A stretch of 64,000 nucleotides of DNA from NCBI GenBank assembly GCA_046075485.1, contig JBJTQF010000024.1:2197-66196 (forward strand). The letters run 5' to 3'. Every line of letters starts with the position of its first letter. Position 1 is the first letter of the stretch. Below the pieces are notes generated by a model, which worked only from the letters and a program-made list of their open reading frames with translations, had not been told where the DNA came from and did not search any database. Made by a program: the position numbers and the translations under genes. This document shows positions 1 through 64,000 of this stretch, in pieces. The DNA comes from Myxococcota bacterium (GTDB taxonomy: Bacteria; Myxococcota_A; UBA796; JAJRTE01; JBJTQF01).

Positions 1-1053
1 GCCACAGACCCTGACGCTTAGAATAAGCCTCCACCAGCGCCACTTGTTCGTCGGCACGACCGGACAAGCGCAGATAGTTGAGGGTCTCGGCATCGACGGG
101 GAAGAAGCCGATGGTGGCACCATATTCCGGTGCCATATTTGCGATGGTGGCACGGTCGGCGAGGGTCAGGTGGTCCAACCCCGGACCATAGAACTCCACA
201 AACTTGCCTACCACACCCTTCTTACGCAACATCTGGGTCACGGTCAGCACCAAGTCGGTGGCCGTGGAGCCCGGCTTGAGCTGGCCCGTCAGCTTGAAGC
301 CCACCACATCGGGGATCAGCATGGTGATGGGCTGGCCAAGCATGGCGGCTTCGGCTTCGATGCCTCCCACGCCCCACCCCACCACACCGGCTCCGTTGAT
401 CATGGTGGTGTGAGAATCCGTACCGACCAGGGTATCAGGATAGGCCAGCACCGCCCCGTCACTCTCCCGGCTGAACACCACCTGCGCCAAGTACTCCAGG
501 TTCACTTGGTGAACAATACCCGTACCAGGAGGCACCGCGCGGAAGCCCTGAAACGCCGTCTGTGCCCAACGCAGCAGCTCATATCGCTCCTGGTTGCGCT
601 CAAACTCGAGGGCCACGTTGTTGTCAAATGCCTTCGGATGGCCATACTGATCGACCTGCACGGAGTGGTCGATCACCAGATCCACCGGCTGCATGGGGTT
701 GATCTTCTTGGGATCGCCGCCCAAACCCACCATCGCGTCGCGCATGGCCGCCAGGTCACATACCGCAGGCACCCCGGTAAAGTCCTGCAAGATCACGCGC
801 GCAGGCACAAACGAGATCTCTTGCTCGGTATTTTTGCTGGGGCTCCAGCTCAGCAGCGCTTCCACATCCTGACGCTGAACGCGCAGGCCGTCCTCGTTGC
901 GAAGCAAGTTCTCCAGCAGAATGCGGATGGAGTAGGGCAGGCGAGAAAGATCCGGCCCCAGCCGCCCCAGCTCAAAGATGTCGTAGGTTTTACCCGCGAC
1001 TTCAAGCTGAGTGCGAGTTCCAAAGCTGTCTTTAAGACGATTGTTCATACGAA
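1..1053 (-). CDS. acnA: Aconitate hydratase A, N-terminal ~350 codons. The gene runs off the 5' edge of the window, so the C-terminal part is missing. It is absent from the ORF track because no stop codon lies in the window.
   Basis: Translating the reverse strand from the ATG at 1053 gives [25 protein letters not shown]...[24 protein letters not shown]...[53 protein letters not shown]...[23 protein letters not shown]...[13 protein letters not shown]. This matches AcnA/IRP-family aconitase almost motif for motif. The plus-strand 369-aa track ORF at 44..1153 is its antisense artefact. Confidence 0.85.
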
Positions 1054-1315
1054 GCTCCTGTCTGCATACATGCGAGCTCCACTCAAGTGGGAGCCGCAAA
1101 AACGCGGGCAGGATAGCATATTCTTTACGGGCTGGCTAGCACGGAGCAGGTAGAACAGGCAGGCTCACCCCTCTCAGAACTGGCGATGATGGGGCTGGAG
1201 ATGGCACTCAACGGATAGGCGTCAAGTAGATGCGCAGGGTCCAGCGCCGCATAGGTCTGAGGTCGCTGGAGCACATTCGAACTTCAGCGATTTAGACACG
1301 TTGCAGAGACGATGC

Positions 1316-1822
1316 TCATCCTTCGATCTCTTTGACGGCCAGTCGTGCCGGTTTTCCACCAAAGGAGACCGCCATAATGCCCGGAAGGTATCGATCCAAT
1401 GTCTGCACCGCTGGCGAAATGGCATTGCGGATCAGATTGGACGAGAGCGGCTCTCCTTCAAAGTCCAGCGCCGACTTAAAACGTACCTCTCCATCATCCA
1501 GATCCAGCTCAAAATTGCCAATTCGCATGGCATAGTTGGCACGGGTCACAAACTCCGCAACGGAGGCCCGGGCATGCTCCGGCACCTTCATCAGCGAGAC
1601 CGCATAAAAGATAAACTGCTCCAGATCCGCTCGAATCTGAGCGTAACAGCGGAACTCGCCATTTTGACCCGCAAACATCATACGATAGAGAAACCGCTCG
1701 GCATTGGCTTGGGGATGCCAGCCATCACTCTCCAAAAAAGCGCCCAGGGTCTCATAGGCACGCACGCCATTCTCTCGTACCTCAGCGGCCCGTCCGTTCG
1801 TGGAATTTTCATCGTTCGACAT
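1316..1822 (-). CDS. YbjN-domain protein (putative sensory-transduction/T3SS-chaperone-like family)
   Basis: The internal ATG at 1822 (MSNDENSTNG...) gives a 168-aa product with the YbjN-type pattern (FLYRMMFAGQNGEFRCYAQ...NYAMRIGNFELD...PLSSNLIRNAISPAVQTLDRYLPGI). The track's longer ORF extends N-terminally through the microsatellite and translates it as YAYAYA, which is implausible. Confidence 0.55.
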   Translation of the reverse strand: MSNDENSTNGRAAEVRENGVRAYETLGAFLESDGWHPQANAERFLYRMMFAGQNGEFRCYAQIRADLEQFIFYAVSLMKVPEHARASVAEFVTRANYAMRIGNFELDLDDGEVRFKSALDFEGEPLSSNLIRNAISPAVQTLDRYLPGIMAVSFGGKPARLAVKEIEG

Positions 1823-1960
1823 GCATTGACTCCTTGAAGCTCCAGCCGTTGCCAGCTCACATGAGAATTCTATTCCGGTGGACATTCTAACGGAGCCTCC
1901 GCAAGAGAACAGCAAAATCCTACCGGGTGAGTGCGGTTGTCCTTTGTCTCTCGCACACGC

Positions 1961-2034
1961 GCATACACGCATACACACATACGCATACGCATACGCATAC
2001 GCATACGCATACGCATACGCATACACGCATACAC
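1961..2034. repeat. Hexanucleotide microsatellite. (GCATAC)6 is perfect at 1983-2018, flanked by GCATACAC variants. It sits in the divergent intergenic region between the YbjN-like gene and the radical SAM gene.
   Basis: Direct read: gcatacac gcatacac acatac (gcatac)x6 gcatacac gcatacac. It produces the TH/YA/RM dipeptide-repeat artefact ORFs in all frames. Confidence 0.95.
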
Positions 2035-4850
2035 GCACGCGAGCCTGCGCTTCCCCACGGGGTTAAGCCTTGTGCTCGAGCGTGCATGGCCTTTCGTCCC
2101 TCACAAACTGCGAAATGGCTCACAGCTCCGACGTTTACAGGTGCTAAAGACACCCGCTGAGGGTATGATGAGCCCTTTTTTGAGAGGAGACTGCCATGCT
2201 GACGTCTGAAGTCACCACACGCTCAGATCGATATACCCCCCACTGTCTGCGCCGAGATGAGCTGGATCCCTTACTCGCGCGTGTGGAGCGCCCCGCACGT
2301 TATGCCGGAGGAGAGCTCAACGCGGTCGTCAAAGACCTCTCGACGGTGGAGCAGGTCTGGGCCTTCGCCTTCCCCGATGCCTATGATCTGGGCATGAACA
2401 ATATGGGCATGCAGATCCTGTATAATATCCTCAACCGCCAGGCGCACTTAGCCTGCGAGCGGGTGTTTGCGCCCTGGATCGATATGGAAGAGGTGATGCG
2501 TGCTCGCGGGGTGCCCCTGTTTACCCTCGAGAGCCGCCTGCGGGTACGCCATGCCGACGTGTTTGCCTTCACCATTCCTTATGAGATCATCTTGACGAAT
2601 GTGGTCAATATGATCGAGCTGGCAGGACTGCCGCTCTGGTCCAAAGATCGGGACGATTCATATCCCCTGGTGATTGGGGGTGGCGCCGTTGCCATGAATC
2701 CCGAGCCCATTGCCGACTTTTTTGACGCTTTTGTGGTCGGTGAAGGGGAAGAAGTGGTGCTCGACATCGCCCGGGTCATCTCGGAGAGCCGCGCCGCTGG
2801 TCTCGACAAAGGCGCGCTTTTGGAAGCCCTCTCCAAAGTCGAAGGACTGTATATTCCGGCCCTGTTTGAGCCTGAGTATCTCGACGATGGACGCATCAAA
2901 GCCATCCGCCCCCGAAAACCCAGCTACAAACGCACCCTTCGCCGCATTGTGGCCGACCTCGATGCCACCCCCTATCCGACAGCGCCGGTGGTGCCCTCCA
3001 TCAAGACCGTGCATGATCGGTATGCGGTGGAGATCTTCCGAGGGTGCATGGCAGGCTGCCGCTTCTGCCAAGCCGGTATGATCACCCGCCCCACCCGCGA
3101 ACGCAGCCCCGATACCGTGCTCAACATCATCGACGAGGCCATCAAAAACACCGGCTATCAAGATCTGTCGCTTAACTCGTTGTCGAGTGGTGACTATTCC
3201 TGCATCAACTCGCTGCTTAAGGCGGTCAATGCCCGCTACGAAAAAGAGCTGGTCTCCGTGTCGGTCCCCAGCCTGCGCGTGAAGACCCTCACCCCCGAAG
3301 TGGCGACTGAAGTGGCCCGCGTGCGGAAAGGGGGCTTTACCATCGCCCCCGAAGCGGGAAGCCAGCGGATGCGTGACGCTATTAATAAAGACGTGTCCGA
3401 TGCGGAAGTGGTGCGCACGGTGCAGACCATCTTCCAAAATGGCGGACAGTCCGTAAAGCTCTACTTTATGTGTGGTCTGCCCGGTGAGACCGACGAAGAC
3501 TTGGATGGTATTGTGCATCTGGGTGTGTTGGCCTATCAGACCGCTCGGCAGATTCACAATCGCCCTTCCATCACCGTTAATGTCTCGACCTTTGTGCCCA
3601 AGGTGTTTACGCCCTATCAGTGGGCCTCCCAGGTAAGCCGCGCCGAGACCCTGCGCAAACAAAAGTATCTGCTGGACAAGCTAAAGCCCTACCGTCACAT
3701 CACCTTCCGCTATCACTACGACTACTCCACCTTCTTGGAGGGCATCTTCAGTCGAGGAGATCGCCGACTGGCACGGCTGCTCGAGGTGGCACAACGCCTC
3801 GGTTGCCGCTTTGATGGCTGGCAAGAAGTGCTCAGCCCGCGCCGCTGGGAGCAGGTCTTTGAGGAAGCGGGGATCGATCCCCACGGGTATCTGCGCGCCC
3901 GGGAGCTGGACGAGGTCTTGCCCTGGGATCACATCGAAGCACGGGTCACCAAAAAATTCCTGAAGGGCGAGTGGCAGCGGCATCTGGAAGCCCTCACCAT
4001 TCCAGACTGTCGGTGGGGAACCTGCGCTCCTTGTGGAGCTTGCCACAAAGAGGTGAAGGTCACTACCTTCGATGGGCAGGATCCGCGACGCTCTATCGAT
4101 ATTCCGGCGGGAGAAGGGCGGACCTATCGTCATCCCGCCGTGCGTCTGCCGGACGTTGATGAGAGCTCGCCGAGTGTGTCCAATCCGGTGGTGCAGGTGA
4201 ATGCGCTGCCCTGGAAGCGGGTTCGGCTCCAGTTTACCCGTACCGGAGCGGCGCGTTTTGTGGGACATCTGGAGCAGAGTCAGATCTTTGTGCGGGCGTT
4301 ACGCCGCATGGGGCTTCAGCTTCGGGTCTCGGAGGGGTTCCATCCCCATCCGAAGATCCACTTCAGCAATCCGTTGCCCATCGGGGTGGAGAGCTGGGTG
4401 GAGTACGTGGATCTGGACATCGCTGAGGTCGGTGGGCCGGTGGCGCTGGACTGGCTGGTCTCGACGCTCAATGATCGCCAGCTCCCGGAGGGGATGGTGA
4501 TTGTCCGGGCGTTGGCACCTGATTTTCCCATCAATGGGCAAGAAAAGGTGATCTTCTCCGTTCAACTTCCGGTGGAGGTGGAGCCATTCACCCTTCAGCA
4601 GGCGGTGGCCGACTTTTTGGCTGCATCGGAGGTCTTGCTCAAAAAGAAGCGCCAGACCCTCAACGTGCGTCCGCTGGTCAACTGGATTCAGGTCCAGGAT
4701 CGGCAGGTGCGTTTTGAGATCTTGACCCCGGTGGAGGGCACACTCAAGGCGTCGGAGCTGGTGGGGCTGCTGGTGCCGTCGGTGGAAGCTGCCGACCTAC
4801 ACATCACCAAAGAGTCTTGTACCTTCCGGCAACTGCCCACGAAGACCTCC

Positions 4851-7609
<2,759 letters not shown>

Positions 7610-7673
7610 GCGCTTCTCCTTGGCTATGCGAAGGTTCAGCTCAGCGGAGGTCCGGCTGTATTGGCAGCGCCCC

Positions 7674-8846
7674 CTAATTCTGAACCTCTGGACTCTCCGA
7701 AGTAGACTCATCCTCTGCCTTATAATGGAGAGGTGAGCTGGGGATGGATCGGGAAGGTATATGTGTCACGTTCGGCAACCTATCCGCAATCTTGAGGAAA
7801 GCCTCCCAGATGCGCGGATCAAAGTGTGTACCGGCATCAAGCTGGAGTCGCTCAACGGCGTGGTGATGATCCATGGAGGGCTGATAAGGGCGGGCATGGG
7901 TCAGCGCGTCATAATTGTCGGCAAGGCTCATCAGCCGTGCTCCCAAAGGGATCTCCAGGCCAGCACGTCCGCGAGGATAACCCAACCCGTCCCAGCGTTC
8001 GTGATGGCTCGCTGCGATGTCGCGTGCGATGTATAACAGAGGACTGGGTTGCTCGAGCTCTGCAATGGCCCGCTCAATGGCTTGGGCTCCCAGCTCGCAG
8101 TGACGCTCCAAGAGCTGATGTTCTTCGTGGGTGAGGGGGCCACGCTTGGACACGATCTGGGCCGGGACCGCCACCATGCCGATGTCGTGCATGCCCGAAG
8201 CGAGGGTGAGCTCCTGCACATGGTCACGGAGGTGTGCGTCGGCAGGCCAGGGATTTTCAAAATAGCTGCGGGCGAGCATCTCCAGGAGGTTTGCACTGCG
8301 TGTTAGGTGTAAATAGCTGTCTGGATGCTGGATCTCGATCAAGCTCATGAGGGCTCGGAGGGTGACACGTTCGACCTGTTGCTCAAGGGACAATCGACGG
8401 GCGCTCTCGCTGGCCATTCGTGTACAATATTCCTGCACCAGCCGACGAAGACGCTCTTGCTCGAGATGCAGCTGAACTCGGTTCAGGAGCATGGCGGGAC
8501 GCACGGGCTTGGTGATATAGTCCACCGCACCGACGGCCAGACCTTTTTCTTCTTCTTCAGGTGAGTTCAGGGCGCTCACAAAAATGACGGGAATCTTCTG
8601 GGTGAGAGGATCACGCTGAAGGGCACCCAGCACGGCATAACCATCCATGTCGGGCATCATGATGTCGAGTAAGATCAGATCTGGAACGGGCGGGGAAAGG
8701 GCCACCTTCAGGGCGCGTGGGCCAGAATTCGCCACCCGAACGCGATAAAACTGTTTGAGCTGTGCCCCCAGAATGATCACATTCTCGGGAGTGTCATCCA
8801 CAAGTAGTATCGTCTGACGTGTGTCCTGTACGGAGGTCATCTCCAT
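7674..8846 (-). CDS. Response regulator with a C-terminal HD-GYP phosphodiesterase domain (RpfG-like)
   Basis: The receiver motifs ILLVDDTPEN...LILLDIMMPDMDG...KP are present. The HD-GYP signature is HDIGMVAVP...HHERWDGLGYPRG. The start could be 8858, 8846 or 8840; the chosen ATG has a GGGAG sequence just upstream. Confidence 0.8.
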   Translation of the reverse strand: MEMTSVQDTRQTILLVDDTPENVIILGAQLKQFYRVRVANSGPRALKVALSPPVPDLILLDIMMPDMDGYAVLGALQRDPLTQKIPVIFVSALNSPEEEEKGLAVGAVDYITKPVRPAMLLNRVQLHLEQERLRRLVQEYCTRMASESARRLSLEQQVERVTLRALMSLIEIQHPDSYLHLTRSANLLEMLARSYFENPWPADAHLRDHVQELTLASGMHDIGMVAVPAQIVSKRGPLTHEEHQLLERHCELGAQAIERAIAELEQPSPLLYIARDIAASHHERWDGLGYPRGRAGLEIPLGARLMSLADNYDALTHARPYQPSMDHHHAVERLQLDAGTHFDPRIWEAFLKIADRLPNVTHIPSRSIPSSPLHYKAEDESTSESPEVQN

Positions 8847-9072
8847 GTTCTCCCCCATCCCCTGACAGAAGCCCCAGAGTGAGGGAGCTTCTATTTATGT
8901 CCGTAAAATTCACAGTTCTTTCATATTAACCGATCTCACTTCGTCCAGGCGACTCAGAATCTGTCCTGATCCGATATTATGATGGCTGAAGCGTCCTCGA
9001 GGGTGCGTTCTGATCAAAATTATCTTAGATTGTAAGCGATTTTGCTGAAGGTATTAGAAGTTTGAGGAGCTT

Positions 9073-10374
9073 ATGAGTCAACGTATGTCAGAAAATTCGC
9101 CGCCAGCCGGAGTGTCGGAGCCGCGAGCGCCCCGCATCCCCCTTTGGCAGGTCTTACTCAAGCCTCCCATGCTGATGGCGTTGCTGATGGGATTTGCTTC
9201 GGGCCTGCCGCTGCTGTTGACCATCCGCACCCTTCAAGCGTGGATGACGGAGGTGGGCGTCGATCTGAAGACGGTGGGGATCTTTGCCCTGGCGGGGCTG
9301 CCGTACAATCTTAAGTTTGTGTGGGCGCCGCTGCTGGATCGATATTCGGTGGAGCTGCTGGGGCGGCGACGTTTTTGGATGTTGCTCAGCCAGCTTGGGT
9401 TGGTAGGGGCCATTGTGGGGATGGCGCTGACCGATCCGAAGGAACAAACGGCGCAGCTTGCCTTTTTTTCGGTGCTGGTGGCCTTTTTTTCGGCCACACA
9501 AGATATTGTGATCGATGCCTATCGACGGGAGACGCTCCTGGAGACCGAGCTGGGGTTGGGTTCGACCTTTTATGTGTACGGTTATCGGGTGGCCACGTTG
9601 GTGTCGGGGGCGGCAGCACTGGGCATGGCGTCGCGGATTGGCTGGTCTGAGACCTACTTGGTGATGGCGGCCATTATGGGCCTCACGATGGGGGTGACGC
9701 TGCTGGCCAAGGAGCCGCAGGTGGAGTCTCTGCCGCCCCGTTCTCTGCAAGAGGCGGTGGTGGCACCGCTGCAAGAGTTTCTGACGCGAGAGGGTGCGTG
9801 GCTGATCCTGGCTTTTGTGCTGCTCTACAAGGTGGGGGATACGATGGCGGGGGCGATGGCCACGCCGTTTTACATCCAGACCGGCTTCACGAAGGATCAG
9901 ATTGCGGCCATTGCCAAGACGTTTGGTCTCTTCTCAAACTTGGGCGGAAGTCTGCTGGGAGGGCTGCTCTTGGTGCGGCTGGGCATGGTGCGCAGCTTGT
10001 TTACGTTTGGGGTACTTCAGGCGGGCTCGACGCTGGCTTTTGCCAGTCTTGCATTGGTGGGGCCCCATGTGACGGCACTCACGGCGGTGATCGCCTTTGA
10101 GGATCTCTCCAGTGGGATGGGGACGGCGGCGTTTGTGGCGTTTATGGCGTCGCTGACCGATAAACGTTATACGGCGACTCAATATGCGCTGCTGTCGAGC
10201 TTGATGGGGTTGCCGCGCACGGTTCTCTCCGCGCCCACGGGCTGGATGGTGGAGCAGCTCGGGTGGCCGCTGTTTTTTGTGGTGTGTGGGCTCTTGGCGA
10301 TTCCGGGTCTGCTGCTGATCCATGCTGTAGCACGGCTCCGAGGTGAGGAGGGGGGAAATCCTGCGTCGGGATGA
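9073..10374 (+). CDS. ampG: AmpG-family muropeptide MFS permease
   Basis: A GAGGAG RBS precedes the start. AmpG signatures are LKFVWAPLLDR, RRRFWMLLSQ and QDIVIDAYRRE, with about 12 predicted TM segments. Confidence 0.8.
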   Translation: MSQRMSENSPPAGVSEPRAPRIPLWQVLLKPPMLMALLMGFASGLPLLLTIRTLQAWMTEVGVDLKTVGIFALAGLPYNLKFVWAPLLDRYSVELLGRRRFWMLLSQLGLVGAIVGMALTDPKEQTAQLAFFSVLVAFFSATQDIVIDAYRRETLLETELGLGSTFYVYGYRVATLVSGAAALGMASRIGWSETYLVMAAIMGLTMGVTLLAKEPQVESLPPRSLQEAVVAPLQEFLTREGAWLILAFVLLYKVGDTMAGAMATPFYIQTGFTKDQIAAIAKTFGLFSNLGGSLLGGLLLVRLGMVRSLFTFGVLQAGSTLAFASLALVGPHVTALTAVIAFEDLSSGMGTAAFVAFMASLTDKRYTATQYALLSSLMGLPRTVLSAPTGWMVEQLGWPLFFVVCGLLAIPGLLLIHAVARLRGEEGGNPASG

Positions 10375-10531
10375 GGGCTTGGGCTCTCAAGCGGCATGCG
10401 GGAAAATCATGCAATGCCCCGCCTCACGCATGGGGTGAGGTGGGGGAGGATGAAGAAGCGGGTGTTGAGGTGACGGGAGAGGCGAGGGAAAAATCGTCCG
10501 GCGGCTTAAGGCTTATCGTCAGGTGATGTGC

Positions 10532-11539
10532 TCAGTTGGGTACGCAGATCCACGGGGTCTTGGCCGAGTAATAAGAACCAAAGGTGGCACACATCTCGTT
10601 GGGGAAGGTGAGGGCGCGGTCAGTGTCGTTATACCAACCGCAGGTGGTGATAAAACGGTCTCCCTTCTGCACCACAAAGTCGTCTTCTTCGTAGTATTTA
10701 CCATATCGATTGACGATGGGCCGATCACGATACTCCGCCAGCCACTCATCCACGGCATAAATGCGCTCACTCTCCGTCGCACCAGCGGGAATATAGTCAA
10801 GATAGAAGTATTTGCCCCACTCGTGGAGGTGACCTCCCAAATAGAGGATACGGGTGGGAAGCTCGTCGTTCCACTCACACTCCACCTTGACTTCGTAGTT
10901 GGAGGTGGCAGGAATAGAAAAATCGACCGAGACGAATGACAGAGGTGCCACCCATTCTTTGACGGTGTCCATCGGGATCAGCTCCAAGTTCACAACGTCG
11001 CGAACGAGGGTCGGTTTGGAGCGGGTGTTGATGTAGTGAGCCTGTACAAAGATACGAGTTCCCGAGTTCAGCTTGGTGGCCATCTCTGCGTTAGGATACT
11101 CTAAGAAGTAAGTATCCTCCCCATAACTTCCCTCAATGTTTTCGCCCCCCACATAGATGGGCTCGGCATCTGCCATCGCATTGGCGGCGGTGCAGTCAAA
11201 GACGGTGCCATCAGGATACTGTTCTTGGCTAAGCGCAGTGCCCAGCAAGATCACATGATGACCCCCTTCAGATTGATAGTGTTTTGCCTTATTGATTGCA
11301 ACATCAGGGCCGGTATAGGTGGTGACGTAACAGAACTGCTTATCTTCTCCAGCAGGAATGATAAGGTCTGGTGTGTAAAATTGAATACCACCCTCGGGAA
11401 TGGCAGGCAGGGGCATTCTCAGATCGATCACTTCGGGGGCAGGTGTTGCCGTCTCGGTGGGCGTGGGGGACTCTTCGGTGTCATCCGAGCCGCAGGCCAC
11501 CAGGCCCAAGGTTAAAATTCCAACAGCGTACTTCTTCAC
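10532..11539 (-). CDS. Lipoprotein with a PHM/DBH-like type II copper monooxygenase fold. All six Cu-ligand motifs are conserved.
   Basis: The GTG start at 11539 follows a GGAGG RBS. The lipobox is LGLVAC-GSDD. Motifs matched to peptidylglycine alpha-hydroxylating monooxygenase are: GGHHVILLG vs HHMLLFGC (CuH His-His); FVQAHYI vs LQVHYG (third CuH His); GGHLHEWGK vs HTHHLGK (CuM HxH); NEMCATFGSYY vs DEMCNLYIMYY (CuM Met); and an early FCY Cys similar to PHM's FCM. Confidence 0.65.
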   Translation of the reverse strand: MKKYAVGILTLGLVACGSDDTEESPTPTETATPAPEVIDLRMPLPAIPEGGIQFYTPDLIIPAGEDKQFCYVTTYTGPDVAINKAKHYQSEGGHHVILLGTALSQEQYPDGTVFDCTAANAMADAEPIYVGGENIEGSYGEDTYFLEYPNAEMATKLNSGTRIFVQAHYINTRSKPTLVRDVVNLELIPMDTVKEWVAPLSFVSVDFSIPATSNYEVKVECEWNDELPTRILYLGGHLHEWGKYFYLDYIPAGATESERIYAVDEWLAEYRDRPIVNRYGKYYEEDDFVVQKGDRFITTCGWYNDTDRALTFPNEMCATFGSYYSAKTPWICVPN

Positions 11540-11697
11540 AAGACCTCCATGCAGGTTTAGGTTCGGGCTCTCAACGTTCAGACCGCTAAATTCAGGTGTT
11601 CAGGTCAACATTCTGATGATGCCAAGACGTGGAGCATGTCGTGGGCACTGTTGCGCCATGACATGACAGGCTCTCTCACTTCACAGACTGCATAACA

Positions 11698-12273
11698 TTA
11701 CTGTCCCGATGGGAAGAGCATGTCAAAGTAGACCACAATCTCGACAGTCTCATTGGCTTTTACGGTAAAGGCATTCCCGCTGGGGACGGTGACAGGATCT
11801 TTTCCATCCGGTCCAGGTGCAGAGAGATCCGCGTTTCCATCGGAGTCTACAAACCCCAACACATACACCACGCCGGTGGGAAGAATGTCTGTGGTCAAGA
11901 GGACTTCGGTCACACCATCGTTGGGAAGAAATGTCACATTTTCTACGTAGACATCAGCCAACATGACCGAATCATCCCCGGGGCCGGTATCACCCACCGT
12001 ACCACCATAGACCGCACCCCAGAACGGTCCTGCGGGTGTCTCACCTCGGTCGTTGAGATAGTCATACCAATCTTCTTGGAGCTTAAATCGAAGGGCCAAC
12101 CGTCCTTCTCCTGCCACCGGTTGAGGGGTGGGTGTTGCAGCGGGTGTGGCGGTTGCGGCTTCAGGTGTTGGGGTTGATTCACCCTCAGGTGTTGGGCTCT
12201 CCGTGTCCCCGGACCCACCACTACAGGCCACAAAACTCAGAAGACCGATCACACTCCATTTGCGCCAGCTCAT
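11698..12273 (-). CDS. Lipoprotein of unknown function, translationally coupled between the cytochrome-like and Cu-monooxygenase-like genes
   Basis: The ATG at 12273 (MSWRKWSVIGLLSFVAC-SGG lipobox) follows a GAGGAGAG RBS. That RBS overlaps the stop codon of the upstream gene at 12284-12286. The product has a Thr/Pro-rich linker and then a beta-rich domain. Confidence 0.5.
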   Translation of the reverse strand: MSWRKWSVIGLLSFVACSGGSGDTESPTPEGESTPTPEAATATPAATPTPQPVAGEGRLALRFKLQEDWYDYLNDRGETPAGPFWGAVYGGTVGDTGPGDDSVMLADVYVENVTFLPNDGVTEVLLTTDILPTGVVYVLGFVDSDGNADLSAPGPDGKDPVTVPSGNAFTVKANETVEIVVYFDMLFPSGQ

Positions 12274-12283
12274 ACGTCTCTCC

Positions 12284-12763
12284 TCAATTGTTGGGGGCTC
12301 CAGCGTCAATCCAATCGATCACTGCTTGGAGGTACTCCGGCTCGATCTCTCCATCTGGCGGCATCTTGTCACCCACAATCCCTTCTGCATCCGTCAGCTT
12401 CTGAACCAAATAGCTGCTGGTCGCATCTCCCGGCTTGACCAGCATGAGCTCTGTGCGCTGCACGCTGGCGACGTTCACAATGCGGGTATACAGATCGGCT
12501 TCAGAAAAATCCAACCCCGTACTGGCACTCGAGCCCGCATGACAGCCGCTGAAATCACACGAGAGGGTCAACACTTTCTGCTCAACAAATTGGAAGGTCG
12601 GAGGTGTCTCCTCCGGTGTTGGACTGCTGCTGTCGTCTTCCGAGGTGTCACAGGCACTCAGACTCAACGTCGAGAGCAACATCCATGACACTAATTTGAG
12701 CTTCCCCTGTGCTGACCCTGATTGTCCTGACATTGACTGTGCTGACATTGACTGTGCTGACAT
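12284..12763 (-). CDS. Lipoprotein with a PSCyt1-type (planctomycete cytochrome c) domain carrying a CX4CH heme-binding variant. The functional start is probably an internal codon near 12682-12700.
   Basis: The sequence ..LTLSCDFSGCHAGSSASTGLDFSEADLYTRIVNVASVQRTELMLVKPGDATSSYLVQKLTDAEGIVGDKMPPDG fits the PSCyt1 profile (C..CH...GL.L......pG.p..S.L......MP). The signal/lipobox is LLSTLSLSAC-DTS. The first 20 codons (MSAQSMSAQSMSGQS) are encoded by the 15-bp tandem repeat. Confidence 0.5.
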   Translation of the reverse strand: MSAQSMSAQSMSGQSGSAQGKLKLVSWMLLSTLSLSACDTSEDDSSSPTPEETPPTFQFVEQKVLTLSCDFSGCHAGSSASTGLDFSEADLYTRIVNVASVQRTELMLVKPGDATSSYLVQKLTDAEGIVGDKMPPDGEIEPEYLQAVIDWIDAGAPNN

Positions 12764-12766
12764 TGG
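12706..12766. repeat. 15-bp tandem repeat GACATTGACTGTGCT. There are 2 perfect copies, 1 degenerate copy and 1 partial copy at the 5' end of the PSCyt1 lipoprotein gene. The unit is in frame (MSAQS), and each unit carries an ATG.
   Basis: Direct read of 12714-12766: gaccctgattgtcct gacattgactgtgct gacattgactgtgct gacattgg. Confidence 0.9.
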
Positions 12767-13029
12767 CTTCCTCTCAAGCGGGTGTGATCCACTTCTGTGC
12801 GTCTCTTGAACCTGCGCATGCCGCCGCTTTGCATCACATGCACTTCGCAGAATAGGTCATCGGGTGCGGATCGTCAAGAAAAATACCTGTGTGAAATCAA
12901 GGATTTATAACGTTTGGCGGGCTGTTTGTCGGCAAAAATGGCAGGTATCTTAGGCTAGATTCTTCCTATCTATTTTACATTGTTCAACGAGATGTCGTCT
13001 CCTCCCTAACCGCTGTTCCTTCCCCCCAC

Positions 13030-13536
13030 TCACCACGTCGGCACAAAATACCAGACGCTTCCCCTCAACAGCTCCTCCAGCACCGGCCTCAAACTCCCCC
13101 GCGTCATCGCTCCCCCCAGCCGCGTCACCCTCGCAAAACGCACCTGCTGGTGATGCAGTCGCTCCCGCGTGAGCGGCTCCGCTTCCCCCTCCGACACCCC
13201 CCGGAGCACCTGCTCCAGCACCTCCTCCCCCGCCCACGCCTCCAGCATGGCCAGATCGGCTAAAAACCAGCTCGTCGGCCCCAAGCCGTTGTTCAAACAG
13301 TCCAGCAGCCCACGCTCGTCCGCCTCCAACGTCGGGGCATGGCCCACGCCCAGCCGAAAGATCACCCAGCCGTGAGCGCCATGCCACACGCCATGAAAGA
13401 GACTGCCTTCAAGGGTGTGTGGCGCTCGAGTACGAAAATGAAAGACATGAAGCTCTCCCACCTCTCCCGGGGTGCCCTCATCCCAGCGTGCTCGTACTTC
13501 AACTCGATCTCCTCCTCCCAGGGACAGCTCCCGGGG
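13030..13536 (-). CDS. Hypothetical. It is either a continuation of the upstream ORF across an in-frame TGA at 13535-13537 or a separate gene. No credible RBS or start of its own is visible.
   Basis: Reverse-strand reading gives ...RVASPTRVEG-TGA-PRELSLGGGDRVEVRARWDEGTPGEVGELHVFHF... in one frame. The first start the track finds is a GTG with an abutting GGGAGAG and no spacer. Confidence 0.25.
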   Translation of the reverse strand, partial: PRELSLGGGDRVEVRARWDEGTPGEVGELHVFHFRTRAPHTLEGSLFHGVWHGAHGWVIFRLGVGHAPTLEADERGLLDCLNNGLGPTSWFLADLAMLEAWAGEEVLEQVLRGVSEGEAEPLTRERLHHQQVRFARVTRLGGAMTRGSLRPVLEELLRGSVWYFVPTW

Positions 13537-14049
13537 TCAGCCCTCCACCCGCGTCGGAGAGGCCACTCGCACACGAAATCCCCCCGGAAAATGCTGGGCC
13601 GACCACAATAACAAGGTCTCCGCTCTCAGCTCGGCAGGCAGCGCGAGCGAGGCAGGTAGCTGAAAGTGCATCAGATAGGTATGCTCCACGCCCGCCCGTA
13701 GTGCGGTCGCGCTCAGAGAAGGCTGTTCCACGTCCAAGGTGCTGAGCAAGTCTGGCAAGCGTTTTATGGCTCGATCAAACGCATCATCAACCGCTGGATC
13801 TGAGCTGGCAAGCCGAGGCAGGGACTGCGCTTGATGCGCCTGCTGCACCTCCTCCAGCACCCGCTGCACACTCGGCTGCTCCAGCGCACGAATCGGGAGC
13901 GTGCCCACCGTCTGCCGCAGCCACGTTAAGCTGCTCCGGGCCAAACGGGGCCCCAAGGTCCTGCTGCCTGGACACTCATTCGGAAGCACCTCCGAGGGCG
14001 AGGGATGCGCAGAGACCCCCTCCACTCCCACCAGGAAGATCAGGATCAT
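13537..14049 (-). CDS. Hypothetical protein (hydrophobic N-terminus MILIFLVGVEGVSAHP). It is in the same frame as the next ORF downstream and separated from it only by a TGA.
   Basis: The ATG at 14049 lies immediately 3' of a 4 x 18-bp tandem repeat. The product looks protein-like, with no recognisable domain. Confidence 0.35.
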   Translation of the reverse strand: MILIFLVGVEGVSAHPSPSEVLPNECPGSRTLGPRLARSSLTWLRQTVGTLPIRALEQPSVQRVLEEVQQAHQAQSLPRLASSDPAVDDAFDRAIKRLPDLLSTLDVEQPSLSATALRAGVEHTYLMHFQLPASLALPAELRAETLLLWSAQHFPGGFRVRVASPTRVEG

Positions 14050-14118
14050 CCAGTGTCGTAGTTACATCCAGTGTCGTAGGTACATCCAGTATCGTAGGTA
14101 CATCCAGTGTCGTAGGTA
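14047..14118. repeat. 18-bp tandem repeat CATCCAGTGTCGTAGGTA x4 (one T/G and one A/G variant). It begins exactly at the start codon of the 13537..14049 gene and extends upstream.
   Basis: Direct read: catccagtgtcgtagtta catccagtgtcgtaggta catccagtatcgtaggta catccagtgtcgtaggta. Confidence 0.9.
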
Positions 14119-14307
14119 CATTGGAAACTCATCGGGCTGAGGGCTCAAGCAAAGACATGTGTCACGCGAAAAATACGAAAAATGAAGCCATATCAGATAT
14201 ATAAGGCGGAAAGGGATGCACGCGGAGAGAGCAAATCCAGTCACACGGGATGACGGACGGCAGGATGACAACACAGAAGGGCGCGAAAAACGCCGCACAC
14301 ACTCCGC

Positions 14308-14346
14308 AACGGGTTACTCCAACGGGTTACTCCAACGGGTTACTCC
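14308..14346. repeat. 13-bp tandem repeat AACGGGTTACTCC x3, abutting the stop codon of the 14340..14840 gene
   Basis: Direct read: aacgggttactcc aacgggttactcc aacgggttactcc. Confidence 0.9.
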
Positions 14347-14840
14347 AGCCCTCGGGAGCGCCACAACTCACTGTGAACCAGAAACTCAAAGGTCAGGATC
14401 GGCCCCAGATAACCCACCACGCCCAGGGCGATATCATAGGGCAAGCCCGTATACAACACCGGCAGACGATTGGACTGCCACGCTTCCAGCGCCCGTAGGC
14501 CCAGCGCGCCCACCAAAACCGGCACCGCTCCCACAAGCGCCTGCGATAAGGGCCAGCGCGAACGTTTCCACAACCACCGATAGGTCGTGGCCACCATCAC
14601 CAACAGCCACGCACTCAGGAGCTGAATGCCCAGATTGAGCGGGAGCGGATTGTTCGGATCCGACCACTGCTCCGGGCTGTACACCAGGGCTCTTGCCACC
14701 ACCAGCTCCACAAAAACCATCAGGCCCGAGACCACCGCCAGACGCGCCGTGCGCCCAGGCCGATCCATCAGCACCGTTAAGGTCGTCAGCAGTGCCAGCA
14801 CCCCCACCGCCAATGGGATGTATGTCAGAAGCTGATCCAA
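14340..14840 (-). CDS. Small integral membrane protein of unknown function (4-5 TM)
   Basis: A 166-aa ORF with strongly hydrophobic segments (LAVGVLALLTTLTVL, VVSGLMVFVELVVA, LLSAWLLVMVATT, VGAVPVLVGALGL). No recognisable domain. Confidence 0.4.
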   Translation of the reverse strand: MDQLLTYIPLAVGVLALLTTLTVLMDRPGRTARLAVVSGLMVFVELVVARALVYSPEQWSDPNNPLPLNLGIQLLSAWLLVMVATTYRWLWKRSRWPLSQALVGAVPVLVGALGLRALEAWQSNRLPVLYTGLPYDIALGVVGYLGPILTFEFLVHSELWRSRGLE

Positions 14841-14848
14841 GCCACGCC

Positions 14849-16108
14849 TCAGCTATTGTCTGGAGTGTGAAAGTCCGTGCGCACCACCCCCGCCCCCACC
14901 GGAGGCAGCCCCCGCACCTGTCGATACTGCTCGAGCGCCGCCCGCAAAACCGCCACGGCCCGGCTCAGCTCCGCCGCTTCCAAAACATAGGCAATACGCA
15001 CTTCGCTCATGCCCAAGCCTTCGCTGGCGTAAAATCCCGGTGCCGGAGCCACCATCACCGTCGCCCCGTCGAACGAAAATTGCTCGAGCAGCCAGCGGGC
15101 GAAGTCTTCGGAGTCGTCCACGGGCAGGCGCGCGATAAAATAAAAAGCCCCCTCCGGCTGCTGCAAGAACACCCCAGGAATCTCCCGCAGGCCCGCGTAG
15201 AGCAGATCCCGGCGATGCTGATATTCCGTCACCACCGATTGCGTATAACGCTCGTCCAGCTCCGTGGCACCCAGGGCGACAAGCTGCGCCAACCCCGGCG
15301 GGGAGAGCCGACCCTGCGCCAGCCGCATCACCACCGAATAGACCTCGGCATTTCGTGTCACCAGCGCGCCCAAACGAATGCCACAAGCACTGTAACGCTT
15401 CGAGAGGCTGTCCACCACAATCACATGCTCGTCCATCTCCGGGAGGGTCAAGGCGCTGACCAGCTCACGGCCATCATACACAAACTCGCGGTACACTTCG
15501 TCAGAGATCAAAAACAGCCCATGCGTTTTACAAAAGGCCGCCACCCGCTCCAGCTCGTCACGCCGATAGACCGTGCCCGTTGGGTTGTTAGGATTACACA
15601 ATAGAACCGCTCGCGTGTGCGGGGTCAAGGCCGCTTCAAACTGCGCCTGTGGCGGCAGATGAAATCCGTCTTCTCCTCGGCTGAGCAGGGGCACCAGCTT
15701 CACACCCGCCACGGTCGCAAAAGCGCGATAGTTGGTGTAAAACGGCTCCACCACCAAAATTTCGTCGCCCGGATTGGTACAGGCAAAAAAAGCAAACTGG
15801 ACCGCTTCACTGCCGCCAGTGGTGGCCACAAGCTGATTCAGATGTAAAACAATGCCCAGACGTCGATAATACTCCACCAACGAGCCCAGATACTCCGGGG
15901 TGCCACCGGATGGAGAATAGGCCAGCACCTTGTCCTTTAACGAGGCCAGCCGCCGACGCATCGGCTCGGGGGTCTCCAGGTCAGGCTGACCAATGTTGAG
16001 GTGGATCACATGGGTGCCTCGGCGCTTGGCTTCATCTGCAAGCGGGGCCAGCTTCCGAATGGGTGAGGCCGGCATTTGCCGTCCACGAAGGGATACTTCC
16101 GGGGTCAT
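14849..16108 (-). CDS. PLP-dependent aminotransferase, class I/II (aspartate/aromatic aminotransferase family)
   Basis: The ATG at 16108 follows a CAGGAGA RBS at 5-6 nt. Motifs include PIRKL, NIGQPD, NPNNPTG and SLSKRYSACGIRLG (the PLP-lysine region). The track's longer ORF adds 35 implausible N-terminal codons. Confidence 0.8.
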   Translation of the reverse strand: MTPEVSLRGRQMPASPIRKLAPLADEAKRRGTHVIHLNIGQPDLETPEPMRRRLASLKDKVLAYSPSGGTPEYLGSLVEYYRRLGIVLHLNQLVATTGGSEAVQFAFFACTNPGDEILVVEPFYTNYRAFATVAGVKLVPLLSRGEDGFHLPPQAQFEAALTPHTRAVLLCNPNNPTGTVYRRDELERVAAFCKTHGLFLISDEVYREFVYDGRELVSALTLPEMDEHVIVVDSLSKRYSACGIRLGALVTRNAEVYSVVMRLAQGRLSPPGLAQLVALGATELDERYTQSVVTEYQHRRDLLYAGLREIPGVFLQQPEGAFYFIARLPVDDSEDFARWLLEQFSFDGATVMVAPAPGFYASEGLGMSEVRIAYVLEAAELSRAVAVLRAALEQYRQVRGLPPVGAGVVRTDFHTPDNS

Positions 16109-16262
16109 CAACGTCTCCTGAGCGGGTAACGCTTCACGCGAGGGCCTGATGAGGATAATCAGTGCTTCGCTTGCCGAGCTTTCTAAGGTAAATGAAACTA
16201 CATCTTCTAGCATCTCTTGGTTCAGCTTTCAAGGACGGTGCTTGGGCCGTTGAGGGAGGCTC

Positions 16263-17948
16263 GTGATGAATTTTTCGGCATGGGTGATGGGGCTGGAGCG
16301 GGCCCATCGACTGGACAATGCACGCCTGCGCATTCTGATCTTCCTGCGCTGGTACGCGCTCGCGGGGGTGAGTCTGGTGCTGCTGCTGGCGTGGTGGCTG
16401 GAGTTTCAAGGGCTGGCCTGGACGCCGCTGCTGATCTCTGTGGGGCTGGGCATCACCTATAATGTGATGCTCTCCAGTCTTCCGGTGGTGCCCAATCCCG
16501 ACAGCTTTCAGTCGATCTATTATCTCCAGCTCGTGCTCGATATCTCGGCTCTGTCTGGGCTGTTGTGGGCCAGTGGAGGGGTCTCAAATCCCTTCTCCAA
16601 CCTGTTTTTGCTGCATGTGGTGGTGGCGGCGCTGATCGGATCTCGGGCCTCCGTCCTGCTGGCGGGAGGGCTGGCGTCAGGCGCGGCGGTGCTCCTGCAT
16701 GTGCTGGCCAAACAAAACCTGCTGCTCGGTGCGTTTGAGCCTCCGCCCATTCTCGCGGATTCGGTGCATCTGCTGGCCCTGCTGGTGGATGCGGTGTCGA
16801 TTTCTGCGGTCGTTGGGGCGCTCTCAGCCCGATTTCAGGCGCGTGAGGCCCGCTTGAGTGAAGCACGCACGGCGGTGAGGCTGCGCGAAGCGGTGCTGGA
16901 TCGGGTGGTCAGTGGGCTCTCGGTGGCGGTGGAGGTGGTGCGAAATGGGGAGGTGATCTGGCAAAATGCGGCCATGAACCGGATCCGCTCGCGTCAAGTC
17001 GGGGAGGTGTGGGTGTGCCCCGGCGCTCAGCAGAGCTGCAATCGGGCGCTCGAGGACAGCGCAGGCCACTGCATCATGCCGGAGCAGGACAATCATCACG
17101 CCTGTCTGGTCAAGGTGCATCTGGATGAAGAAGACCGCGTTTACCGGAAGTTTACCTGGCGGGTCTCCGAACAAGCCCTCGCCGAGACCGTCCACCTGTA
17201 CGTCGATGAGACCAGTCGGCTGGCAGAAGAAGAACGGCTCCGGCTCACGGAGCGGTTGGCGTCGTTGGGCCGGATGGCACAAGGGCTGGCCCATGAGCTC
17301 AACACCCCCCTCTCGACGGTGCGGACTCTGACGCGGGATGCGGTGGAGGCGCTGAGGGCCTCGGCGGAAGTGCCGTCCGCCTTACGGGAGGATCTCAACG
17401 AGTCCCTTCAGATTTCGCTGAGGGAGCTGGAACGCTGCGGACGCATCACTCGAGGGCTGCTCCAGGGGCGAGATCTGAGCGGTGCCGCACTTCCAGAGGT
17501 GCAGGAGCTCAAGCCGCTGATCCAAAATGCGGTCATGCTGGTCAGTGTAGGCTCTCGGCGGCAGCATCTCTTTGAGGTGCCGGAGGTCTCCGCACGCGCT
17601 TATGTGGACGCGGATGGGCTGGTGCAAGTGCTGGTCAACCTGCTGAGTAATGCCGTGGATGCCTCTCCGCCCGGCTCCAGCATCTCCCTCCGGGTGGAAG
17701 AAGAAGCCGAAGAAGTGCGGGTCTTGGTGATGGATGAAGGCTCGGGGCTCAGCCCTCAGATTCGGCGACGGCTCTTTGAGCCCTTTGCGACGACCAAACC
17801 CCCGGGGCAAGGCACGGGTCTGGGGCTGTATCTGGCGCGGCAGCTCCTGCTCTCGTTCGGAGCGACCTTGACCCTCGAAAACCGCGAGACGGGAGGGGCC
17901 ACCGCGCTGCTGGTGCTGCGTCGTCAGTCTCCTGAGCTGCCGGTATGA
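16263..17948 (+). CDS. Membrane sensor histidine kinase (NtrB/AtoS-like HisKA + HATPase) with a Cys/His-rich segment. No adjacent response regulator.
   Basis: There are 5-6 N-terminal TM helices. The H-box is LAHELNTPLS. The N, G1 and G2 boxes are LLSNAVDAS, MDEGSGL and GTGLGLYLA. The linker contains CPGAQQSCNRALEDSAGHC...HHAC. Confidence 0.8.
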   Translation: MMNFSAWVMGLERAHRLDNARLRILIFLRWYALAGVSLVLLLAWWLEFQGLAWTPLLISVGLGITYNVMLSSLPVVPNPDSFQSIYYLQLVLDISALSGLLWASGGVSNPFSNLFLLHVVVAALIGSRASVLLAGGLASGAAVLLHVLAKQNLLLGAFEPPPILADSVHLLALLVDAVSISAVVGALSARFQAREARLSEARTAVRLREAVLDRVVSGLSVAVEVVRNGEVIWQNAAMNRIRSRQVGEVWVCPGAQQSCNRALEDSAGHCIMPEQDNHHACLVKVHLDEEDRVYRKFTWRVSEQALAETVHLYVDETSRLAEEERLRLTERLASLGRMAQGLAHELNTPLSTVRTLTRDAVEALRASAEVPSALREDLNESLQISLRELERCGRITRGLLQGRDLSGAALPEVQELKPLIQNAVMLVSVGSRRQHLFEVPEVSARAYVDADGLVQVLVNLLSNAVDASPPGSSISLRVEEEAEEVRVLVMDEGSGLSPQIRRRLFEPFATTKPPGQGTGLGLYLARQLLLSFGATLTLENRETGGATALLVLRRQSPELPV

Positions 17949-18083
17949 GCACCACACGCAAATTTCGCGGAGAAACCTTGATTCAGCGCACCTGATTCGT
18001 TACATACTCCCTGCTTCGAGCGGCGCGCGTGCGAGGCGCTGATATAACGATACCCTTTATTGTCAAGTTTGACAGGTTGAGAT

Positions 18084-19451
18084 ATGACGCCCATTTTGTC
18101 CCACCAGCGGCTGCAAAGGTGGTGCTTCCACAGCCGTTTTGTGTGGCTGCTACCACTCCTGCTCTGTCACGGGCTGATGGCACAGCCGCGCAGCTTGGAA
18201 CGCCAGCTCGATCCGCTGGTGGTGTCTGGTGCGATGTTGCCGTCGCTCCTGGAGACCCCCCTCGAAAAACTGGGCTGCTTTCGTGCCAAAACCTCCCTGG
18301 ATGGCACGCTGGAGCCGATCCCCTGCCAGGTGGATGAGCGCACGGCCCGGGGCGCGTATGTGCTTCCGTTTGGACCGGACTCAAACCCGGAAGACTCTGA
18401 TCTTAAGCTCTCCGCTCGAGATGAGCTGGTGTTTGTGGCCAGTGACGCAGGCGGAAAGGTGGAGCAACCCCGCTGGCCCGCCGGTCTGGTGCAAGGATTG
18501 GAGCTGGAGCTGAGGGATCCGCTGGATGGCGCGCTCGCCTGGGTGTATCTCGGCGCTTTTGAAGGGCCTGCACCATGCTCAAGTGTGGATTATGTCCGCT
18601 ATATTCCTGGCTCGGAGGTGGTGGACGCCAGCACGTATCAGCTTCGTTTCTCGAAAGAAGCGCCCATCGTCTTTGATCACCTGTCGATCAAAACCGGCGC
18701 AGGTGGGGAGGGGTCCAATCCGGTGGATCGCATGAAGATCCGGCTCGATGCGAAAGTGTGGGGCACCATCTCCATCCAAAAAACCGAGGCGGATTATACC
18801 AGTGAGGTGATCGGCTACCTGGATGGTCCGGTGAGGGTGCTCCGACGCACGCGGAATCGCCTGATCATCTGGTGGAAGATCCCCTCACCCTCTGCCATCC
18901 AAGACAACTATTTTTATGGCACCCACTTTGAGTTCCCGATCTCGGTGACACTCCCGATGGATCTGGATGCCTTCTTGAGTGAAGCCACCCTGCGGATCTC
19001 GGTGGATCTCAAAGGCAACCCTCGGCGCGTGTTTTTTAACGAGCATAACCCGGAGCCGGTGGCCATCGATGGACGCTGGACCGCCGCTGAAGCCAAGCTG
19101 GATCTCCAGCCTTATACGTGGTCGGTGCTGCACGGCACCCGCGCCAATGACTCGGCGGGCTGGTTCAATCGGCTGAGCATCGGTGCGAATACGCCCATTG
19201 ATCCGTACTTGTACTACCGGGATAATGTGCAGCAGCCAGACGCGCCCGAAGGCACACCCGGACAAGTCGGCGATCTGGGCTATGAAGTGCGGAATCTAAA
19301 GGGGCTCACCAAAGGCACGCATTATCTGACCAGTGTGCTCTACCACATGCCGAAATATTCTCCAGAGCTGGTAAGGCGTTATCTGTCGATCCGTCATCAT
19401 CCGCTGCAAGTGCGCGTGCCACGGGTGTTGCCCTCCACGGGCACGCCCTGA
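18084..19451 (+). CDS. Secreted hypothetical protein (455 aa) with a signal peptide
   Basis: The N-terminus RFVWLLPLLLCHGLMAQP looks like a signal peptide. The product is globular-looking, with no recognisable motif. Confidence 0.45.
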   Translation: MTPILSHQRLQRWCFHSRFVWLLPLLLCHGLMAQPRSLERQLDPLVVSGAMLPSLLETPLEKLGCFRAKTSLDGTLEPIPCQVDERTARGAYVLPFGPDSNPEDSDLKLSARDELVFVASDAGGKVEQPRWPAGLVQGLELELRDPLDGALAWVYLGAFEGPAPCSSVDYVRYIPGSEVVDASTYQLRFSKEAPIVFDHLSIKTGAGGEGSNPVDRMKIRLDAKVWGTISIQKTEADYTSEVIGYLDGPVRVLRRTRNRLIIWWKIPSPSAIQDNYFYGTHFEFPISVTLPMDLDAFLSEATLRISVDLKGNPRRVFFNEHNPEPVAIDGRWTAAEAKLDLQPYTWSVLHGTRANDSAGWFNRLSIGANTPIDPYLYYRDNVQQPDAPEGTPGQVGDLGYEVRNLKGLTKGTHYLTSVLYHMPKYSPELVRRYLSIRHHPLQVRVPRVLPSTGTP

Positions 19452-19609
19452 GCCTGGATTTTAAGCCCTGAGCCCTCAGCCGGTTGTGATTAGATCCAAG
19501 CCCCTGCCCCTAAACCCGCGTCAAGATTCAAAGTCCCTCAAGTTAACCCTGCGTCCTGCCGATCTCATGATGATCGTTCGTGTTCCCTCTTCATCATCAG
19601 GAGATCATT

Positions 19610-22600
19610 ATGAGAGGGTCTCATACTCATTATCATATATGGAAATTCCCGTCGATCTTAGCGATCAGCGGCCTTCTGACCGCCTGCGGAGACACGCAGA
19701 TTGACGTGGTGCGTGTACCCCTCAAGGCGGAAATCAACACCCCCATCTCGGGTCAAGACTACTATCAAGGCCAAGTGGTGGAGGTGGTAGGCCGCATCGC
19801 CGATCCCAATCCAGGCGGCAACAGCACCCTCGAGGAAGTCACCGTCACAGCGACCCTCGGGACCGTGGCCGTCACCGGTCATCCCGAGGCCGATGGATCG
19901 GTGCGGCTGAGCCTGCCCACCCAAGACCTCGTGGACGGTGACTACGTGGTGAGCCTCTCGGGCACCCGTGCGTACAACGACACGGATACCAAAGCGGCGA
20001 TGGCGTCCATCGACTTGTTGCCCAACGTGGCGCCTGACGTCAGCCTGATCAGCCCCAGCGCCGACACCCACGTCTACGCGGAGCGGGAGACCGAGCTGGA
20101 CTTCAGGGTCAGCGATGTCGAGACCCCCTTCAACACCTGGAGCCTCAACCTCTGGGTGGATGGAGTGCTTCAAGAGGTCGAACCCGCCGTGATCCCCGAG
20201 ACCTCGGACTACGATGCTCGAGTCACCATCCCCTTCCAGTTTGTGGAAGGTCGGCAGGAGCTGGCCCTCGAGGTCATCGACGGGTACGGCAAGCAGGTGA
20301 TCCTCCGGGATTGGCTCGACGTGGGGCCCGCAAACACCCCGCCGAACCCTTGCCAGATCTTGGCACCCAGCTCAGAGATGGTGCTTCAGGCCAACAATGA
20401 GGTGCTGCTCGAGGCCCTGGTGCAGGATGCCGATCAGCCAGCCAATACCCTGACGTTCACCTGGACGATTGGGCAGACCGTAGTGGCCAGCGGCTCCCCT
20501 TCGGCGTCCGGTTATGTGGCCACCGAGCTGCCCGACGGCTTGCCGCCTGGATCGGTCTTGCTCTCGCTGACCGCTCAGGATGAGCTGGGGTCACTCTGTG
20601 AAGATCGGCGCACCCTGAACGTGCTGCCGCCCAACTCCGCGCCCGAGGTGGAGATCACCTATCCGTCCTCCGACTTGGGAGATGGTGCGGTGGTGACGGA
20701 GGAGGATACCCTCCTGCTCAACGTGGTGGTGCGGGATCAGCAGGATACCTCGCCGCTGGCCACGTTCTTGAGCCTCGGGGGAGGGGTGCCCCTCGACGAT
20801 GCAGCCTGTGCGCTGATGAGCTCCGCGATCAGTCCGCAGGGGCTTTATGCCTACGAGTATCGCTGCTCGGTGGTGGCTTCTCGTCTGCCGGTGGGGGATG
20901 CCTTCTCGATTTATGCTTATGGCACGGACGCTCAAGGACTGACCGCCTATGATCGGGTGCTCATCCAAGTGCGTCCGTGTGTGGATGCCGATGGGGATGG
21001 ATACTCAAGCTGCCGCGAGCCGGGCTGCGACGACGATCCCAAGGTCAATCCGGGTCAAGCAGAGATCTGCGATGGGCTGGACAATGACTGCGACAACCAG
21101 ATCGACAAAGGTGCCATCGATGCCCCCACTTGGTATCGGGACTACGACCAAGATGGATTTGGCAACAGTGCTCAAGGGGTGCGTTCGTGTACTCCCATCA
21201 GCGGTTACACCCTCGAAGGAGGCGACTGCAACGATCAGAGCACCCAAATTCATCCGGCTGCGCAGGAAGTGTGTGGCGACCGCATTGACAACAACTGCAA
21301 CGGGGTCATCGATGAGGCCATCGACGCCGATGGAGACGGCTTTATCGCCTGCAACCAAGACTGCGATGATACCGACCCGAGCCGCTTCCCCGGCAATGTG
21401 GAGCTGTGTGACGGCAAAGACAACAACTGCGACGGGGCCATCCCCGACAACGAACGAGACAACGACAAAGACGGGTCTCCCGCATGCGCGGAGGCGTGTG
21501 ATGACGATGCCAGTGCTTATCCCGGTCATCCCGAGCTCTGCAATGGCAAGGATGATGACTGCGATGGGCAATTGCCTCCCGATGAACTGGACAGCGACCG
21601 AGACGGTGCGCTCAACTGTCAGGAGCCCGCATGCGCGGACGACCCGAGCAAAAAGCCGGACGCGCTCGAGGTCTGCGACGGACGAGACAACGACTGCGAT
21701 GGGGTGGCCGATGATGGACTGGATCGCGACAACGATGGCTTTGTACCCTGCATTGTCAACAACCAACCCGGAGACTGCAACGATGCCGATGCCTCCATCT
21801 ACCCTGGAGCGACCGAAAAGTGCGACGGGGTGGATTCAAACTGTGACGGGGTGGTGGACACCGATCCCAGCTACGACCAAGATCGAGATGGGGTGCCGGT
21901 CTGCCTCAACGACTGTAACGACAAGGACGTGACGGTCAAACCCGGACTCACCGAGAGCTTCGACGGCAAGGACAACAACTGCGACGGGGAGCGCGACAAC
22001 GTGCTCATCGAAGTGGCCTACGACGCTGCCTTTGTGGGTGAAGGTCAACGACAGTTTGCAGGGGGAGCGGTGGCCGGCATCGGTGACGTCAACCGAGATG
22101 GCTTCCTCGACTATGCCATCGGTGTCCCTCGTTTTGGCACGGTCTATCAGCAGTCGTCCAAGGGCACCACCGGCAACGGACGGGTCTACATCTTCCTCGG
22201 CGACGGGAAAAAAGTCCCCAGCACCAGTGACTTGAAGTCCGCTTCGGTGTACCTCACCGGGGAGCTGCAAGAAGATGAGCTGGGCGCCTCCATCGTCGGC
22301 TTGGGTGACATCAACGGAGACGGAAGTGCCGACTTTGCGGTGGGTGCGCGCTACAACCGCGACATCTTTACCCCCAACGAGGCAATGACCGGTGCCGTTT
22401 ATGTGGTCTACGGGTGCGACAGCAAGACGGACGTAAGCTGCTTTAAGCCGGTGAGTGTGAATGCCAGCAGCGGCACCACAAGGCCCGATCCCAAAGAGCT
22501 GGTGACCTCCCGCTACTCGAAGCTCCAGGGCGAACAAGCCTCGGGGTTGGCGGGTTCGGCGCTGGCACCGGCAGGAGACGTCAACGGGGATGGGCTCAAA

Positions 22601-23614
22601 GACCTGCTGATTGCTGCTCCAGCTTGGCAAGGGGTGGAAAATCCCAACGCAGGGGCTGCTTACCTGGTGCTGGGTCAAGCGGGTCGGCTGGGCACCGTGC
22701 CAGAAGGTCGGGTGATGTTGCGCGACGCCGGAGAACCGTATCCAGCCATGATGAGCTTGGTCAACGCGAGCGTGCGCTTCGAGGGACGTCAATATGATAC
22801 CCTCGGGACGGCGCTGGCGGATCGTGGCGGGGATGTCAACGGAGACGGTTTTGCAGACCTCGTGATGGGTGCGCCCAACCCCGTGGAAGGTGGGCGGGCC
22901 TATGTCTTCTACGGGCGGAAATCGTTTGGCACTTCCAGCACGCGCTTGCTGGTGGGGGTGAGCCAAGCCGATGCCCTGCTCGAAGGAGAGGCTTCAGACC
23001 GAGTGGGTGCGGCAGTGGCCCTGGCGGATCTCGATGACGACGGCTTTGCCGAGGTGATCGTGGGTGCGCCAGACGCTCAGAGTTACGATGGCTCGCTGTT
23101 TTCGTACTCCTCCGGGCGGGTGTCGGTGGTGTTTGGTTCTTCGGCGGGCCTGCCTCCGACGGTGGATCTGTTCTACGCAGAGCTGACCATTGAAGGAGAC
23201 TTGCAGCCGGAACAACTGGGCAGCAGCCTCTCGGCAGGGCAAGACGTCAACGGCGATGGGGTGGAGGATCTCCTGATCGGCGCTCCGGGCTGGAGCACGC
23301 CGGAATGGACCCAGACCAGCTTCCGAGGCCGGGCCTACCTCCTGCTCGGCGGGGATGAGCTTCGCCAGGTCGATTTCCTGCTCAGCCTGTCGTTGGATGC
23401 CTCCTTCGCCGGAGGCACTCAAGGGGCAGCGGTGGCCAGCGATCCCATGAACAGCGACCGCGTGGGAACTCGGGTTGCGCTCGTCGGTGAGCTGTACAAA
23501 CAAACGCAGGATCCGGGTATGTGTTCTGAGATCCTGATCAGCACCCCCTACTTCGACACCACGGTAGAAGATGTGGGTAAGGTCTATCTGATCTCCGGGC
23601 GGGCGCTCCCGTAA
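19610..23614 (+). CDS. Giant surface lipoprotein. It has Ig-like N-terminal modules, then about 14 MopE-type Cys-rich putative metal-binding repeats (CDGxDNDCDG), then C-terminal FG-GAP/integrin-alpha beta-propeller repeats.
   Basis: An AGGAGA RBS sits 5 nt before the ATG at 19610 (MRGSHTHYHIWKFPSILAISGLLTAC-GD lipobox). Repeated units include CDGLDNDCDNQIDKG, CGDRIDNNCNGVIDE, CDGKDNNCDG and CDGRDNDCDGVADDG. FG-GAP motifs include GDVNRDGFLDYAIG, GDINGDGSADFAVGA, GDVNGDGLKDLLIAAP, GDVNGDGFADLVMGAP and QDVNGDGVEDLLIGAP. Confidence 0.75.
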   Translation: MRGSHTHYHIWKFPSILAISGLLTACGDTQIDVVRVPLKAEINTPISGQDYYQGQVVEVVGRIADPNPGGNSTLEEVTVTATLGTVAVTGHPEADGSVRLSLPTQDLVDGDYVVSLSGTRAYNDTDTKAAMASIDLLPNVAPDVSLISPSADTHVYAERETELDFRVSDVETPFNTWSLNLWVDGVLQEVEPAVIPETSDYDARVTIPFQFVEGRQELALEVIDGYGKQVILRDWLDVGPANTPPNPCQILAPSSEMVLQANNEVLLEALVQDADQPANTLTFTWTIGQTVVASGSPSASGYVATELPDGLPPGSVLLSLTAQDELGSLCEDRRTLNVLPPNSAPEVEITYPSSDLGDGAVVTEEDTLLLNVVVRDQQDTSPLATFLSLGGGVPLDDAACALMSSAISPQGLYAYEYRCSVVASRLPVGDAFSIYAYGTDAQGLTAYDRVLIQVRPCVDADGDGYSSCREPGCDDDPKVNPGQAEICDGLDNDCDNQIDKGAIDAPTWYRDYDQDGFGNSAQGVRSCTPISGYTLEGGDCNDQSTQIHPAAQEVCGDRIDNNCNGVIDEAIDADGDGFIACNQDCDDTDPSRFPGNVELCDGKDNNCDGAIPDNERDNDKDGSPACAEACDDDASAYPGHPELCNGKDDDCDGQLPPDELDSDRDGALNCQEPACADDPSKKPDALEVCDGRDNDCDGVADDGLDRDNDGFVPCIVNNQPGDCNDADASIYPGATEKCDGVDSNCDGVVDTDPSYDQDRDGVPVCLNDCNDKDVTVKPGLTESFDGKDNNCDGERDNVLIEVAYDAAFVGEGQRQFAGGAVAGIGDVNRDGFLDYAIGVPRFGTVYQQSSKGTTGNGRVYIFLGDGKKVPSTSDLKSASVYLTGELQEDELGASIVGLGDINGDGSADFAVGARYNRDIFTPNEAMTGAVYVVYGCDSKTDVSCFKPVSVNASSGTTRPDPKELVTSRYSKLQGEQASGLAGSALAPAGDVNGDGLKDLLIAAPAWQGVENPNAGAAYLVLGQAGRLGTVPEGRVMLRDAGEPYPAMMSLVNASVRFEGRQYDTLGTALADRGGDVNGDGFADLVMGAPNPVEGGRAYVFYGRKSFGTSSTRLLVGVSQADALLEGEASDRVGAAVALADLDDDGFAEVIVGAPDAQSYDGSLFSYSSGRVSVVFGSSAGLPPTVDLFYAELTIEGDLQPEQLGSSLSAGQDVNGDGVEDLLIGAPGWSTPEWTQTSFRGRAYLLLGGDELRQVDFLLSLSLDASFAGGTQGAAVASDPMNSDRVGTRVALVGELYKQTQDPGMCSEILISTPYFDTTVEDVGKVYLISGRALP

Positions 23615-23642
23615 GCCGTGGTGAACCTTCATCAGAACAGAG

Positions 23643-23678
23643 ACACCCTCCGCCATCGGCTGAGGGTGTTTTTGTTTG
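23643..23678 (+). terminator. Rho-independent terminator of the FG-GAP/MopE gene
   Basis: An 8-bp perfect stem (ACACCCTC / GAGGGTGT) with a 12-nt loop is followed by TTTTTGTTTG, immediately after the stop at 23614. Confidence 0.6.
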
Positions 23679-23706
23679 GGGGCGGCGTAAAACGGAGAGG
23701 GCTTCC

Positions 23707-23797
23707 AGACCGGTATTCGTTCCAGACCGGTGTTCGTTCCATGCCGGTGTTCGTTCCAGGCTGGTGTTCGTTCCAGGCTGGTGTTCGTTCTAGGCCG
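23707..23797. repeat. 18-bp tandem repeat (consensus CCGGTGTTCGTTCCAGGC) x5 with point variants, lying between convergent gene ends
   Basis: Direct read: accggtattcgttccag accggtgttcgttccatg ccggtgttcgttccaggc tggtgttcgttccaggc tggtgttcgttctaggc. Confidence 0.85.
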
Positions 23798-23833
23798 GAG
23801 TCCTTGTGTGATGCGGGCATACGCGCGTGAGGC

Positions 23834-25969
23834 TCAGGCTTCTTGTTCGGGGGGATGGTACTCTCGCACCACCAGCAGGGAGGTGGGACATTCTTGGATC
23901 AGCAGCTCGGGACGCACGCCGAAGGGACGCTGAGGCAGGCCCCATTCTTCTCCCACCCCGATGATCACCAGATCGTAGCCGGTGCTGGCTTCTTCCAGCA
24001 CACTCTCGAGGGGATCCGGATGACGCAGCACCTTGAGCTCCACTGGACCCCGTCCGTGCTCCGCCGGTTGTTCAAAGATCTCCAGCGTGGGATGCCGTGT
24101 GGTTTCGTCGGGATTCAGCACCCGCTCGGGCTCCACGATGTGCAGCACCACCACATGCGCGCCGGTCGAGGTGTGGAGCTGATGGGCCAGCTTGAGGGCT
24201 GCACGATCATGGGGGCTCTTATAATACGGCACCAGCACCCGCTTGACCTGCACCAGCCCCCGATCAATGAGCACCGCCACGTTGGTACGGGCGGCTTGCA
24301 TCACATCGTAGACCGTTCCGCCCAGCACGGTCTGGCTGAGCACGGGCTTATGCCATCCCAGCAGGACCAGATCGGCCCCTTTCACTTTTGCCACGTTACA
24401 GATGTCTTCTGCCGGAGATGCGGAGACAAATGACAGCGGTCTCACCTCCAAGCCCAGAGTGGCTGCCCGCTCGAGCAGGGGCTTAAAGCCAGCCGACGCC
24501 TGCTCCGCCACCGAGTCGGAGTTGAGATAAAACGAAGTGCGGTCGGTGGGCACCACGAGCTGGAGGGCGTAAAGTCTCGCACGCGCCTGACCTTCGCCGC
24601 TGAGCGCACGGGCCAACAAGACCATGCTGGGCCCCGAGCCTGAATAGGCCACACACATCAGCAGGGTAAAGTTGGAGGGTGTTGGCTGTGGAGTCTGTTT
24701 GTCCTCCGCTTCCAGCAAGGCTTTGGTCTGAAGCTCGGGTGGATAGATCCAGCGCAGCAGCGGCGTGGTGATCACCGTGGTGAAGAGGGCCATCAGCACC
24801 ATCATGGTGAATACTTTGGGGGTGATCACCCCCAGATCGAGCCCGATGTTGAGCACGATCAGCTCCATCAGTCCCCGGGTATTCATCAGCACCCCGATGG
24901 CACTGGATTCTCGCCAGGGAATGCCGGTCAGCCGCGCTGCCAGGGTGCTTCCGCCAAATTTTCCCACACAGGCCAAGAAGATGATGCCTGCACACACCAG
25001 CCAGTCTTGTGGTTCGTTGAGCAGTCCCACATGCGTGCGTAAGCCACTGTAAGCAAAAAAGAGGGGCAGCAGCAGCACCACCACAAAGTCTTCGAGCTTT
25101 TCGGTCAGCGCCTCGGAGAAACCGCCCTGACGAGGCATGATCGCCCCAAACAAGAACGCACCAAAGAGCGCGTGGATGCCGATCAGCTCCGTGGCCATCG
25201 CCGAGAGCAGCAGCAGCAGAAAAGTCACCGCCACTGCATTTTGCGTCAGGCTCTCGCGGGAGCTGGTCCGAGCCGCCAGCCTTGCCAAAAAGGGCCGCAC
25301 CACGGCCCACATCACCGCGATATACCCCAGCGCCAGCAGGGTGGTCCACACCGCCTGCATCACCCCCGCCGAGCGCACAATGGACACCACAAACGCCAAC
25401 AAACACCACGCGGTCACATCGTCTACCGCCGCACAGGTGATAGCCAGAGCCCCCACTCGAGTCTGGAGAAGCTGCCGCTCACTCAAGATACGCGCGAGCA
25501 CTGGAAACGCGGTGATGGACATGGCCGCCCCCATAAAGAGGGCAAAGGAGGTAAAAGGTACGTCCGGGCTGGCCATCGATGGATAGATCAGGTAGGCCAG
25601 CGTTCCGCCGAGGGCAAACGGGACCGCAATGCCCGACTGACTAATCGCCACCGAGCTTTTGCCCAACCCCTTGAGCAGGTTGATATCAAGCTCCAGCCCG
25701 ATCAAAAACATAAAGAAGGTCAGCCCAAGCTGACTGACCAGTCCCAGCACCGGCATTGACGAAGGCGGAAAAATAAGCGCGGCTTGCTCTGGAAAAAGCC
25801 AGCCCAAAAGGGAGGGCCCCAGTAGAATGCCCGCCGCCACTTCCGCGATGACCAGCGGCTGGTTGATGCGCTTGGCCACCAATCCCAGAATTCGGGCAAG
25901 TCCCACCACCATGATTGCCTGAATAAAAAACAGCGGGAGTGGACCGTGGGCAACCAACGCTTGGATCAT
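23834..25969 (-). CDS. CPA2-family monovalent cation:proton antiporter (Kef/NhaP-like) fused to tandem universal stress protein (UspA) domains
   Basis: A GGGAG RBS sits 7 nt before the ATG at 25969 (MIQALVAHG...). The CPA2 signature AGILLGPSLLG is present, with about 12 TM helices. The C-terminal ~280 aa carry two USP-like modules (VLVPYYKSPHDRAALKLA...VVVLHIV; DLVIIGVG). The track ORF begins at an upstream TTG (26038). Confidence 0.75.
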   Translation of the reverse strand: MIQALVAHGPLPLFFIQAIMVVGLARILGLVAKRINQPLVIAEVAAGILLGPSLLGWLFPEQAALIFPPSSMPVLGLVSQLGLTFFMFLIGLELDINLLKGLGKSSVAISQSGIAVPFALGGTLAYLIYPSMASPDVPFTSFALFMGAAMSITAFPVLARILSERQLLQTRVGALAITCAAVDDVTAWCLLAFVVSIVRSAGVMQAVWTTLLALGYIAVMWAVVRPFLARLAARTSSRESLTQNAVAVTFLLLLLSAMATELIGIHALFGAFLFGAIMPRQGGFSEALTEKLEDFVVVLLLPLFFAYSGLRTHVGLLNEPQDWLVCAGIIFLACVGKFGGSTLAARLTGIPWRESSAIGVLMNTRGLMELIVLNIGLDLGVITPKVFTMMVLMALFTTVITTPLLRWIYPPELQTKALLEAEDKQTPQPTPSNFTLLMCVAYSGSGPSMVLLARALSGEGQARARLYALQLVVPTDRTSFYLNSDSVAEQASAGFKPLLERAATLGLEVRPLSFVSASPAEDICNVAKVKGADLVLLGWHKPVLSQTVLGGTVYDVMQAARTNVAVLIDRGLVQVKRVLVPYYKSPHDRAALKLAHQLHTSTGAHVVVLHIVEPERVLNPDETTRHPTLEIFEQPAEHGRGPVELKVLRHPDPLESVLEEASTGYDLVIIGVGEEWGLPQRPFGVRPELLIQECPTSLLVVREYHPPEQEA

Positions 25970-26326
25970 GAGCAGGCTCCCGTGGTGTGAACGGAAGAAG
26001 CGAAAGAAATCAAGACATGCAAGAGGTAGCAGGATCAAAAGCTGGTGTCAATCTCCCAGTCCGATTTGAGTGAGACATTGACATATGAATAATATAGAAC
26101 GATCTGACTGTGATGTCCGTGAGCGCGTTTTTTGTTGCTAGAAGCTCACACCCGTGTGCCAACAGACCCCTTCGGTCAACAGCGGGCCTTCCATCCCTCA
26201 AAAGCCCCTCCCACACGCAGCGATAAAATCCCGCGTACCTCAAAAAAATTGTAGTTTACCTTACAGAACCTTCTTGAGCTTCGTCCAGACTTACGTTACA
26301 AACCAGCCATCTGCTAAAGGAGACGT

Positions 26327-27304
26327 ATGAAGCTGGCCACACTACGAAATGGGTCTCGAGACGGTCAATTGATCGTGGTCTCACGAGATCTTCAGAGTTA
26401 TACCTCGGCGCAGGATCTGGCGCCGACCCTTCAAGCGGCCCTCGACGACTGGGCGCGATTTGAGCCGCTCCTTCTCACGCGCGCGGATGAGCTCGCGCAA
26501 GGACAGGGAGAGATCCACCCGCTGGATCCCGCTGCGCTGATGGCACCCCTCCCGCGCTCGTATGAGTGGGTGGATGGCTCGGCCTATATTAATCACATCG
26601 TGCTGGTGCGCAAAGCACGAGGGGCGGAGCCTCCTGCCACCCTGTTGACCGATCCGCTGGTCTATCAAGGCGGAGGCAGCACACACCTCGGACCCACCGA
26701 CGACATCCCTCTGGGAGATGAAGCCTGGGGCTGTGACTTTGAAGCGGAAGTGTGTGTGATCTTGGGAGATACCCCCGAGGGGGTGAAGGCCAGCGATGCC
26801 GCGTCGTATGTGCGTCTGGTGCTGTTGGCCAACGACGTCAGCTTGCGGAACCTGATCCCCGATGAGCTGGCCAAAGGGTTTGGATTTTTCCAGGGAAAAC
26901 CTGCGACCGCGTTTTCACCGGTGGCTGTGACCCTCGACGAGCTGGGTGAGCACTGGAAAGACGGTCGGCTGCATCTGCGGATGTGTAGCTGGCTCAACGG
27001 GGAGCTGGTGGGTGATCCCGAAGCGGGTCCAGAGATGCACTTCTCGTTTTATGAGCTGATTCAGCATATCACCAAAACACGCGCCTTTGGTGCGGGCACA
27101 ATCTTGGGATCGGGAACGGTGTCCAACCGGGATCGGTCGCGGGGCATCTCGTGTCTGGCGGAGCGGCGGATGTTGGAGATCCTCGACACCGGCAAGCCCT
27201 CCACTCCTTTTATGAAGTATGGAGATCGGATCGAGATCGGTGTTCACGACCGTGAAGGACATGACATCTTTGGACACATTCAGCAGAAGGTGGTGCGGCG
27301 ATGA
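26327..27304 (+). CDS. Fumarylacetoacetate hydrolase (FAH) family protein. It is the candidate terminal hydrolase of the homogentisate pathway.
   Basis: An AAAGGAGA RBS precedes the start. The N-terminus MKLATLRNGSRDGQLIVVSRDL is typical of the family. The FAH-fold region is around GDEAWGCDFEAEVCVILG...GTILGSGTVSN. Its stop overlaps the next start as ATGA. Confidence 0.75.
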   Translation: MKLATLRNGSRDGQLIVVSRDLQSYTSAQDLAPTLQAALDDWARFEPLLLTRADELAQGQGEIHPLDPAALMAPLPRSYEWVDGSAYINHIVLVRKARGAEPPATLLTDPLVYQGGGSTHLGPTDDIPLGDEAWGCDFEAEVCVILGDTPEGVKASDAASYVRLVLLANDVSLRNLIPDELAKGFGFFQGKPATAFSPVAVTLDELGEHWKDGRLHLRMCSWLNGELVGDPEAGPEMHFSFYELIQHITKTRAFGAGTILGSGTVSNRDRSRGISCLAERRMLEILDTGKPSTPFMKYGDRIEIGVHDREGHDIFGHIQQKVVRR

Positions 27305-27972
27305 ACCAAAACCTAGATTCGGTGTATATCCTTCATAATTACTGGCGCAGCTCCGCCTCATGGCGTGTGCGGATTGTGCTTCACCACAAGGGCATTGCCT
27401 TTGAATATGTGTCGGTGCATCTGATAAAAGAGGGTGGAAAGCAGTTCTCAGCGGAGTACGAGGCCCTCAATCCGATGAAGCAGGTGCCTACGTTGGAGCA
27501 GCGCCTGCCTTCCGGGGAGCGGTTTTTGCTCGGTCAGTCCGTGGCCATCATGGAATACCTGGAGGAGCAGCATCCTGAGCCTGCCCTCCTGCCTGCCGAT
27601 GCGCGGGGGCGAGCGGTGGTGCGTCAGCTCGTGGAGACCATCAACTCCGGCATTCAGCCGCTTCAGAATTTGTCGGTGATGGCCAAAGTGCGTGAAGATT
27701 ATCAAGGAGATGCGGGCGCTTGGACCCGCTACTGGGTGGCGCGGGGGCTCAAAGCCTTGGAAGCGGAAGTGCAGCAGACCGCTGGCCTGTATTGTTACGG
27801 TGATCAGGTGACGTTGGCCGATGCGTGTTTGGTGCCTCAACTGGGTGCCTCGCAGCGTTTTGGGGTGGACTTGACCCCTTTTCCGACCCTGGTGGCCATC
27901 GGAGCGCGCTGTCAAGCCCTCGAGTCCTTTCAGAAATCCCATCCCGCCGTGCAGGTGGATGCGGAAGTTTGA
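27301..27972 (+). CDS. maiA: Maleylacetoacetate isomerase (GST zeta class)
   Basis: Motifs LHNYWRSSASWRVRIVLHHKGIAF, ALNPMKQVPTL and a GST C-terminal fold. Confidence 0.8.
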   Translation: MNQNLDSVYILHNYWRSSASWRVRIVLHHKGIAFEYVSVHLIKEGGKQFSAEYEALNPMKQVPTLEQRLPSGERFLLGQSVAIMEYLEEQHPEPALLPADARGRAVVRQLVETINSGIQPLQNLSVMAKVREDYQGDAGAWTRYWVARGLKALEAEVQQTAGLYCYGDQVTLADACLVPQLGASQRFGVDLTPFPTLVAIGARCQALESFQKSHPAVQVDAEV

Positions 27973-28142
27973 GCCGCGTGCCATCCTCCGCACCACGCTT
28001 GAGGCCCTTTCTGTGGGGCTCCGCCGGTGCTGGAAGGGAATGAATGGCCGCCGCTTGGACCTTTTGAGCTCGCAGTTATTAATGTAGGCCCTGAAATGCA
28101 GCCCTCGGAACATCCTCTGATCAGGCTGAAACGGAGTGAGAC

Positions 28143-29291
28143 ATGGCAAAAGAATCCCTTGGCATCAAGAGAGTGGAATCCATTCACTATTATGTTCACG
28201 ATCTGGAGCGTAGCCGCGCTTTCTACACCAAAAAGTTGGATTTCGCAGAGATCGGCCACTCAACCCCCGCACTGGAGGCCGAAGGCAAGCAGCGCTCGGC
28301 GATTTTTCAGGCGGGAGATCTGACCATGATCTGCTCTCAGCCCTTGGGAGAGGGGTCGCGGGCGGCGCGATATCTGCGGAAACATCCGGCGGGGATTGGC
28401 ACCTTGATCTTTGAAGTGGACGAGATCGAGCGGGCGTTTAAGCTGCTGGATAAACGAGGTGCGACCTTTATCTCCGACATTATGCGTTTTGAAGACGAGC
28501 ATGGCCAGCTTGCGGTGTTTAACATCACCACCCCATTTGGAGATACCACGTTCCGTTTTGTGCAGCGCACGGGATATAAGCCGCTGTTTCCGGGCGTGGA
28601 GCACTACGAGACACCTCGAGGCGGGCAGAATCGTTTTGGGATTGGTGCGGTGGATCACGTCACATCCAACTTCCAGACCATGCGACCTGCCTTGTTGTGG
28701 ATGGAGCATGTGATGGGGTTCGAGAAGTACTGGCAGATTGAGTTTCACACCGAAGACGTGGCCAGTGGTGCCGATCATGGCTCGGGCCTGCGCTCGGAGG
28801 TGATGTGGGATCCGAGCTCTGGCACCAAGTTTGCCAACAACGAGCCATATCGGCCCTTCTTTAAGTCCAGCCAGATCAACATCTTCAACGAAGATCATCG
28901 GGGTGATGGCGTACAGCACATTGCGTTGACCGTCAAAGACATCATCTCGACCGTTCGGGCCCTGCGTGGAACCGGCGTTGAGTTTATGCCGACGCTTGGA
29001 AGTTATTATGACGCCATGCCGGAGCGTCTGCGGAAGATCGGTGTGAACCAGATCGACGAAGACATCAACGTCCTGCGGGAGCTGGAGATCTTGGTGGATG
29101 GCGACCGTGACCATTCTTATCTGCTCCAGATCTTTATGAAAGATGCGGCCTCCCTCTATCGTCGGCCCGAGGCGGGACCCTTCTTCTTTGAGCTGATCCA
29201 GCGTAAAGGCGATGAGGGCTTTGGAGGTGGAAACTTCCGGGCTCTGTTTGAGTCGATTGAGACCCAGCACAAGCGCGAAGGACGGATCTAA
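28143..29291 (+). CDS. hppD: 4-hydroxyphenylpyruvate dioxygenase
   Basis: Two vicinal-oxygen-chelate (VOC) modules. The C-terminal signature is FFFELIQRKGDEGFGGGNFRALFESIE. The iron ligands are HIAL..D and E in conserved positions. Confidence 0.85.
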   Translation: MAKESLGIKRVESIHYYVHDLERSRAFYTKKLDFAEIGHSTPALEAEGKQRSAIFQAGDLTMICSQPLGEGSRAARYLRKHPAGIGTLIFEVDEIERAFKLLDKRGATFISDIMRFEDEHGQLAVFNITTPFGDTTFRFVQRTGYKPLFPGVEHYETPRGGQNRFGIGAVDHVTSNFQTMRPALLWMEHVMGFEKYWQIEFHTEDVASGADHGSGLRSEVMWDPSSGTKFANNEPYRPFFKSSQINIFNEDHRGDGVQHIALTVKDIISTVRALRGTGVEFMPTLGSYYDAMPERLRKIGVNQIDEDINVLRELEILVDGDRDHSYLLQIFMKDAASLYRRPEAGPFFFELIQRKGDEGFGGGNFRALFESIETQHKREGRI

Positions 29292-29293
29292 CG

Positions 29294-30457
29294 ATGCTTG
29301 ACCGCATGAGTCTGGGGGAGATGCCCCGCAAACATCATCTGGTTTTTCGTGGAGCCGACGGGCAGCTTCGCTTTGAGCATTGCATCACCCGTGAAGGATT
29401 TGATGGACCCTATACCATCAGCTATCACGAGCACGAGCCGCACACCCCCCGGCTGGAGAAAACCCGGCATGTGTTTCCGCTGCCGGAGCTGGCCATGCCG
29501 GAGACGCTGGCGCGGCGGCACTATCTGACGGGGAAGCTGGCCCAAGCGCAGCAGCAGGGGGACAGTTTTCAGACCCGCGTGCCCTTGCTGTTTAACCCGG
29601 ACGTGGTGATTGGGATCCTGTTTCCGACGGAACCGGATGCCTTTTACTATGCCAACGGCGACGGCGACGATCTGTATTATATCCACGAAGGGGGCGGCCT
29701 TCTCCGCACGATATTGGGGGATGTGACATTTTCAGCACAGAATTATGTCTTTGTGCCAAAGGGAATCCTGCATCGCTTCATTCCCACCCCCGGTATCCCT
29801 CAGCACTGGCTCTCCTTTGAGCTCTTCGGCGGCTTACACTTCCCCCGTCAGTTCCGCAACGATGTGGGCCAGCTTCGTATGGATGCGCCTTTTTGCCATC
29901 GGGACTTTATTCGGCCTGCCTTTCAAGGGCCGATGGACGAAGGCATCCGTCAGATCGTGGTCAAGCGTCAGGGATTTCATGGTTATGAAGCCCTGCACTC
30001 CCCGCTGGACGAGGTGGGCTGGGATGGTACGGTGTATCCGTGGGCTTTCCCGATCCTCAACTTCCAGCCGAGAGCGGGCCAGGTGCATCTCCCACCCACG
30101 TTGCACGGCACGTTTGCGGCGCGTGGGGCGTTGGTGTGTAGTTTTGTGCCCCGTATGGTGGATTTCCATCCCGAGGCCATCCCTTGTCCTTATCCACATT
30201 CGTCGGTGGACTGTGACGAGTTTATCTTCTACTGTCACGGCAACTTTACCAGTCGTCGAGGCGTAGGACCGGGTTCGGTGTCCTTTCATCCGGCGGGTGT
30301 TCCGCACGGACCTCATCCGGGTGCATACGAGCGTAGCATTGGCCATCAGCGCACCGAAGAGCTGGCGGTGATGCTCGACACCTTTAAGCCGCTCCAGCCG
30401 ACTCCCTTTGCGCTGGGCATCGAGCAGGCGGCGTATCATCACAGCTTTATTCCGTGA
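29294..30457 (+). CDS. hmgA: Homogentisate 1,2-dioxygenase (short bacterial form)
   Basis: At 387 aa it has a cupin core. It resembles the short HmgA found in some Firmicutes and deltaproteobacteria (...YYANGDGDDLYYIHEGGG...FELFGG...HPAGVPHGPHPG). It sits directly downstream of hppD. Confidence 0.7.
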   Translation: MLDRMSLGEMPRKHHLVFRGADGQLRFEHCITREGFDGPYTISYHEHEPHTPRLEKTRHVFPLPELAMPETLARRHYLTGKLAQAQQQGDSFQTRVPLLFNPDVVIGILFPTEPDAFYYANGDGDDLYYIHEGGGLLRTILGDVTFSAQNYVFVPKGILHRFIPTPGIPQHWLSFELFGGLHFPRQFRNDVGQLRMDAPFCHRDFIRPAFQGPMDEGIRQIVVKRQGFHGYEALHSPLDEVGWDGTVYPWAFPILNFQPRAGQVHLPPTLHGTFAARGALVCSFVPRMVDFHPEAIPCPYPHSSVDCDEFIFYCHGNFTSRRGVGPGSVSFHPAGVPHGPHPGAYERSIGHQRTEELAVMLDTFKPLQPTPFALGIEQAAYHHSFIP

Positions 30458-30658
30458 GCGTTGCACTGCTGCCCGTGTTTTGACCGCTGCCCATCCGCGC
30501 GTGTGATGCGGGATCTGAGTCCTTCTCGGACCCGTCTCTCCCAAATTTCTGACACTGCCTGAATTTTCCTGCCCCGTCGCTTGTAAAAGTGGGACAACGC
30601 CTTAACAGGCGGGTGCATCCATGTCATTCTTCCTGGCAATCATCTTGAGCAAGGAGCC

Positions 30659-31906
30659 TTGAGCATGGACAACCTGACCCACGCCCTGATCGGTGTGTTG
30701 ATTTCCCATTCGTTGGTGAAGCGCCGTGACCTACGCACCGCTGCCACCTGGATCGGCGTGTTGGCCTCCAATCTGCCGGACATCGACCTGGTGACCCATC
30801 CCCTCTTTGAAGATGCCAAGCTGGGATATCTGGTGCATCACCGAGGGCATACCCACACCATTCCGGTGGCGCTCCTGCTCTTGCCGCTGGCGATGTGGGC
30901 AGGGCTGTTGATCGGTCGGCTGAGCTGGCCCAAGCTCGACACCGACGCGCGGCGGGCGTTGCTGAGTGTGGGGATCGTGAGTGTGCTGCTGCACATGGGG
31001 GCCGATGCTTGGAACAACTATGGGGTGCATCCCTTCTGGCCCTTCTGGTCTGACTGGATCTATGGCGACTTCATCTTCATCATTGAGCCGATGTTGTGGG
31101 CAGTGATGTTGCCATACGCCATCTGGACCGCTTCAAGTCGTTGGGGAAAGCTGGGCTGGAGCTTGCCCATGCTGGGCATCTTGGGCGTGCTCTGGACCTT
31201 GCCGGGCCTCACCACCCTGGCAGCGCTGCTGACCACGGGGCTGACGGTGGTGAGTGTGGGCGTGCAGGCGCGACAACGCTCAGCGGAGCTGGCCCTGATC
31301 ATGGTGCTGAGTGTGCTCTCGATGTTCGGGTGGGGCTCTCATACGGCGGAGCAGCGCATCGTGGCCCATCACGCCGCCATTGCTCCCCGCGAGACCTTTG
31401 TGGATCTCTCGTTGACCCCGGTGCCTGCCATGCCCCTGTGTTGGCAGTTTGTATTGCAGTCGCGCACCCCGGAGCAGGAGGTGGTGCAGCGTCTGGGCCA
31501 TCTGAGTCTCAACGTGGGGCTGCTGAAGGCGGAGTCCTGTGCATTTCGTACCGGTGAAGCAAGAACAGTGCAGCTTCAGCCGCTCCGTGAGCCGACGATG
31601 GAAGGTCTGCAATGGCTGGGAGGCGTGCGGTTGCCGCTCGAACCTCTGTTGAAGCAGGCGCAGACAGACTGTCGTGTGGAAGCGATGTTATTCTTTACCC
31701 GCATGCCTTTCTGGCAGGTGGAGGGTGAAGCGCTGGTGATGGGAGATCTGCGCTACGACCTGGAGCCAGCGCTGGGTTTTTCTGAGCTGAAGCTGGACGC
31801 AGCAGCTCAGCCTTCGGACTGTGAGCGTTATCGGGCGGCCTGGATTCCCCCGGCGGTGCAGGATCTGGCGGCTCAAGTGCGTACCCAAACGAAGGGGGCG
31901 CCTTAA
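30659..31906 (+). CDS. Membrane-bound metal-dependent hydrolase of the YdjM/DUF457 family, with a ~230-aa C-terminal extension
   Basis: The N-terminus LTHALIGVLI...LPDIDLVTHP...HHRGHTHT matches the YdjM motif pattern. Several TM helices follow, and the C-terminal half is soluble and unrecognised. Confidence 0.55.
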   Translation: MSMDNLTHALIGVLISHSLVKRRDLRTAATWIGVLASNLPDIDLVTHPLFEDAKLGYLVHHRGHTHTIPVALLLLPLAMWAGLLIGRLSWPKLDTDARRALLSVGIVSVLLHMGADAWNNYGVHPFWPFWSDWIYGDFIFIIEPMLWAVMLPYAIWTASSRWGKLGWSLPMLGILGVLWTLPGLTTLAALLTTGLTVVSVGVQARQRSAELALIMVLSVLSMFGWGSHTAEQRIVAHHAAIAPRETFVDLSLTPVPAMPLCWQFVLQSRTPEQEVVQRLGHLSLNVGLLKAESCAFRTGEARTVQLQPLREPTMEGLQWLGGVRLPLEPLLKQAQTDCRVEAMLFFTRMPFWQVEGEALVMGDLRYDLEPALGFSELKLDAAAQPSDCERYRAAWIPPAVQDLAAQVRTQTKGAP

Positions 31907-32043
31907 TCAGTCCCTCGCGGGCGCGTGAGTGCCCACGGAGGCGCGTTCGGCGTGCGTGCGTGACTTGCTCTTGACAGGACGGCATGCTAGACTGCCCGGG
32001 CTTTAGTTCTCGTCTTTTATCCCCTAAGATCGTGAGGAGTCCT

Positions 32044-33909
32044 GTGAGCAGGTTCATCGAAGAACTCAAACGCACCCACCGGTGCGGGGCGCTCCGTGAA
32101 GAGCATATCGGTCAAGAAGTGGTCTTGTTTGGGTGGGTTCATAGCCATCGAGATCACGGTAACTGCATCTTCATCGACCTGCGAGACCGTGAAGGTCTGG
32201 CCCAGATCGTCTTTGATCCGCAGATCAGCCCCGAGAGTCACGCACTGGCGGAGTCCATGCGCTCGGAGTGGGTGATTGGCATTCGTGGGCGGGTGCGAGA
32301 TCGAGGCACCATGCGCAACCCCCGTCTTGCCACGGGTGCGGTTGAAGTGGCGGTGCTCGAGGCGGTGGTCTTCAACAAGGCCCTCACCCCTCCTTTCCAG
32401 ATCGAAGACAGCGTGCGCACTGGCGAAGAGCTGCGCCTGGAGTATCGATATCTGGACTTGCGGCGTCCTCGGCTTCAGCAGACCCTGATGACCCGCAGCA
32501 AGATCAACCAGGTGACGCGGCGCTATTTTGACGAAACCGGATTTTTGGAGCTTGAGACGCCCTTTTTGGTGAAATATACCCCAGGCGGCGCGCGCAACTT
32601 CTTGGTTCCTTCCCGCATTCATGCCGGGAAGTTTTACGCGCTCGCCGAGAGCCCACAGCTCTACAAGCAGCTCTTTATGGTGGCGGGTTTTGACCGGTAC
32701 TTCCAGATCGTGCGCTGCTTCCGAGACGAAGACCTGCGCTTGGATCGCCAGCCGGAGTTTACGCAGATCGACGTCGAGATGTCATTTGTCAACCAAGACG
32801 ACATCTTCCGCCAGATCGAAGGGCTGATCTTTAAGCTGTGGCGCGAAGTGCTGGGGGTGGAGCTGCTGGACTTGTATCCCTCCGGGCGGTTCCCCCAGAT
32901 GCCGTTTGCAGAGTCGATGGACAAGTATGGCAACGACAAGCCGGATCTCCGGTTTGGTATGCAGCACATCGACCTGACGGACCTGACCATTGAACATGAC
33001 GGGGGTGGCATCCCGTTTCTTGTACCGATTGCCGAGAAGTTCAAAAAAGGCACCTATCGCCGCGATCTTCCACAGGAAATCGTCAAGGCCCTGGTGGTGC
33101 CCGCAGACGCCAACTTCTCAAGGACGGAGGCCGACAAGCTGGAAGATTTTGTCAAGGGCATGGGCGCAAAGGGGCTCGCGCGGGCGAAGGTCGCCCCGGA
33201 TGGCACTTGGACTCAGTCTCCGCTGGCTAAGAGTGTCACCGACAGCTTCCGCTTGGCCGTGAATGCGGCGACCGGCGCAAAGCCAGGCGATCTGATCCTC
33301 TTCCAGTTTGGCAAAGAGTCACTGGTGCAGACAGTGATGGCCAACCTCCGCCTGCACTTGGGGAAAAAGCTGGGGTATATCCCCGAGAGTGGACATGGTG
33401 GCAAGTGGCAGTTCCTGTGGGTGGTAGCACCGCCGCTCTTTGAGTGGGATGAGGAGCGGAATGTGTGGGCAGCGGCCCATCATGCTTTCACCCGCCCGTA
33501 TGACGAAGACGTCTCCCTCGTGGACACCGATCCGGGCAAGGTGCGCTGCTATCGCTACGACGTGGTGCTCAACGGCTTTGAGCTGGGTGGTGGGAGTGTG
33601 CGCTTGCACGACCCCGATGTGCAGGCCAAAGTCTTTAAGGCGATGGGCATCAGCGACGAAGAGGCTCAAGAGAAGTTCGGCTTCCTGCTGAAAGCCTTGC
33701 GGCACGGCGCGCCTCCGCATGGTGGCATCGCCCTCGGCATGGATCGGGTGTGTATGCTCGCCACCGGCTCGGAGTCCTTGCGCGATGTGGTGGCCTTCCC
33801 CAAGACCCAGAAGGGGACGTGTTTGATGACCGATGCGCCCAATCCGGCTCCCGCGACCATGCTCAAAGACCTTCATATCAAGTCGGTGGTGGGCACTCAG
33901 GGGAGCTGA
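32044..33909 (+). CDS. aspS: Aspartate--tRNA ligase
   Basis: The GTG at 32044 follows a GAGGAG sequence (the track's longest ORF starts at 31984). Motifs are the OB-fold anticodon-binding region (VVLFGWVHSHRDHGNCIFIDLRDREG) and class II motifs 1-3 (FQIVRCFRDEDLRLDRQPEFTQID; GGGSVRLHD; GGIALGMDRV). Confidence 0.9.
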   Translation: MSRFIEELKRTHRCGALREEHIGQEVVLFGWVHSHRDHGNCIFIDLRDREGLAQIVFDPQISPESHALAESMRSEWVIGIRGRVRDRGTMRNPRLATGAVEVAVLEAVVFNKALTPPFQIEDSVRTGEELRLEYRYLDLRRPRLQQTLMTRSKINQVTRRYFDETGFLELETPFLVKYTPGGARNFLVPSRIHAGKFYALAESPQLYKQLFMVAGFDRYFQIVRCFRDEDLRLDRQPEFTQIDVEMSFVNQDDIFRQIEGLIFKLWREVLGVELLDLYPSGRFPQMPFAESMDKYGNDKPDLRFGMQHIDLTDLTIEHDGGGIPFLVPIAEKFKKGTYRRDLPQEIVKALVVPADANFSRTEADKLEDFVKGMGAKGLARAKVAPDGTWTQSPLAKSVTDSFRLAVNAATGAKPGDLILFQFGKESLVQTVMANLRLHLGKKLGYIPESGHGGKWQFLWVVAPPLFEWDEERNVWAAAHHAFTRPYDEDVSLVDTDPGKVRCYRYDVVLNGFELGGGSVRLHDPDVQAKVFKAMGISDEEAQEKFGFLLKALRHGAPPHGGIALGMDRVCMLATGSESLRDVVAFPKTQKGTCLMTDAPNPAPATMLKDLHIKSVVGTQGS

Positions 33910-33966
33910 GCATCAAAACGTCTGAGCAGCGGTGCGTGTGATTCCAGTGCGCACGCCGTTGCTCTT

Positions 33967-34010
33967 CCGACGACGCTCCAACGTGTGAGAGGTCGTCGGG
34001 CCATTTTCAT
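33967..34010 (+). terminator. Putative intrinsic terminator downstream of aspS
   Basis: An 8-bp perfect stem (CCGACGAC / GTCGTCGG) with a 17-nt loop is followed by GCCATTTTCAT. Confidence 0.45.
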
Positions 34011-34031
34011 ATCACCGCATGCCCACGAAGA

Positions 34032-34217
34032 TCATAAACTCACCAGCTCTCCCGTCCACTGATCCGCTGACTCCAGCTCCTCAAGAAGTACCTGCACGAC
34101 CTCCAGCGCATGCCGCCGACTGCTGCCGGTGAATTCCTGCACCATAAAGATGGCCTGCTCTCGGTTATGAGCCAAGAGCGCCTCAATCATTTGATCGATG
34201 TACTTCATGTTCAGCAT
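34032..34217 (-). CDS. Small hypothetical protein (61 aa)
   Basis: An ORF with plausible amphipathic composition, directly downstream of an AT-rich region with a palindrome. No homology recognised. Confidence 0.2.
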   Translation of the reverse strand: MLNMKYIDQMIEALLAHNREQAIFMVQEFTGSSRRHALEVVQVLLEELESADQWTGELVSL

Positions 34218-34355
34218 ATGCGTCCCTTCTGTTGAAAGCAGACTCTTGTGCCGACCCTCCCGCCTACGTCGTAACCCTCACCTTTGTCAAGCATAGCATC
34301 AAATCTTGTAATTACAACAAAGACATAAAAAAATTTTAGTAAAATTGTTAAGTGA

Positions 34356-34378
34356 GACATCTGCTATAAATGTCTCAT
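34356..34378 (-). terminator. AT-rich hairpin (GAGACAT-N9-ATGTCTC) followed on the minus strand by a T-rich tract. It is a candidate terminator of the 844-aa gene, or an operator.
   Basis: A 7-bp inverted repeat lies inside an unusually AT-rich ~90-bp island (34300-34390) in an otherwise GC-rich window. Confidence 0.3.
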
Positions 34379-34395
34379 ATCATCAGACAAGAAGT

Positions 34396-36930
34396 TCAAG
34401 GCGAGAGGAGACCGAGCCGGGCGAGCTGATGCCGCGCCACACCACCACTGGTCAACAGAATGGAGAGCTCCTTGGTGTTGGAGTAGGTTCCAGCCGCCCA
34501 ATAACCCTTGTCGAGCCGGGTCCAGAGGGTGAGCAGGGCCTGCTCCGTCGATGCCGGACAGAGTCCGTGCTCGAGCCCAAACGCCAGCACATCGGCATAA
34601 CGGGCCATGTCCACCCCCACGTTTAACGCCTGCTGCTGGGTCGAAATCCGGTCACACAAAAGTGAGAGGTGCTGCTGCGCCACCCGAACCGTCTCCGCAT
34701 CCGGGGGGTTGAGCCCCACCCGTCGCCGCTCGCGCACCTGCTCCAGCCAGTACCCCAGCGCCTGCCCATACATCGCCTCTTGCCATGTTGGAATTTTGGC
34801 AAAACTGTGGGGGCCTTCACGCACCACCCGCTCCGCCTGCTGGCAAAATTCCTGTCGTCCACGCCATCCGCAGAGGGTTGTCGAGGAGCGCAGGACATTG
34901 GCACTGGCGCGTGGCTCTCGATCTCGTGGATCCAGCCGCCAGCGGTTGAGCATAAACTGGCCGAGGGTCTCCGCCGCGTGATGCAGGCTTTGCTCTCCGC
35001 TCCACAGCCAGGCTTGAACCAGCCCCTCGAGATAGAGCTGGCCCAGTCCCGGACCTCCCGAGGTGAAGCGGGTACAGCGTGAGCTGTCGGAGAGGCGCGG
35101 ATAGGAGCGATGGCTGGAGAGTCCCGCTGAGGTATCATGGGTGGTATGCCAAAACTGCCCTCCATTGTAGACAGCCCGATCTCCCTCGGTGTGGTACACG
35201 TCGATGTCCGCCAGATGACGGCTCATGCGCAAGGCCAGCGCGCAGCTCTCCAGGTGGCTGCGTCGCCCACACTGCCGCCAAGCGCCCCATGCTGGATCAT
35301 ACTGGTTGTTGTAGTTTGAGATGAAGGTCGGATCGTCATAAGCCTGCTGTCCACAGCGGGTCTCATGGTCCGCTTGAAGCTCTCCCACATCGCGCCACCC
35401 CACCGCTTCATGGCGCATGGCCACACTCTGAAAGGTGCGTGGATTGGCGCCCGTCGGGATAAAAGCACTGCGCAGGGTGCCTTCGATGCCACGCTGAACA
35501 TCCTGCTCCAAGGGGGTGTCGGGCAGGAATCCGGCGTTGCTCTCCGCCCAATAACGTGGAGAGAGCTGAAAGGGAAGCTCCGGCGAGGGCTCCCGCCACG
35601 GGTCCGGCTCAAAAGGGGTATGGCTCGGCTCCACGGCCTGCCACCAGCGATAGGTGAGCTGCTCTCCCCCTTGCAGCTCATGCAAGATCGGCACCGGATC
35701 ACCGAAGGGCGGCAAGAGCTCGAGGGTGAGACCCTGCGTGTGTGAGATGCGCAGTCCTTTTGGAAAGTATTGCCAAAACGAATCTGGCACCAGTACGTAA
35801 CGTGTGTTGTCTTGCTCCAGTGCTGCTACCGGCTCCGCCTGAGCGCCCGACAGCTGAAGCGCATCCTGCCAGAGACGATATCCCAAAAAGGGTGGCAGTT
35901 GTCCTCGTGCATCGCGGTGCCGCACTTCCCCCCGCTGCTCAGGACTGGCGGTGGACTGCACCAGCTCCAGGCGCTCGAGCCCCTGATGGAGCAGCCCCGG
36001 CTCCGGCGAGAGCAAGAGCTTCTCCGCGCTTTGTGAAACCGCATGCCAGCTCAACGAGCGAAAAAGCTGAGCCCCACTCGCCCCCAGCTCCCACACATTG
36101 CCTGGATGTCCCGCTGGCTGGCGGTTCAGCACACTCAGGCTGAGCTGGAGTGTGTCACTTCCGGCGACACTTCGGAGCACCAAACGAAGCTGAAGGGGCC
36201 AACGACGGAGGCTGTGCAGCAACGCCGCTTGGCGGATGGCTGGCACCGGATGAGGAGGCGCATCGACGTGCTCCGGGCCCGCCGACGGATCAAACGTCCC
36301 CAACGCTTCCAGCTCCACCCGCTGCTCTAAGGGGGATGCCGACAGAATACGAGTGCCACGGGGTAAGATCCGAAGCGCACGGCCTCGTTCATCCAGCGCC
36401 TGTAACGAAGACCAGCGCACTCGAGAAGCAAGCGGCGTGATGGCTGCTCCATTGTTATCTTGCAATGCCGGAATTTTATCCCGTCGAGACAGCTCAAAAT
36501 GTGGCGGACGTATTTCTCCCACCTTCACACACAGGCGCACAAAACGAAGGGGCGCTTGGGTCACACTTGCCTCCACCGCTCCCCAGCGCATGAGTGGCTC
36601 GGCGGAAAAGGGCACCGGCTCTCCCGTCAGGGTCTTGACTTCTAGCTGTTCCGGCGCATAAACCCGCGCATGAAGGGGTAAGGGGACACCACTACAGCGC
36701 ACCGACTGGAGCTTGTTGCCCGGAAGGGTAGAGAAGACGGTGAGGAGGGCAGGGGGCTCAGAAGCAAATGTTGGGGTTATATACAGTAAGATTTGGCAAG
36801 ACAACAGCAGGAGAATCCAGGTGGGCAAGGTCCGAAATGACCCTGCAGGCAGGCGGGCCGTTGCCCTAAAAACCAATATTCCGACCGTACAAGTGAATTG
36901 AGTAGGCCGGGGAGGGGGTCGGATTCTCAA
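34396..36930 (-). CDS. Large hypothetical secreted protein (about 800-840 aa). The start is uncertain because the 5' end overlaps the upstream cupin gene.
   Basis: A long ORF with a hydrophobic signal-like N-terminal segment (TWILLLLSCQILLYITPTFA). The C-terminal half could be alpha-helical (possibly an (alpha/alpha)-barrel-like enzyme), but no motif was confidently recognised. Confidence 0.45.
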   Translation of the reverse strand: MRIRPPPRPTQFTCTVGILVFRATARLPAGSFRTLPTWILLLLSCQILLYITPTFASEPPALLTVFSTLPGNKLQSVRCSGVPLPLHARVYAPEQLEVKTLTGEPVPFSAEPLMRWGAVEASVTQAPLRFVRLCVKVGEIRPPHFELSRRDKIPALQDNNGAAITPLASRVRWSSLQALDERGRALRILPRGTRILSASPLEQRVELEALGTFDPSAGPEHVDAPPHPVPAIRQAALLHSLRRWPLQLRLVLRSVAGSDTLQLSLSVLNRQPAGHPGNVWELGASGAQLFRSLSWHAVSQSAEKLLLSPEPGLLHQGLERLELVQSTASPEQRGEVRHRDARGQLPPFLGYRLWQDALQLSGAQAEPVAALEQDNTRYVLVPDSFWQYFPKGLRISHTQGLTLELLPPFGDPVPILHELQGGEQLTYRWWQAVEPSHTPFEPDPWREPSPELPFQLSPRYWAESNAGFLPDTPLEQDVQRGIEGTLRSAFIPTGANPRTFQSVAMRHEAVGWRDVGELQADHETRCGQQAYDDPTFISNYNNQYDPAWGAWRQCGRRSHLESCALALRMSRHLADIDVYHTEGDRAVYNGGQFWHTTHDTSAGLSSHRSYPRLSDSSRCTRFTSGGPGLGQLYLEGLVQAWLWSGEQSLHHAAETLGQFMLNRWRLDPRDREPRASANVLRSSTTLCGWRGRQEFCQQAERVVREGPHSFAKIPTWQEAMYGQALGYWLEQVRERRRVGLNPPDAETVRVAQQHLSLLCDRISTQQQALNVGVDMARYADVLAFGLEHGLCPASTEQALLTLWTRLDKGYWAAGTYSNTKELSILLTSGGVARHQLARLGLLSP

Positions 36931-37354
36931 TGCGGTGGATCTCCTGCTCGGGAGGGATGACGTAGCTCACGTCTCCGGGATGGGCCAGCACCTGAGCCAC
37001 CGGACGAACATGCTGGCCACTCACCTGCATGAAGTTGGTGAACTCGAGCGCTCCCTGGCAGACCCCAAAAACGCCCCACGTACCATGATCGTGGATCGAG
37101 GTCACAGCACCCGGACCCCACGCCATCAACACTGCAATATAACCGGTCTGCGGATCTTCAAAGATCAGGCGCCCCTCGTACTGGCCAGGGGCAATCGGAG
37201 GTGCTTCGAGTGGCAGCGCTCCCTGAAGCAGCTCATCCATGCCGTGACAGAGCTGCTGAACGAGGCTGGCTTCCGAGGATGCCTGCTGGATGGCATGGCG
37301 GGTCTTCAGCAGAAACTGCTCAAATCGCTGCTGAGCACTGGAGATGGTAGACAC
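36866..37354 (-). CDS. Cupin-fold thiol dioxygenase-like protein (cysteine dioxygenase type I / 3-mercaptopropionate dioxygenase family)
   Basis: Motif SIHDHGTWGVFGVCQGALE (HxH + W..G) is followed by IHRIENP and SIHLYG. This fits the 3-His cupin arrangement of bacterial CDO homologues. Confidence 0.55.
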   Translation of the reverse strand: MSTISSAQQRFEQFLLKTRHAIQQASSEASLVQQLCHGMDELLQGALPLEAPPIAPGQYEGRLIFEDPQTGYIAVLMAWGPGAVTSIHDHGTWGVFGVCQGALEFTNFMQVSGQHVRPVAQVLAHPGDVSYVIPPEQEIHRIENPTPSPAYSIHLYGRNIGF

Positions 37355-37386
37355 GATCAGGCTCCTCTATCGCTCAAGGGCGAAGC

Positions 37387-40047
37387 TCACTGGAGGTACG
37401 GGCTAGGGTGAAGGCCCACAAAACCAGGGCCACTGCTGTCTTCATAACCGGGGGTACAGAGCATCAGCCCGCTCTTCACCGAGCTGAGGCTGAAGCCGGT
37501 GATGATGGTCGCGGGTTCGTTGGTCAAGTCGGGAACCGTAAAAGAAGCAAGCTGCTCCGAGACCACATCCCGCACGTTGTCGGCATCCGGAATGGCGGCA
37601 CCCGAGAGCAAATGGGTGTCCAGATAACGCTGGCCTGCCACACTTCGCTGGCTGGTGAGCAGCAGATCTGAGATGCCATCTCCGGTTAAGTCGGAAGTTA
37701 CCGCCACCTGCTCGCCGAGAGAGACCGACTGAGTGGTGCCCACCATCACCGCACCTGCCACGTAGAGCCCCGCTTTGGCGTAGGAGCTGTGAATGTCCAC
37801 CACACCCACGGCATTGCTCCCGTCAAAGGTGGTGGCGCTCAAGACCAGCTCCGGCTCGAGGTTCTGGTTGATGTCGTCGGCAAAAGCCAGCTTGAGACCG
37901 ATGGAGGTCAGCTTGAGAGCACTGGAGACGCCGGTGGAGTCGGTGGTAAGGGTGTAGAGCAGGCTCTCTGACTTTGTGGTGAGCAGTCCACTCTGTCGGG
38001 CCAGATTAAACACCCGCACTTCTTGAGCGGAGACGTCATCCACGGCCAGGGTGAGGGCCAGCAAAGCCCCCTCATTGCCTGCCACGGCTTCACCCACGCG
38101 GAAGCCGACATCGTGGCCTTCGATGCGTACCCGCTCCTTCCAGCCATAACTGACGGGATTGGTAGAGGTGTCTTTCGTCAAGCTCAGGACCAGAACCAGC
38201 CCTTGAGCGCCGGTATCTCCCTGGCTGTTCTGGCAACGAGCGCAGGCCAGGGCCAGCTCTTGAATTCCATCCCCGTCCATGTCAAGGGTGGCAACTCCAT
38301 CCAGCGGTGCGGTCAGCTCCTCACTTTCGTAGAGTACGGCGTTTGCCTTATGGCTGAGCGCACCAGCGGCTACAAAATGCGTCCCGTCGTTGAGATAGAC
38401 CTGCACGCTTGAAGTTCCGGTATCGGCATCGTAAGCCGTCAACACCACATCGTCGAGCTGAGGGCTCCGCATACGGGCGAACGTGACCTGTGTGCCGACG
38501 CCGGAGACACCCAAGTCGAAGGTGGCTTCTTGGGTATCACTCAGGGACTTGCCAGCTACGTCAATCCGCCACAAGACGGCACCACTGGGCTCGGCGGTGC
38601 TGCCCAAGCTGGCCAATACCCCGATCTGCTCCGAGAAGCTCACGGCCACAGGACGCGCGCCCAGGGCCAAACCTTCGGGCTCCAGGATCAGCTCGGCTTC
38701 TTCCACCGACGGAATCTGATAGTCGATCAACCCGTCGCAGTTGTCGTCTTTGATGTTAAAGCGTTCATTGGCGGCAGGGTTGATGTCGGCTGCTCCATCA
38801 TTGCAGTCTTGGGCGTTTGGACTATACCCTTCAACGGGGCCACAAAACTCCGTCGGCGCGCTGGCGAAGGCACGGTCGCCATACCCATCTCCATCGGCGT
38901 CGGGGTAGTATTTCAGAGGGCTGAGCCCTTCATCCACCTCTTTATCGCAGTCATTATCAAGGCCGTCGCAGAGCTCGGGGGCGTCTGGGTTTACCGTGAT
39001 GCGGGTGTCGTCACAGTCTCCGGGAAAGGCGCTGTAGCCGTCTGGTGCGGCGCAGTCGTCCGCGGTGCTGGTGGTCAACCCATAACCGTCGTCGTCTGCG
39101 TCCAGATAATATGTGATTTTGTTAAGTCCTTCATCGACCTTCCCGTTGCAGTCGTTGTCCAGATCATCACACAGCTCGGGCGCGAACGGATACACGGTGT
39201 CGTCTTGATCGTCACAGTCTCCCGAGACCGCCACATAACCCTCTTGAGGGCAGGCTTGGATGGGAGAAGCGTCTTTGTCGCCATAGTCATCACCATCGGC
39301 GTCGGGATAGAGGGTCTGTTTGGGGGTGGCGTTGGGATCCTGAGCGTCGGGGAGGCCGTCACAGTCCTCGTCTATGCCGTTACATGTCTCGGGTGCCCCG
39401 GGATAGATCTGGTCGTCGTCGTCATCGCAGTCGCGGTTGTTCTCCACCCATCCTTCATTATCCGCTTCGGCAGGATCGCACGCTTCTTGAGGTTGGGCGG
39501 GATCTCCGAATTTGTCTTTGTCACGGTCTTCGTAGTAGGTGATGGAGTCGGCATCTTCGTCTACTTCGTCGTTGCAGTTCTGATCTTTGCCGTCACAGAA
39601 GTCTTCGGCGTTGGGGTTGATGTCGGCATTTTTGTCGTTACAGTCTCCTGCACGACTGGCATATCCCGCCGGAGGTTCTCCTCCGCAGGCGGTGAGGGTC
39701 ACGCTGGACCCAAAATTATCGTCGTCATTATCCTGATAATAGGTCGCCGTGGGGAGCCCTTCGTCGGTTGTGCCGTCACAGTTGTCGTCGAGGGTGTTAC
39801 ACAGCTCACTTTGATCGGGATGGATTTCGGGATTGTCGTCATCACAATCCTCCGTAGCAGGATATCGGTCGCCGTCGGCATCGACCACCCCTTCGGCTGC
39901 GAGATCCCACGGATTGTCACGCGCGACTTCAGGCTCACAGCCACTGAGCGCCCACACGCTCCCGCTCAAGAAGAGGGTCAGCCAGGAGGAATACCCCACG
40001 CGCACTCGAAGCGGGCGATGGCTCCATCCCACGGAATTCCGCACCAT
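37387..40047 (-). CDS. Surface lipoprotein with about 9 N-terminal MopE-type Cys-rich metal-binding repeats and a C-terminal FG-GAP/VCBS-like beta-propeller
   Basis: The lipobox is WALSGC-EPE. Repeats include DADGDRYPATEDCDDDNPEIHPDQSELCNTLDDNCDGTTDEG, CDGKDQNCNDEVDED, CDGLDNDCDKEVDEG and similar. The C-terminus contains TGDGISDLLLTS and LDMDGDGIQELALA. Confidence 0.7.
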   Translation of the reverse strand: MVRNSVGWSHRPLRVRVGYSSWLTLFLSGSVWALSGCEPEVARDNPWDLAAEGVVDADGDRYPATEDCDDDNPEIHPDQSELCNTLDDNCDGTTDEGLPTATYYQDNDDDNFGSSVTLTACGGEPPAGYASRAGDCNDKNADINPNAEDFCDGKDQNCNDEVDEDADSITYYEDRDKDKFGDPAQPQEACDPAEADNEGWVENNRDCDDDDDQIYPGAPETCNGIDEDCDGLPDAQDPNATPKQTLYPDADGDDYGDKDASPIQACPQEGYVAVSGDCDDQDDTVYPFAPELCDDLDNDCNGKVDEGLNKITYYLDADDDGYGLTTSTADDCAAPDGYSAFPGDCDDTRITVNPDAPELCDGLDNDCDKEVDEGLSPLKYYPDADGDGYGDRAFASAPTEFCGPVEGYSPNAQDCNDGAADINPAANERFNIKDDNCDGLIDYQIPSVEEAELILEPEGLALGARPVAVSFSEQIGVLASLGSTAEPSGAVLWRIDVAGKSLSDTQEATFDLGVSGVGTQVTFARMRSPQLDDVVLTAYDADTGTSSVQVYLNDGTHFVAAGALSHKANAVLYESEELTAPLDGVATLDMDGDGIQELALACARCQNSQGDTGAQGLVLVLSLTKDTSTNPVSYGWKERVRIEGHDVGFRVGEAVAGNEGALLALTLAVDDVSAQEVRVFNLARQSGLLTTKSESLLYTLTTDSTGVSSALKLTSIGLKLAFADDINQNLEPELVLSATTFDGSNAVGVVDIHSSYAKAGLYVAGAVMVGTTQSVSLGEQVAVTSDLTGDGISDLLLTSQRSVAGQRYLDTHLLSGAAIPDADNVRDVVSEQLASFTVPDLTNEPATIITGFSLSSVKSGLMLCTPGYEDSSGPGFVGLHPSPYLQ

Positions 40048-40061
40048 AACAAGCTCCTCTA

Positions 40062-41405
40062 TCAGAAACGCCCGGAGAGGCCGAGCGAAAACTGCGCTTT
40101 TCGTACTCCATTGCCAGCTCTTGAGTCCTCGGTCGAATCATGGCTTACGCTGGTGTCATCGACCATGCCAGGGGCGATCCAGGGCACAAAGCTCAGCTCT
40201 CCGCCCCCACCGGAGAGGATAAAAAAGCTCCCGGCTCCAGCGGCAGCCAAACCCACCCCACCCAGCACAAAACCCAGTGAACGCAACCGACGTCCTGCGT
40301 CAAGCTGGCTGGAGACCTCCGACCAGAGGCCGTTATAGTCCGCATCGGGACCGGTGGCGGCGGAATAGCTGTCGTAGGCGGTAGAGGCACCGGCAAAGGC
40401 TTGAGTAGACATCCCCAGGGTAACACCCGAACCCACCAGGGCCAAACCCGAGAGACCCAACGAGCCAAATCCGGCCAGCTTCTTGAAGTCCAGCCCTGCT
40501 CCGCCCGGTGCCAAGTTGCTGGCGGGCGCTTTATAGACCGTCTCTTCATTGGCAGCCACCATCACCGTCACGCCCATCACCGAGCCATCCGGGGTACGGA
40601 TCAACAAGTGGCGCTCGCCTGCTTCGACATTTCGCAGCACCGGGAGATCGCGGCGGGTGCGCCCATCCACCATCACTTCGGTGCCGGGCTCGAGGCCATC
40701 CAAGCGGAGGGTGCCGGTTAAGACCTGCTTTTCAACCACCGTGACGAGCTTGAGGGCCTTCAAATCCAGCTCCGTGAAGCGGGCATTTTCAGCTTCTGGG
40801 ATGTTGATCTGAAGCCATGCACTCTTGAGGGTGCCGTTGCTCTTGACTTGAAGCAGATGAAATCCCGCGATCAACCGCAGGGAGATCAGATCTTCTCCGG
40901 GTGCGGACTTATCGACACCATCCACAAAGACTGCTTCTGCTGTCTTGGTGGAGAGCAAACGGGCACGGATTTCGGTATCTTGCGCCTCGATCAGGGCCTT
41001 GTCACACAGTGCGTTGAGCTCGCGGACCAGGGTGGGGTTGCCATAACCTTCGACCAAGCCAGCGCAGTCCATCGAGGAGTCTTGAACCGCAGCTTGATAG
41101 AAGGCATCCGCCGAGGCGGTACGATTTTTGAGCGTCAGGTGGGCAATGGCCCGAAAGCGGAAGAGGTTCCGCAACAGCTCCGCCGGTGGCACGTCCTCTA
41201 AACAGGCCAGGGACGCTTCCGTTTGTTTAAGGGTCTCCAAGGCGGCGGCGGGGGACTTTCGCAGGCTACTCTCGGCCTGAAAGACCAGCGTTCGCAGGCC
41301 ATCGGTTTTGAGCGGCTTACACTCCGTGTTGGCCCACGCAGGGACGGAGGAACAGCACACGCTCAAGAAGAGGACTCCCAAGCAGGCGCACACATGCATG
41401 CGCAT
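40062..41405 (-). CDS. Secreted hypothetical protein with a PEGA-like domain and a Gly-rich C-terminal hydrophobic tail
   Basis: The probable start is MRMHVCACLGVLFLSVCCSSVPAWA (signal peptide). The track ORF extends about 96 codons further upstream. The PEGA-like stretch is TEVMVDGRTRRDLPVLRNVEAGERHLLIRTPDGSVMGVTV. Confidence 0.4.
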   Translation of the reverse strand: MRMHVCACLGVLFLSVCCSSVPAWANTECKPLKTDGLRTLVFQAESSLRKSPAAALETLKQTEASLACLEDVPPAELLRNLFRFRAIAHLTLKNRTASADAFYQAAVQDSSMDCAGLVEGYGNPTLVRELNALCDKALIEAQDTEIRARLLSTKTAEAVFVDGVDKSAPGEDLISLRLIAGFHLLQVKSNGTLKSAWLQINIPEAENARFTELDLKALKLVTVVEKQVLTGTLRLDGLEPGTEVMVDGRTRRDLPVLRNVEAGERHLLIRTPDGSVMGVTVMVAANEETVYKAPASNLAPGGAGLDFKKLAGFGSLGLSGLALVGSGVTLGMSTQAFAGASTAYDSYSAATGPDADYNGLWSEVSSQLDAGRRLRSLGFVLGGVGLAAAGAGSFFILSGGGGELSFVPWIAPGMVDDTSVSHDSTEDSRAGNGVRKAQFSLGLSGRF

Positions 41406-41577
41406 CCGCGTGGAAGACCATGTATAGTATGACCGCAGTTGTTGGATCCGAGTCAACATGAACCCCACTCCGAAGGCAGAAAAAGGCAAGATGGTGAAAG
41501 TATTGAGCGAATACACCCAAAATGTCAAGAAGCACCTTCCGCAGCCGGGGGAACATACACACAGGAGGGATTTGCCG

Positions 41578-42399
41578 ATGAACGTTTGGCATCCTCTACA
41601 CGTCGGGGGCCTGTATCGGAAGAGCCTGGCTGGGCTCCTGCTGCTCAGCAGCGCTTGCCATTTGGAGCTGCCGCAAGAGGTGGAGCGCCTCAAAGCCGCT
41701 CAGTCTCAGCTTGAGAGCCAAAACCGGAAACTGCAACAACAGCTCGTGGCAGAACAGCGAGAGAGTACCCGCCTGCGACGCCTGCTCCGCGAGCGCAGCA
41801 GCGAGCTGGTGGCCAGTCGCATGGGCATTCCTGATCCGGAGACCCAGCTCTTTGCCACCCTCAAGACCAGTCTGGGAGAGATCCGAATCCGATTGGACTG
41901 GAAAGAAGCCCCTTACACGGTGCAGAACTTCGTCGCATTGGCAGAAGGAGCGCGTGCTTGGCGGGATCCCAAGACCGGCGAGCAGGTCCGGCGTCCGTTT
42001 TATGACGGCTTAACCTTTCATCGGGTGATCCCGGGTTTTATGATCCAGACGGGAGATCCCAAAGCCGACGGCAGTGGTGGACCCGGTTATCAGTTTCCCG
42101 ATGAGCTGGTCGAAGGACGGCATCCCGACCGCGCCGGTTGGGTGGGGATGGCCAATACCGGCCCGGACACCAACGGCTCCCAGTTTTTTATCTTGGATGG
42201 GCCCGCCGTCGATTTGGAGGGCCGGCATACCCTCTTCGGAGAGGTGGCGCAGGGGCAAGAGGTGGTCACGAAGATTACCCAAGTGGAGCGAGATAAGGCC
42301 GATACACCCCTCACGCCGGTGACGCTGGAGAAGGTGCGCATCGAGCGGGTGCTGAGTACGGGCTCCCGCGATACCGGCTCCGATCATACGCCACGCTGA
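41578..42399 (+). CDS. Cyclophilin-type peptidyl-prolyl cis-trans isomerase carrying a lipoprotein signal and a ~70-aa coiled-coil linker
   Basis: The start MNVWHPLHVGGLYRKSLAGLLLLSSAC (lipobox) is followed by a heptad-like linker (ERLKAAQSQLESQNRKLQQQL...). The cyclophilin core is FHRVIPGFMIQTGDP...GWVGMANTGPDTNGSQFFI. Confidence 0.75.
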   Translation: MNVWHPLHVGGLYRKSLAGLLLLSSACHLELPQEVERLKAAQSQLESQNRKLQQQLVAEQRESTRLRRLLRERSSELVASRMGIPDPETQLFATLKTSLGEIRIRLDWKEAPYTVQNFVALAEGARAWRDPKTGEQVRRPFYDGLTFHRVIPGFMIQTGDPKADGSGGPGYQFPDELVEGRHPDRAGWVGMANTGPDTNGSQFFILDGPAVDLEGRHTLFGEVAQGQEVVTKITQVERDKADTPLTPVTLEKVRIERVLSTGSRDTGSDHTPR

Positions 42400-42519
42400 G
42401 CCGGGCTGAAGGAGCTGAGGGGGAAAACGTTAGGCGGCGCAGGACGGCAGGCGTAAAAGCGGAGACGTGGAGGGAACACCCACTGACGAAAAGTGGATGT
42501 TCCCTTCGTGCTGGATCGA

Positions 42520-44478
42520 TTACTGACCCGGTTTGATCTCGGTCTTCTTCTCGACCCCTTGTGGGGTGGTGGTCTCGGTGGAGGTCTTCTCGATCACATG
42601 GGTCTCGACGGGTTTGCCGTCCAGCTCAATGATGGTGAAGACCACGCGGCGGTTCTGCTCCTTACCTTTGGCGGTGGCATTGTCGGCCACGGGTTTGGTC
42701 TCGCCATAACCCACGGCCACCAGGCGGCTGGCATCGACGCCGAGGTTGACCAAGAACTTGACCACCTCATTGGCGCGGCGCTGGCTCAGCTCGAGGTTGG
42801 AGGCATCATCGCCGACGTTGTCGGTGTGGCCTTCGACGCGGATCTTGGTGATCTCCGGGTTGGCTTTGATGATCAGAGCCACTTGACGGAGCAAGCCAAA
42901 GCTGCGGGTCTGAATGGAGTCCTTACCCGTGTCGAAGTAGACCTTCTCCAAGATCTCCACGCGGTCTTTGGTCACTTGGACCAAACTCTTGCCTTCATCG
43001 GGGCAGCCGTCTTCGTCTTTATTTCCGTTGATGGTCTCCGGTTTACGCGGACACTGATCGGCGGCGTCTTTGATGCCGTCCTTATCGAAGTCATCTTCGG
43101 GGCAGCCGTCTTCGTCGCCGAGTCCGTCTTTATCTTCGGCGAACATCGGGCACTTATCATCCTTGTCGAGCACACCGTCGCCGTCGTTGTCGGGATCTTC
43201 GCAGCCATCGTTGTCGGCTACGTTGTCGCGGTCTTCCAGGGAGTCGGGGCACTTATCGTCTTTGTCGAGCACACCGTCGCCGTCGTTGTCTGGATCGTCG
43301 CAGCCGTCTTCATCCTTGAAGCCGTCTTTGTCTTCAGGCTGATCCGGGCACACGTCCATGCTGTCCAAGATGCCATCTTGATCGTTGTCGGGATCGGAGC
43401 AACCATCTTGATCCTGGAACTTATCCTTGTCCTCAGCTTCTTTCGGGCAGGCATCGTCCTTGTCGATGATGCCATCACCGTCGGTATCTTTGGGCGGTGC
43501 TTTGGCAGCGGGGGTGAGCGAATAACCCACGAAGAACCGGAACGTCGGCGTTCCATATCCTTCTGAGAGCCCCGGTCCCACACCCACTGTCAGCGCATGG
43601 GCGGGCATGGGGGTCAAGCGTGCGGCGATATTGGCCTCCAGCGGCACGAGCTGGGCGGCATACTCTCCGTTGTTTTCTGCATCGAGCTGTGCCGTGGTGT
43701 CGGCATCCACCCCTGCCTTGCCAAAGAGCTCGGCCAGCAGGGTCACTTTTTCGGGCATCAGGGCATATGCGGCACCCAGACCGAAGCTCAGCTCATTGCC
43801 GATGGGGAGGGTGTACAGGTCGGCATCGGTGCGCAGCACGTAGCCCACATTGGCACCCACTCGCACCTTCTCGGTGGTGTACTCCAGCAGCAGACGCGGC
43901 TCGATGGTGAGGTTGCCATTGCCTTCAAAGCTCAGCTTATCGCCGGTGGGCAGGCCAAACTGACCTTCCAGGCCCACGTTCAGGCCCTTATCCTCGGGCT
44001 TGAGCAGGTGCGCACGCGCGTGAAGGCGCACATCCCCCACGGTGCTGCTGGCGTAAGAAGGGGGTGGGAAAAACCCTTCTGAATCGACGACTTGAAGCAG
44101 AGAGACGGGCAGGGCGAGCCCCAGTTGTAAGCGGTTGAAGAGGCCCAAGCTGGCGACCAAGTCCGCTGCAAGGTGAGGGCCGACCAGTGCTTGCTCCAGA
44201 TCTCCGGCTGTGCTGGTGGCCACCAACGGGCGATGGCCATAGTTGAGCCACAGTCCTGCGGACGGTTGCAGATGCTTAAGTGTCGAAGCACCGGACACAT
44301 GGTTAAAGTTCAGCGTGGTGCCACCGGTCGGCTGAAACTGCTGAATGCTCACATTTTCGTATGGCACCGTCTGGGCCAGCAAAGGCAGAGGGCTGGTCAA
44401 GGCCAGACATGCACCGGCCAGGATCATTGATTTGCGTGTCATGTTCATCCTCTTGGCTTGGAGAGGTTGCGGCTGCAC
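42520..44478 (-). CDS. OmpA-family outer-membrane protein. It has an N-terminal beta-barrel, a central run of thrombospondin type 3 (TSP3) calcium-binding repeats, and a C-terminal OmpA peptidoglycan-binding domain.
   Basis: The signal peptide is MILAGACLALTSPLPLLAQT. TSP3 units are DTDGDGIIDKDDACP, DQDGCSDPDNDQDGILDSMDVCP, DEDGCDDPDNDGDGVLDKDDKCP (twice) and DEDGCPEDDFDKDGIKDAADQCP. The OmpA motif is RVEGHTDNVGDDASNLELSQRRANEV. Confidence 0.8.
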   Translation of the reverse strand: MQPQPLQAKRMNMTRKSMILAGACLALTSPLPLLAQTVPYENVSIQQFQPTGGTTLNFNHVSGASTLKHLQPSAGLWLNYGHRPLVATSTAGDLEQALVGPHLAADLVASLGLFNRLQLGLALPVSLLQVVDSEGFFPPPSYASSTVGDVRLHARAHLLKPEDKGLNVGLEGQFGLPTGDKLSFEGNGNLTIEPRLLLEYTTEKVRVGANVGYVLRTDADLYTLPIGNELSFGLGAAYALMPEKVTLLAELFGKAGVDADTTAQLDAENNGEYAAQLVPLEANIAARLTPMPAHALTVGVGPGLSEGYGTPTFRFFVGYSLTPAAKAPPKDTDGDGIIDKDDACPKEAEDKDKFQDQDGCSDPDNDQDGILDSMDVCPDQPEDKDGFKDEDGCDDPDNDGDGVLDKDDKCPDSLEDRDNVADNDGCEDPDNDGDGVLDKDDKCPMFAEDKDGLGDEDGCPEDDFDKDGIKDAADQCPRKPETINGNKDEDGCPDEGKSLVQVTKDRVEILEKVYFDTGKDSIQTRSFGLLRQVALIIKANPEITKIRVEGHTDNVGDDASNLELSQRRANEVVKFLVNLGVDASRLVAVGYGETKPVADNATAKGKEQNRRVVFTIIELDGKPVETHVIEKTSTETTTPQGVEKKTEIKPGQ

Positions 44479-44497
44479 CGAGCCTCCTCCCTATTGC

Positions 44498-47143
44498 TTA
44501 CGCCTGGGCCCCACGAGAGGTGCGGCGGCGGCGAGAAATCAGCCCCAGCAGACCAGCCACCAGCGCAAAGGTGCCTGTGCTGCTCCCCGAGTTTGCTCCT
44601 GTCATCGAGCAGCCAGTTCCCTGGATGACCAGGGCGTCATATGGCAGCTCATCACACTCATCCCCCAAGCCATCCTGATCCGAGTCGTATTGATCGGGGT
44701 TGGAGACATCACGGCAGTTATCTTCCGCTGCCAGCACGCCATCTTGATCGGCGTCGTCGTCGGTATCGTCGCAGACATTGCCTTTCCCGTCACCGTCGTC
44801 GTCGGCCTGATCTGCATTGCTGTTGAGCGGGCAGTTGTCGTCTTCGTTGGCGATCTTGTCACCATCGATATCCCCATCGCAGGCATCTCCGAGGTTATCT
44901 CCATCGACGTTGCCTTGATCGGTGTTGCTGAGGCTGGGGCAGTTGTCATCCGCATCCACAATCGTGTCATTATCGTCATCAGCATCGCAGGCATCCCCCT
45001 TGCCATCACGGTCGAGATCCTTTTGATCGACGTTCTTGACCGTCGGGCAGGTATCCACACTGTCGAGCACGCCGTCGTTGTCGCTGTCGAGGGCATCAAT
45101 GGTGCCGTCATCGTCAGAGTCCGCTGCTTCGTTGCCACCGCCATACTCTGCCAGGTCAGAGAGACCATCTTCATCCGTATCGTCCACAAACGGGTCCAAG
45201 TTTGCTTCATACTCGGTGGTATTGTCCAGCCCATCTTCGTCGGAATCGAAGGTCGAGCTGTCATCTACCCAGCCATCGCAGTCGTCGTCTTTGCCGTTTT
45301 CGCGCTCGGTCGCATCCACGTTGATGGCGGCATCTTCGTCATCGCAGTCATTTCCGCCCAGCGCGCTACAGTCGGCTGCTGACAAAAATCCATCGTCATC
45401 GCTGTCGAAGTTTTCGTCAATTGCTTCGTCACAGTCTTGGTCGATGCCATCGCAAATTTCCTGTTCTAGCGGACTGATTTCGGGGTTCAGGTCGTCGCAG
45501 TCTGCCACATCCACCGAGCCATCATTGTCGTCATCGGCATCCACACAGTCCGCATACGGATCGTCGTCGAAGTTGGAGAACCCTTCATCCACATTGTTGT
45601 CACAGTCGTTGTCGATGTCATCGCAGCTCTCGGTGGCACCTGGATAGGCTGCGTCAGAGGCGTCATTGCAGTCGGTCTGGCCAATCGGATTGCATACCGT
45701 GGAGATCGGGAATCCATCTTGATCAGAATCGGTCGCATCCACCATGCCATCGCAGTTGTTGTCCAGCTTGTCGCCGCAGACCTCGGTGGCTCCTGGTTTG
45801 GTGCTGGCCTCGCTGTCATCGCAGTCTCCTTGCACCTCGGTGAAGCCGTCTCCATCGTTGTCCACCTCCAAACAGCTCAGATCGCCGCCGGAGCAGTTTT
45901 GATCGATGCCATCCCCACAAATTTCAGCCACGTTGGGCGAGATTTTGCCATCTCGGTCGTTGCAGTCGCCGCCGTTTTCGCTCACCCCGTCCCCGTCGTT
46001 GTCTTGATCGGCGCAGCTTAGGTCGGCCCCGGAGCAGTCTTGGTCGATCAGATCGCCACAGGTCTCCGGTGCGCCCGGATAGATGCTGTTGCTGAGATCG
46101 TTGCAGTCTCCTTCGCCGATGGTGAAGCCATCGCGGTCGGAGTCCCCCACTTCGCAGACGGCGTCTCCGCCAGAGCAGTTGTCATCCAGGAGGTTGCCAC
46201 AGATCTCGGTTGCGCCCGGATGCACGGCATTGTTGGAGTCATTGCAGTCCGTTCCGCTGGCACCACCGGGATAACCATCGTTGTCGAGGTCGTTGAGATC
46301 CGCGCCTGAGCAGTCCTGATCGATGCCATCGTAAGGCACTTCGGCGGCCCCGTCAAAGATGGTGATTTCGTCGTCGTTGCAGTCACCTTCGGCTGCTGTT
46401 TGGCCATCACCATCGTTGTCATAGGGGACGCAGCCCAGCGCGGTGCAGAGCAGATAGTCCGAGATGCTGTCTTCAATCCGGGTGCTGGTGCCGTTGAGCA
46501 GGTCGCGGGAGAGGGTATTGACCAGCTCCGTGGTGCCAAACACAAACCGCAAGGGTCTGGCAATATCCACTTGGGTATAACCCAGCTCGCGGAGCGGAAT
46601 GGCCCAGTCCACAAAATAGTCCGCATCACCGTTGATGGAGCTGTCCGCCAGCTCCACCCGCGCATGTTTGCTTGCCACAAATGAGGCAATAAAGCTCTCA
46701 GACAGATCCCGTGGCGAATTTGGCGTGGCTTGGATCAGATTCTCGTATAGCTCCACCTGATCAGGAGAGGCAAACCCGTTGAGGGTGGCAATCGCTTCGT
46801 AATCGTCGGAGTCCTTATCTCCGTCGAACTCCACGCCCCAGCCGTAGTCGTTAAAGTTGGTGCTCGAGAGCTGGGGATCGGCATCCAAGCGCATGCGAAA
46901 GTACAAAAAGTCGGCATCCCGATAGGCGTAAACGCTGGGTGCGCTGGAGCTGCCCACAATGTCGCGGTGATCGACATAGTCGCCGGTCACATCGGTGAGG
47001 GGTTGTCCTTTGTGGGTCAGCGGTTCCCAATCCTCATCTTGCGCCGGAAAGGCAGGCAGCGCATGTGCCGCATTGGGGAGCCAGGCCATCACGCCCACGG
47101 AGGCCCCCATCAGGGCCGATAAAGCAACATTTCTTTTCATCAT
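44498..47143 (-). CDS. Large secreted repeat protein. It has an N-terminal globular domain, then MopE-type Cys-rich repeats, then TSP3-like repeats, and ends in a MYXO-CTERM sorting signal.
   Basis: The signal peptide is MMKRNVALSALMGASVGVMAWLPNAAHA. Repeats include CNDDEITIFDGAAEVPYDGIDQDCSG and CDGIDQDCDEAIDE, followed by DNCPSLSNTDQGNVDGDNLGDACD and DNCRDVSNPDQYDSDQDGLGDECDE. The C-terminus is GTGCSMTGANSGSSTGTFALVAGLLGLISRRRRTS. Confidence 0.7.
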   Translation of the reverse strand: MMKRNVALSALMGASVGVMAWLPNAAHALPAFPAQDEDWEPLTHKGQPLTDVTGDYVDHRDIVGSSSAPSVYAYRDADFLYFRMRLDADPQLSSTNFNDYGWGVEFDGDKDSDDYEAIATLNGFASPDQVELYENLIQATPNSPRDLSESFIASFVASKHARVELADSSINGDADYFVDWAIPLRELGYTQVDIARPLRFVFGTTELVNTLSRDLLNGTSTRIEDSISDYLLCTALGCVPYDNDGDGQTAAEGDCNDDEITIFDGAAEVPYDGIDQDCSGADLNDLDNDGYPGGASGTDCNDSNNAVHPGATEICGNLLDDNCSGGDAVCEVGDSDRDGFTIGEGDCNDLSNSIYPGAPETCGDLIDQDCSGADLSCADQDNDGDGVSENGGDCNDRDGKISPNVAEICGDGIDQNCSGGDLSCLEVDNDGDGFTEVQGDCDDSEASTKPGATEVCGDKLDNNCDGMVDATDSDQDGFPISTVCNPIGQTDCNDASDAAYPGATESCDDIDNDCDNNVDEGFSNFDDDPYADCVDADDDNDGSVDVADCDDLNPEISPLEQEICDGIDQDCDEAIDENFDSDDDGFLSAADCSALGGNDCDDEDAAINVDATERENGKDDDCDGWVDDSSTFDSDEDGLDNTTEYEANLDPFVDDTDEDGLSDLAEYGGGNEAADSDDDGTIDALDSDNDGVLDSVDTCPTVKNVDQKDLDRDGKGDACDADDDNDTIVDADDNCPSLSNTDQGNVDGDNLGDACDGDIDGDKIANEDDNCPLNSNADQADDDGDGKGNVCDDTDDDADQDGVLAAEDNCRDVSNPDQYDSDQDGLGDECDELPYDALVIQGTGCSMTGANSGSSTGTFALVAGLLGLISRRRRTSRGAQA

Positions 47144-47602
47144 GGTCTCAACCTAAAGATGGGTTATGCACAGATAGTAGAGGTGCCGAGGACTGCCCTC
47201 TTAAACCAGCCGCTGCTATGCAAGCAGTGTGCCGCTCAAGCCGCAAGGGCCCGTGACATCGTTACTCCGGTCAACACGAGCTGCCAGGTGCAGGCTCATG
47301 GTCGAGCTCCGGCACCGCGTACACTTTATGCGCCGCGAGCTGCCATGCAGTGCTGCGAATGTCTCGAGCGGGGTGTCTCGTGATGTCTCAGAAGTGTCTC
47401 ATCGTTTTCTCTCTGATGTCTCACCGTCTCAGACACTCCAACTTGCCGTTACGACCGGAAATGTACGGCAAGCGCTGGAACGATAGCACAGAGCTTGGTA
47501 GAGAACAGCGGTCTTTTTTGGATGCGTTCATGCAAGAGGCATGTTAATAACAGATCTCCATGTCCTCATAGGAATGAACCATGTCCGTGGTGGGAGGTGC
47601 TT

Positions 47603-48781
47603 GTGTTTGCCAGTGCTGCTATTCCTCCTGAGCCGGGGATTCTCTCCGTGTCTGCTTTTGCCCGCCTGCTCACCCGCATCCGCGAGGCGGGTTATACGCT
47701 GGTCGGCCCAACCGTGCGGGAAGGGGCCATCGTTTTGGACACCCTCGAGGGGGTAGATGACTTGCCCATCGGCTGGCAAGAAACACAAGATGCGGGTCAG
47801 TATCGGCTGCATCGTCTGGAGACGCCCACCTATTTTGGATTTTCTCAAGGCCCACACGCTTGGAAAAAGTACCTGCATCCCCCTCGGCTGAAGCTCTTCT
47901 CGGCCAAGAAGACCCCACAAGGTTTTGAGATCACCTCGAGTCGGCCTCCCGTGACCCGATATGCCTTCTTGGGGCCTCGTGCGTGTGATCTGCACGCGAT
48001 GGAAAAACAGGCCGCTGTTTTTGCCAGTGCGACCCAGCCCGATCCCACCTACGCTCAGACCCTTGAGCAGGCGTTGGTGGTGGCCGTGAGCTGCACCCGC
48101 TCCGGTGGCACTTGTTTTTGCACCTCCATGAACACGGGCCCCTCGGTGGAAGGGCTCGCGCGTTCGAGCGAGCGGCGCGCCGGTTACGATCTGGCTCTCA
48201 CCGAATATCTGGCAGTAGATCGGCACTTCTTCTGGGTGGAGCTGGGCTCCGAGCGGGGGCGGGCGCTGGTGGAGGGACTGACTTCTCCGGGCACACAAGA
48301 AATGGAGCTTCAGGCCAAAACTCAGGTGGTGGAGGCTGCGCGGACTCAGACTCGGCATCTGCACACCGAAGGGCTGCGGGAAGCCTTACGCGCCGAGGCA
48401 AACAGTCCTCGCTGGCAGGAGATTGCTCAGCGTTGTCTGAGCTGTGGGAGCTGTACCCTGGTGTGTCCCACCTGTTTTTGTCACTCGGTGGAGGATACTT
48501 CCGACGTGACCGGTGAGCATGCCGAGCGGTGGCGGCGCTGGGACTCCTGTTTCACTCAGGATTTTTCGTATATCCACGGCGGCGGTGTGCGGCAGGAGGG
48601 GGCTTCACGGTATCGACAGTGGTTGACCCACAAGCTCTCGACCTGGTTTGATCAGTTTGGCAGCTCTGGTTGTGTGGGGTGTGGCCGCTGCATTGCGTGG
48701 TGTCCGGTGGGCATCGACATCACCCAGGAGGCGGAGGGGTTTCGCTTGGCGTCGTTGGCCCGTCCTACTTCGGCGGTTTGA
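47603..48781 (+). CDS. hyhB: Group 3b [NiFe]-hydrogenase beta subunit (AsrA-like iron-sulfur subunit)
   Basis: The GTG at 47603 has a GGGAGG sequence 5 nt upstream; the track's longer N-terminus looks spurious. The Fe-S Cys motifs are CLSCGSCTLVCPTC and CVGCGRCIAWCP. It occupies the first position of a beta-gamma-delta-alpha gene order, like sulfhydrogenase hydBGDA. Confidence 0.6.
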   Translation: MFASAAIPPEPGILSVSAFARLLTRIREAGYTLVGPTVREGAIVLDTLEGVDDLPIGWQETQDAGQYRLHRLETPTYFGFSQGPHAWKKYLHPPRLKLFSAKKTPQGFEITSSRPPVTRYAFLGPRACDLHAMEKQAAVFASATQPDPTYAQTLEQALVVAVSCTRSGGTCFCTSMNTGPSVEGLARSSERRAGYDLALTEYLAVDRHFFWVELGSERGRALVEGLTSPGTQEMELQAKTQVVEAARTQTRHLHTEGLREALRAEANSPRWQEIAQRCLSCGSCTLVCPTCFCHSVEDTSDVTGEHAERWRRWDSCFTQDFSYIHGGGVRQEGASRYRQWLTHKLSTWFDQFGSSGCVGCGRCIAWCPVGIDITQEAEGFRLASLARPTSAV

Positions 48782-48873
48782 TTGGATTCCGCCCTGTTGT
48801 GACGGGCTCGAGGGGCTTTTTGAGGTGAGGGCCCCTCTTTTTTATCCATCGTGAGAGATAGAGGATATATCGT

Positions 48874-49332
48874 ATGATCGATCCCACCCTTATTTTGGAG
48901 CAGGCCCTCTTTCGGGGGCTGACCCCTGAGCAGGCCCAGCGGGTGGCCGAGCACGCTTCGCTGCGGAGCTTCGAGCCGGGGAAATATCTGTTTCACGAGG
49001 GGGAAGCGGCGGAGGTGCTGCATCTGGTGCGCTTTGGCCGCGTGGCACTTCAGCTTGTGGTGCCGGGGCGTGGGGCGCAGCTTCTTCAGACCTTACGGCC
49101 CGGGGAGGTCTTGGGCTTGTCGTGGATGCAGGCTCAACCGCGCTGGCTCTTTGATGCGCGTGCGCAGGAGCTCACCCGGACCCTCACCCTTCATGCGCCG
49201 AACCTGATCCAGATCATGGAGCAGGATCCGGCCCTGGGTTATACCTTGATGCGTCGTTTGGCGCTCGAGATGGGCTCCCGCTTGCAGGCCGCTCGGCTCC
49301 AGCTCTTGGATCTCTATGACGAAAAACGGTGA
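48874..49332 (+). CDS. Stand-alone cyclic-nucleotide-binding-domain protein (Crp/FNR-type cNMP-binding fold, no HTH), embedded between hyhB and hyhG
   Basis: The 152-aa product fits the cNMP-binding beta-roll pattern (LFRGLTPEQAQRVAEHASLRSFEPGKYLFHEGEAAEVLHLVRFGRVAL...LRPGEVLGLSW...). It lacks the canonical phosphate-binding RS/TA motif (it has PRWL instead) and lacks any DNA-binding domain. Confidence 0.55.
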   Translation: MIDPTLILEQALFRGLTPEQAQRVAEHASLRSFEPGKYLFHEGEAAEVLHLVRFGRVALQLVVPGRGAQLLQTLRPGEVLGLSWMQAQPRWLFDARAQELTRTLTLHAPNLIQIMEQDPALGYTLMRRLALEMGSRLQAARLQLLDLYDEKR

Positions 49333-49340
49333 GGCATCCC

Positions 49341-50219
49341 ATGACGTTTGAAGTGCCTGCTCAGCCCTGGACCCAAGACCTGCCGACCGCCCTCGCTGCT
49401 CCGATGGTGCCGGTGCCTTATCAGATCCTGAGCCGTCGGCAAGAGAACGACGACAACTTTACCCTGGAGCTTGCGCCGGTGGGTGGAGGCCCTCATCCTG
49501 GTTTCCAGCCTGGCCAGTTTAACATGCTCTATGTGTTTGGCGTGGGGGAGGTGCCGATCTCGTTTAGTGGTCCTTCGCACGATCCCAACAAGATGGTGCA
49601 TACCATTCGAGTGGTGGGAGCGACTACCCGAGCGTTGGGCCAGCTCAAGCGGGGCGAGGTGGTGGGCCTTCGAGGGCCCTTCGGGGTGCCTTGGCCGATG
49701 GCGCAGGCCCTGCATAAAGATGTGGTGTTGGTCGTGGGTGGGGTGGGACTGGCTCCGTTGAGACCGGTGATCTACGCGGTGTTGCATCAGCGGGCGCTCT
49801 TTGGGCGGCTGGTGATCTTATACGGCGCACGCACGCCCAAGGAGCTGCTCTTTACCCGCGAGCTGTCCCGCTGGGCCGGTTTGCGAGGGGTGCAGGTGGA
49901 AGTCACGGTGGATCGGGCGGCGGAAGGCTGGACCGGTCATGTCGGTGTGGTGCCCGCGCTGGTGCAGGATGCTCAGTTTGATCCCCATCATACGATTGCC
50001 ATGACCTGCGGCCCAGAGGTCATGATGCGTTTTTCTGCCCGCGCTTTACTTGCCAAAGGCATGAAAAAAGAGGACATCTACTTTTCGATGGAGCGCAACA
50101 TGAAGTGCGCCATTGGTCAGTGTGGCCGGTGTCAGTGGGGCCCTCATTTTATGTGCAAAAATGGCCCTGTTTTTGCATTCAACCGCATCGAAGAGCTGCT
50201 CGCCATCAAGGAGCTTTAA
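49341..50219 (+). CDS. hyhG: Group 3b [NiFe]-hydrogenase gamma subunit (AsrB-like FAD/NAD(P)-binding, [2Fe-2S])
   Basis: The ATG at 49341 follows a GGTGAGG sequence. It has an FNR-like fold ([17 protein letters not shown]-terminal Cys cluster [17 protein letters not shown]). It is contiguous with the small-subunit gene. Confidence 0.7.
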
Positions 50220-50221
50220 AA

Positions 50222-51040
50222 ATGGCCTCCAAGCGACGTCCCAAGCTGGCGGTGTGGAAGTTTGCTTCCTGTGATGGCTGCCAGCTCAGCCTGCTGGATT
50301 GTGAAGATGAGCTGCTGGCCGTGGCGGATGCGGTGCAGATTGCCAACTTCCCCGAAGCCTCTCGTGCAGTGGTCAAGGGCCCTTACGATCTCTCCTTGGT
50401 CGAGGGCTCGGTGACCACGCCTCATGACCTCGAGCGCATCCAACAGATCCGGGCACAGTCGAAGGTCTTGATCACCATCGGGGCCTGTGCCACCGCAGGC
50501 GGGGTGCAGGCGCTGCGTAATTTCCAGGATGTCAAAGCCTTCACTTCCATCGTGTATGCGCGCCCGGAGTACATTCACACCCTTGCCACATCAACGCCCA
50601 TCGCGCACCATGTGAAGGTCGATTTTGAGCTCAACGGTTGCCCGATCAATAAAAAGCAGCTCATCGAGGTGCTGAGTGCCTTTTTGATCGGGCGAAAGCC
50701 AGTCACACCCTCCCATGCGGTGTGTGTGGAGTGTAAGCTCAAGGGGAATGTGTGTGTGACGGTGGCACATGGCACGCCCTGCTTGGGGCCCGTGACCCAT
50801 GCGGGCTGTGATGCCCTCTGTCCGAGTTTTGCCCGGGGATGTTTTGGCTGTTATGGTCCGATGGACAGTGCCAATGCCCCCGCGCTGGTTCAACATCTTC
50901 AAGCCTCGGGACAAGCGCCCGAGAGCCTGCTGCGTGCCTTCCGCACCTACAACACCCAAGCGCCGGCCTTTGCAGCCGTGGCCGCGCAGCTTGAAGCGGC
51001 GATTGCCGCCTCCGCACAAACAAAGGGGCTCGAAGTATGA
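50222..51040 (+). CDS. hyhS: [NiFe]-hydrogenase small (delta) subunit, group 3
   Basis: An AAGGAG RBS sits 8 nt before the ATG at 50222. The N-terminal proximal-cluster motif is [16 protein letters not shown]. Further Cys motifs are [40 protein letters not shown]. Its stop overlaps the large-subunit start (ATGA). Confidence 0.8.
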
Positions 51041-52338
51041 GCGAAAAGTCCGTCACCAAGACCATCAAGGTCGATTACCTCGCCCGTGTCGAGGGTGAAG
51101 GGGCGCTCCACATCGTGGTCAAACAAGGGCAGGTCGAAGACGTCCAGCTCAAGATCTTTGAGCCTCCCCGGTTTTTTGAGGCATTCCTGCGAGGGCGGCA
51201 ATTCACCGAAGCGCCGGACATCACCGCCCGCATCTGTGGCATCTGTCCGGTGGCCTACCAGATGAGTGCCGTACATGCGCTCGAGTCTCTCTGTGGGGTG
51301 CGCCTCGAGGGTCCACTGCGGGCCCTGCGTCGCCTGCTTTATTGTGGTGAGTGGATCGAGAGCCATGTGCTCCACGTTCATATGCTGCATGCCCCCGATT
51401 TTTTGGGCTTTGAGGACGCCATCCAGCTTGCAAAAGTGCATCCAGCGGTGGTCAAACGGGGGCTGGCCATTAAAAAAATCGGCAATGAGATCGTTCAAGC
51501 GGTCGGTGGCCGCGAAATTCACCCCATCAACGTCAAGGTAGGTGGATTTTATCGAGTCCCCACCCGCAGCGAGCTGGCCCCACTCCGCGAAAAGCTGGCC
51601 TGGGCCCTGGAGGAGGCGGAGGCTGTGGCCCGCTGGAGTGCCACCCTTCATTTTGCCGACTTTGAGCAAGATTATGAGTTTGTCGCCTTGCGCCATCCCG
51701 ACGAATATCCTTTTAATGAGGGGCGCGTGGTCTCCAATCGAGGGCTGGACATTCCAGTCACAGCGTATCCTGAGCATTTTACCGAGGTTCATCGGCCTCA
51801 CTCGACGGCTTTACACTCGGTCTTAGACGGTGAGCGGTCGTATTTTCTGGGACCACTCGCACGATGGGCGCTCAACTTTGACAAGCTCCCGGCGCGGATT
51901 CAGGCGCTGGCGGTGGCGTTGAAGGTCGAGCCTCCCGTGCTCAACCCCTTTAAGAGCATTGTGGTGCGGGCGCTGGAGACGGTTTTTGCGTTCGATGAGG
52001 CCATTCGCATCATCGATGCGTATGAGCGTCCGTCAGAACCGGCGGTGCCGGTGGAGCCTCGAGCGGGTGTGGGGCATGCCGCCACTGAAGCGCCTCGAGG
52101 CATGTTGTATCATCGTTATGAGCTGGCCGACGATGGGCGTATCCTGGATGCCCGCATCATTCCGCCCACCTCTCAAAATCAGGGACGGATTGAGCAGGAT
52201 CTGCGTGCGTTTGTCACCCCTCGCTGGAAATTGCCAAAAAAAGAGCTCACCTGGCAATGTGAGCAGGCGGTGCGCAACTACGATCCCTGCATTTCTTGCT
52301 CCACCCACTTTTTGAACCTCACGATGGATGAACACTGA
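51037..52338 (+). CDS. hyhL: [NiFe]-hydrogenase large (alpha) subunit, group 3
   Basis: The L1 motif [10 protein letters not shown] is near the N-terminus. The L2 motif DPCISCSTH is at the C-terminus, followed by a short cleavable extension (FLNLTMDEH). Confidence 0.85.
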
Positions 52339-52365
52339 ACGATTTGGGTGCCGGGAGAGGCTGAG

Positions 52366-52845
52366 ATGGGTGCATTTTGGGTGGTGGGCCTGGGAAATCC
52401 GATGCGGCAGGATGATGGGCTGGGTCCGAGGGTGATCGAGCAGCTTCAGCGCCTGCGTCCTCACTGGCCGCTGAAGGTGATGCGGGGAGACGCGGCGGGC
52501 CTGCTGGAGCTGTTGCCCGGTCTCGAGGGGCTGGTGGTGATCGACGCCTTGATTTCCGGGACGGCACCGGGCACCTTGCTGGTGCGGGATTGTTCGACTC
52601 AGCCCCTTCCCACCACCCTCAAAGGGGCTTCCACCCATGCGCTGGGGGTCGCGGAGGCCCTCGAGCTGGCGCGTATGTTGGATCAGCTCCCGCCGGTGGT
52701 GTGGGTGTTTGGGGTGGAGGCGCTGTGGTCGGGGCATGGAGAAGGGCTCTCCCCTCCGGTGGAAGCTGCAATTCCGGCACTGTTGGATGCCCTGACCCAA
52801 CTGCTGGATCCATACTTCGGAGATGCACTCGACGCTGTGCGCTGA
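52366..52845 (+). CDS. Hydrogenase maturation endopeptidase (HycI/HoxW-type)
   Basis: A GGGAGAGG sequence sits 5 nt before the ATG at 52366. The motif is FWVVGLGNPMRQDDGLGPRVIEQL, typical of large-subunit C-terminal processing proteases. Confidence 0.75.
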   Translation: MGAFWVVGLGNPMRQDDGLGPRVIEQLQRLRPHWPLKVMRGDAAGLLELLPGLEGLVVIDALISGTAPGTLLVRDCSTQPLPTTLKGASTHALGVAEALELARMLDQLPPVVWVFGVEALWSGHGEGLSPPVEAAIPALLDALTQLLDPYFGDALDAVR

Positions 52846-52976
52846 TGGGCGTCGTTTACGCCGTGAGTGCCTGTTTTTCAAGAGCTTTTTTGTCACGAGC
52901 TTGAGCTGTTAAAGATGTCTGAGGACACCAGGGCAGCGGTTCCCTCCGCTGAAGCCCTCACGAGAAGGAGCTGATT

Positions 52977-53252
52977 TTGCACGAGCATGCCTTGATCAAC
53001 GATCTCTTTCGGAAGATCAACACCACGGCGGAGCAACATCGGGCAACCCGGGTGCGTAAGGTCTCGGTCTGGCTGGGGGCGCTCTGTCACATCTCCCCGG
53101 AGCACTTCCGCGAGCACTTCGAGCACACCGCGCCGGAGACTCGAGCCGCTGGCGCTCAGCTCGAGCTGGAGGTGAGTGACGACCTGCATCATCCCAACGC
53201 GCAGCAGCTCTATCTGACCTCGCTGGAGCTGGACATTCCCGACGGCATATGA
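52977..53252 (+). CDS. hypA: HypA-like nickel-metallochaperone lacking the C-terminal zinc-finger domain. It has a TTG start.
   Basis: An AAGGAG RBS sits 6 nt before the TTG at 52977. The N-terminus MHEHALINDLFRKINTTAEQHRATRVRKVSVWLGAL matches the HypA MHE Ni-binding N-terminus and first helix. The 91-aa product contains no CxxC...CxxC motif. Its stop overlaps the hypF start (ATGA). Confidence 0.5.
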   Translation: MHEHALINDLFRKINTTAEQHRATRVRKVSVWLGALCHISPEHFREHFEHTAPETRAAGAQLELEVSDDLHHPNAQQLYLTSLELDIPDGI

Positions 53253-55687
53253 CAGCAGCCGTCCGATTTCGCCTGAGCTTTGAAGGGCTGGTGCAGGGGG
53301 TGGGATTTCGTCCTTTGGTGGCGCGGCTGGCGCAGGCGCAAGGACTGGGGGGGGAGGTCTACAACCTCGGCGCGCGTGTGAGGCTGGAGCTGGAAGGCCC
53401 GCCCGGTTTTTTGCCTGCTTTTTTGGAGCAGCTCGAGCAGCAGCTTCCGCCGCTGGGGTCTCGGCGTGTTCCGACGGTGGAGCCGATGCAGGTGCAGGAT
53501 CAGCGGTCCTTTTTGATCTTGCCCAGCCAGATGGAAAGTGGAGGATTGCCGCAGTCGCTGCCGGATCTTGCCCCGTGTCCTGCTTGCCTAGACGAAGTGC
53601 TGAGTCCAACCGGTCGCCGTTCCGGCTATGTGTTTACCTCCTGTACTCGCTGTGGCCCCCGAGACTCGATTCAGAAGGCTCCGCCCTGGGATCGTGAGCG
53701 GACCAGTATGGTGGACTTTCCGCTCTGTGCCGCGTGTCTGAAAGAGTACACTCAGCCCTCAGATCGGCGTTTTCATGCGCAGACGCTCGCCTGTCCAGCC
53801 TGTGGACCGCAGCTCGAGGGCCATCTACCGGGGGGTGAGCGGGTGGGGCACGGTGAGCAGGCGTTTCAGCAGGCGCTGGAATACCTTCGGCGCGGCCAAG
53901 TGGTGGCGATGTTGGGGGTGGGAGGCTTTCAGCTCCTGGTGGATGCGCGCTCGGAAGAGGCGGTGATGACGCTGAGGCAGCGCAAACATCGTCCGCACAA
54001 ACCGTTGGCGGTGCTGGTGGCAGGGCTGGAGCAGGCGGAGCGGCTGGCCCGACTTTCGCCGCTCGAGCGGCAGCTCTTGGAGAGTCCGGCGGCGCCGATT
54101 GTCCTGGTACGGTCGGAGGAGACACTTGCCAAAAGGGTAAACATGCACTTGCCCTGGCTGGGAATGATGCTGCCCGCTTCGCCCCTCCATGCGCTCTTGG
54201 TGCGGGATTTTGGTGGGCCGCTGGTGGTGACCTCGGGCAATCGTGCGGGAGAGCCGCTCTGCCTGACGCTGTCCGAGGCGTTGGAAGCCCTGGGGGAGGT
54301 GGCGGACTTCTTCTTGAGCCACAATCGCCCCCTGCTGAGACCCCTGGATGACTCGGTTGTCCAGGTGGTATTGGGAGCGTCAGGCTCGGAGCAGGCTCAG
54401 TGGCTGCGGCGAGGGCGAGGGGCTTCTCCCTGGACGATGGAGGTGCCAGCGTCCGTGTGGGGCGGGTGCGGGACTCAAAAGTCCAGTGTCGAAGGAAATT
54501 TGGACGCCATGCGCATGGCTCAGCGGGGGATGCTGGCGCTGGGAGGGCAGCTTAAAGCGGCTCCAGCAGTGCTGAGCGGGGACGGCGTGGCTGCACCGCT
54601 GCTCCAGCTTGGGCCGCATGTGGGGGAGCTGAGCACAGAAAAAGCCCTCCAGCGGCATCTCGAGGGGGCGAGAGAGCTGCTCGAGCGTCACGGGGTGAAC
54701 GATCCGGTGGTGCTGGAGGACGCCCATCCAGAGGCGGCAACAGCGGCGACGGTGAAGGGGCTGGGGACGACCTCCCGGCGCTGTGGACATCATGAGGCCC
54801 ATGCTCGAGCGGCGATGCTGGAGGCACAGTGCTCGGAGGCGCTGGCCCTGGTGCTGGATGGTGCCGGATATGGGCTCGACGGCACCCTCTGGGGGGGAGA
54901 GCTGTTGCAGGTAACGCGAGCGGATTGTGTGCGGCGAGGCCAGCTCCGTCCCTATTATCTGGTGGGGGGCGCTCTTGCCTTTCGCCAGCCCTGGCGTTGC
55001 CTTCTGGGTGTGTGGGGAATGGAGGCGAGACGGGAGCAGCTTCCCGCGTGGGTGCGCGCTCGCTTGCCCGCTCAGGCGGAGGCGCTCGAGAAGCTGGGTC
55101 AGCAGCCCGCTCATCGGCTGGAGACCTCGAGTGCAGGACGGCTCTTCGACGCGGTCGCGGCGCTGCTGGGGTTTGAAGGCACTCAAACCTACGAAGGACA
55201 CGCGGCTTTGTGGCTGGAGGGTCTGGCGACACAGGCGCTCGAACGGTCACGACCGTCGGAAGGGGGCTCGGAAGAGCGGTGGGTGTTGCCACGGGTGCTC
55301 GAGCGCGGTCACGGCGGGTTGTGGCTGGACCCCTTTCCGGTTATGCAGGGAATGGCGCAGGTGCTCGAGCAGATCAACTATTCCAAAACGCTGACAAGTG
55401 ATTGCCAAATATCCGCCGAAGTGGGAAGGCTGGCACTTCATTTTCATCAGGCGCTGGCGCAGGGGCTGGTGTGGCTGGTGGAAAAGGCGCAAGAGACGGA
55501 GGCGAAGAAGCTGCCGGTCCTGCTGACGGGGGGATGTTTTCAGAACCGGCTGCTGTTGGCGTTCACCCGGCAGGGTTTGGAACAGCGCGGCTGGCGGGTG
55601 CAGGTGCCGCAACAAGTGCCACTCAACGACGGCGGTTTGGCGGTGGGTCAGCTCATGGCGGCCCTTCACGGGCGAGCTCTGGGTTGA
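53249..55687 (+). CDS. hypF: [NiFe]-hydrogenase maturation carbamoyltransferase HypF
   Basis: The acylphosphatase N-terminus is FEGLVQGVGFRPLV. There are two Zn-finger motifs (CPACLDEV...CTRCGPR and CAACLKEY...CPACGPQ). YrdC-like and Kae1/YgjD-like domains follow. 812 aa. Confidence 0.9.
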   Translation: MTAAVRFRLSFEGLVQGVGFRPLVARLAQAQGLGGEVYNLGARVRLELEGPPGFLPAFLEQLEQQLPPLGSRRVPTVEPMQVQDQRSFLILPSQMESGGLPQSLPDLAPCPACLDEVLSPTGRRSGYVFTSCTRCGPRDSIQKAPPWDRERTSMVDFPLCAACLKEYTQPSDRRFHAQTLACPACGPQLEGHLPGGERVGHGEQAFQQALEYLRRGQVVAMLGVGGFQLLVDARSEEAVMTLRQRKHRPHKPLAVLVAGLEQAERLARLSPLERQLLESPAAPIVLVRSEETLAKRVNMHLPWLGMMLPASPLHALLVRDFGGPLVVTSGNRAGEPLCLTLSEALEALGEVADFFLSHNRPLLRPLDDSVVQVVLGASGSEQAQWLRRGRGASPWTMEVPASVWGGCGTQKSSVEGNLDAMRMAQRGMLALGGQLKAAPAVLSGDGVAAPLLQLGPHVGELSTEKALQRHLEGARELLERHGVNDPVVLEDAHPEAATAATVKGLGTTSRRCGHHEAHARAAMLEAQCSEALALVLDGAGYGLDGTLWGGELLQVTRADCVRRGQLRPYYLVGGALAFRQPWRCLLGVWGMEARREQLPAWVRARLPAQAEALEKLGQQPAHRLETSSAGRLFDAVAALLGFEGTQTYEGHAALWLEGLATQALERSRPSEGGSEERWVLPRVLERGHGGLWLDPFPVMQGMAQVLEQINYSKTLTSDCQISAEVGRLALHFHQALAQGLVWLVEKAQETEAKKLPVLLTGGCFQNRLLLAFTRQGLEQRGWRVQVPQQVPLNDGGLAVGQLMAALHGRALG

Positions 55688-55741
55688 GTGGACCACTTTT
55701 CTCGCCGGAGTCTTCAGCGCGACAAAACAGGAGATAAACCC

Positions 55742-56077
55742 ATGTGTCTGGCTGTCCCAGGTAGTGTTGAAGCCTTGCTCGATCAAGATCCGATGATGCG
55801 GCGGGCGCGGGTGCGCTTTGGAGCCCTCACCCGGGAGGTCTCCCTGGCCTTTGTCCCCGAGGCGGAGGTCGGTGATTTTGTGGTGGTGCATGCTGGTTTT
55901 GCCATCAGCCGCTTAGATCCGCTGGAAGCAGCGCGGGTTTTTGAGGCCCTCGATGCGCTGGGCGCGCTGGAGGAGGTACAAAATCCTGCTGAGGCGGAAG
56001 TTTGTCCTGTGTCGCCGGATAAATCTGCCTCCTCACCGTCTGAGACGCTCCCACCTTCCCCGGAGTGTGGCCGATGA
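55742..56077 (+). CDS. hypC: Hydrogenase maturation factor HypC
   Basis: A GGAGA sequence sits 7 nt before the ATG at 55742. The HypC-diagnostic N-terminus MCLAVPGSV is present. The product has an unusually long Ser/Pro-rich C-terminal tail. Its stop overlaps the hypD start (ATGA). Confidence 0.7.
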
Positions 56078-57156
56078 AATATCAGCAAGAATACCGTGAT
56101 CCCGGCGCCATTCGCCGACTGGCGCAGGCCCTCGAGCGCCTCTGCACCCGTCCACACACCATCATGGAGGTCTGCGGCGGACAGACCCATGCGTTTCTGC
56201 GGTTTGGATTGGAGCAGCTCCTGCCCTCGTCGCTGGAGCTGGTGCATGGTCCGGGGTGTCCAGTTTGTGTGACACCGGAGTCACGCATCGACGAAGCGGT
56301 GGCCCTGGCCCTGACACCGGGTGTTCTGCTCTGTACCTTTGGGGATATGTTGCGCGTGCCGGGTTCTTCCTGGAGTCTCGCGCAAGCGCGCGCGCGAGGG
56401 GCTCAAATCCAAGCGGTGTATTCGCCTCTGGATGTGCTCGCGGTGGCCGCAGCTCAACCGGAGCGGCAGGTGGTCTTCTTTGGAGTGGGTTTTGAGACCA
56501 CAGCCCCTGCGGTGGCGATGCTGGCCTATCAAGCCAAACGGCAGCGGCTTCAAAATCTGTCGTTGCTGCTGGCCCATGTCTTGGTGCCCCCGGCGATGGA
56601 AGCGGTGATGGCATCGCCGGACTGTCGCGTGCAAGCATTTTTGGCAGCAGGCCATGTCTGCGCCGTCATGGGCATAACGCCTTATCAGCCACTGGTAGAT
56701 AAGTATCGTGTGCCGGTGGTGGTGACTGGCTTTGAGCCGCTGGATCTGCTGGAGGGGCTCCGCCGCTGTGTTTTACAGCTCGAGCAGGGCAGGGCAGAAG
56801 TGGAGAACGCCTATGCGCGGGTGGTGCCGACCCACGGCAATCCGGTGGCACAAAAGCTGTTGCTTGAAGTGTTTGAAGTCACCCCTCGAACGTGGCGCGG
56901 TTTTGGGGAGCTGCCCGCCAGTGGACTGGAGCTCTCCGCCGCCTATGCGGAGCTCGATGCCCGCCGACGATTTGAAATTCCCCCCACTCAGGAGCCGCTG
57001 GATCGAGGCTGTCTCAGCGCCCTCGTCCTGCAAGGTCGGAAAAAGCCTCCCGAATGTCCCCATTTTGGCCAGACCTGTACCCCCGATCATCCCCTGGGGG
57101 CCACGATGGTCAGCGCCGAGGGTGCTTGTGCGGCCTATCTTCACTATCGGGTGTAG
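56074..57156 (+). CDS. hypD: Hydrogenase maturation factor HypD
   Basis: The N-terminus [16 protein letters not shown] is HypD-like (cf. MKYVDEFRDP). Motifs are [16 protein letters not shown] and CPHFGQ..C. Confidence 0.85.
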
Positions 57157-57162
57157 AGCACA

Positions 57163-58545
57163 CTACTTGTCTTCTTGGGCGCGTAAGAAGGTCATCACCT
57201 GCTCAGCGGTCTCATAGGCGTCTTTGACCTGCTCGTTGAGTCCGATCCCCCGATACGAGCCCCCCGTAAAAAAGAGCTGCGGGTGAAGCAGCCGGGTCTG
57301 CTCGAGCTGTACCAGTCGCTCCGGATGCCCCAGCTCATACTGGTGAAAGTTCAAGCGGTGCAGATGTTGCAGCGAAGGCTTGCCAAAAATGCCCATAACA
57401 TTTGCCAGCTCGTTCCAGCCCAGGCTCAGCAGCTCCTCGTCGGAGCGTTGCAGCCGTTCCTCCTCGCCCCCCCCACCGATGAAGACCCGCACCAGCCCAT
57501 GTCCTTCGGGGACTGAACCGGGAAAGAGCTGATGCAACAACACCGCCATGCGTACCGGCGAGCGTGTCCCTCTGGGAGCGGCAAACCCAGAGATGCGCTG
57601 AGGCTCCTTGAGCTGTTTGAGGGGAAACAGATAGTGCATCGAGGCCACCGACGCCGTCCGAAAGGTCGTCAGAAGCTGCGCCAAGCCTGGATCAAGCGCC
57701 CGGACCACCTCACCCGCCTGAGCAGCAGGCAAGGCCATCACCACCGCATCCGCCTGATCTTCGGCACCTGAATCCGCGTGGAGCCGGAGGGCACCCGCTT
57801 GCCCTCCCACCCGCGAGAGCAGCGGCACCTTGTCGAACACCCGCCGCTGGAGCTGAGGTTGATCCAACAACGCCGTTCGCCACTGCCCCATCCCTCCCTC
57901 AAGGGCGAGGTAAGCCAGCCGTTTTTGATTGCCAGCCTCGAGGCGAGACTTGAGCACGCCCTGGACCAGGCTTCCTTCTGAACGCTCGCGGGCGACCAAA
58001 CGGGGGAAGGCACCGGCGGCGCTCAACCGAGCGGGATCCCCAAAAAACATAGTGCCCGCCAGAAGCTCCGCCCCGAGGGTTCCCGCCTCTTCTCCCACCC
58101 GTCGCGTGAGAAAAGCCAGCAGCGACTCATCGGCCCCCCCTTTTCGCACCCCGATCAGCGGCTCCTGAAGCACCCGCAAGCGTGCGCGGGTAGAGACCAG
58201 GGGTGAGCTGAGCAATGCCGAGGGGGAAGAAGGCAGCCGCTCAAGGTTTCCTTTATGCAGAATGGCTTGAGGCCCCGCCTCGGGAGACGCCGACATCAGC
58301 TTATGCTCCAGGCGTAGGCGCTGGAGCTGCGCGCGCGTGTGAGGCGCTCCATCAAAAAAGCCATTGGGACCATGCTCAAGCACCACCTCCCCGAGCTGCT
58401 CGCTGGCCAGCTCAGAGGGGGGTGCATGCGCTGTGTCCATCACCTTGAGGGTGAGCCCTCGGCGCAGCTCTACGGCACGTTGAAGCAGGTAAAACGCGGT
58501 CGAGAGACCAGCCAAGCCGGAGCCAAAGACCAAAACAGTCGCCAT
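57163..58545 (-). CDS. FAD-dependent oxidoreductase of the protoporphyrinogen/coproporphyrinogen oxidase (HemY-like, amine-oxidase) family
   Basis: The dinucleotide-binding N-terminus is MATVLVFGSGLAGLSTAFYL, and the overall length is PPO-like. The assignment is by family-level resemblance only. Confidence 0.5.
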   Translation of the reverse strand: MATVLVFGSGLAGLSTAFYLLQRAVELRRGLTLKVMDTAHAPPSELASEQLGEVVLEHGPNGFFDGAPHTRAQLQRLRLEHKLMSASPEAGPQAILHKGNLERLPSSPSALLSSPLVSTRARLRVLQEPLIGVRKGGADESLLAFLTRRVGEEAGTLGAELLAGTMFFGDPARLSAAGAFPRLVARERSEGSLVQGVLKSRLEAGNQKRLAYLALEGGMGQWRTALLDQPQLQRRVFDKVPLLSRVGGQAGALRLHADSGAEDQADAVVMALPAAQAGEVVRALDPGLAQLLTTFRTASVASMHYLFPLKQLKEPQRISGFAAPRGTRSPVRMAVLLHQLFPGSVPEGHGLVRVFIGGGGEEERLQRSDEELLSLGWNELANVMGIFGKPSLQHLHRLNFHQYELGHPERLVQLEQTRLLHPQLFFTGGSYRGIGLNEQVKDAYETAEQVMTFLRAQEDK

Positions 58546-58987
58546 TCCGCCTCCCACGATCACAAGGGTGCATCCGAGTGGATGCATGAGGGAGAAATGT
58601 AGAGAGAAGTGCGGGGGTTTTCAACCCCGAAACGTGGAAAACCCAGACATCGACGGATCCCCTCGTCCGTGATGGAGCGGGGCGTCTACACAAGGCTCCA
58701 AAGGGAGAAGAGTAGAAGAGGGCAACACCCTCCAGCGGGTGTAAAAAAGGGGAGGATCTTGAGCCAAACAATAGAGCCAAATAATGGAGTCAAGAGAGAA
58801 AAAACTGCCCGGTCTGAATCGAGGGGGACGGGGAGACTGTGGCATCAGAAAAGTGTGCCAAAGCTGGCATGAGCGATTGAGAGCAGCGGTGGAAGATCCA
58901 AAAAAGAGTTGCGGAGGAGACGTGGGCATGTTAGCCTGATAACGTGGAGGATTGTGTATAAATGCGCAAAAAAAGAGGTGAGGTCCA

Positions 58988-61852
58988 ATGAGTGTACGAC
59001 GAAAAGGGTACCGGATGCTGGGGATGGTTGTCGCCGCCATGTCCACCCTCGGGTTCAGTCCAGAAGCGGCAGCACAGGATCCGATCCCATTTTTTGCGGA
59101 GACCGGATCATCCCCCGAGGTCATCTTTGTCTTGGATGCCTCCCCCACCATGAACGCGAAGGTGCGAGACGCCAACGGCAACCCACTCTCGTATTCACGC
59201 GCGTGGTTGGTGAAGGAGCAGCTCAAGAAGCTGGTGGCGGATTATTCGACCACGGGCATTCGGTTTGGCATTGTGCGCACCTCCAACAGCACCACGATCC
59301 TGCCACCGGTTTGTAAGGCAGGCTCCCAAATGGCCACCATCGGATCCAGCACCACCGCCCTTCAAACGGCGCTGGATACCTACTATACCACCGTCACCGG
59401 CACCGCTTCCACCCCCATCAAGTTAAAGGACTATGAGGGCGGATTCGTAACAGCTAAGTCCGCCATCACCACTTCACTGTCGGGAGACATTTGTAAAGAC
59501 GACCGCAAGCGCGTGGTGGTCTTTGTGACGGGTGGAGGTGGTTCGATCTTAGACGGCTGTTTGGATGATGCGGACTATTATATCGCGCAGATCCGAGATC
59601 TCACCCTTGCCTATGGATTAAAGATCCCCACCTACGTCATGGGTTTTAACCTCGAAGACGATGGTTTTTCGTCTTTGGCCTACCAGCGTCTTCAAGAGAT
59701 GGCCGTGGCGGGAGAGACTCGCGAGCCCCGCTCCGCCAAAGACGAAAAGCAGTTTATTGCCATTCTCAACGCCATCCTGGTGGGGACTTTCGCAGGAGAT
59801 TATACCTCTGGAAAGCCGGTGCTCGCGATCACCAACGATGAGCTGTTTCAGAATACCTTCAGCATCTCTAACAACGACACCGCAGACGCCAGCACCTGGA
59901 AAGTCTCCTGGAAAGGGCACTCCTACGCCTACCAGCTCAAGTCTGATGGCACCACCCAGACCCCAGCCCGTTGGGATGCGTCGAATTGGCCTGCTGTTTC
60001 GCCGTCCAGCCGCTATTTGCAGCGTGAGGTATATTCGTCTTATCTGAGTGGCGTGATTCCCAATCAGTTGACGCAGACCCTCTTTAACAGCGCCAATGCC
60101 GCCTATTTTGACGACGGTATGGCCCTGGTGGGGGCCACCTATGACATCAACTTTGACGGAAGTTATGGCAGCGCCAGCTCCCCCAATACAGCCGACGCCG
60201 CCACCCTCATCAACTTCACCCTGGGCGACATCAGCAAAGAGTACGACTTTAGCTACAACGGCGAGCGTGTCAACCGAGAGTCCTATTGGTTGCTCGACAT
60301 GATGAGCTCCACCCCCACCTACGTGCCACCGCCGATCTTTCCGCGTCAAGAAACAACCTATCGTGCGTTTCAGTCCACTCAGGCTGCTCGAGCTGATTAT
60401 CTGGTGGTGGGCTCCAACGGGGGCATGATTCACGCCTTTGAAGCGGGCTTGGGCACCGGGTTGGGAGATCGTGTCTCCTCTTTGACCGGAAAAGAACTCT
60501 GGTCCTATGTGCCCCGTCATACCCTGTCGCGTCTTAAAGATGTCTGGAAGGGTGATTCTCATCCCATCCTCTTGGACACCACCGGACGTTATTCCGATGT
60601 GGTCTCCAACGGAAACTGGATCACCCTCTACGTGCAGGGTGATGGCATTGCCGGAGACACCAGCAAGTGTCACACCGCCATCAACACCTTCAACCCCAGC
60701 AACACCGATCTGTGGAATTGTGGTTGGTACACCGCCTTAGACATCAGCAAAGTGAAGTCGGGGGGCGGTTATACCTTTGCACCCCTCTGGGAGTTCCCCG
60801 GTTATGGTGACATCTTGTATGCCGCCTCCGAGCCAGCCTTCGGGCGCGTGCGTGTGAAGCTCGGTGCCAACACCGAAGTGCGCGACGTGGCCTTTGTCGC
60901 CGGTCGCGGCTCCACCGTGACCTTTGGCTCCAACGTGGTGGGCTGTCGAGCCCCGGTATATGTGATCGATCTGGACTCAGGGCGGCCTCTGGGTGCCACG
61001 AACTATGCGCTGGATAACCTGACGGCGGTGCCGAGCCCCTACGACAGCCGTATTTTCCTGTCGTATCGGACATCGAGTGGGTGTTCATCAAGCAACAACT
61101 TTGGCAACTTGGGGGTGCGGGCGCGGATCGTGCCGGTGGATACCAACGGCGACCTGTTGACAGACCGGCTCTATGTGGGCGACATGGAAGGTCGGCTGTG
61201 GCGGATCAAGCTGGACAACACCAACCCCGGCACTTGGAAGAGCAGCACCTCGCTGATTTACAGCTCCCCGACGCAGATGCCCTTTATGTATGCCCCAGCC
61301 GTGACATTCACGCCGGATGGAGATCTTTTGGTCTACATTGGGCAGGGAAGCCCGGATACCCTGAGTGCTTACGGCAGTCCTTCACCGACGGGAAATTTCC
61401 AGGTCTTGCTGGATAATCGTGCGGGCACCTCGGCCACGGCCTTCACGGGCACCGGAAAATTTACCTTGCCCACCCTCTCGGCAGGTGAAGTGATGGCAGG
61501 CGAGCCCGTGATTGTGAATGGCATCGTCTACTTTACCACCTTTACGCCGAGCTCCACGAGCTGCCGCTTTGGGACCGCTCGACTCTATGGTCTCCAGTAT
61601 TTGAGTGGAGACCCAGGGCTGGACGGATCCGACAGCGACACGGCCTTCGACAGCAAATATATTGACTTGGGTGTGGGTGTGCCCTCGGGCGTGGTGGTTG
61701 GAAATGATAGCTGGTATGTGGCCGTCAACGATGGTGCCAGCGGCGGTAAGCCCGTCACGGCCTCCGGTGACTTGGGCCTCAACGTCTCCACCAACAGCGC
61801 CTCCCGAACCTATAGCTGGCTGGAAGTGCTGGGACGTCCCGCGACCCGCTGA
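58988..61852 (+). CDS. pilY1: Type IV pilus tip-associated adhesin PilY1 with an N-terminal vWA-like domain
   Basis: There is a signal peptide. The vWA/MIDAS-like start is VIFVLDASPTM. PilY1 beta-propeller hallmarks are YLVVGSNGGMIHAFEAG and LYVGDMEGRLWRIKLDN. Confidence 0.75.
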   Translation: MSVRRKGYRMLGMVVAAMSTLGFSPEAAAQDPIPFFAETGSSPEVIFVLDASPTMNAKVRDANGNPLSYSRAWLVKEQLKKLVADYSTTGIRFGIVRTSNSTTILPPVCKAGSQMATIGSSTTALQTALDTYYTTVTGTASTPIKLKDYEGGFVTAKSAITTSLSGDICKDDRKRVVVFVTGGGGSILDGCLDDADYYIAQIRDLTLAYGLKIPTYVMGFNLEDDGFSSLAYQRLQEMAVAGETREPRSAKDEKQFIAILNAILVGTFAGDYTSGKPVLAITNDELFQNTFSISNNDTADASTWKVSWKGHSYAYQLKSDGTTQTPARWDASNWPAVSPSSRYLQREVYSSYLSGVIPNQLTQTLFNSANAAYFDDGMALVGATYDINFDGSYGSASSPNTADAATLINFTLGDISKEYDFSYNGERVNRESYWLLDMMSSTPTYVPPPIFPRQETTYRAFQSTQAARADYLVVGSNGGMIHAFEAGLGTGLGDRVSSLTGKELWSYVPRHTLSRLKDVWKGDSHPILLDTTGRYSDVVSNGNWITLYVQGDGIAGDTSKCHTAINTFNPSNTDLWNCGWYTALDISKVKSGGGYTFAPLWEFPGYGDILYAASEPAFGRVRVKLGANTEVRDVAFVAGRGSTVTFGSNVVGCRAPVYVIDLDSGRPLGATNYALDNLTAVPSPYDSRIFLSYRTSSGCSSSNNFGNLGVRARIVPVDTNGDLLTDRLYVGDMEGRLWRIKLDNTNPGTWKSSTSLIYSSPTQMPFMYAPAVTFTPDGDLLVYIGQGSPDTLSAYGSPSPTGNFQVLLDNRAGTSATAFTGTGKFTLPTLSAGEVMAGEPVIVNGIVYFTTFTPSSTSCRFGTARLYGLQYLSGDPGLDGSDSDTAFDSKYIDLGVGVPSGVVVGNDSWYVAVNDGASGGKPVTASGDLGLNVSTNSASRTYSWLEVLGRPATR

Positions 61853-62003
61853 AGCTGGTGTAGCCCCTCAGCCATGACCCTCTGTCCTGAAAGAAGGATT
61901 GGATATGCAGACCTTACGTGTCTCGCAACATCAATGCGCGCCCCTGCCGGCGGCCTTGCCCTCGCCTGGGTCGCACCGGAAAGTTAAGCGACGTGCCGCC
62001 CTG

Positions 62004-62681
62004 ATGGCGGGTGTGACCTTGCTGGAGCTGATGGTGGTGGTGGCCCTGATTGGCATCTTGGCTTCCATCGGAACCCCCGCTTTTAGAGACATGGCCGGTC
62101 GTTATCGTCTGAACGCCGCCACCCGTGAAGCGGTCAACCTAATCAAGCAGGCACGATATGCAGCCGTTATTCGCGGCGCACGGGCCCGCGTTGTTTTTGC
62201 GGACGTCGATGGCGCACCCACCAACGGGGGAGCGGGTTCGGGACTTATTCGGGTGGAAAAACGGGTGGTGGACAGCACCGGCGCCGAGACCTGGGAGCTG
62301 ATGAACCTCTCCAACGTCTCCAGCTCCGCATTGCCCACCGACAAGTGCCCCACCAACCTGCTCCTGCCCAGCAGACCTGTCTTGCGGGAGTATTGCCTGG
62401 ATGTGGATGAACAGTATCTGAATGTGACCCTCTCTAGAGTCGATGCCATCGGTGCGAGCTTACACAACACCAACGGCCTGCCGGTGCTGGAGTTTGGTCC
62501 TGAAGGATTTGCGCTCAACCCGGATTCTGATTTCCAGGCCGGTTCGTCTCGTCAAGAAGTGGGGTTGGTGTTGACGTACAAACACGCCTCCGGCCAGCTC
62601 GACAGCCGTATAATCTTGGTGGGTCGCACCGGAAATGTGCGCATCCAGGGCTATCGTGGCGCCAGTATCCCAACCCCTTGA
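62004..62681 (+). CDS. Minor (pseudo)pilin of the FimT/FimU/GspH type with an N-terminal prepilin methylation motif. The start is uncertain (the alternative is 61899).
   Basis: The class III signal is G-VTLLELMVVVALIGILASIG. The track ORF starts 35 codons upstream, which would give an atypically long leader. Confidence 0.55.
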   Translation: MAGVTLLELMVVVALIGILASIGTPAFRDMAGRYRLNAATREAVNLIKQARYAAVIRGARARVVFADVDGAPTNGGAGSGLIRVEKRVVDSTGAETWELMNLSNVSSSALPTDKCPTNLLLPSRPVLREYCLDVDEQYLNVTLSRVDAIGASLHNTNGLPVLEFGPEGFALNPDSDFQAGSSRQEVGLVLTYKHASGQLDSRIILVGRTGNVRIQGYRGASIPTP

Positions 62682-62720
62682 TCTATTGCCTTGACCTATT
62701 GCCTTGAGGTGAGCAGCACC

Positions 62721-63251
62721 ATGAACTCCCGCTCTGTTATCCGCTCTGAGCTCAGAGGCGCGACCCTGTTGGAGATCTTGATCGCCTTGGTGGTGGTCAG
62801 TGTGGGCATGATGGGTTATTTCATCTTGCACATCCAAGCCAGCCGTACCTCCGGTGAGTCCTCCAACTTGGCCCAAGCCACCTCCATTGCGATGGCCCTT
62901 CAAGACAGCTTGATGAGTGTGCCATACAGTGAAAAGACCTTTAGCGAGCCGACCCTGGCCAAGTATTTTACGAGCTGTGGGGCCTTGCCATCCTATCCGG
63001 TGGCCAACCTGTGCAACGTGGAGTCGGCGGTTAATGCGGTGGGCACCACCAACGCCGCGCAGGGACGGGTGGAGTTTGCCCGCTCTTGGCATGTGGCTCA
63101 AGATTCCGTCAATCCGAGCCTCTATCGATACGTCGTGCGGGTTCGTTATTCCCCGGGCGCTCAGCGCACGACCGACTGTGTGAGCTCTACCGTCGGCTGT
63201 AAAGCCGTGACCTTCTCCACCGTGCGAAGCCCCAGCGGAAACGCCCCATGA
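62721..63251 (+). CDS. pilV: Type IV pilus minor pilin PilV
   Basis: A GAGGTGA sequence sits 8 nt before the ATG at 62721. The leader and N-terminal helix are MNSRSVIRSELRG-ATLLEILIALVVVSVGMMG, which is PilV-like. Confidence 0.65.
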   Translation: MNSRSVIRSELRGATLLEILIALVVVSVGMMGYFILHIQASRTSGESSNLAQATSIAMALQDSLMSVPYSEKTFSEPTLAKYFTSCGALPSYPVANLCNVESAVNAVGTTNAAQGRVEFARSWHVAQDSVNPSLYRYVVRVRYSPGAQRTTDCVSSTVGCKAVTFSTVRSPSGNAP

Positions 63252-63262
63252 GGAGCAGCGCC

Positions 63263-64000
63263 ATGATGAGACCTGAGATCCGGAGCCGTTCGACCTCTGC
63301 CCTGCGGCCCCTCTCCGCTCAGCGCGGGTTTACCCTGGTCGAGCTGATGATCGCCTCCCTGATTGCCATCATCATCTCCGGTATGATGTTTTCGGTGTTC
63401 AACAGCCAGGAGCGCTCCTCGATCCGCATTGAGAGTCGCGCGCTGATGCAAGATCAGCTTCGGATGGCCTTGAGTGTGATCACTCGGCAAGTGCGCATGG
63501 CCGGATATGGCATTGGTACGGCGCTGGTGGGCTCGGTGGCGCGAGGCGCTCCGGCCCTTCAATATTGTACGAGCTGTGGATCGGTGGCGGGCTCCGATCA
63601 GCTCTTGGTGATGTATCGGAATCCGCTCTATGAATTCCGGCTAGACTGGGCTCGGTATCAGCTCGACAGCACCTTGAGCTTGTGTGGCACCAACCGCCTC
63701 TATCCGGATCGTCCGATCTTGCAGTACCCAGAGGCGATGGACAACGACATGCGCCTCTTCAAAGACGATTATTTGGCTTGCTCGGACGAGTCTGTCGCTC
63801 GGCCTCGACGTTACAGCATCTTTAAGGTGAGTGCTCCCGTGTTGGTGTGGCAGCGCAACGGCACTCCCCCGGGCACCATCAACGTGGCGGCCAACGCGGT
63901 GCCGTATACCTCCAATCATTGCACCTCATCCACCGACAGTTTTCCAATTCGGATGATCTGCGGACACATGACCGGGACCACCTTGGCCTTCTACCTGTTC
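63263..64000 (+). CDS. pilW: Type IV pilus minor pilin PilW (partial; continues beyond the 3' edge of the window)
   Basis: An AGGAG sequence sits 7 nt before the ATG at 63263. The motif is QRG-FTLVELMIASLIAIIISGMMFSV. No stop codon lies before the window end. Confidence 0.6.
   Translation, partial: MMRPEIRSRSTSALRPLSAQRGFTLVELMIASLIAIIISGMMFSVFNSQERSSIRIESRALMQDQLRMALSVITRQVRMAGYGIGTALVGSVARGAPALQYCTSCGSVAGSDQLLVMYRNPLYEFRLDWARYQLDSTLSLCGTNRLYPDRPILQYPEAMDNDMRLFKDDYLACSDESVARPRRYSIFKVSAPVLVWQRNGTPPGTINVAANAVPYTSNHCTSSTDSFPIRMICGHMTGTTLAFYLF

Follow-up and report, generated by a model that had tools for sequence, protein, structure and literature searches.

Why does a tandem array of the hexamer GCATAC stand between two divergently transcribed bacterial genes, and does its copy number matter to either of them? 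We addressed this question for one such array in a 64,000-nucleotide stretch of DNA from a Myxococcota bacterium, referred to here as the window. The original prediction was that the array is prone to slippage and could act as a contingency-type element that alters promoter spacing for either of the genes.

The repeat lies between a ybjN-like gene and a radical-SAM gene

The array is situated in a 373-nt intergenic region (1823-2195). Its neighbours are as predicted, a YbjN-family gene on the minus strand and a radical-SAM gene on the plus strand, transcribed divergently.

1316..1822, minus strand: YbjN-family gene, 168 aa (PF10722, E=2.8e-13)
1830..1835, minus strand: Shine-Dalgarno-like AAGGAG of ybjN, by direct sequence reading
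2196..4937, plus strand: TIGR03960-type B12-binding radical-SAM gene fused to DUF2344, 913 aa (Pfam)

Shine-Dalgarno-like sequences precede both genes. The radical-SAM ORF contains the Pfam domains Radical_SAM_N2, Radical_SAM and DUF2344, and the homologues of this gene carry the name TIGR03960 family. In two relatives (loci L024 and L031), an aconitase gene follows next after ybjN on the same strand. The products of ybjN and the radical-SAM gene are cytoplasmic and housekeeping-like, and they are not of the surface or restriction-modification type.

Identical copies of the window's YbjN protein were found on three Logan contigs, and an exact-protein look-up of the window's radical-SAM protein returned no record. 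When GTDB species representatives were scanned with the radical-SAM protein, the best match was 44% identical and no close relative was found; a protein search with the N-terminus of the same protein returned only relatives at ≤54% identity and no further tract alleles. Named homologues of YbjN, at ~60% identity, come from Chloroflexota, but an assignment of the window to that phylum was rejected on the evidence of AspRS. The AspRS encoded in the window is 100% identical to a Myxococcota MAG protein, followed by proteins from Polyangiaceae and Labilithrix at ~70-72%. The window also encodes OmpA-TSP3, MopE/FG-GAP, MtsC-like and AmpG proteins, and a histidine-kinase gene nearby appears disrupted in the window assembly.

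The hexamer is the core of a 90-nt alternating tract

The hexamer array is only the centre of a larger alternating regularity. Positions 1952-2041 form 90 nt of unbroken pyrimidine-purine alternation, (YR)45, which is the full extent of the feature. The 45 dimers comprise 15 CG, 19 CA and 11 TA steps.

1952..2041, no strand: alternating tract, the longest YR run in the 64-kb window and its dominant predicted B-Z site
1978..2024, no strand: microsatellite core (CATACG)7.8, equivalent to (GCATAC)7 at 1983-2024, the slippage-prone part (TRF)

TRF reported CATACG x7.8 at 1978-2024 with 100% matches and a score of 94, together with a broader imperfect array of 12-nt period at 1973-2040. Perfect copies of GCATAC start at 1961, 1969, 1983, 1989, 1995, 2001, 2007, 2013, 2019 and 2027 (n=10); seven of the ten are contiguous (1983-2024) and the other three are separated by AC or ACACATAC spacers. 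The hexamer repeat is therefore where it had been placed, with a core of 7.8 copies at 100% matches. The count of six perfect and about five variant copies given at the outset was roughly right, although it was an undercount of the perfect ones.

The tract is a rarity in the window. The second-longest YR run in the 64-kb window is 20 nt, as against 90 nt in the tract, and the maximal YR runs in 30 Markov-1 simulations of the window were 13-19 nt. With up to one mismatch allowed, (GCATAC)2 occurs seven times in the window and every occurrence is inside the tract; the expectation in dinucleotide-preserving shuffles is 0.06, and none of 100 shuffles reached seven. Like a bacterial SSR or LSSR, the tract has a head-to-tail unit of 1-11 nt repeated beyond chance length. 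Z-DNA-forming sequences are recognized by alternation over at least about 8-12 bp with the anti-syn register kept, and here the alternation extends over 90 bp with no break.

Several other identities were considered for this sequence and rejected. With regard to a structured RNA, the whole window had no Rfam match at the gathering score, and the miRNA matches in a permissive intergenic scan (mir-297, mir-466 etc.) were sub-threshold hits to models built from animal TG/TA repeats. A hairpin or cruciform was dismissed as the single strands fold no better than shuffles (z-scores +2.3 and +0.2). Terminal inverted repeats, flanking direct repeats and a target-site duplication, as would mark a mobile element, were all absent. 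Nor is the sequence coding, as the ORFs running through it are repeat artefacts with products of the type (His-Thr)n, (Tyr-Ala)n or (Arg-Ile)n.

Tandem repeats elsewhere in the genome

Four other tandem-repeat tracts had been noted in the window and had led to the suggestion of a genome-wide trait. All four were found.

12707-12765: array at the 5' end of a lipoprotein-like ORF
14047-14121: array adjoining a start codon
14307-14347: array at the 3' end of a gene
23703-23798: array beyond a terminator-like hairpin, between convergent genes

These four strong arrays are minisatellites at gene boundaries, with unrelated units of 13-18 nt, and are neither hexamers nor RY tracts. TRF arrays scoring ≥50 number nine in the window, or 1.41 per 10 kb, compared to 0.57 per 10 kb in 19 unrelated bacterial loci and 0-1 per window in Markov-2 simulations. 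The suggestion of a genome-wide trait thus stood only in a loose sense. Array density is above the controls, but the other arrays are unrelated minisatellites, and a search of the 64-kb window and of about 80 kb of same-genus DNA gave no further long RY run. The genome looks rich in tandem repeats, though not specifically in hexamers or alternating tracts. The occurrence of such a tract in a single intergenic region of the sampled DNA speaks against a general design principle. A 17-mer array is missing from the congener introduced below, and exact-protein look-ups for the array-adjacent genes 13537-14049 and 23834-26038 found none on record.

The motif itself is common in environmental DNA, where (GCATAC)≥5 was found on more than 120 metagenome contigs. 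These are mostly eukaryote-like, and the environmental arrays are often embedded in alternating runs of 100-260 nt. A small number of prokaryote-like contigs have 5-7 copies of GCATAC (e.g. L110).

The tract varies far more than its flanks

Other loci were recovered from public assemblies by exact-protein look-ups and grouped by their nucleotide identity to the window. L001 and L002 represent a second strain of the species found in the window (98.2%), L023 and L166/L167 a sister species (about 90-92%), and L031 and L172 a congener (about 81%). The sample accessions of the contigs carrying ybjN and of those carrying AspRS are consistent with these identity-based groupings. The locus occurs in samples SRR29270176, ERR14789953 and ERR14822409 in the case of the window's species, and in SRR25694608, SRR23950805, SRR23950810, SRR23950811, SRR23950819, SRR25694593, SRR31724231 and SRR31724233 in that of the sister species.

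Within the species, the flanks of the tract are 99.6% identical on the ybjN side and 98.7% on the radical-SAM side, while the tract itself is 77.8% identical. The tract of the other strain is 12 nt shorter than that of the window, and the alignment of the two contains 7 transitions, 1 transversion and 12 gap columns, with gaps of even length only. The longest pure unit run in the other strain (L001) is 2-3 units. Since the window has a pure core of 7.8 copies that the other strain lacks, these alleles point to a recent expansion. A further contig, L003, ends within the tract and matches 53 nt of the window allele and its flank exactly.

At the same position, the sister species has a distinct tract of ~125 nt with GTGCGT-type units (TRF). 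This tract is imperfect, being interrupted by GA steps that fall out of the alternation and leave pure runs of 27-37 nt at the longest. In the sister species, eight contigs, each from a different sample, displayed at least four different right-hand tract ends next to almost invariant flanks, and seven of the eight start inside the tract. The congener has the gene order of the window, with histidine kinase, radical SAM and the divergent ybjN and aconitase, yet its intergenic region of 282 nt is tract-free and has a longest YR run of 7 nt. The ybjN loci at greater distance (L035, L156-L165) show neither this gene order nor a tract.

Related genomes therefore differ more in the tract than in its flanks, as is characteristic of polymorphic bacterial SSRs. 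The expectation that the tract would be prone to rapid change was borne out, with 12 nt and 8 substitutions separating the two strains and at least four alleles among the eight sister-species samples. Judging from these alignments, the tract is real, lineage-specific and young, and it mutates far more readily than the DNA around it.

In a MAG, the collapse, expansion or chimeric joining of low-complexity sequence during assembly could in principle mimic such a tract. Assemblers do struggle here, since 8 of the 11 short-read contigs that enter the locus from the ybjN side stop within the tract, and the apparent disruption of the adjacent histidine-kinase gene could be taken as another sign of misassembly. 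However, the exact match of L003 to the window's tract and flank is independent, L001 and L002 span the variant tract and L023 spans that of the sister species, and the pure core of 47 nt is below typical read length. Because assemblies made independently from other samples also have a tract at this site, it is not an artefact of assembly, and we regard an artefactual origin as extremely improbable. The contig breaks inside the tract are compatible with allele heterogeneity and also with k-mer repeats.

Candidate promoter elements lie outside the tract

A sigma-70 consensus scan of 1700-2320 gave zero matches, so the promoter positions proposed here come from phylogenetic footprinting alone. 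The footprinting included three lineages, namely the window, the sister species and the congener.

1884..1889, minus strand: candidate ybjN -10 element TAGAAT, by conservation, TSS presumptive
1910..1915, minus strand: candidate ybjN -35-like element TTGCTG, by conservation of TTTTGCTGT
2100..2195, plus strand: conserved putative radical-SAM promoter/leader block, with TTTACA at 2134-2139, TATGAT at 2164-2169 and the Shine-Dalgarno sequence GAGAGGAG at 2182-2189

In the sister species and the congener, the -10-like box of ybjN reads GTTAGAATG / TGTAAGATG and is thus conserved, and TAnAAT-like boxes are found at a similar distance from the start codon in distant ybjN orthologues. TTTTGCTGT is kept in the window, L023 and L031, and its 20-nt spacing to the -10-like box, although non-canonical for a -35/-10 pair, is identical in all three. 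On the other side, the block at 2100-2195 matches the sister species at 92.8% identity and the congener at 85.3%, unlike the intergenic centre, which is unalignable across lineages. Conservation in the sister species extends to CTGCGCTTCCCCACGGGGTTAAGCC (~2045-2069), which borders the tract on the radical-SAM side, whereas the sequence adjoining the tract on the ybjN side shows no conservation between species.

One edge of the tract is 36 nt from the ybjN -35-like TTGCTG and the other is 92 nt from the radical-SAM TTTACA; the two -35-like hexamers are 218 nt apart. The tract thus appears to lie between both candidate core promoters and upstream of each. Since the conserved promoter-like elements are outside the tract, it would be unable to alter a -35/-10 spacer. 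A change in copy number would lengthen or shorten the spacer between the promoters in 6-bp steps and would leave both -35/-10 spacers unaffected. At most, the tract would shift the distance between the two putative promoters or that from a promoter to a more distal site. Measured against the window, the inter-promoter distance of the other strain is shorter by 12 nt and that of the congener by about 91 nt, whereas that of the sister species is longer by about 95 nt. A distance so variable among close relatives is not tightly constrained.

These positions speak against the proposal that the repeat alters promoter spacing, as the candidate elements are beyond its edges on both sides. In a switch of the hif type, the repeat constitutes the -35/-10 spacer of overlapping divergent promoters, and here the candidate elements are separate from each other and outside the tract. 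With regard to a contingency-type element, the tract lies outside ORFs and outside the candidate -35/-10 spacers, with the TSSs being presumptive, and the gene classes are atypical of contingency loci, comprising the YbjN family, with aconitase downstream, and a TIGR03960/DUF2344 radical-SAM protein.

There is another way in which copy number could act, as in the nadA gene, namely by changing how far a distal regulator site on one side of the tract is from a core promoter on the other, or their helical phase. Each 6-bp unit would rotate the flanks by ~206 degrees with respect to each other, which may result in graded or periodic expression of ybjN-aconitase or of the radical-SAM gene. The tract is distal to the candidate promoters, as is the TAAA tract of nadA (PMC2791445), and the conserved CTGCGCTTCCCCACGGGGTTAAGCC (about 2045-2069) could be an operator, but no operator or regulator was identified at the locus and across species the ybjN side of the tract shows no conserved sequence. 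The pure core of 7.8 copies exceeds the length at which slippage becomes frequent and strains do carry different alleles; yet the alleles differ in complex ways, by many substitutions and not just by whole units, and both genes are kept in relatives despite shifts of -12, about +95 and about -91 nt in the inter-promoter distance. The neighbouring genes are outside the surface and restriction-modification classes, and the host is an environmental Myxococcota rather than a host-adapted pathogen. We consider it distinctly unlikely that the tract operates in this manner.

The tract is predicted to be the dominant Z-DNA-prone site

The propensity of the tract to adopt Z-DNA was estimated with published B-Z energies (PMC3024258) of 0.7 kcal/mol per CG dimer, 1.3 per CA/TG dimer and 2.5 per TA dimer, with 5 kcal/mol per junction. 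Conversion of the whole 90 bp was computed to cost ~62 kcal/mol plus 10 for the two junctions, and this flip would take up about 16 superhelical turns. In a two-state estimate, the onset of the transition was at a sigma of about -0.035 if the domain is large and of about -0.05 if it measures 5 kb. In a window-wide scan at a sigma of -0.045, the tract was favourable by 21 kcal/mol and all other sites in the 64 kb by ≤0.8. At the same sigma, the values were 17.5 kcal/mol for the allele of the other strain and 36.7 for the tract of the sister species, and the congener had nothing comparable. The tract is thus predicted to be by far the dominant Z-DNA-prone site in the 64-kb window. The predicted onset is within total superhelicity and near or beyond the typical unconstrained level in vivo, such that the transition would need transcription-driven supercoiling.

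These estimates raise the possibility that the tract is selected as a sink for supercoils, in which its flip to Z-DNA absorbs up to ~16 negative turns and thereby decouples or tunes two supercoiling-sensitive promoters, while slippage adjusts the capacity. Genomic Z-susceptible sites "rarely exceed 6 or 7 dimers" (PMC10783518), and this tract has 45. It is located between divergent promoters, where simultaneous transcription piles up negative superhelicity (PMC10783518), and it is by far the dominant candidate for a flip in the window, with a predicted onset at a sigma of about -0.035 to -0.05. The sister species retains the Z-propensity with another unit, but its tract is full of GA steps that break the alternation and the pure runs are 27-37 nt at the longest. 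As a precedent, a B-Z transition at a distance inhibited a promoter of E. coli that depends on supercoiling (Sheridan, Benham and Hatfield 1999, as cited in PMC10783518). On the other hand, the congener has the same gene pair and conserved promoter blocks with no tract between them, and no comparable tract was found in other divergent regions of the sampled DNA. Unconstrained supercoiling in vivo may also fall short of the B-Z onset value, which counts against such a sink, and the alternation is explicable by slippage and transition bias in the absence of selection. A selected role of this kind is in our judgement unlikely.

Discussion

We somewhat favor the interpretation that the tract is a young, slippage-driven and lineage-specific microsatellite with no dedicated function, that is, a neutral or structural by-product. 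We infer that replication slippage enlarged an alternating purine-pyrimidine seed in a permissive spacer between the putative divergent promoters. Gains and losses of 2-6-nt units, along with transitions, would then drive the evolution of the tract and keep the alternation automatically, at a divergence roughly 20 times that of the flanks. As unit changes of 2 or 6 nt and an excess of transitions preserve the alternation, perfect alternation alone needs no selection. The one strong physical feature of the tract is its exceptional predicted propensity for Z-DNA, and a flip under the supercoiling of divergent transcription may add to the instability of the tract and could incidentally buffer both promoters. 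In bacteria, repeats that form Z-DNA are unstable (PMC12776410). The tract-free congener with the same promoters, the interrupted tract of the sister species and the failure to find a second such tract in the sampled DNA all argue against an indispensable function. The tract most probably has little or no selected regulatory function.

Some observations do not fit easily with a neutral by-product. An alternation of 90 nt across unit variants, and a Z-propensity kept with a different unit in the sister species, are what would be expected of selection at the level of structure. In addition, the spacer between divergent promoters is the site of peak transcription-driven negative supercoiling (PMC10783518). 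Alternating RY tracts and SSRs are generally under-represented or counter-selected in prokaryotic genomes (PMC4060949), which makes the persistence of the tract across a speciation event noteworthy. One could combine these points into a selected, self-tuning Z-DNA "capacitor", in which slippage would set the supercoil capacity and the coupling of both genes. Its signature would be the Z-propensity kept with a different unit in the sister species and the placement of the tract at the peak of negative supercoiling. If true, this would be a contingency locus that works through DNA topology instead of promoter geometry or reading frame. On the modelled energies and these positions, we view such an arrangement as very unlikely.

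Of the original prediction as a whole, the hypermutability has stood while the promoter-spacing switch has not, and the tract is not a demonstrated genetic switch. The tract is of interest on other grounds. Native bacterial chromosomal sites with such strong predicted Z-potential are rare, and the natural alleles of varied length and composition are a ready-made series for testing chromosomal Z-DNA and promoter effects. If functionless, the tract offers a clean case of the birth, expansion and turnover of a microsatellite in a free-living Myxococcota genus. It also carries a practical warning, namely that short-read assemblies break at tracts of this type.

How does the tract compare with known systems? 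Free-living bacteria sporadically have long SSRs with units of 5-11 nt (Mrazek, Guo and Shah 2007; summaries in PMC4679880 and PMC11868660). The tract resembles these LSSRs in being an above-chance hexamer array that is intergenic and strain-polymorphic, in an environmental bacterium whose genome is probably large. The tract differs from them in that the unit and all its variants hold strict alternation over 90 nt and in its unusually strong predicted Z-propensity; the genome of the window lies outside the 2007 survey. The motif is identical to that of eukaryotic (GCATAC)n / (GT)n-type microsatellites, but the copy in the window is between two bacterial genes on a gene-dense bacterial contig.

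The (TAAA)n tract of Neisseria meningitidis nadA modulates expression via operator spacing (PMC2791445). Both tracts are SSRs situated distally upstream of a core promoter, here a candidate one, and in both a change in units shifts the spacing of the flanking DNA. In nadA, mapped NadR operators and an IHF site flank or overlap the tract, switching was measured at ~4e-4 and the target is a surface adhesin, whereas the tract in the window is known from its sequence alone and has a unit of 6 nt instead of 4 nt. In Haemophilus influenzae, as reportedly described by van Ham et al. in 1993, a (TA)n repeat forms the -35/-10 spacer of the overlapping hifA and hifB promoters and its copy number turns them on or off. 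The tract shares with that repeat an alternating sequence within a divergent promoter region, but its candidate -35/-10 elements are 36 nt and 92 nt outside of it.

Rahmouni and Wells are said to have studied a Z-DNA-forming insert near an E. coli promoter in 1989. Like such inserts, the tract is an alternating sequence upstream of one or more promoters that is predicted to flip under transcription-driven supercoiling and to absorb superhelical energy. The E. coli inserts were (CG)n or (CA)n on plasmids, while the tract is a native chromosomal mix of CG, CA and TA steps that is costlier per dimer. The tract belongs to two known classes, the long SSRs of bacteria and the Z-DNA-prone tracts, of which it is an unusually long example.

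Conserved sequence between the main tract and the radical-SAM gene

The intergenic sequence upstream of the radical-SAM gene contains a block of about 95 nt (2100-2195), immediately before the start codon, that is 92.8% identical in the sister species and 85.3% identical in the congener. This is approximately the level of conservation of coding sequence, while the remainder of the intergenic region could not be aligned. The block has the non-canonical layout TTTACA-N24-TATGAT as well as a complementary pair, GGCTCA (2117-2122) with TGAGCC (2169-2174), and a search of Rfam returned no match for it. The block could represent a promoter with an operator, or it could be a short structured leader.

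Between this block and the main tract, the sequence at 2045-2069 (CTGCGCTTCCCCACGGGGTTAAGCC) adjoins the tract on its radical-SAM side. Its loosely palindromic form and its conservation in the sister species make it a possible protein-binding site. At 2071-2073, within a short stretch of alternating sequence 30 nt away from the main tract, two strains differ at three neighbouring bases (TGT versus CAC), each time by a transition.

Tandem repeats in the window and in environmental DNA

Tandem arrays detected by TRF are about 2.5 times as dense in the window as in unrelated bacterial loci. Besides the main tract there are four minisatellites with unrelated repeat units, located at gene boundaries or in intergenic sequence.

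Minisatellites in the window
12707-12765, 15-mer, 3.9 copies
14047-14121, 18-mer, 4.2 copies
14307-14347, 13-mer, 3.2 copies
23703-23798, 17-mer, 5.6 copies

The 15-mer array extends into the 5' end of a lipoprotein-like ORF, where it is read in frame as SAQSM repeats ahead of an LSAC lipobox. The 18-mer array adjoins the ATG of the ORF at 13537-14049. The 17-mer array follows a terminator-like hairpin (23641-23672) between two convergent genes, and the congener at about 81% identity (L172) lacks it.

The ends of short-read (Logan) contigs fell repeatedly inside tandem-repeat tracts (L024-L030, L003 and L166). At the main tract, 8 of the 11 Logan contigs start or stop within it, and the sister-species contig L166 starts within an 11-mer array (CCCTTCGGTGG, 2.7 copies) near the equivalent of window position 26.0-26.2 kb. 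Tract lengths taken from such assemblies should therefore be read with caution.

Tracts of at least five GCATAC copies are a widespread environmental microsatellite (metagenome contigs L036-L155). They often lie within alternating runs of 100-267 nt, on contigs with about 45% GC and low coding density that probably derive from microbial eukaryotes. A few gene-dense, high-GC contigs carry 5-7 copies directly upstream of a gene start, as at 8748-8788 of L110.

Genes in the window

In the window, the hybrid PAS/HisKA/HATPase/REC histidine kinase (4851-7711, minus strand) is broken up into two or more overlapping ORFs (5767-7341 and 4851-5819); the sister species and the congener each encode it in a single uninterrupted ORF, 1061-1065 aa long. 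The window copy lacks positions 22-66 of the HisKA profile and 1-48 of HATPase_c. The split ORF and these missing positions suggest a pseudogene with an internal deletion and a frameshift, or else an assembly error.

The YbjN-family protein (1316-1822) and aspartyl-tRNA synthetase (AspRS, 31984-33909) were compared with loci L031 and L172. In the congener, where DNA identity is about 81%, amino acid identity is 74% for the former versus 96% for AspRS; in the sister species the values are 96% versus 99%. The YbjN-family protein is evolving unusually fast. Its closest named homologues are from Chloroflexota, whereas the genome is from Myxococcota.

A 99-nt coding repeat (2.5 copies, 43102-43351) lies inside the ORF at 42520-44478 (minus strand). 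Its product consists of Asp-rich, thrombospondin type-3-like repeats within an OmpA-family protein, and the neighbouring ORF (44498-47143) is similar to MtsC, a MYXO-CTERM cohesion protein.

Follow-up and report, generated by a model that had tools for sequence, protein, structure and literature searches.

A candidate envelope redox module in Myxococcota that links a PHM/DBH-like two-copper lipoprotein to a cytochrome-c-like lipoprotein

PHM and DBH are known from textbooks as the eukaryotic enzymes of neuropeptide amidation and noradrenaline synthesis, and the question raised by the locus studied here is whether three neighboring lipoprotein genes of a bacterium encode a two-copper enzyme of this type together with its own protein electron donor. 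The window that we analyzed is a stretch of 64,000 nucleotides from contig JBJTQF010000024.1 of a Myxococcota bacterium (assembly GCA_046075485.1). The original prediction had placed three minus-strand lipoprotein genes in it, and all three open reading frames exist, each with a lipobox:

12284..12763, minus strand: g1, 159 aa, lipobox LSAC, with a PSCyt1/cytochrome-c-like domain
12274..12286, minus strand: g1-g2 junction, with the TGA stop of g1 lying within the GAGGAG ribosome-binding site (RBS) of g2, as read from the sequence
11698..12273, minus strand: g2, 191 aa, lipobox FVAC, most likely starting at the ATG at 12273
11540..11697, minus strand: g2-g3 spacer of 158 nt, with a GGAGG RBS just 5' of the GTG of g3
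10532..11539, minus strand: g3, 335 aa, GTG start, lipobox LVAC, with a predicted two-domain PHM/DBH fold

These genes are publicly annotated as "hypothetical protein", and literature searches found neither an account of the trio nor a described bacterial homologue of PHM/DBH (PMC2938197, considered as such an account, was set aside as irrelevant in content). From the ATG at 12273, the length and sequence of g2 are identical to NCBI entry MFM7199464.1, while for g1 the start is ambiguous, since a tandem repeat of 15 nt (12763-12719) offers three ATGs in frame. The export signals extend well beyond this genome: the lipobox cysteine is invariant or near-invariant in the g3 and g1 alignments, and a lipobox-like motif is found in 125 of 155 full-length g3 representatives.

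The trio had been described as tightly coupled, and this is true of its first junction only. The g1 stop lies inside TGAGGAGAGACGTATG, where it overlaps the g2 RBS 10 nt ahead of the g2 ATG as originally noted, and a stop codon embedded in an RBS in this way implies translational coupling of g1 and g2 as far as can be read from the DNA. In contrast, g2 and g3 are separated by 158 nt and g3 has an RBS of its own, unlike in most other genomes, where the genes of the trio follow each other within about 10-25 nt. Comparison of this spacer with that of an 82%-identical relative (L001) showed conservation of the RBS alone, and a regulatory RNA in the spacer was therefore rejected. No terminator-like site was found inside the spacer, and a promoter and terminator scan of the trio region gave results at chance level. 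The immediate neighbors in the window (genes for an AmpG-like MFS transporter, an RR-HD-GYP protein, a PAS kinase, an aminotransferase, and a radical SAM protein) were left out of the module because the 82%-identical relative alone shares them.

If g3 belongs to the PHM/DBH class, this should be visible in family models, profile searches, and predicted structure. With the Pfam model of the C-terminal domain (PF03712, Cu2_monoox_C), 19 of 23 g3 relatives matched at E<=1 (best E 4.4e-8), but the protein of the window scored 21.5 bits and thereby fell 1.5 bits short of the 23-bit cut-off, and the N-domain model (PF01082) matched none of the 23 relatives. A profile of the g3 family searched against PDB sequences matched nothing but PHM (E 5e-10, over both domains) and DBH (E 5e-7), and the four ligand motifs were all in register. 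The proposed membership in the copper monooxygenase families is thus supported by the relatives and the family profile, with the window protein taken singly lying just under the cut-off, and by these matches g3 is a divergent PHM/DBH subfamily beyond the reach of current Pfam models. The family is large, comprising 516 clusters at 50% identity with a threshold of E<=1e-30 and 2,717 with E<=1e-10, and the superfamily as a whole gave 6,481 hits. An AF2 model of g3 (pLDDT 86.8, pTM 0.80) is of the PHM-type two-domain beta-sandwich fold: its top 31 Foldseek matches (E 7e-14 to 2e-10) contain nothing but PHM and DBH, in line with the originally suspected fold and ligand register.

All PHM-like copper-ligand motifs quoted in the original prediction are present in g3 and in register with PHM, namely GGHHVILLG (H94, H95), QAHYI (H168), GGHLHEWGK (H237, H239), and NEMCATFGSYY (M316). 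When the family profile is aligned with PDB sequences, H94/H95/H168 fall on the CuH ligands H107/H108/H172 of PHM and H237/H239/M316 on its CuM ligands H242/H244/M314. These six putative ligands are all among the 22 invariant columns of a 23-sequence alignment reaching down to 28% identity, and across 248 distinct relatives H94, H95, and H168 are kept in 247, 248, and 248, respectively, and each of the three putative CuM ligands in 247, so that the motif match goes far beyond chance. Q166, which corresponds to PHM Q170 on the path from CuH to CuM, is kept in 216 of the 248, and three disulfide pairs are conserved as well. In the reading that we favor, g3 would be a monooxygenase of the PHM/DBH type with two non-coupled coppers, in which the CuH site (His3) would accept electrons and the CuM site (His2Met) would activate O2 and hydroxylate a C-H bond.

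This likeness raises the possibility that g3 is a peptidylglycine alpha-hydroxylase in the strict sense, a bacterial enzyme that shares both chemistry and substrate class with animal PHM and amidates peptides or lipoproteins of the envelope. PHM (the catalytic core of PAM; PDB 1PHM, 1OPM, and 1SDW) is indeed the closest solved structure, and g3 is extracytoplasmic, but the two proteins share only 16-18% identity and the substrate anchors of PHM are missing. Arg240, Asn316, and Tyr318, which bind the C-terminal glycine carboxylate of the PHM substrate (PMC12164859), are never conserved in the g3 family, where the equivalent columns of 248 members hold G/L/F, V/A/T, and F/V/L, respectively. Furthermore, g3 is a bacterial lipoprotein without a PAL partner, and neither a PAL-like lyase gene nor a precursor-peptide gene recurs near g3 in the 80 loci surveyed below. 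We consider a bacterial PHM proper very improbable; the substrate of the monooxygenase that we favor would not be a glycine-extended peptide. With regard to the other members of the class (DBH, tyramine beta-monooxygenase, and MOXD1; PDB 4ZEL), g3 differs in lacking both the dimerisation domain and DOMON, and no DOMON match was obtained for g3, g1, or g2. The mature N-terminus of g3 leads straight into the catalytic core, and the N-terminal module of the system is instead a domain resembling c-type cytochromes, for which there is usually a separate gene.

Whether the three genes belong together was studied in 80 MAGs, mostly of Myxococcota, with each species represented by one genome. The related loci were found from a 10-sequence sub-alignment; the full 23-sequence alignment had no sufficiently conserved block. 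Both g1 and g2 lie within 1.5 kb of g3 in 51 of these 80 species-level genomes, in as many as 14 different arrangements, while g1 is absent near g3 from 21 loci and g2 from 16, and the more distant subclade often has g3 alone. The genes are also fused in several lineages: g1-g3 fusions occur in at least two deep clades (L067/P0068 and L086/P0145/P0162, at most 33% identical between clades), each with a single N-terminal lipobox, and g3-g2 fusions in P0114 and P0143. In all fusions, g1 occupies the N-terminal end beside the CuH subdomain, and g2 the C-terminal end beside the CuM subdomain. Chance adjacency of the trio is rejected because gene orders are shuffled and fusions exist, and the synteny in relatives on which the original prediction had depended is thus borne out. 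We consider it reasonably probable that the trio forms one envelope-anchored redox module composed of a two-copper monooxygenase (g3), a cytochrome donor (g1), and an accessory protein (g2).

The part assigned to g1 in such a module depends on its kinship with cytochromes. The predicted CX4CH site is present as C69-DFSG-C74-H75 and is accompanied by a distal M134-P135 that matches the MP of PSCyt1-type domains in alignments, with M134 as the inferred distal axial ligand. Both CX4CH and MP are invariant in the g1 alignment down to 29% identity, and among 72 g1 homologues from the fetched loci, CX4CH is found in 68, CX5CH in 4, and MP in 71. CX4CH has been documented as a haem c motif (PMC11492766). 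The assignment of g1 to PSCyt1 ("Planctomycete cytochrome C", PF07635) held in part: 7 of 13 family members matched at E<=1 (best 1.3e-4) and the best PDB sequence matches are all c-type cytochromes, namely FoxE (5MAB) and hydrazine synthase alpha (5C2V, haem domain), with a best E of 1e-3, but g1 itself scored 15.5 bits against a cut-off of 22. Weak as they are, these sequence matches are the best for g1, and they share with it the pattern C..CH ... PG.p..S.L..k ... MP ... WI..GA, and in hydrazine synthase CAM--CH aligns on CafsgCH of the g1 family, the motifs CH and MP both lying in register. They differ from g1 in the spacing of the cysteines, between which g1 has two (rarely three) extra residues, and in architecture, g1 being a stand-alone lipoprotein of about 110 aa (ORF 159 aa) that stays below the Pfam cut-off. 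To our knowledge, haem binding by PSCyt1 domains has so far only been predicted.

A different way to account for these residues would be that g1 is a copper metallochaperone on a cytochrome c scaffold that uses Cys69, Cys74, His75, and Met134 to load or repair the copper sites of g3 and carries no haem. A periplasmic two-copper enzyme needs a copper supply, the invariant Cys2-His-Met could plausibly bind Cu(I), and a canonical CXXCH is found in no stand-alone g1 and in none of the 72 g1 homologues from the fetched loci; moreover, all cytochrome HMM matches of g1 are under the curated cut-offs and its AF2 model (12 sequences) has a pLDDT of 48.9, which is too low for a fold search and leaves the cytochrome fold unconfirmed. 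However, the fusion P0145 has a canonical CVSCH in the same register as the CX4CH of g1, so that Cys-Cys spacings of 2, 4, and 5 all occur at one site of the family, a variation that haem-attachment variants typically show and that fits awkwardly with a chelating loop whose geometry is fixed. In addition, haem c domains are the only relatives that sequence searches detected, no Pfam or NCBIfam match to Sco, PCuAC, or CopZ-type chaperone families was obtained for g1 or its relatives, and one would not ordinarily expect a chaperone to be stably fused to its client in two deep clades. We therefore regard a chaperone as unlikely and treat g1 as a putative monohaem c-type electron carrier. In the favored reading, g1 would be a dedicated cytochrome whose haem has His and Met as axial ligands and is attached at an unusual CX4CH site; it would pass two single electrons to CuH in place of the ascorbate of the animal enzymes and link g3 to the periplasmic electron pool.

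The animal enzyme PHM uses soluble ascorbate that is regenerated by cytochrome b561, whereas the genetic partner of g3 is the cytochrome-c-like g1, and this linkage and fusion to a cytochrome-like domain suggests a donor other than ascorbate. Haem donors to mononuclear copper oxygenases are known from the cytochrome domain of cellobiose dehydrogenase (CDH), which serves LPMOs, and from the cytochrome domains of Cellvibrio Cbp2D/E. The logic would be the same in that a dedicated extracytoplasmic cytochrome gives single electrons to a copper oxygenase without a small-molecule reductant. Yet the histidine-brace fold of LPMOs is unrelated to the two-copper PHM fold of g3, the haem type and the domain differ from g1, and the substrates of these systems are polysaccharides.

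Linkage and fusion indicate that g1 and g3 exchange electrons or otherwise act jointly, but not in which direction. It is thus conceivable that g3 is an oxidase or dehydrogenase that feeds the cytochrome and the respiratory chain, or that it reduces O2, peroxide, or superoxide without hydroxylating anything. Two observations are in keeping with such altered flow or chemistry: the residues of the PHM substrate pocket are not conserved in g3, and clustering of neighboring genes in search of linked genes for a substrate, a transporter, or a precursor revealed nothing that recurs in more than 9 of the 80 loci (the top clusters are nuo genes and RNase HII and reflect lineage synteny). On the other hand, the g3 family keeps its two-domain architecture, the Gln bridge, and the complete ligand sets of CuH (His3) and CuM (His2Met) as strictly as the monooxygenases do, and the characterized members of this fold with these ligands are all O2-activating hydroxylases (established knowledge; PMC12164859). 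We therefore consider such alternatives distinctly unlikely and keep to a monooxygenase supplied with electrons by g1.

The third protein, g2, on which the original prediction was silent, is an additional partner with no counterpart in the PHM system. It has no relative among Pfam families or PDB sequences and nothing meaningful in NCBIfam, and a word-indexed search returned 4 homologues. No His, Cys, or Met is conserved among the g2 homologues, which hence have no conserved metal ligands. Nonetheless, g2 is linked to g3 as tightly as g1 and sometimes fused onto the g3 C-terminus, and we infer an accessory role for this subunit of the module. It would be a non-redox component on the CuM or C-terminal side, probably in substrate presentation or as a scaffold, and it defines a new protein family.

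A bolder version of this model holds that the trio is the first prokaryotic system of the PHM/DBH type, in which an ascorbate-independent two-copper monooxygenase of the envelope is wired to the respiratory or periplasmic electron pool via its own CX4CH cytochrome, requires a third subunit of a new family, and hydroxylates a substrate other than peptidylglycine, such as a lipid or sterol of the envelope, a glycan, or a compound from the environment; we give this version even chances. PHM and DBH would thereby gain a large bacterial sister family with a genetically dedicated and sometimes fused putative one-electron protein donor. The route by which electrons reach CuH and cross the gap of about 11 Å between CuH and CuM in PHM/DBH is debated (PMC12164859), and the module, if the model is true, would be a tractable ascorbate-free system for electron transfer in this class. 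It would likewise offer a clue to the origin of eukaryotic PHM/DBH and their N-terminal redox-accessory domains, reveal a new O2-dependent hydroxylation of C-H bonds, located in the envelope of aquatic Myxococcota that are uncultured and widespread, and provide the first functional context for the CX4CH branch of the uncharacterized PSCyt1 domain. The g1-g3 fusions, finally, would be natural single-chain wires of haem, CuH, and CuM, ideal for studying both electron delivery to CuH and transfer from CuH to CuM.

All three minus-strand reading frames of the original prediction were confirmed from the sequence, and each begins with a signal peptide and a lipobox, which bears out their description as lipoprotein genes:

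12284-12763, minus strand: g1, small PSCyt1/cytochrome-c-like lipoprotein gene (159 aa, signal peptide, lipobox LSAC)
11698-12273, minus strand: g2, lipoprotein gene of a new family (191 aa, lipobox FVAC; most plausible start ATG at 12273)
11540-11697, minus strand: g2-g3 spacer (158 nt), then the GGAGG ribosome-binding site of g3
10532-11539, minus strand: g3, lipoprotein gene resembling peptidylglycine alpha-hydroxylating monooxygenase (PHM) and dopamine beta-hydroxylase (DBH) (335 aa, GTG start, lipobox LVAC)

The stop codon of g1 indeed lies within the ribosome-binding site of g2 (TGAGGAGAGACGTATG), but the proposed tight coupling of all three genes is limited to g1 and g2 in this genome, which was assembled from a metagenome and belongs to an uncultured member of Myxococcota, because of the spacer between g2 and g3, which ends in a ribosome-binding site of g3's own. 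A promoter/terminator scan found no terminator-like site in this spacer, the ribosome-binding site is the only part of it conserved in L001, a relative with 82% identity, and an internal promoter is possible. Most other genomes have only ~10-25 nt at this position. The g2 and g3 products are identical to NCBI records MFM7199464.1 and MFM7199463.1, both named "hypothetical protein", while the exact 159-aa g1 product is absent from the same protein collection, so that public annotation must use a different g1 start. At the 5' end of g1 (12719-12763, minus strand), three tandem copies of a 15-nt repeat (ATGTCAGCACAGTCA, ATGTCAGCACAGTCA, ATGTCAGGACAATCA) create three in-frame ATGs and the N-terminus MSAQS-MSAQS-MSGQS, and a change in repeat number could shift the start codon.

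Searched as a single sequence, g3 stays below the curated Pfam thresholds of the PHM/DBH superfamily (1.5 bits under the cut-off for Cu2_monoox_C and no match to the N-terminal copper monooxygenase model), and the anticipated family assignment was examined with a profile of 23 sequences with identities down to 28%. Among all PDB sequences, this profile matched only PHM (E 5e-10, both domains) and DBH (E 5e-7), and it aligned GHH, QaHY, HlHewG, and EMC of g3 with H107/H108, H172, H242/H244, and M314 of PHM. The six copper ligands proposed from these motifs (H94, H95, H168, H237, H239, and M316) are all among the 22 invariant columns of the alignment, and each is retained in 247 or 248 of 248 distinct family members, as are C300, E315, and C317 in all 248. 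By fold and ligands, the catalytic core of g3 belongs to the PHM/DBH superfamily, with two predicted copper sites, CuH and CuM. Unlike DBH, g3 has no DOMON domain; it is exported, with a lipobox-like motif in 125 of 155 full-length representatives.

In PHM, Arg240 holds the C-terminal carboxylate of the substrate in a salt bridge, Tyr318 and Asn316 make secondary contacts to it, and the proposed path from CuH to CuM includes Gln170 (PMC12164859). The equivalent of Gln170 in g3, Q166, is retained in 216 of the 248 members, whereas the columns at Arg240, Asn316, and Tyr318 hold G/L/F, V/A/T, and F/V/L, respectively, and the substrate-anchoring residues of PHM are therefore missing. Judged by these columns, conservation extends to the redox machinery and not to the PHM substrate pocket, g3 is not a peptidylglycine hydroxylase, and true peptide amidation by g3 is highly improbable.

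The predicted PSCyt1 domain of g1 is sub-threshold in the window protein itself (15.5 bits, cut-off 22) and recognizable in 7 of 13 homologues (best E 1.3e-4). Across these 13, with identities down to 29%, the lipobox cysteine, C69, C74, H75, M134-P135, and a C-terminal W..GA are invariant. The suggested CX4CH motif, known as a site of haem c attachment (PMC11492766), is found in 68 of 72 homologues from fetched loci (CX5CH in 4, CXXCH in none), and 71 of the 72 retain MP. Every one of the best PDB matches of the family profile is a c-type cytochrome: FoxE (E 1e-3), hydrazine synthase alpha through its haem domain (E 0.015, with CAM--CH opposite CafsgCH of g1), and cytochromes c6 and c-552. 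A relative fused to g3 (P0145) carries a canonical CVSCH in exact register together with RMP. The same residues could form a Cys2-His-Met copper chaperone, which we consider unlikely because a spacing of 2, 4, or 5 residues between the cysteines fits variation at a haem-attachment site and not a chelating loop of fixed geometry. We regard g1 as cytochrome-c-like, with a variant of the attachment motif; it probably adopts the corresponding fold and binds haem, and its AF2 model is of low confidence (pLDDT 48.9).

With no Pfam family and no sequence relative in the PDB, g2 is a new family whose invariant residues (G82, G97, L139, D143, P160, and T162) include no metal ligand. A genome scan for g3 relatives yielded 80 loci, one per GTDB species and all from metagenome-assembled genomes. 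Explicit labels name a Myxococcota lineage for 36 and "Deltaproteobacteria" for 9, and the remaining labels are generic or apparently wrong. According to record titles, none is a cultured isolate, and several labels (Klebsiella pneumoniae, Enterobacteriaceae, Enterobacterales, or Rickettsiales) look wrong because the loci resemble those of Myxococcota. When all ORFs of these loci were searched with HMMs, both g1 and g2 were found within 1.5 kb of g3 in 51 of 80 (44 of these not truncated by a contig end), only g2 in 13, only g1 in 8, and neither in 8, so the trio is conserved in many relatives. It occurs in 14 different arrangements, most commonly 2-3-1 (25 loci) followed by 3-2-1, 1-3-2, and 1r-3-2 (7 each), while the 1-2-3 order of the window is rare. 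That the genes stay together through so many rearrangements points to selection for their association as such and not to inherited gene order.

The genes are also fused. In two loci (L067 and L086), a single ORF encodes one N-terminal lipobox, the CX4CH domain, and the PHM-like domain, neither a stop nor another signal peptide separating the two domains, and representative family proteins include further g1-g3 fusions (P0068, P0145, and P0162), g3-g2 fusions (P0114 and P0143), and divergent g2-like tails (P0131 and P0134). Two clades can be told apart among the g1-g3 fusions (L067/P0068 and L086/P0145/P0162), with at most 33% identity between them, and one of the two has diverged internally to about 40%. 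In all cases, g1 is N-terminal, next to the CuH subdomain, and g2 is C-terminal, next to the CuM subdomain. Any other gene near g3 is found in at most 9 of the 80 loci, and the window neighbours (AmpG-like MFS transporter, RR-HD-GYP, PAS kinase, aminotransferase, and radical SAM) are shared only with the closest relative; g1, g2, and g3 form one module.

In the best-supported reading, g3 would be a non-coupled binuclear copper monooxygenase on the periplasmic side of the envelope. Its dedicated electron donor would be g1, a His/Met monohaem cytochrome that replaces ascorbate in supplying CuH with single electrons, and g2, to judge from its linkage to g3 and the g3-g2 fusions, would be an accessory protein without a redox role, located on the CuM/substrate side. 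Eukaryotic enzymes of this kind use ascorbate, which one would not expect in a bacterial periplasm. Reversed electron flow, or oxidase chemistry by g3, seems quite unlikely next to this donor-monooxygenase arrangement. Lytic polysaccharide monooxygenases (LPMOs) have dedicated cytochrome donors, and the partnership with g1 is alike in logic to these and to the N-terminal accessory domain of DBH, though homologous to neither. The enzyme type of g3 is already known; the novelty lies in the combination of three parts, a putative protein electron donor among them, and in its occurrence in an uncultured lineage. Our literature searches and a 2025 review of the enzyme class (PMC12164859) gave no description of prokaryotic PHM/DBH-type members.

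The g3 family proved large in an exhaustive HMM search. Counted as clusters of 50% identity, its matches number 516 with E<=1e-30, 2,717 with E<=1e-10, and 6,481 with E<=1e-3, and stand-alone proteins of ~300-335 aa make up the majority of the top 150 matches. One distant member (30% identity) is a tandem pair of PHM-like paralogues without g1 or g2 (L008:1620-3960), with a gene for a RoxA-like dihaem cytochrome c ~4 kb downstream (L008:8101-8816) that may be an alternative electron partner. The L086 fusion (ORF 5311-7104) ends in a cysteine-rich tail of ~80 aa (residues ~510-597; CT.GG.EC...C...FC...C..D.DCG..A.C...C.P..C) that is also present on P0145, P0121, P0057, and P0172, the carriers including clade-B cytochrome fusions.

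The g1-like domain looks like an envelope module that can be reused, as CX4CH lipoproteins of this kind occur in other lineages beside different genes. They adjoin a TonB-dependent receptor and a beta-barrel-like protein of 375 aa with CSACH in Gemmatimonadota (L010:3760-7628), and DUF5777 and Por_Secre_tail proteins, each with a g1-like domain of its own, in Calditrichaeota (L012:4734-7220). Another has ExbB/ExbD and a g2-like gene as neighbours, and none of the genes within 6 kb is PHM-like (L013:4108-6387); tandem paralogues occur at L011:6001-7497. In the window, a hybrid PAS sensor kinase/response regulator (4851-7711, minus strand) is split into overlapping frames (7055-7711, 5767-7341, and 4851-5819), and the break cuts HisKA and HATPase_c short, while L001 encodes a single protein of 1065 aa, which indicates frameshifts, due either to decay into a pseudogene or to an assembly error.

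Follow-up and report, generated by a model that had tools for sequence, protein, structure and literature searches.

Stand-alone cyclic-nucleotide-binding (cNMP) domain genes within group 3b [NiFe]-hydrogenase operons have been mentioned in passing in three papers, which describe Frankia casuarinae (Francci3_4499; PMC11879354), Rhodococcus equi (WP_013415449.1; PMC13332983) and Methylosinus acidophilus 29, where the gene is named HoxI (PMC12319191). The gene is annotated by NCBI, and RefSeq examples of the family include Paraburkholderia WP_063501083.1 and Rhodococcus WP_016881449.1. The Frankia, Rhodococcus, Methylosinus and Paraburkholderia copies occupy the same position between the HyhB and HyhG genes, and each encodes a protein of ~150 aa with a single cNMP_binding domain. 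The copy described here, from a 64-kb stretch of DNA of a Myxococcota MAG (the window), is 33–50% identical to these copies, and is an ordinary member of a known, functionally uncharacterised family.

The core enzyme also has archaeal counterparts. Pyrococcus furiosus hydBGDA and shyBCDA (PDB 9nez, 5yxy) encode four homologous core subunits in the same beta-gamma-delta-alpha order, and the match to archaeal hydBGDA proposed in the initial annotation thus holds. The archaeal sulfhydrogenase is described with four subunits, which have low identity to the window proteins. The archaeal operon is not known to have a gene between beta and gamma.

Operon layout and the group 3b assignment

The six genes of the operon all lie on the + strand, at coordinates essentially as first annotated. 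The first, hyhB (47603–48781), encodes the AsrA-like beta subunit, which has a C-terminal 2x[4Fe-4S] domain (Fer4_22, 121 bits in Pfam). Its top NCBIfam matches are ShyB, AsrA and HydB, and it scores 107 bits against the beta subunit of sulfhydrogenase 1 (PDB 9nez_B); the start giving 392 aa is called likewise in a relative (locus L082). A 92-nt spacer (48782–48873) separates hyhB from the 152-aa cNMP ORF (48874–49332; MFM7199489.1), which is the sole ORF with a cNMP domain in the window. Then follow hyhG (49341–50219), encoding the AsrB/HydG-like gamma subunit, which has an FAD/NAD(P)-binding part and a [2Fe-2S] domain (NAD_binding_1 and DHODB_Fe-S_bind), and hyhS (50222–51040), encoding the small (delta) subunit (Oxidored_q6; best NCBIfam matches HydD and ShyD). 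The [NiFe] large (alpha) subunit is encoded by hyhL (51037–52338; MFM7199492.1), and carries the motifs RICGIC and DPCISCSTH; its C-terminus is extended by a short stretch for cleavage by the protease. A hydrogenase maturation endopeptidase gene (52348–52845; HycI in Pfam, TIGR00072) completes the set. Linked maturation genes continue on the + strand (52977–57156), and comprise a short hypA-like gene (52977–53252), hypF (53249–55687), hypC (ORF 55688–56077, whose MCLAVPG start is probably 55742) and hypD (56065–57156). An identical operon type is carried by a Polyangia MAG.

The assignment to group 3b is upheld by the large subunit, whose bit scores are highest against the sulfhydrogenase alpha subunits of Thermococcus and Pyrococcus (234 and 228 bits, respectively, versus 154 bits for Mvh of group 3c and 139 bits for an NAD-reducing 3d enzyme). 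For all four subunits the top NCBIfam models are those of ShyABCD/HydABGD, with every score below the equivalog cutoff.

The spacer after hyhB contains a terminator-like hairpin (48810–48837) followed by six T residues (dG −19.2, z −1.4), which is not conserved in the relatives L082 and L084, and the ATG of the cNMP gene is preceded by the Shine-Dalgarno sequence AGAGGA. At the other end, the overlap first noted between the cNMP stop and the hyhG start applies to a GTG at 49329. It does not apply to the ATG at 49341, which lies 8 nt past the TGA, is preceded by GGTGAGG and is the likelier start; the gene of a related contig is called likewise.

Fold, pocket region and C-helix of the cNMP-domain protein

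The cNMP ORF is a real gene under purifying selection in the window’s clade. Its counterparts on two related contigs share 80% and about 60% identity with it. Its dN/dS among relatives is about 0.20–0.25; in the window’s clade the value is 0.20, versus 0.07–0.14 for the B, G and L genes. The product scores 46.2 bits against PF00027 (cutoff 27.5) and 183 bits against an HMM of the family. Its AlphaFold2 model (pLDDT 92.8) consists of a beta-roll and a C-helix (residues 119–149) and nothing further, in agreement with the first description of the ORF as a beta-roll without helix-turn-helix (HTH). The closest structural matches of the model are CRP, GlxR and the stand-alone cNMP domain 3MDP.

The canonical phosphate-binding cassette is missing, as had been reported for its R-S/T-A residues. 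The degenerate region (GEVLGLSWMQAQPRWLFDARA, residues 77–97; 49102–49164, + strand) was assigned in a gapless PKA-type register, which is our reading of an 81-sequence alignment with E. coli CRP and HoxI. In this register L82 stands at the position of the cassette Glu (72 of 81 relatives have W there), W91 at that of the Arg (W in 79/81) and L92-F93 at that of the Ser/Thr-Ala. A cyclic-nucleotide ligand is unlikely.

The marker of the family is the C-helix sequence RLQxxRLQLLDxY, whose columns are invariant or nearly so, and which is represented in the window by RLQAARLQLLDLY (residues 136–148; 49279–49317, + strand). Both this motif and those of the pocket region are kept in the window protein. 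The C-helix motif occupies the position of the dimerisation helix of CRP. The protein breaks off where that helix ends, at the hinge that would lead into a DNA-binding domain, and so has no such domain.

Most family members are marked by a co-varying Cys27/Cys110 pair, and canonical members also carry a conserved C115 and H10. The window’s clade is small (P0001–P0006), and is devoid of Cys27, Cys110 and Cys115 and of several further residues that are invariant in the family. In the window protein itself about ten near-invariant residues are gone (H10, C27, N30, W82, P88, Y89, D107, C110, R112 and K114). Because Cys27 and Cys110 are lost, any thiol or metal sensing by canonical members cannot apply to this clade.

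Family distribution, synteny and the HyhB fusion

The cNMP gene had been taken as a peculiarity of this operon, which it is not, as the earlier papers already indicate. The family is found in at least 504 species genomes. At E<=1e-30, and with sequences clustered at 50% identity, it has 1,253 cluster representatives, some multi-domain proteins included. Of 80 sampled loci, which span more than 15 phyla, 71 have the order B-cNMP-G(-S-L-protease) on one strand. These phyla include Acidobacteriota, Actinomycetota, Chloroflexota, Proteobacteria, Bacteroidota, Zixibacteria, Nitrospinota, Verrucomicrobia and Planctomycetota, among others. To call the gene “inserted” is misleading, because B-cNMP-G is the standard bacterial layout. 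Junctions are tight, with 60 of 69 B/C junctions and 65 of 69 C/G junctions (nearest possible start taken) overlapping or at most 25 nt apart. B and C overlap at most other loci, unlike in the window’s clade, where the spacer is 73–92 nt. The best 120 family hits are all single-domain proteins of 148–172 aa without HTH.

Plasmid operons anchored on the large subunit have the cNMP gene in 7/9 cases, and the gene is wholly absent from two Streptomyces operons (L090, L094); the core enzyme can therefore do without it. At one locus (L030) the gene is divergent from the hydrogenase operon, an arrangement typical of regulators; at another (L055) the examined DNA around the gene has no hydrogenase genes; and at a third (L034) there is only a weak HyhB-like match upstream, with narGH-like ORFs near. 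Close family members also adjoin group 4 hydrogenases, and in Acidobacteriaceae loci two different cNMP-only genes are adjacent.

A natural fusion of 542 aa joins HyhB covalently to a cNMP domain of the family, which scores 207 bits with the family HMM. The fusion is present in three independent assemblies of a single lineage, and two versions are 97% identical without indels. Downstream of the fusion gene lie a second, free family copy and, next, hyhG.

Possible roles and comparison with known systems

We give roughly even chances to the cNMP protein being a dimeric accessory fifth subunit that docks on HyhB and tunes the NAD(P)-linked 3b hydrogenase. The protein would be produced together with HyhB and HyhG, would dimerise through its invariant C-helix, and may dock on HyhB, its probable partner, at the ferredoxin-like C-terminal portion. 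Canonical cAMP or cGMP binding would be absent; the aromatic-rich, strongly conserved pocket region probably senses some other ligand or state, and this sensing would tune the diaphorase side of the enzyme. The initial suggestion of an accessory subunit draws support from the coupled, conserved synteny and the HyhB fusion. We count against a fifth subunit the Streptomyces absences, the divergent locus L030, the loci L055 and L034, the restriction of the fusion to one lineage, and the 73–92 nt spacer of the window’s clade, which in the window holds the hairpin. To these are added the four subunits with which the archaeal and the M. smegmatis enzymes are described, and the fact that no purification of a bacterial 3b hydrogenase together with this protein is known.

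The likeliest of the alternatives, itself unlikely, is a trans-acting regulator of expression that works without its own DNA-binding domain, for example as a C-helix heterodimer with a CRP/FNR factor or another signalling protein. In fold and C-helix the protein matches CRP/FNR sensor domains, the databases and the Frankia paper (PMC11879354) call the protein a small transcriptional regulator, and loci L030, L055 and L034 and the paired Acidobacteriaceae genes would suit such a role. However, the best 120 stand-alone hits have no HTH, and across more than 15 phyla the gene is flanked by two structural genes at overlapping junctions; in one lineage it forms part of the covalent HyhB fusion. Furthermore, the hyhB promoter region of the window has no FNR/CRP-type box, and a family HMM search found no full-length CRP/FNR gene in the window.

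Less probable again is a transient chaperone, absent from the mature enzyme, that assists Fe-S/FAD insertion or subunit docking of the HyhB/HyhG diaphorase. Co-transcription between B and G and dispensability in archaea and some Streptomyces fit this role, and the Cys27/Cys110 pair with C115 and H10 of canonical members could bind a metal or cluster; but the window’s clade is without all of these cysteines and its gene is nevertheless under purifying selection, and a permanent fusion is more readily explained by a resident subunit than by a factor that acts transiently. We know of no chaperone with a cNMP fold.

We find it doubtful that the protein is a true HoxI orthologue, providing an extra NADPH-binding site for reductive activation, as is reported of the Cupriavidus necator soluble hydrogenase. 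Domain type, size (152 versus 167 aa) and kind of operon agree, and the Methylosinus paper (PMC12319191) uses the name HoxI for the 3b-linked gene. The identity is nevertheless only 26% over the generic domain (hhalign probability 96%, 23% identity), HoxI has neither the GWSW...W-FDARA nor the RLQxxRLQLLDxY motif, its gene follows the protease gene and its partner diaphorase is HoxFU rather than HyhBG, and HyhG already supplies an NAD(P)H site. Finally, a decaying ORF or chance insertion, to which the ten or so lost residues and the terminator-like hairpin might point, is very improbable given the dN/dS of 0.20–0.25 across 80% and about 60% identical relatives that share the operon, the confident fold prediction, the retained C-helix and core motifs and the good Shine-Dalgarno sequence.

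Non-cNMP effectors are common in the CRP/FNR family. CRP, GlxR, FNR, FLP (which has a redox-active disulfide), CooA and NtcA share the beta-roll and C-helix (Foldseek probability 1.0), and the RLQ...LLD helix of the family aligns with the CRP C-helix RRLQVTSEK...FLD; unlike these sensors, the family has neither HTH nor canonical cNMP contacts and is located within an enzyme operon. The closest solved structure is Gmet_1532 of Geobacter metallireducens (PDB 3MDP; TM 0.79/0.90, rmsd 1.7 Å, 28% identity), a single-domain structural-genomics entry without known function. HoxI of C. necator H16, a subunit of the group 3d NAD-reducing soluble hydrogenase that is present in two copies, is likewise a stand-alone cNMP-fold protein from an NAD(P)-linked [NiFe]-hydrogenase operon. 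Its gene follows hoxW at the operon end, unlike the window gene between B and G. HoxI is loosely bound on the diaphorase side and is tied to NADPH activation, and we consider it (HoxI2 in particular) the best functional analogue, though probably not an orthologue, of the cNMP-domain protein.

Operon organization and hydrogenase class

The ORF listing and profile searches place the 152-aa cNMP ORF (48874-49332, + strand) within a cluster of co-directional hydrogenase genes, as the initial annotation had proposed. Its sole domain is PF00027 (cNMP_binding; 46.2 bits, cutoff 27.5). The ORF lies between hyhB (47603-48781, +; Fer4_22, AsrA/ShyB-like) and hyhG (ending at 50219, +; NAD_binding_1 and DHODB_Fe-S_bind, AsrB/HydG-like), whose products constitute the predicted diaphorase module, and these are followed by the genes for the small subunit (50222-51040, +) and the large subunit (51037-52338, +). 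A HycI-type (HycI-family) protease gene is directly 3' of the latter (52348-52845, +), and a short hypA-like gene, hypF, hypC and hypD continue on the same strand to 57156. The start of hyhG is more probably the ATG at 49341, which has a GGTGAGG Shine-Dalgarno sequence overlapping the TGA of the cNMP ORF, than the alternative GTG at 49329, so that the overlap previously described between the cNMP stop and the hyhG start holds for the GTG but not for the likelier ATG.

By PDB scores, the large subunit matches the sulfhydrogenase alpha subunits of T. kodakarensis and P. furiosus at 234 and 228 bits, versus 154 bits for Mvh (3c), 139 bits for the NAD-reducing 3d type and at most 121 bits for the F420 type. 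Its best NCBIfam models are ShyA (266 bits) and HydA (255 bits), sulfhydrogenase NCBIfam models are the top match for all four subunits, and the translation contains Ni-Fe ligation motifs near both the N-terminus (RICGIC) and the C-terminus (DPCISCSTH). The group 3b assignment made earlier stands on these scores, models and motifs, and the enzyme is predicted to be an NADP-coupled hydrogenase of the sulfhydrogenase type.

The same operon occurs in two related metagenomic contigs, L082 and L084, where the cNMP copies share 80% and about 60% identity with that of the window. In comparisons with these contigs, dN/dS is 0.20-0.25 for the cNMP gene versus 0.07-0.14 for hyhB, hyhG and hyhL. The ORF is a real gene.

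Several features of the surrounding DNA are worth recording. About 180-240 bp upstream of hyhB are six same-strand (T)GTCTC(A) direct repeats (47361-47431, +; at 47361, 47375, 47385, 47396, 47418 and 47426), against a background of roughly 2.5 per kb. The array is kept in L082 (4941-5006) and in L084 (5047-5098), where five perfect and two degenerate copies have exact 11-bp phasing, and it looks like a putative phased operator array for a regulator of the operon. No FNR/CRP box was found in the hyhB promoter region, and there were no Rfam matches in 47000-53400. The 92-nt spacer between hyhB and the cNMP gene contains a terminator-like hairpin (48810-48837, +) with an 11-bp stem (dG -19.2 kcal/mol) followed by T6; we rejected it as a conserved attenuator, given that it is not kept in L082 or L084, that its z-score is only -1.4, and that the regional count of such hairpins equals chance.

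Downstream of the protease gene, the HypA-like protein (52977-53252, +; 91 aa) keeps the N-terminal MHE nickel motif and matches only positions 1-66 of the 112 in the Pfam model; with only one Cys, it lacks the CxxC...CxxC zinc site. A short HypA (about 88-104 aa) also follows the protease in L082, L084 and the 3b operons of Paraburkholderia, Burkholderia and Pandoraea. The hypC ORF as listed (55688-56077, +) begins 18 codons before the conserved MCLAVPG N-terminus, and the start in use is probably an ATG at 55742. Divergent from the operon, on its upstream side, is a gene for an 881-aa protein with eight MopE-type metal-binding motifs and TSP3 repeats (44498-47143, - strand), next to one for an OmpA/TSP3 protein (42520-44478, -); the two genes stand next to the operon in L082 and L084 as well.

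Fold, pocket and motifs of the cNMP-domain protein

The AlphaFold2 model of the window protein, based on a 36-sequence alignment, has a pLDDT of 92.8 and a pTM of 0.84; in it, an N-terminal helix leads into an eight-stranded roll, after which come a short helix and the long C-helix (residues 119-149). The chain ends 3-4 residues past the C-helix, with nothing further. Foldseek matches include CRP, GlxR, DNR and PKG domains, the best being 3MDP, a stand-alone cNMP domain (TM 0.79/0.90). The cNMP-binding fold is therefore borne out by the PF00027 match, the model and Foldseek alike, as is the earlier statement that no HTH domain is present; the 120 best family matches also lack an HTH domain, all being 148-172 aa long with PF00027 only. 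As modelled, the protein is thus a CRP/FNR sensor domain cut at the hinge.

The ligand cassette was compared in an 81-sequence family alignment that included E. coli CRP and HoxI. Cassette positions were taken from a gapless PKA-type register, which is our own reading; MAFFT puts gaps against the ERSA segment of CRP. In this gapless register, the canonical Glu that contacts the ribose 2'-OH corresponds to L82 in the window protein (W in 72 of 81 relatives), the phosphate-contacting Arg to W91 (the same in 79 of 81), and the Ser/Thr-Ala pair to L92-F93; the family consensus at these positions is W82, W91, H92 and F93. The pocket is thus non-canonical, as had been claimed from the missing R-S/T-A residues, and a cyclic nucleotide is an unlikely ligand because the residues for ribose and phosphate contact are missing.

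Conservation in the family is strongest where the C-helix ends, at RLQ(A/T)xRLQLLDxY(G); GEVLG(W)SW and W-FDARA, both located in the former cassette, rank next, along with the roll residues R53, G55 and T73. The window protein (183 bits against the family HMM) keeps all of the top motifs, namely GEVLGLSW...RWLFDARA and RLQAARLQLLDLY, as well as the roll residues. Eleven other residues are common to most members (H10, C27, N30, W82, P88, Y89, D107, C110, R112, K114 and C115); the window protein has Q10, H27, L30, L82, Q88, P89, H107, N110, I112, I114 and M115 at these positions. In a 143-sequence alignment, the full H10/C27/C110/C115 pattern is found in 83 sequences, and it is rare for either C27 or C110 to occur without the other, a pattern suggestive of one shared site, for example a disulfide or a bound metal. 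Cys27 is at the end of the N-terminal helix and Cys110 in the short helix after the roll, the region where FNR binds its cluster and FLP forms a disulfide; the two residues may be a redox or metal site in most members.

Because Cys27, Cys110, Cys115 and His10 are absent, the window protein is a divergent member of the family. It groups with P0001-P0006 in a separate clade, in which the hyhB-cNMP spacer is 73-92 nt. Whatever role the cysteines have elsewhere, it is inoperative in this clade and cannot be the conserved core function.

Distribution and synteny of the family

A first homology search returned 61 stand-alone proteins of about 150 aa, and a profile search 1,051. With an exhaustive HMM scan, the number of 50%-identity cluster representatives came to 1,253 (E<=1e-30). 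A separate scan, with one genome per species, gave at least 504 genomes with a relative. Synteny was examined by tblastn with the six window proteins against the best 80 loci, from more than 15 phyla and one Bathyarchaeia MAG. In 71 of these 80 loci, hyhB, the cNMP gene and hyhG (followed by the small subunit, large subunit and protease genes) are on one strand in this order, within the reach of each contig. Genes overlap or are at most 25 nt apart at the hyhB/cNMP junction in 60 of 69 loci, and at the cNMP/hyhG junction, with the nearest possible start, in 65 of 69. The synteny check thus found the gene kept between hyhB and hyhG in other 3b genomes, and the description of it as inserted does not hold, since this is the standard bacterial layout.

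The reverse check, in which the large subunit served as anchor in annotated plasmids, covered nine operons. The cNMP gene is present in seven of them (Paraburkholderia, Burkholderia, Pandoraea, two Rhodococcus, Streptomyces BHT-5-2 and S. rimosus). In two related Streptomyces linear plasmids, hyhB is followed directly by hyhG (L090, 2336-4109; L094, 2105-4106), with about 130 nt between the hyhB and hyhG matches; other Streptomyces loci (L091, L093) keep the gene. The HyhB of L090 is N-terminally short (297 aa), but a tie between this truncation and loss of the cNMP gene was rejected because L094, also without the gene, has a full-length HyhB.

Nine of the 80 loci are atypical, and seven of these still adjoin hydrogenase clusters, which however belong to group 4, the complex-I-like membrane [NiFe]-hydrogenases. 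In L030 (350-6447), the cNMP gene is divergent from an operon starting with HyhB/HyhG-like genes. Six loci from Acidobacteriaceae/Terriglobia (L047/L048, 19-7157; L021, L025, L029 and L066) have the family gene after a NuoB-like group 4 small subunit, and in at least three of them (L021, L047 and L048) a second, different cNMP-only gene (163 aa) is just downstream. The group 4-linked copies are about 60% identical to the 3b-linked ones. Around L055 no hydrogenase genes were seen in the surrounding sequence examined, and L034 has only a weak HyhB-like match, near narGH-like ORFs.

The window gene is an ordinary if somewhat degenerate representative of a family that is very widespread and has already been annotated and noticed. 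Its presence in this genome is no peculiarity: it sits where expected in a bacterial 3b operon, and NCBI annotates it. Papers on Frankia casuarinae (Francci3_4499; PMC11879354), on Rhodococcus equi (PMC13332983) and, under the name HoxI, on Methylosinus (PMC12319191) mention the family gene in passing; our literature search for a functional study of it found none.

Fusion to HyhB and possible roles

The strongest new evidence on how the family protein works is a natural fusion. P0209 (542 aa) comprises a full HyhB, a linker of about 20 residues and a family cNMP domain (207 bits, family HMM). The fusion is present in three independent assemblies (L095, 1110-2738; L096, 2924-4552; L097, 1739-3367), and two of its versions differ by 17 substitutions and no indels. 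In L096 and L097, the longer contigs, a second, free family copy (192 bits; L096, 4649-5110; L097, 3464-3925) comes next, and then hyhG. The fusion emerged only from the exhaustive HMM search; among the 80 loci, there were no fusions of the cNMP gene to hyhB or to hyhG. The combination of fusion and free copy argues that the domain functions while joined to HyhB at its C-terminal Fe-S end, and that two sensor domains operate in concert. Tandem two-domain family-like proteins (P0155, P0157 and P0160) add little weight to a dimer, since P0157 adjoins RND efflux genes, with no hydrogenase.

The best-supported reading, for which we see about an even chance, is that the cNMP protein is an accessory hydrogenase subunit. 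This idea had been raised in the initial annotation, and it gains from the fusion and from the tight, conserved junctions, while the operons of some Streptomyces that lack the gene and the divergent arrangement in L030 count against it. A trans-acting regulator without a DNA-binding domain is unlikely, and the fusion with its free copy argues for a resident component of the enzyme rather than a diffusible regulator; that the protein is an assembly factor we consider quite improbable. A purely structural role is opposed by the same Streptomyces operons and L030, by the surroundings of L055 and L034, and by the four-subunit description of the archaeal enzyme.

The accessory-subunit reading can be extended to a mechanism, which we offer tentatively and regard as possible but doubtful. 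Bacterial group 3b and some group 4 hydrogenases would be five-component enzymes, in which a dimer of CRP/FNR sensor domains, devoid of DNA-binding domains, sits on HyhB, receives a metabolite or redox signal through its re-purposed, aromatic-rich pocket and, in most lineages, a Cys27/Cys110 switch, and controls, at the protein level, how electrons pass between NAD(P)H and the [NiFe] site. If this were true, the clade of the window protein would amount to a natural variant without the cysteines, in which docking is separated from thiol sensing.

In soil and sediment bacteria, few cytosolic hydrogenases are as widespread as those of group 3b, which have been implicated in hypoxia survival and redox balancing; both their interpretation and their engineering for NADPH regeneration follow the four-subunit archaeal model. 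That model has no place for a fifth gene, conserved across more than 15 phyla, translationally coupled and in a few cases joined to HyhB, and this clear gap can be tested. The gene might account for regulation or for responsiveness to oxygen or redox state, and for failed heterologous expression when only hyhBGSL is cloned. The general interest is thus at the level of the family, the finding being ordinary for this window.

Among known systems, C. necator HoxI is a cNMP-domain subunit that is present in two copies, readily leaves the diaphorase, being lost at high salt and alkaline pH, and is linked to NADPH activation. HoxI (sequence from pHG1) is 26% identical to the window protein over 126 aa and is without the family motifs, and its gene has a different operon position; orthology was rejected on these three counts. 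Because of the low identity and the missing motifs, the likeness is best described as analogy. A HoxI-like physical association with the hydrogenase is pointed to indirectly by the HyhB fusion and the coupled junctions. A fifth component of sensor-like character, missing in the archaeal sulfhydrogenase that serves as the model enzyme, is probably part of bacterial 3b hydrogenases.
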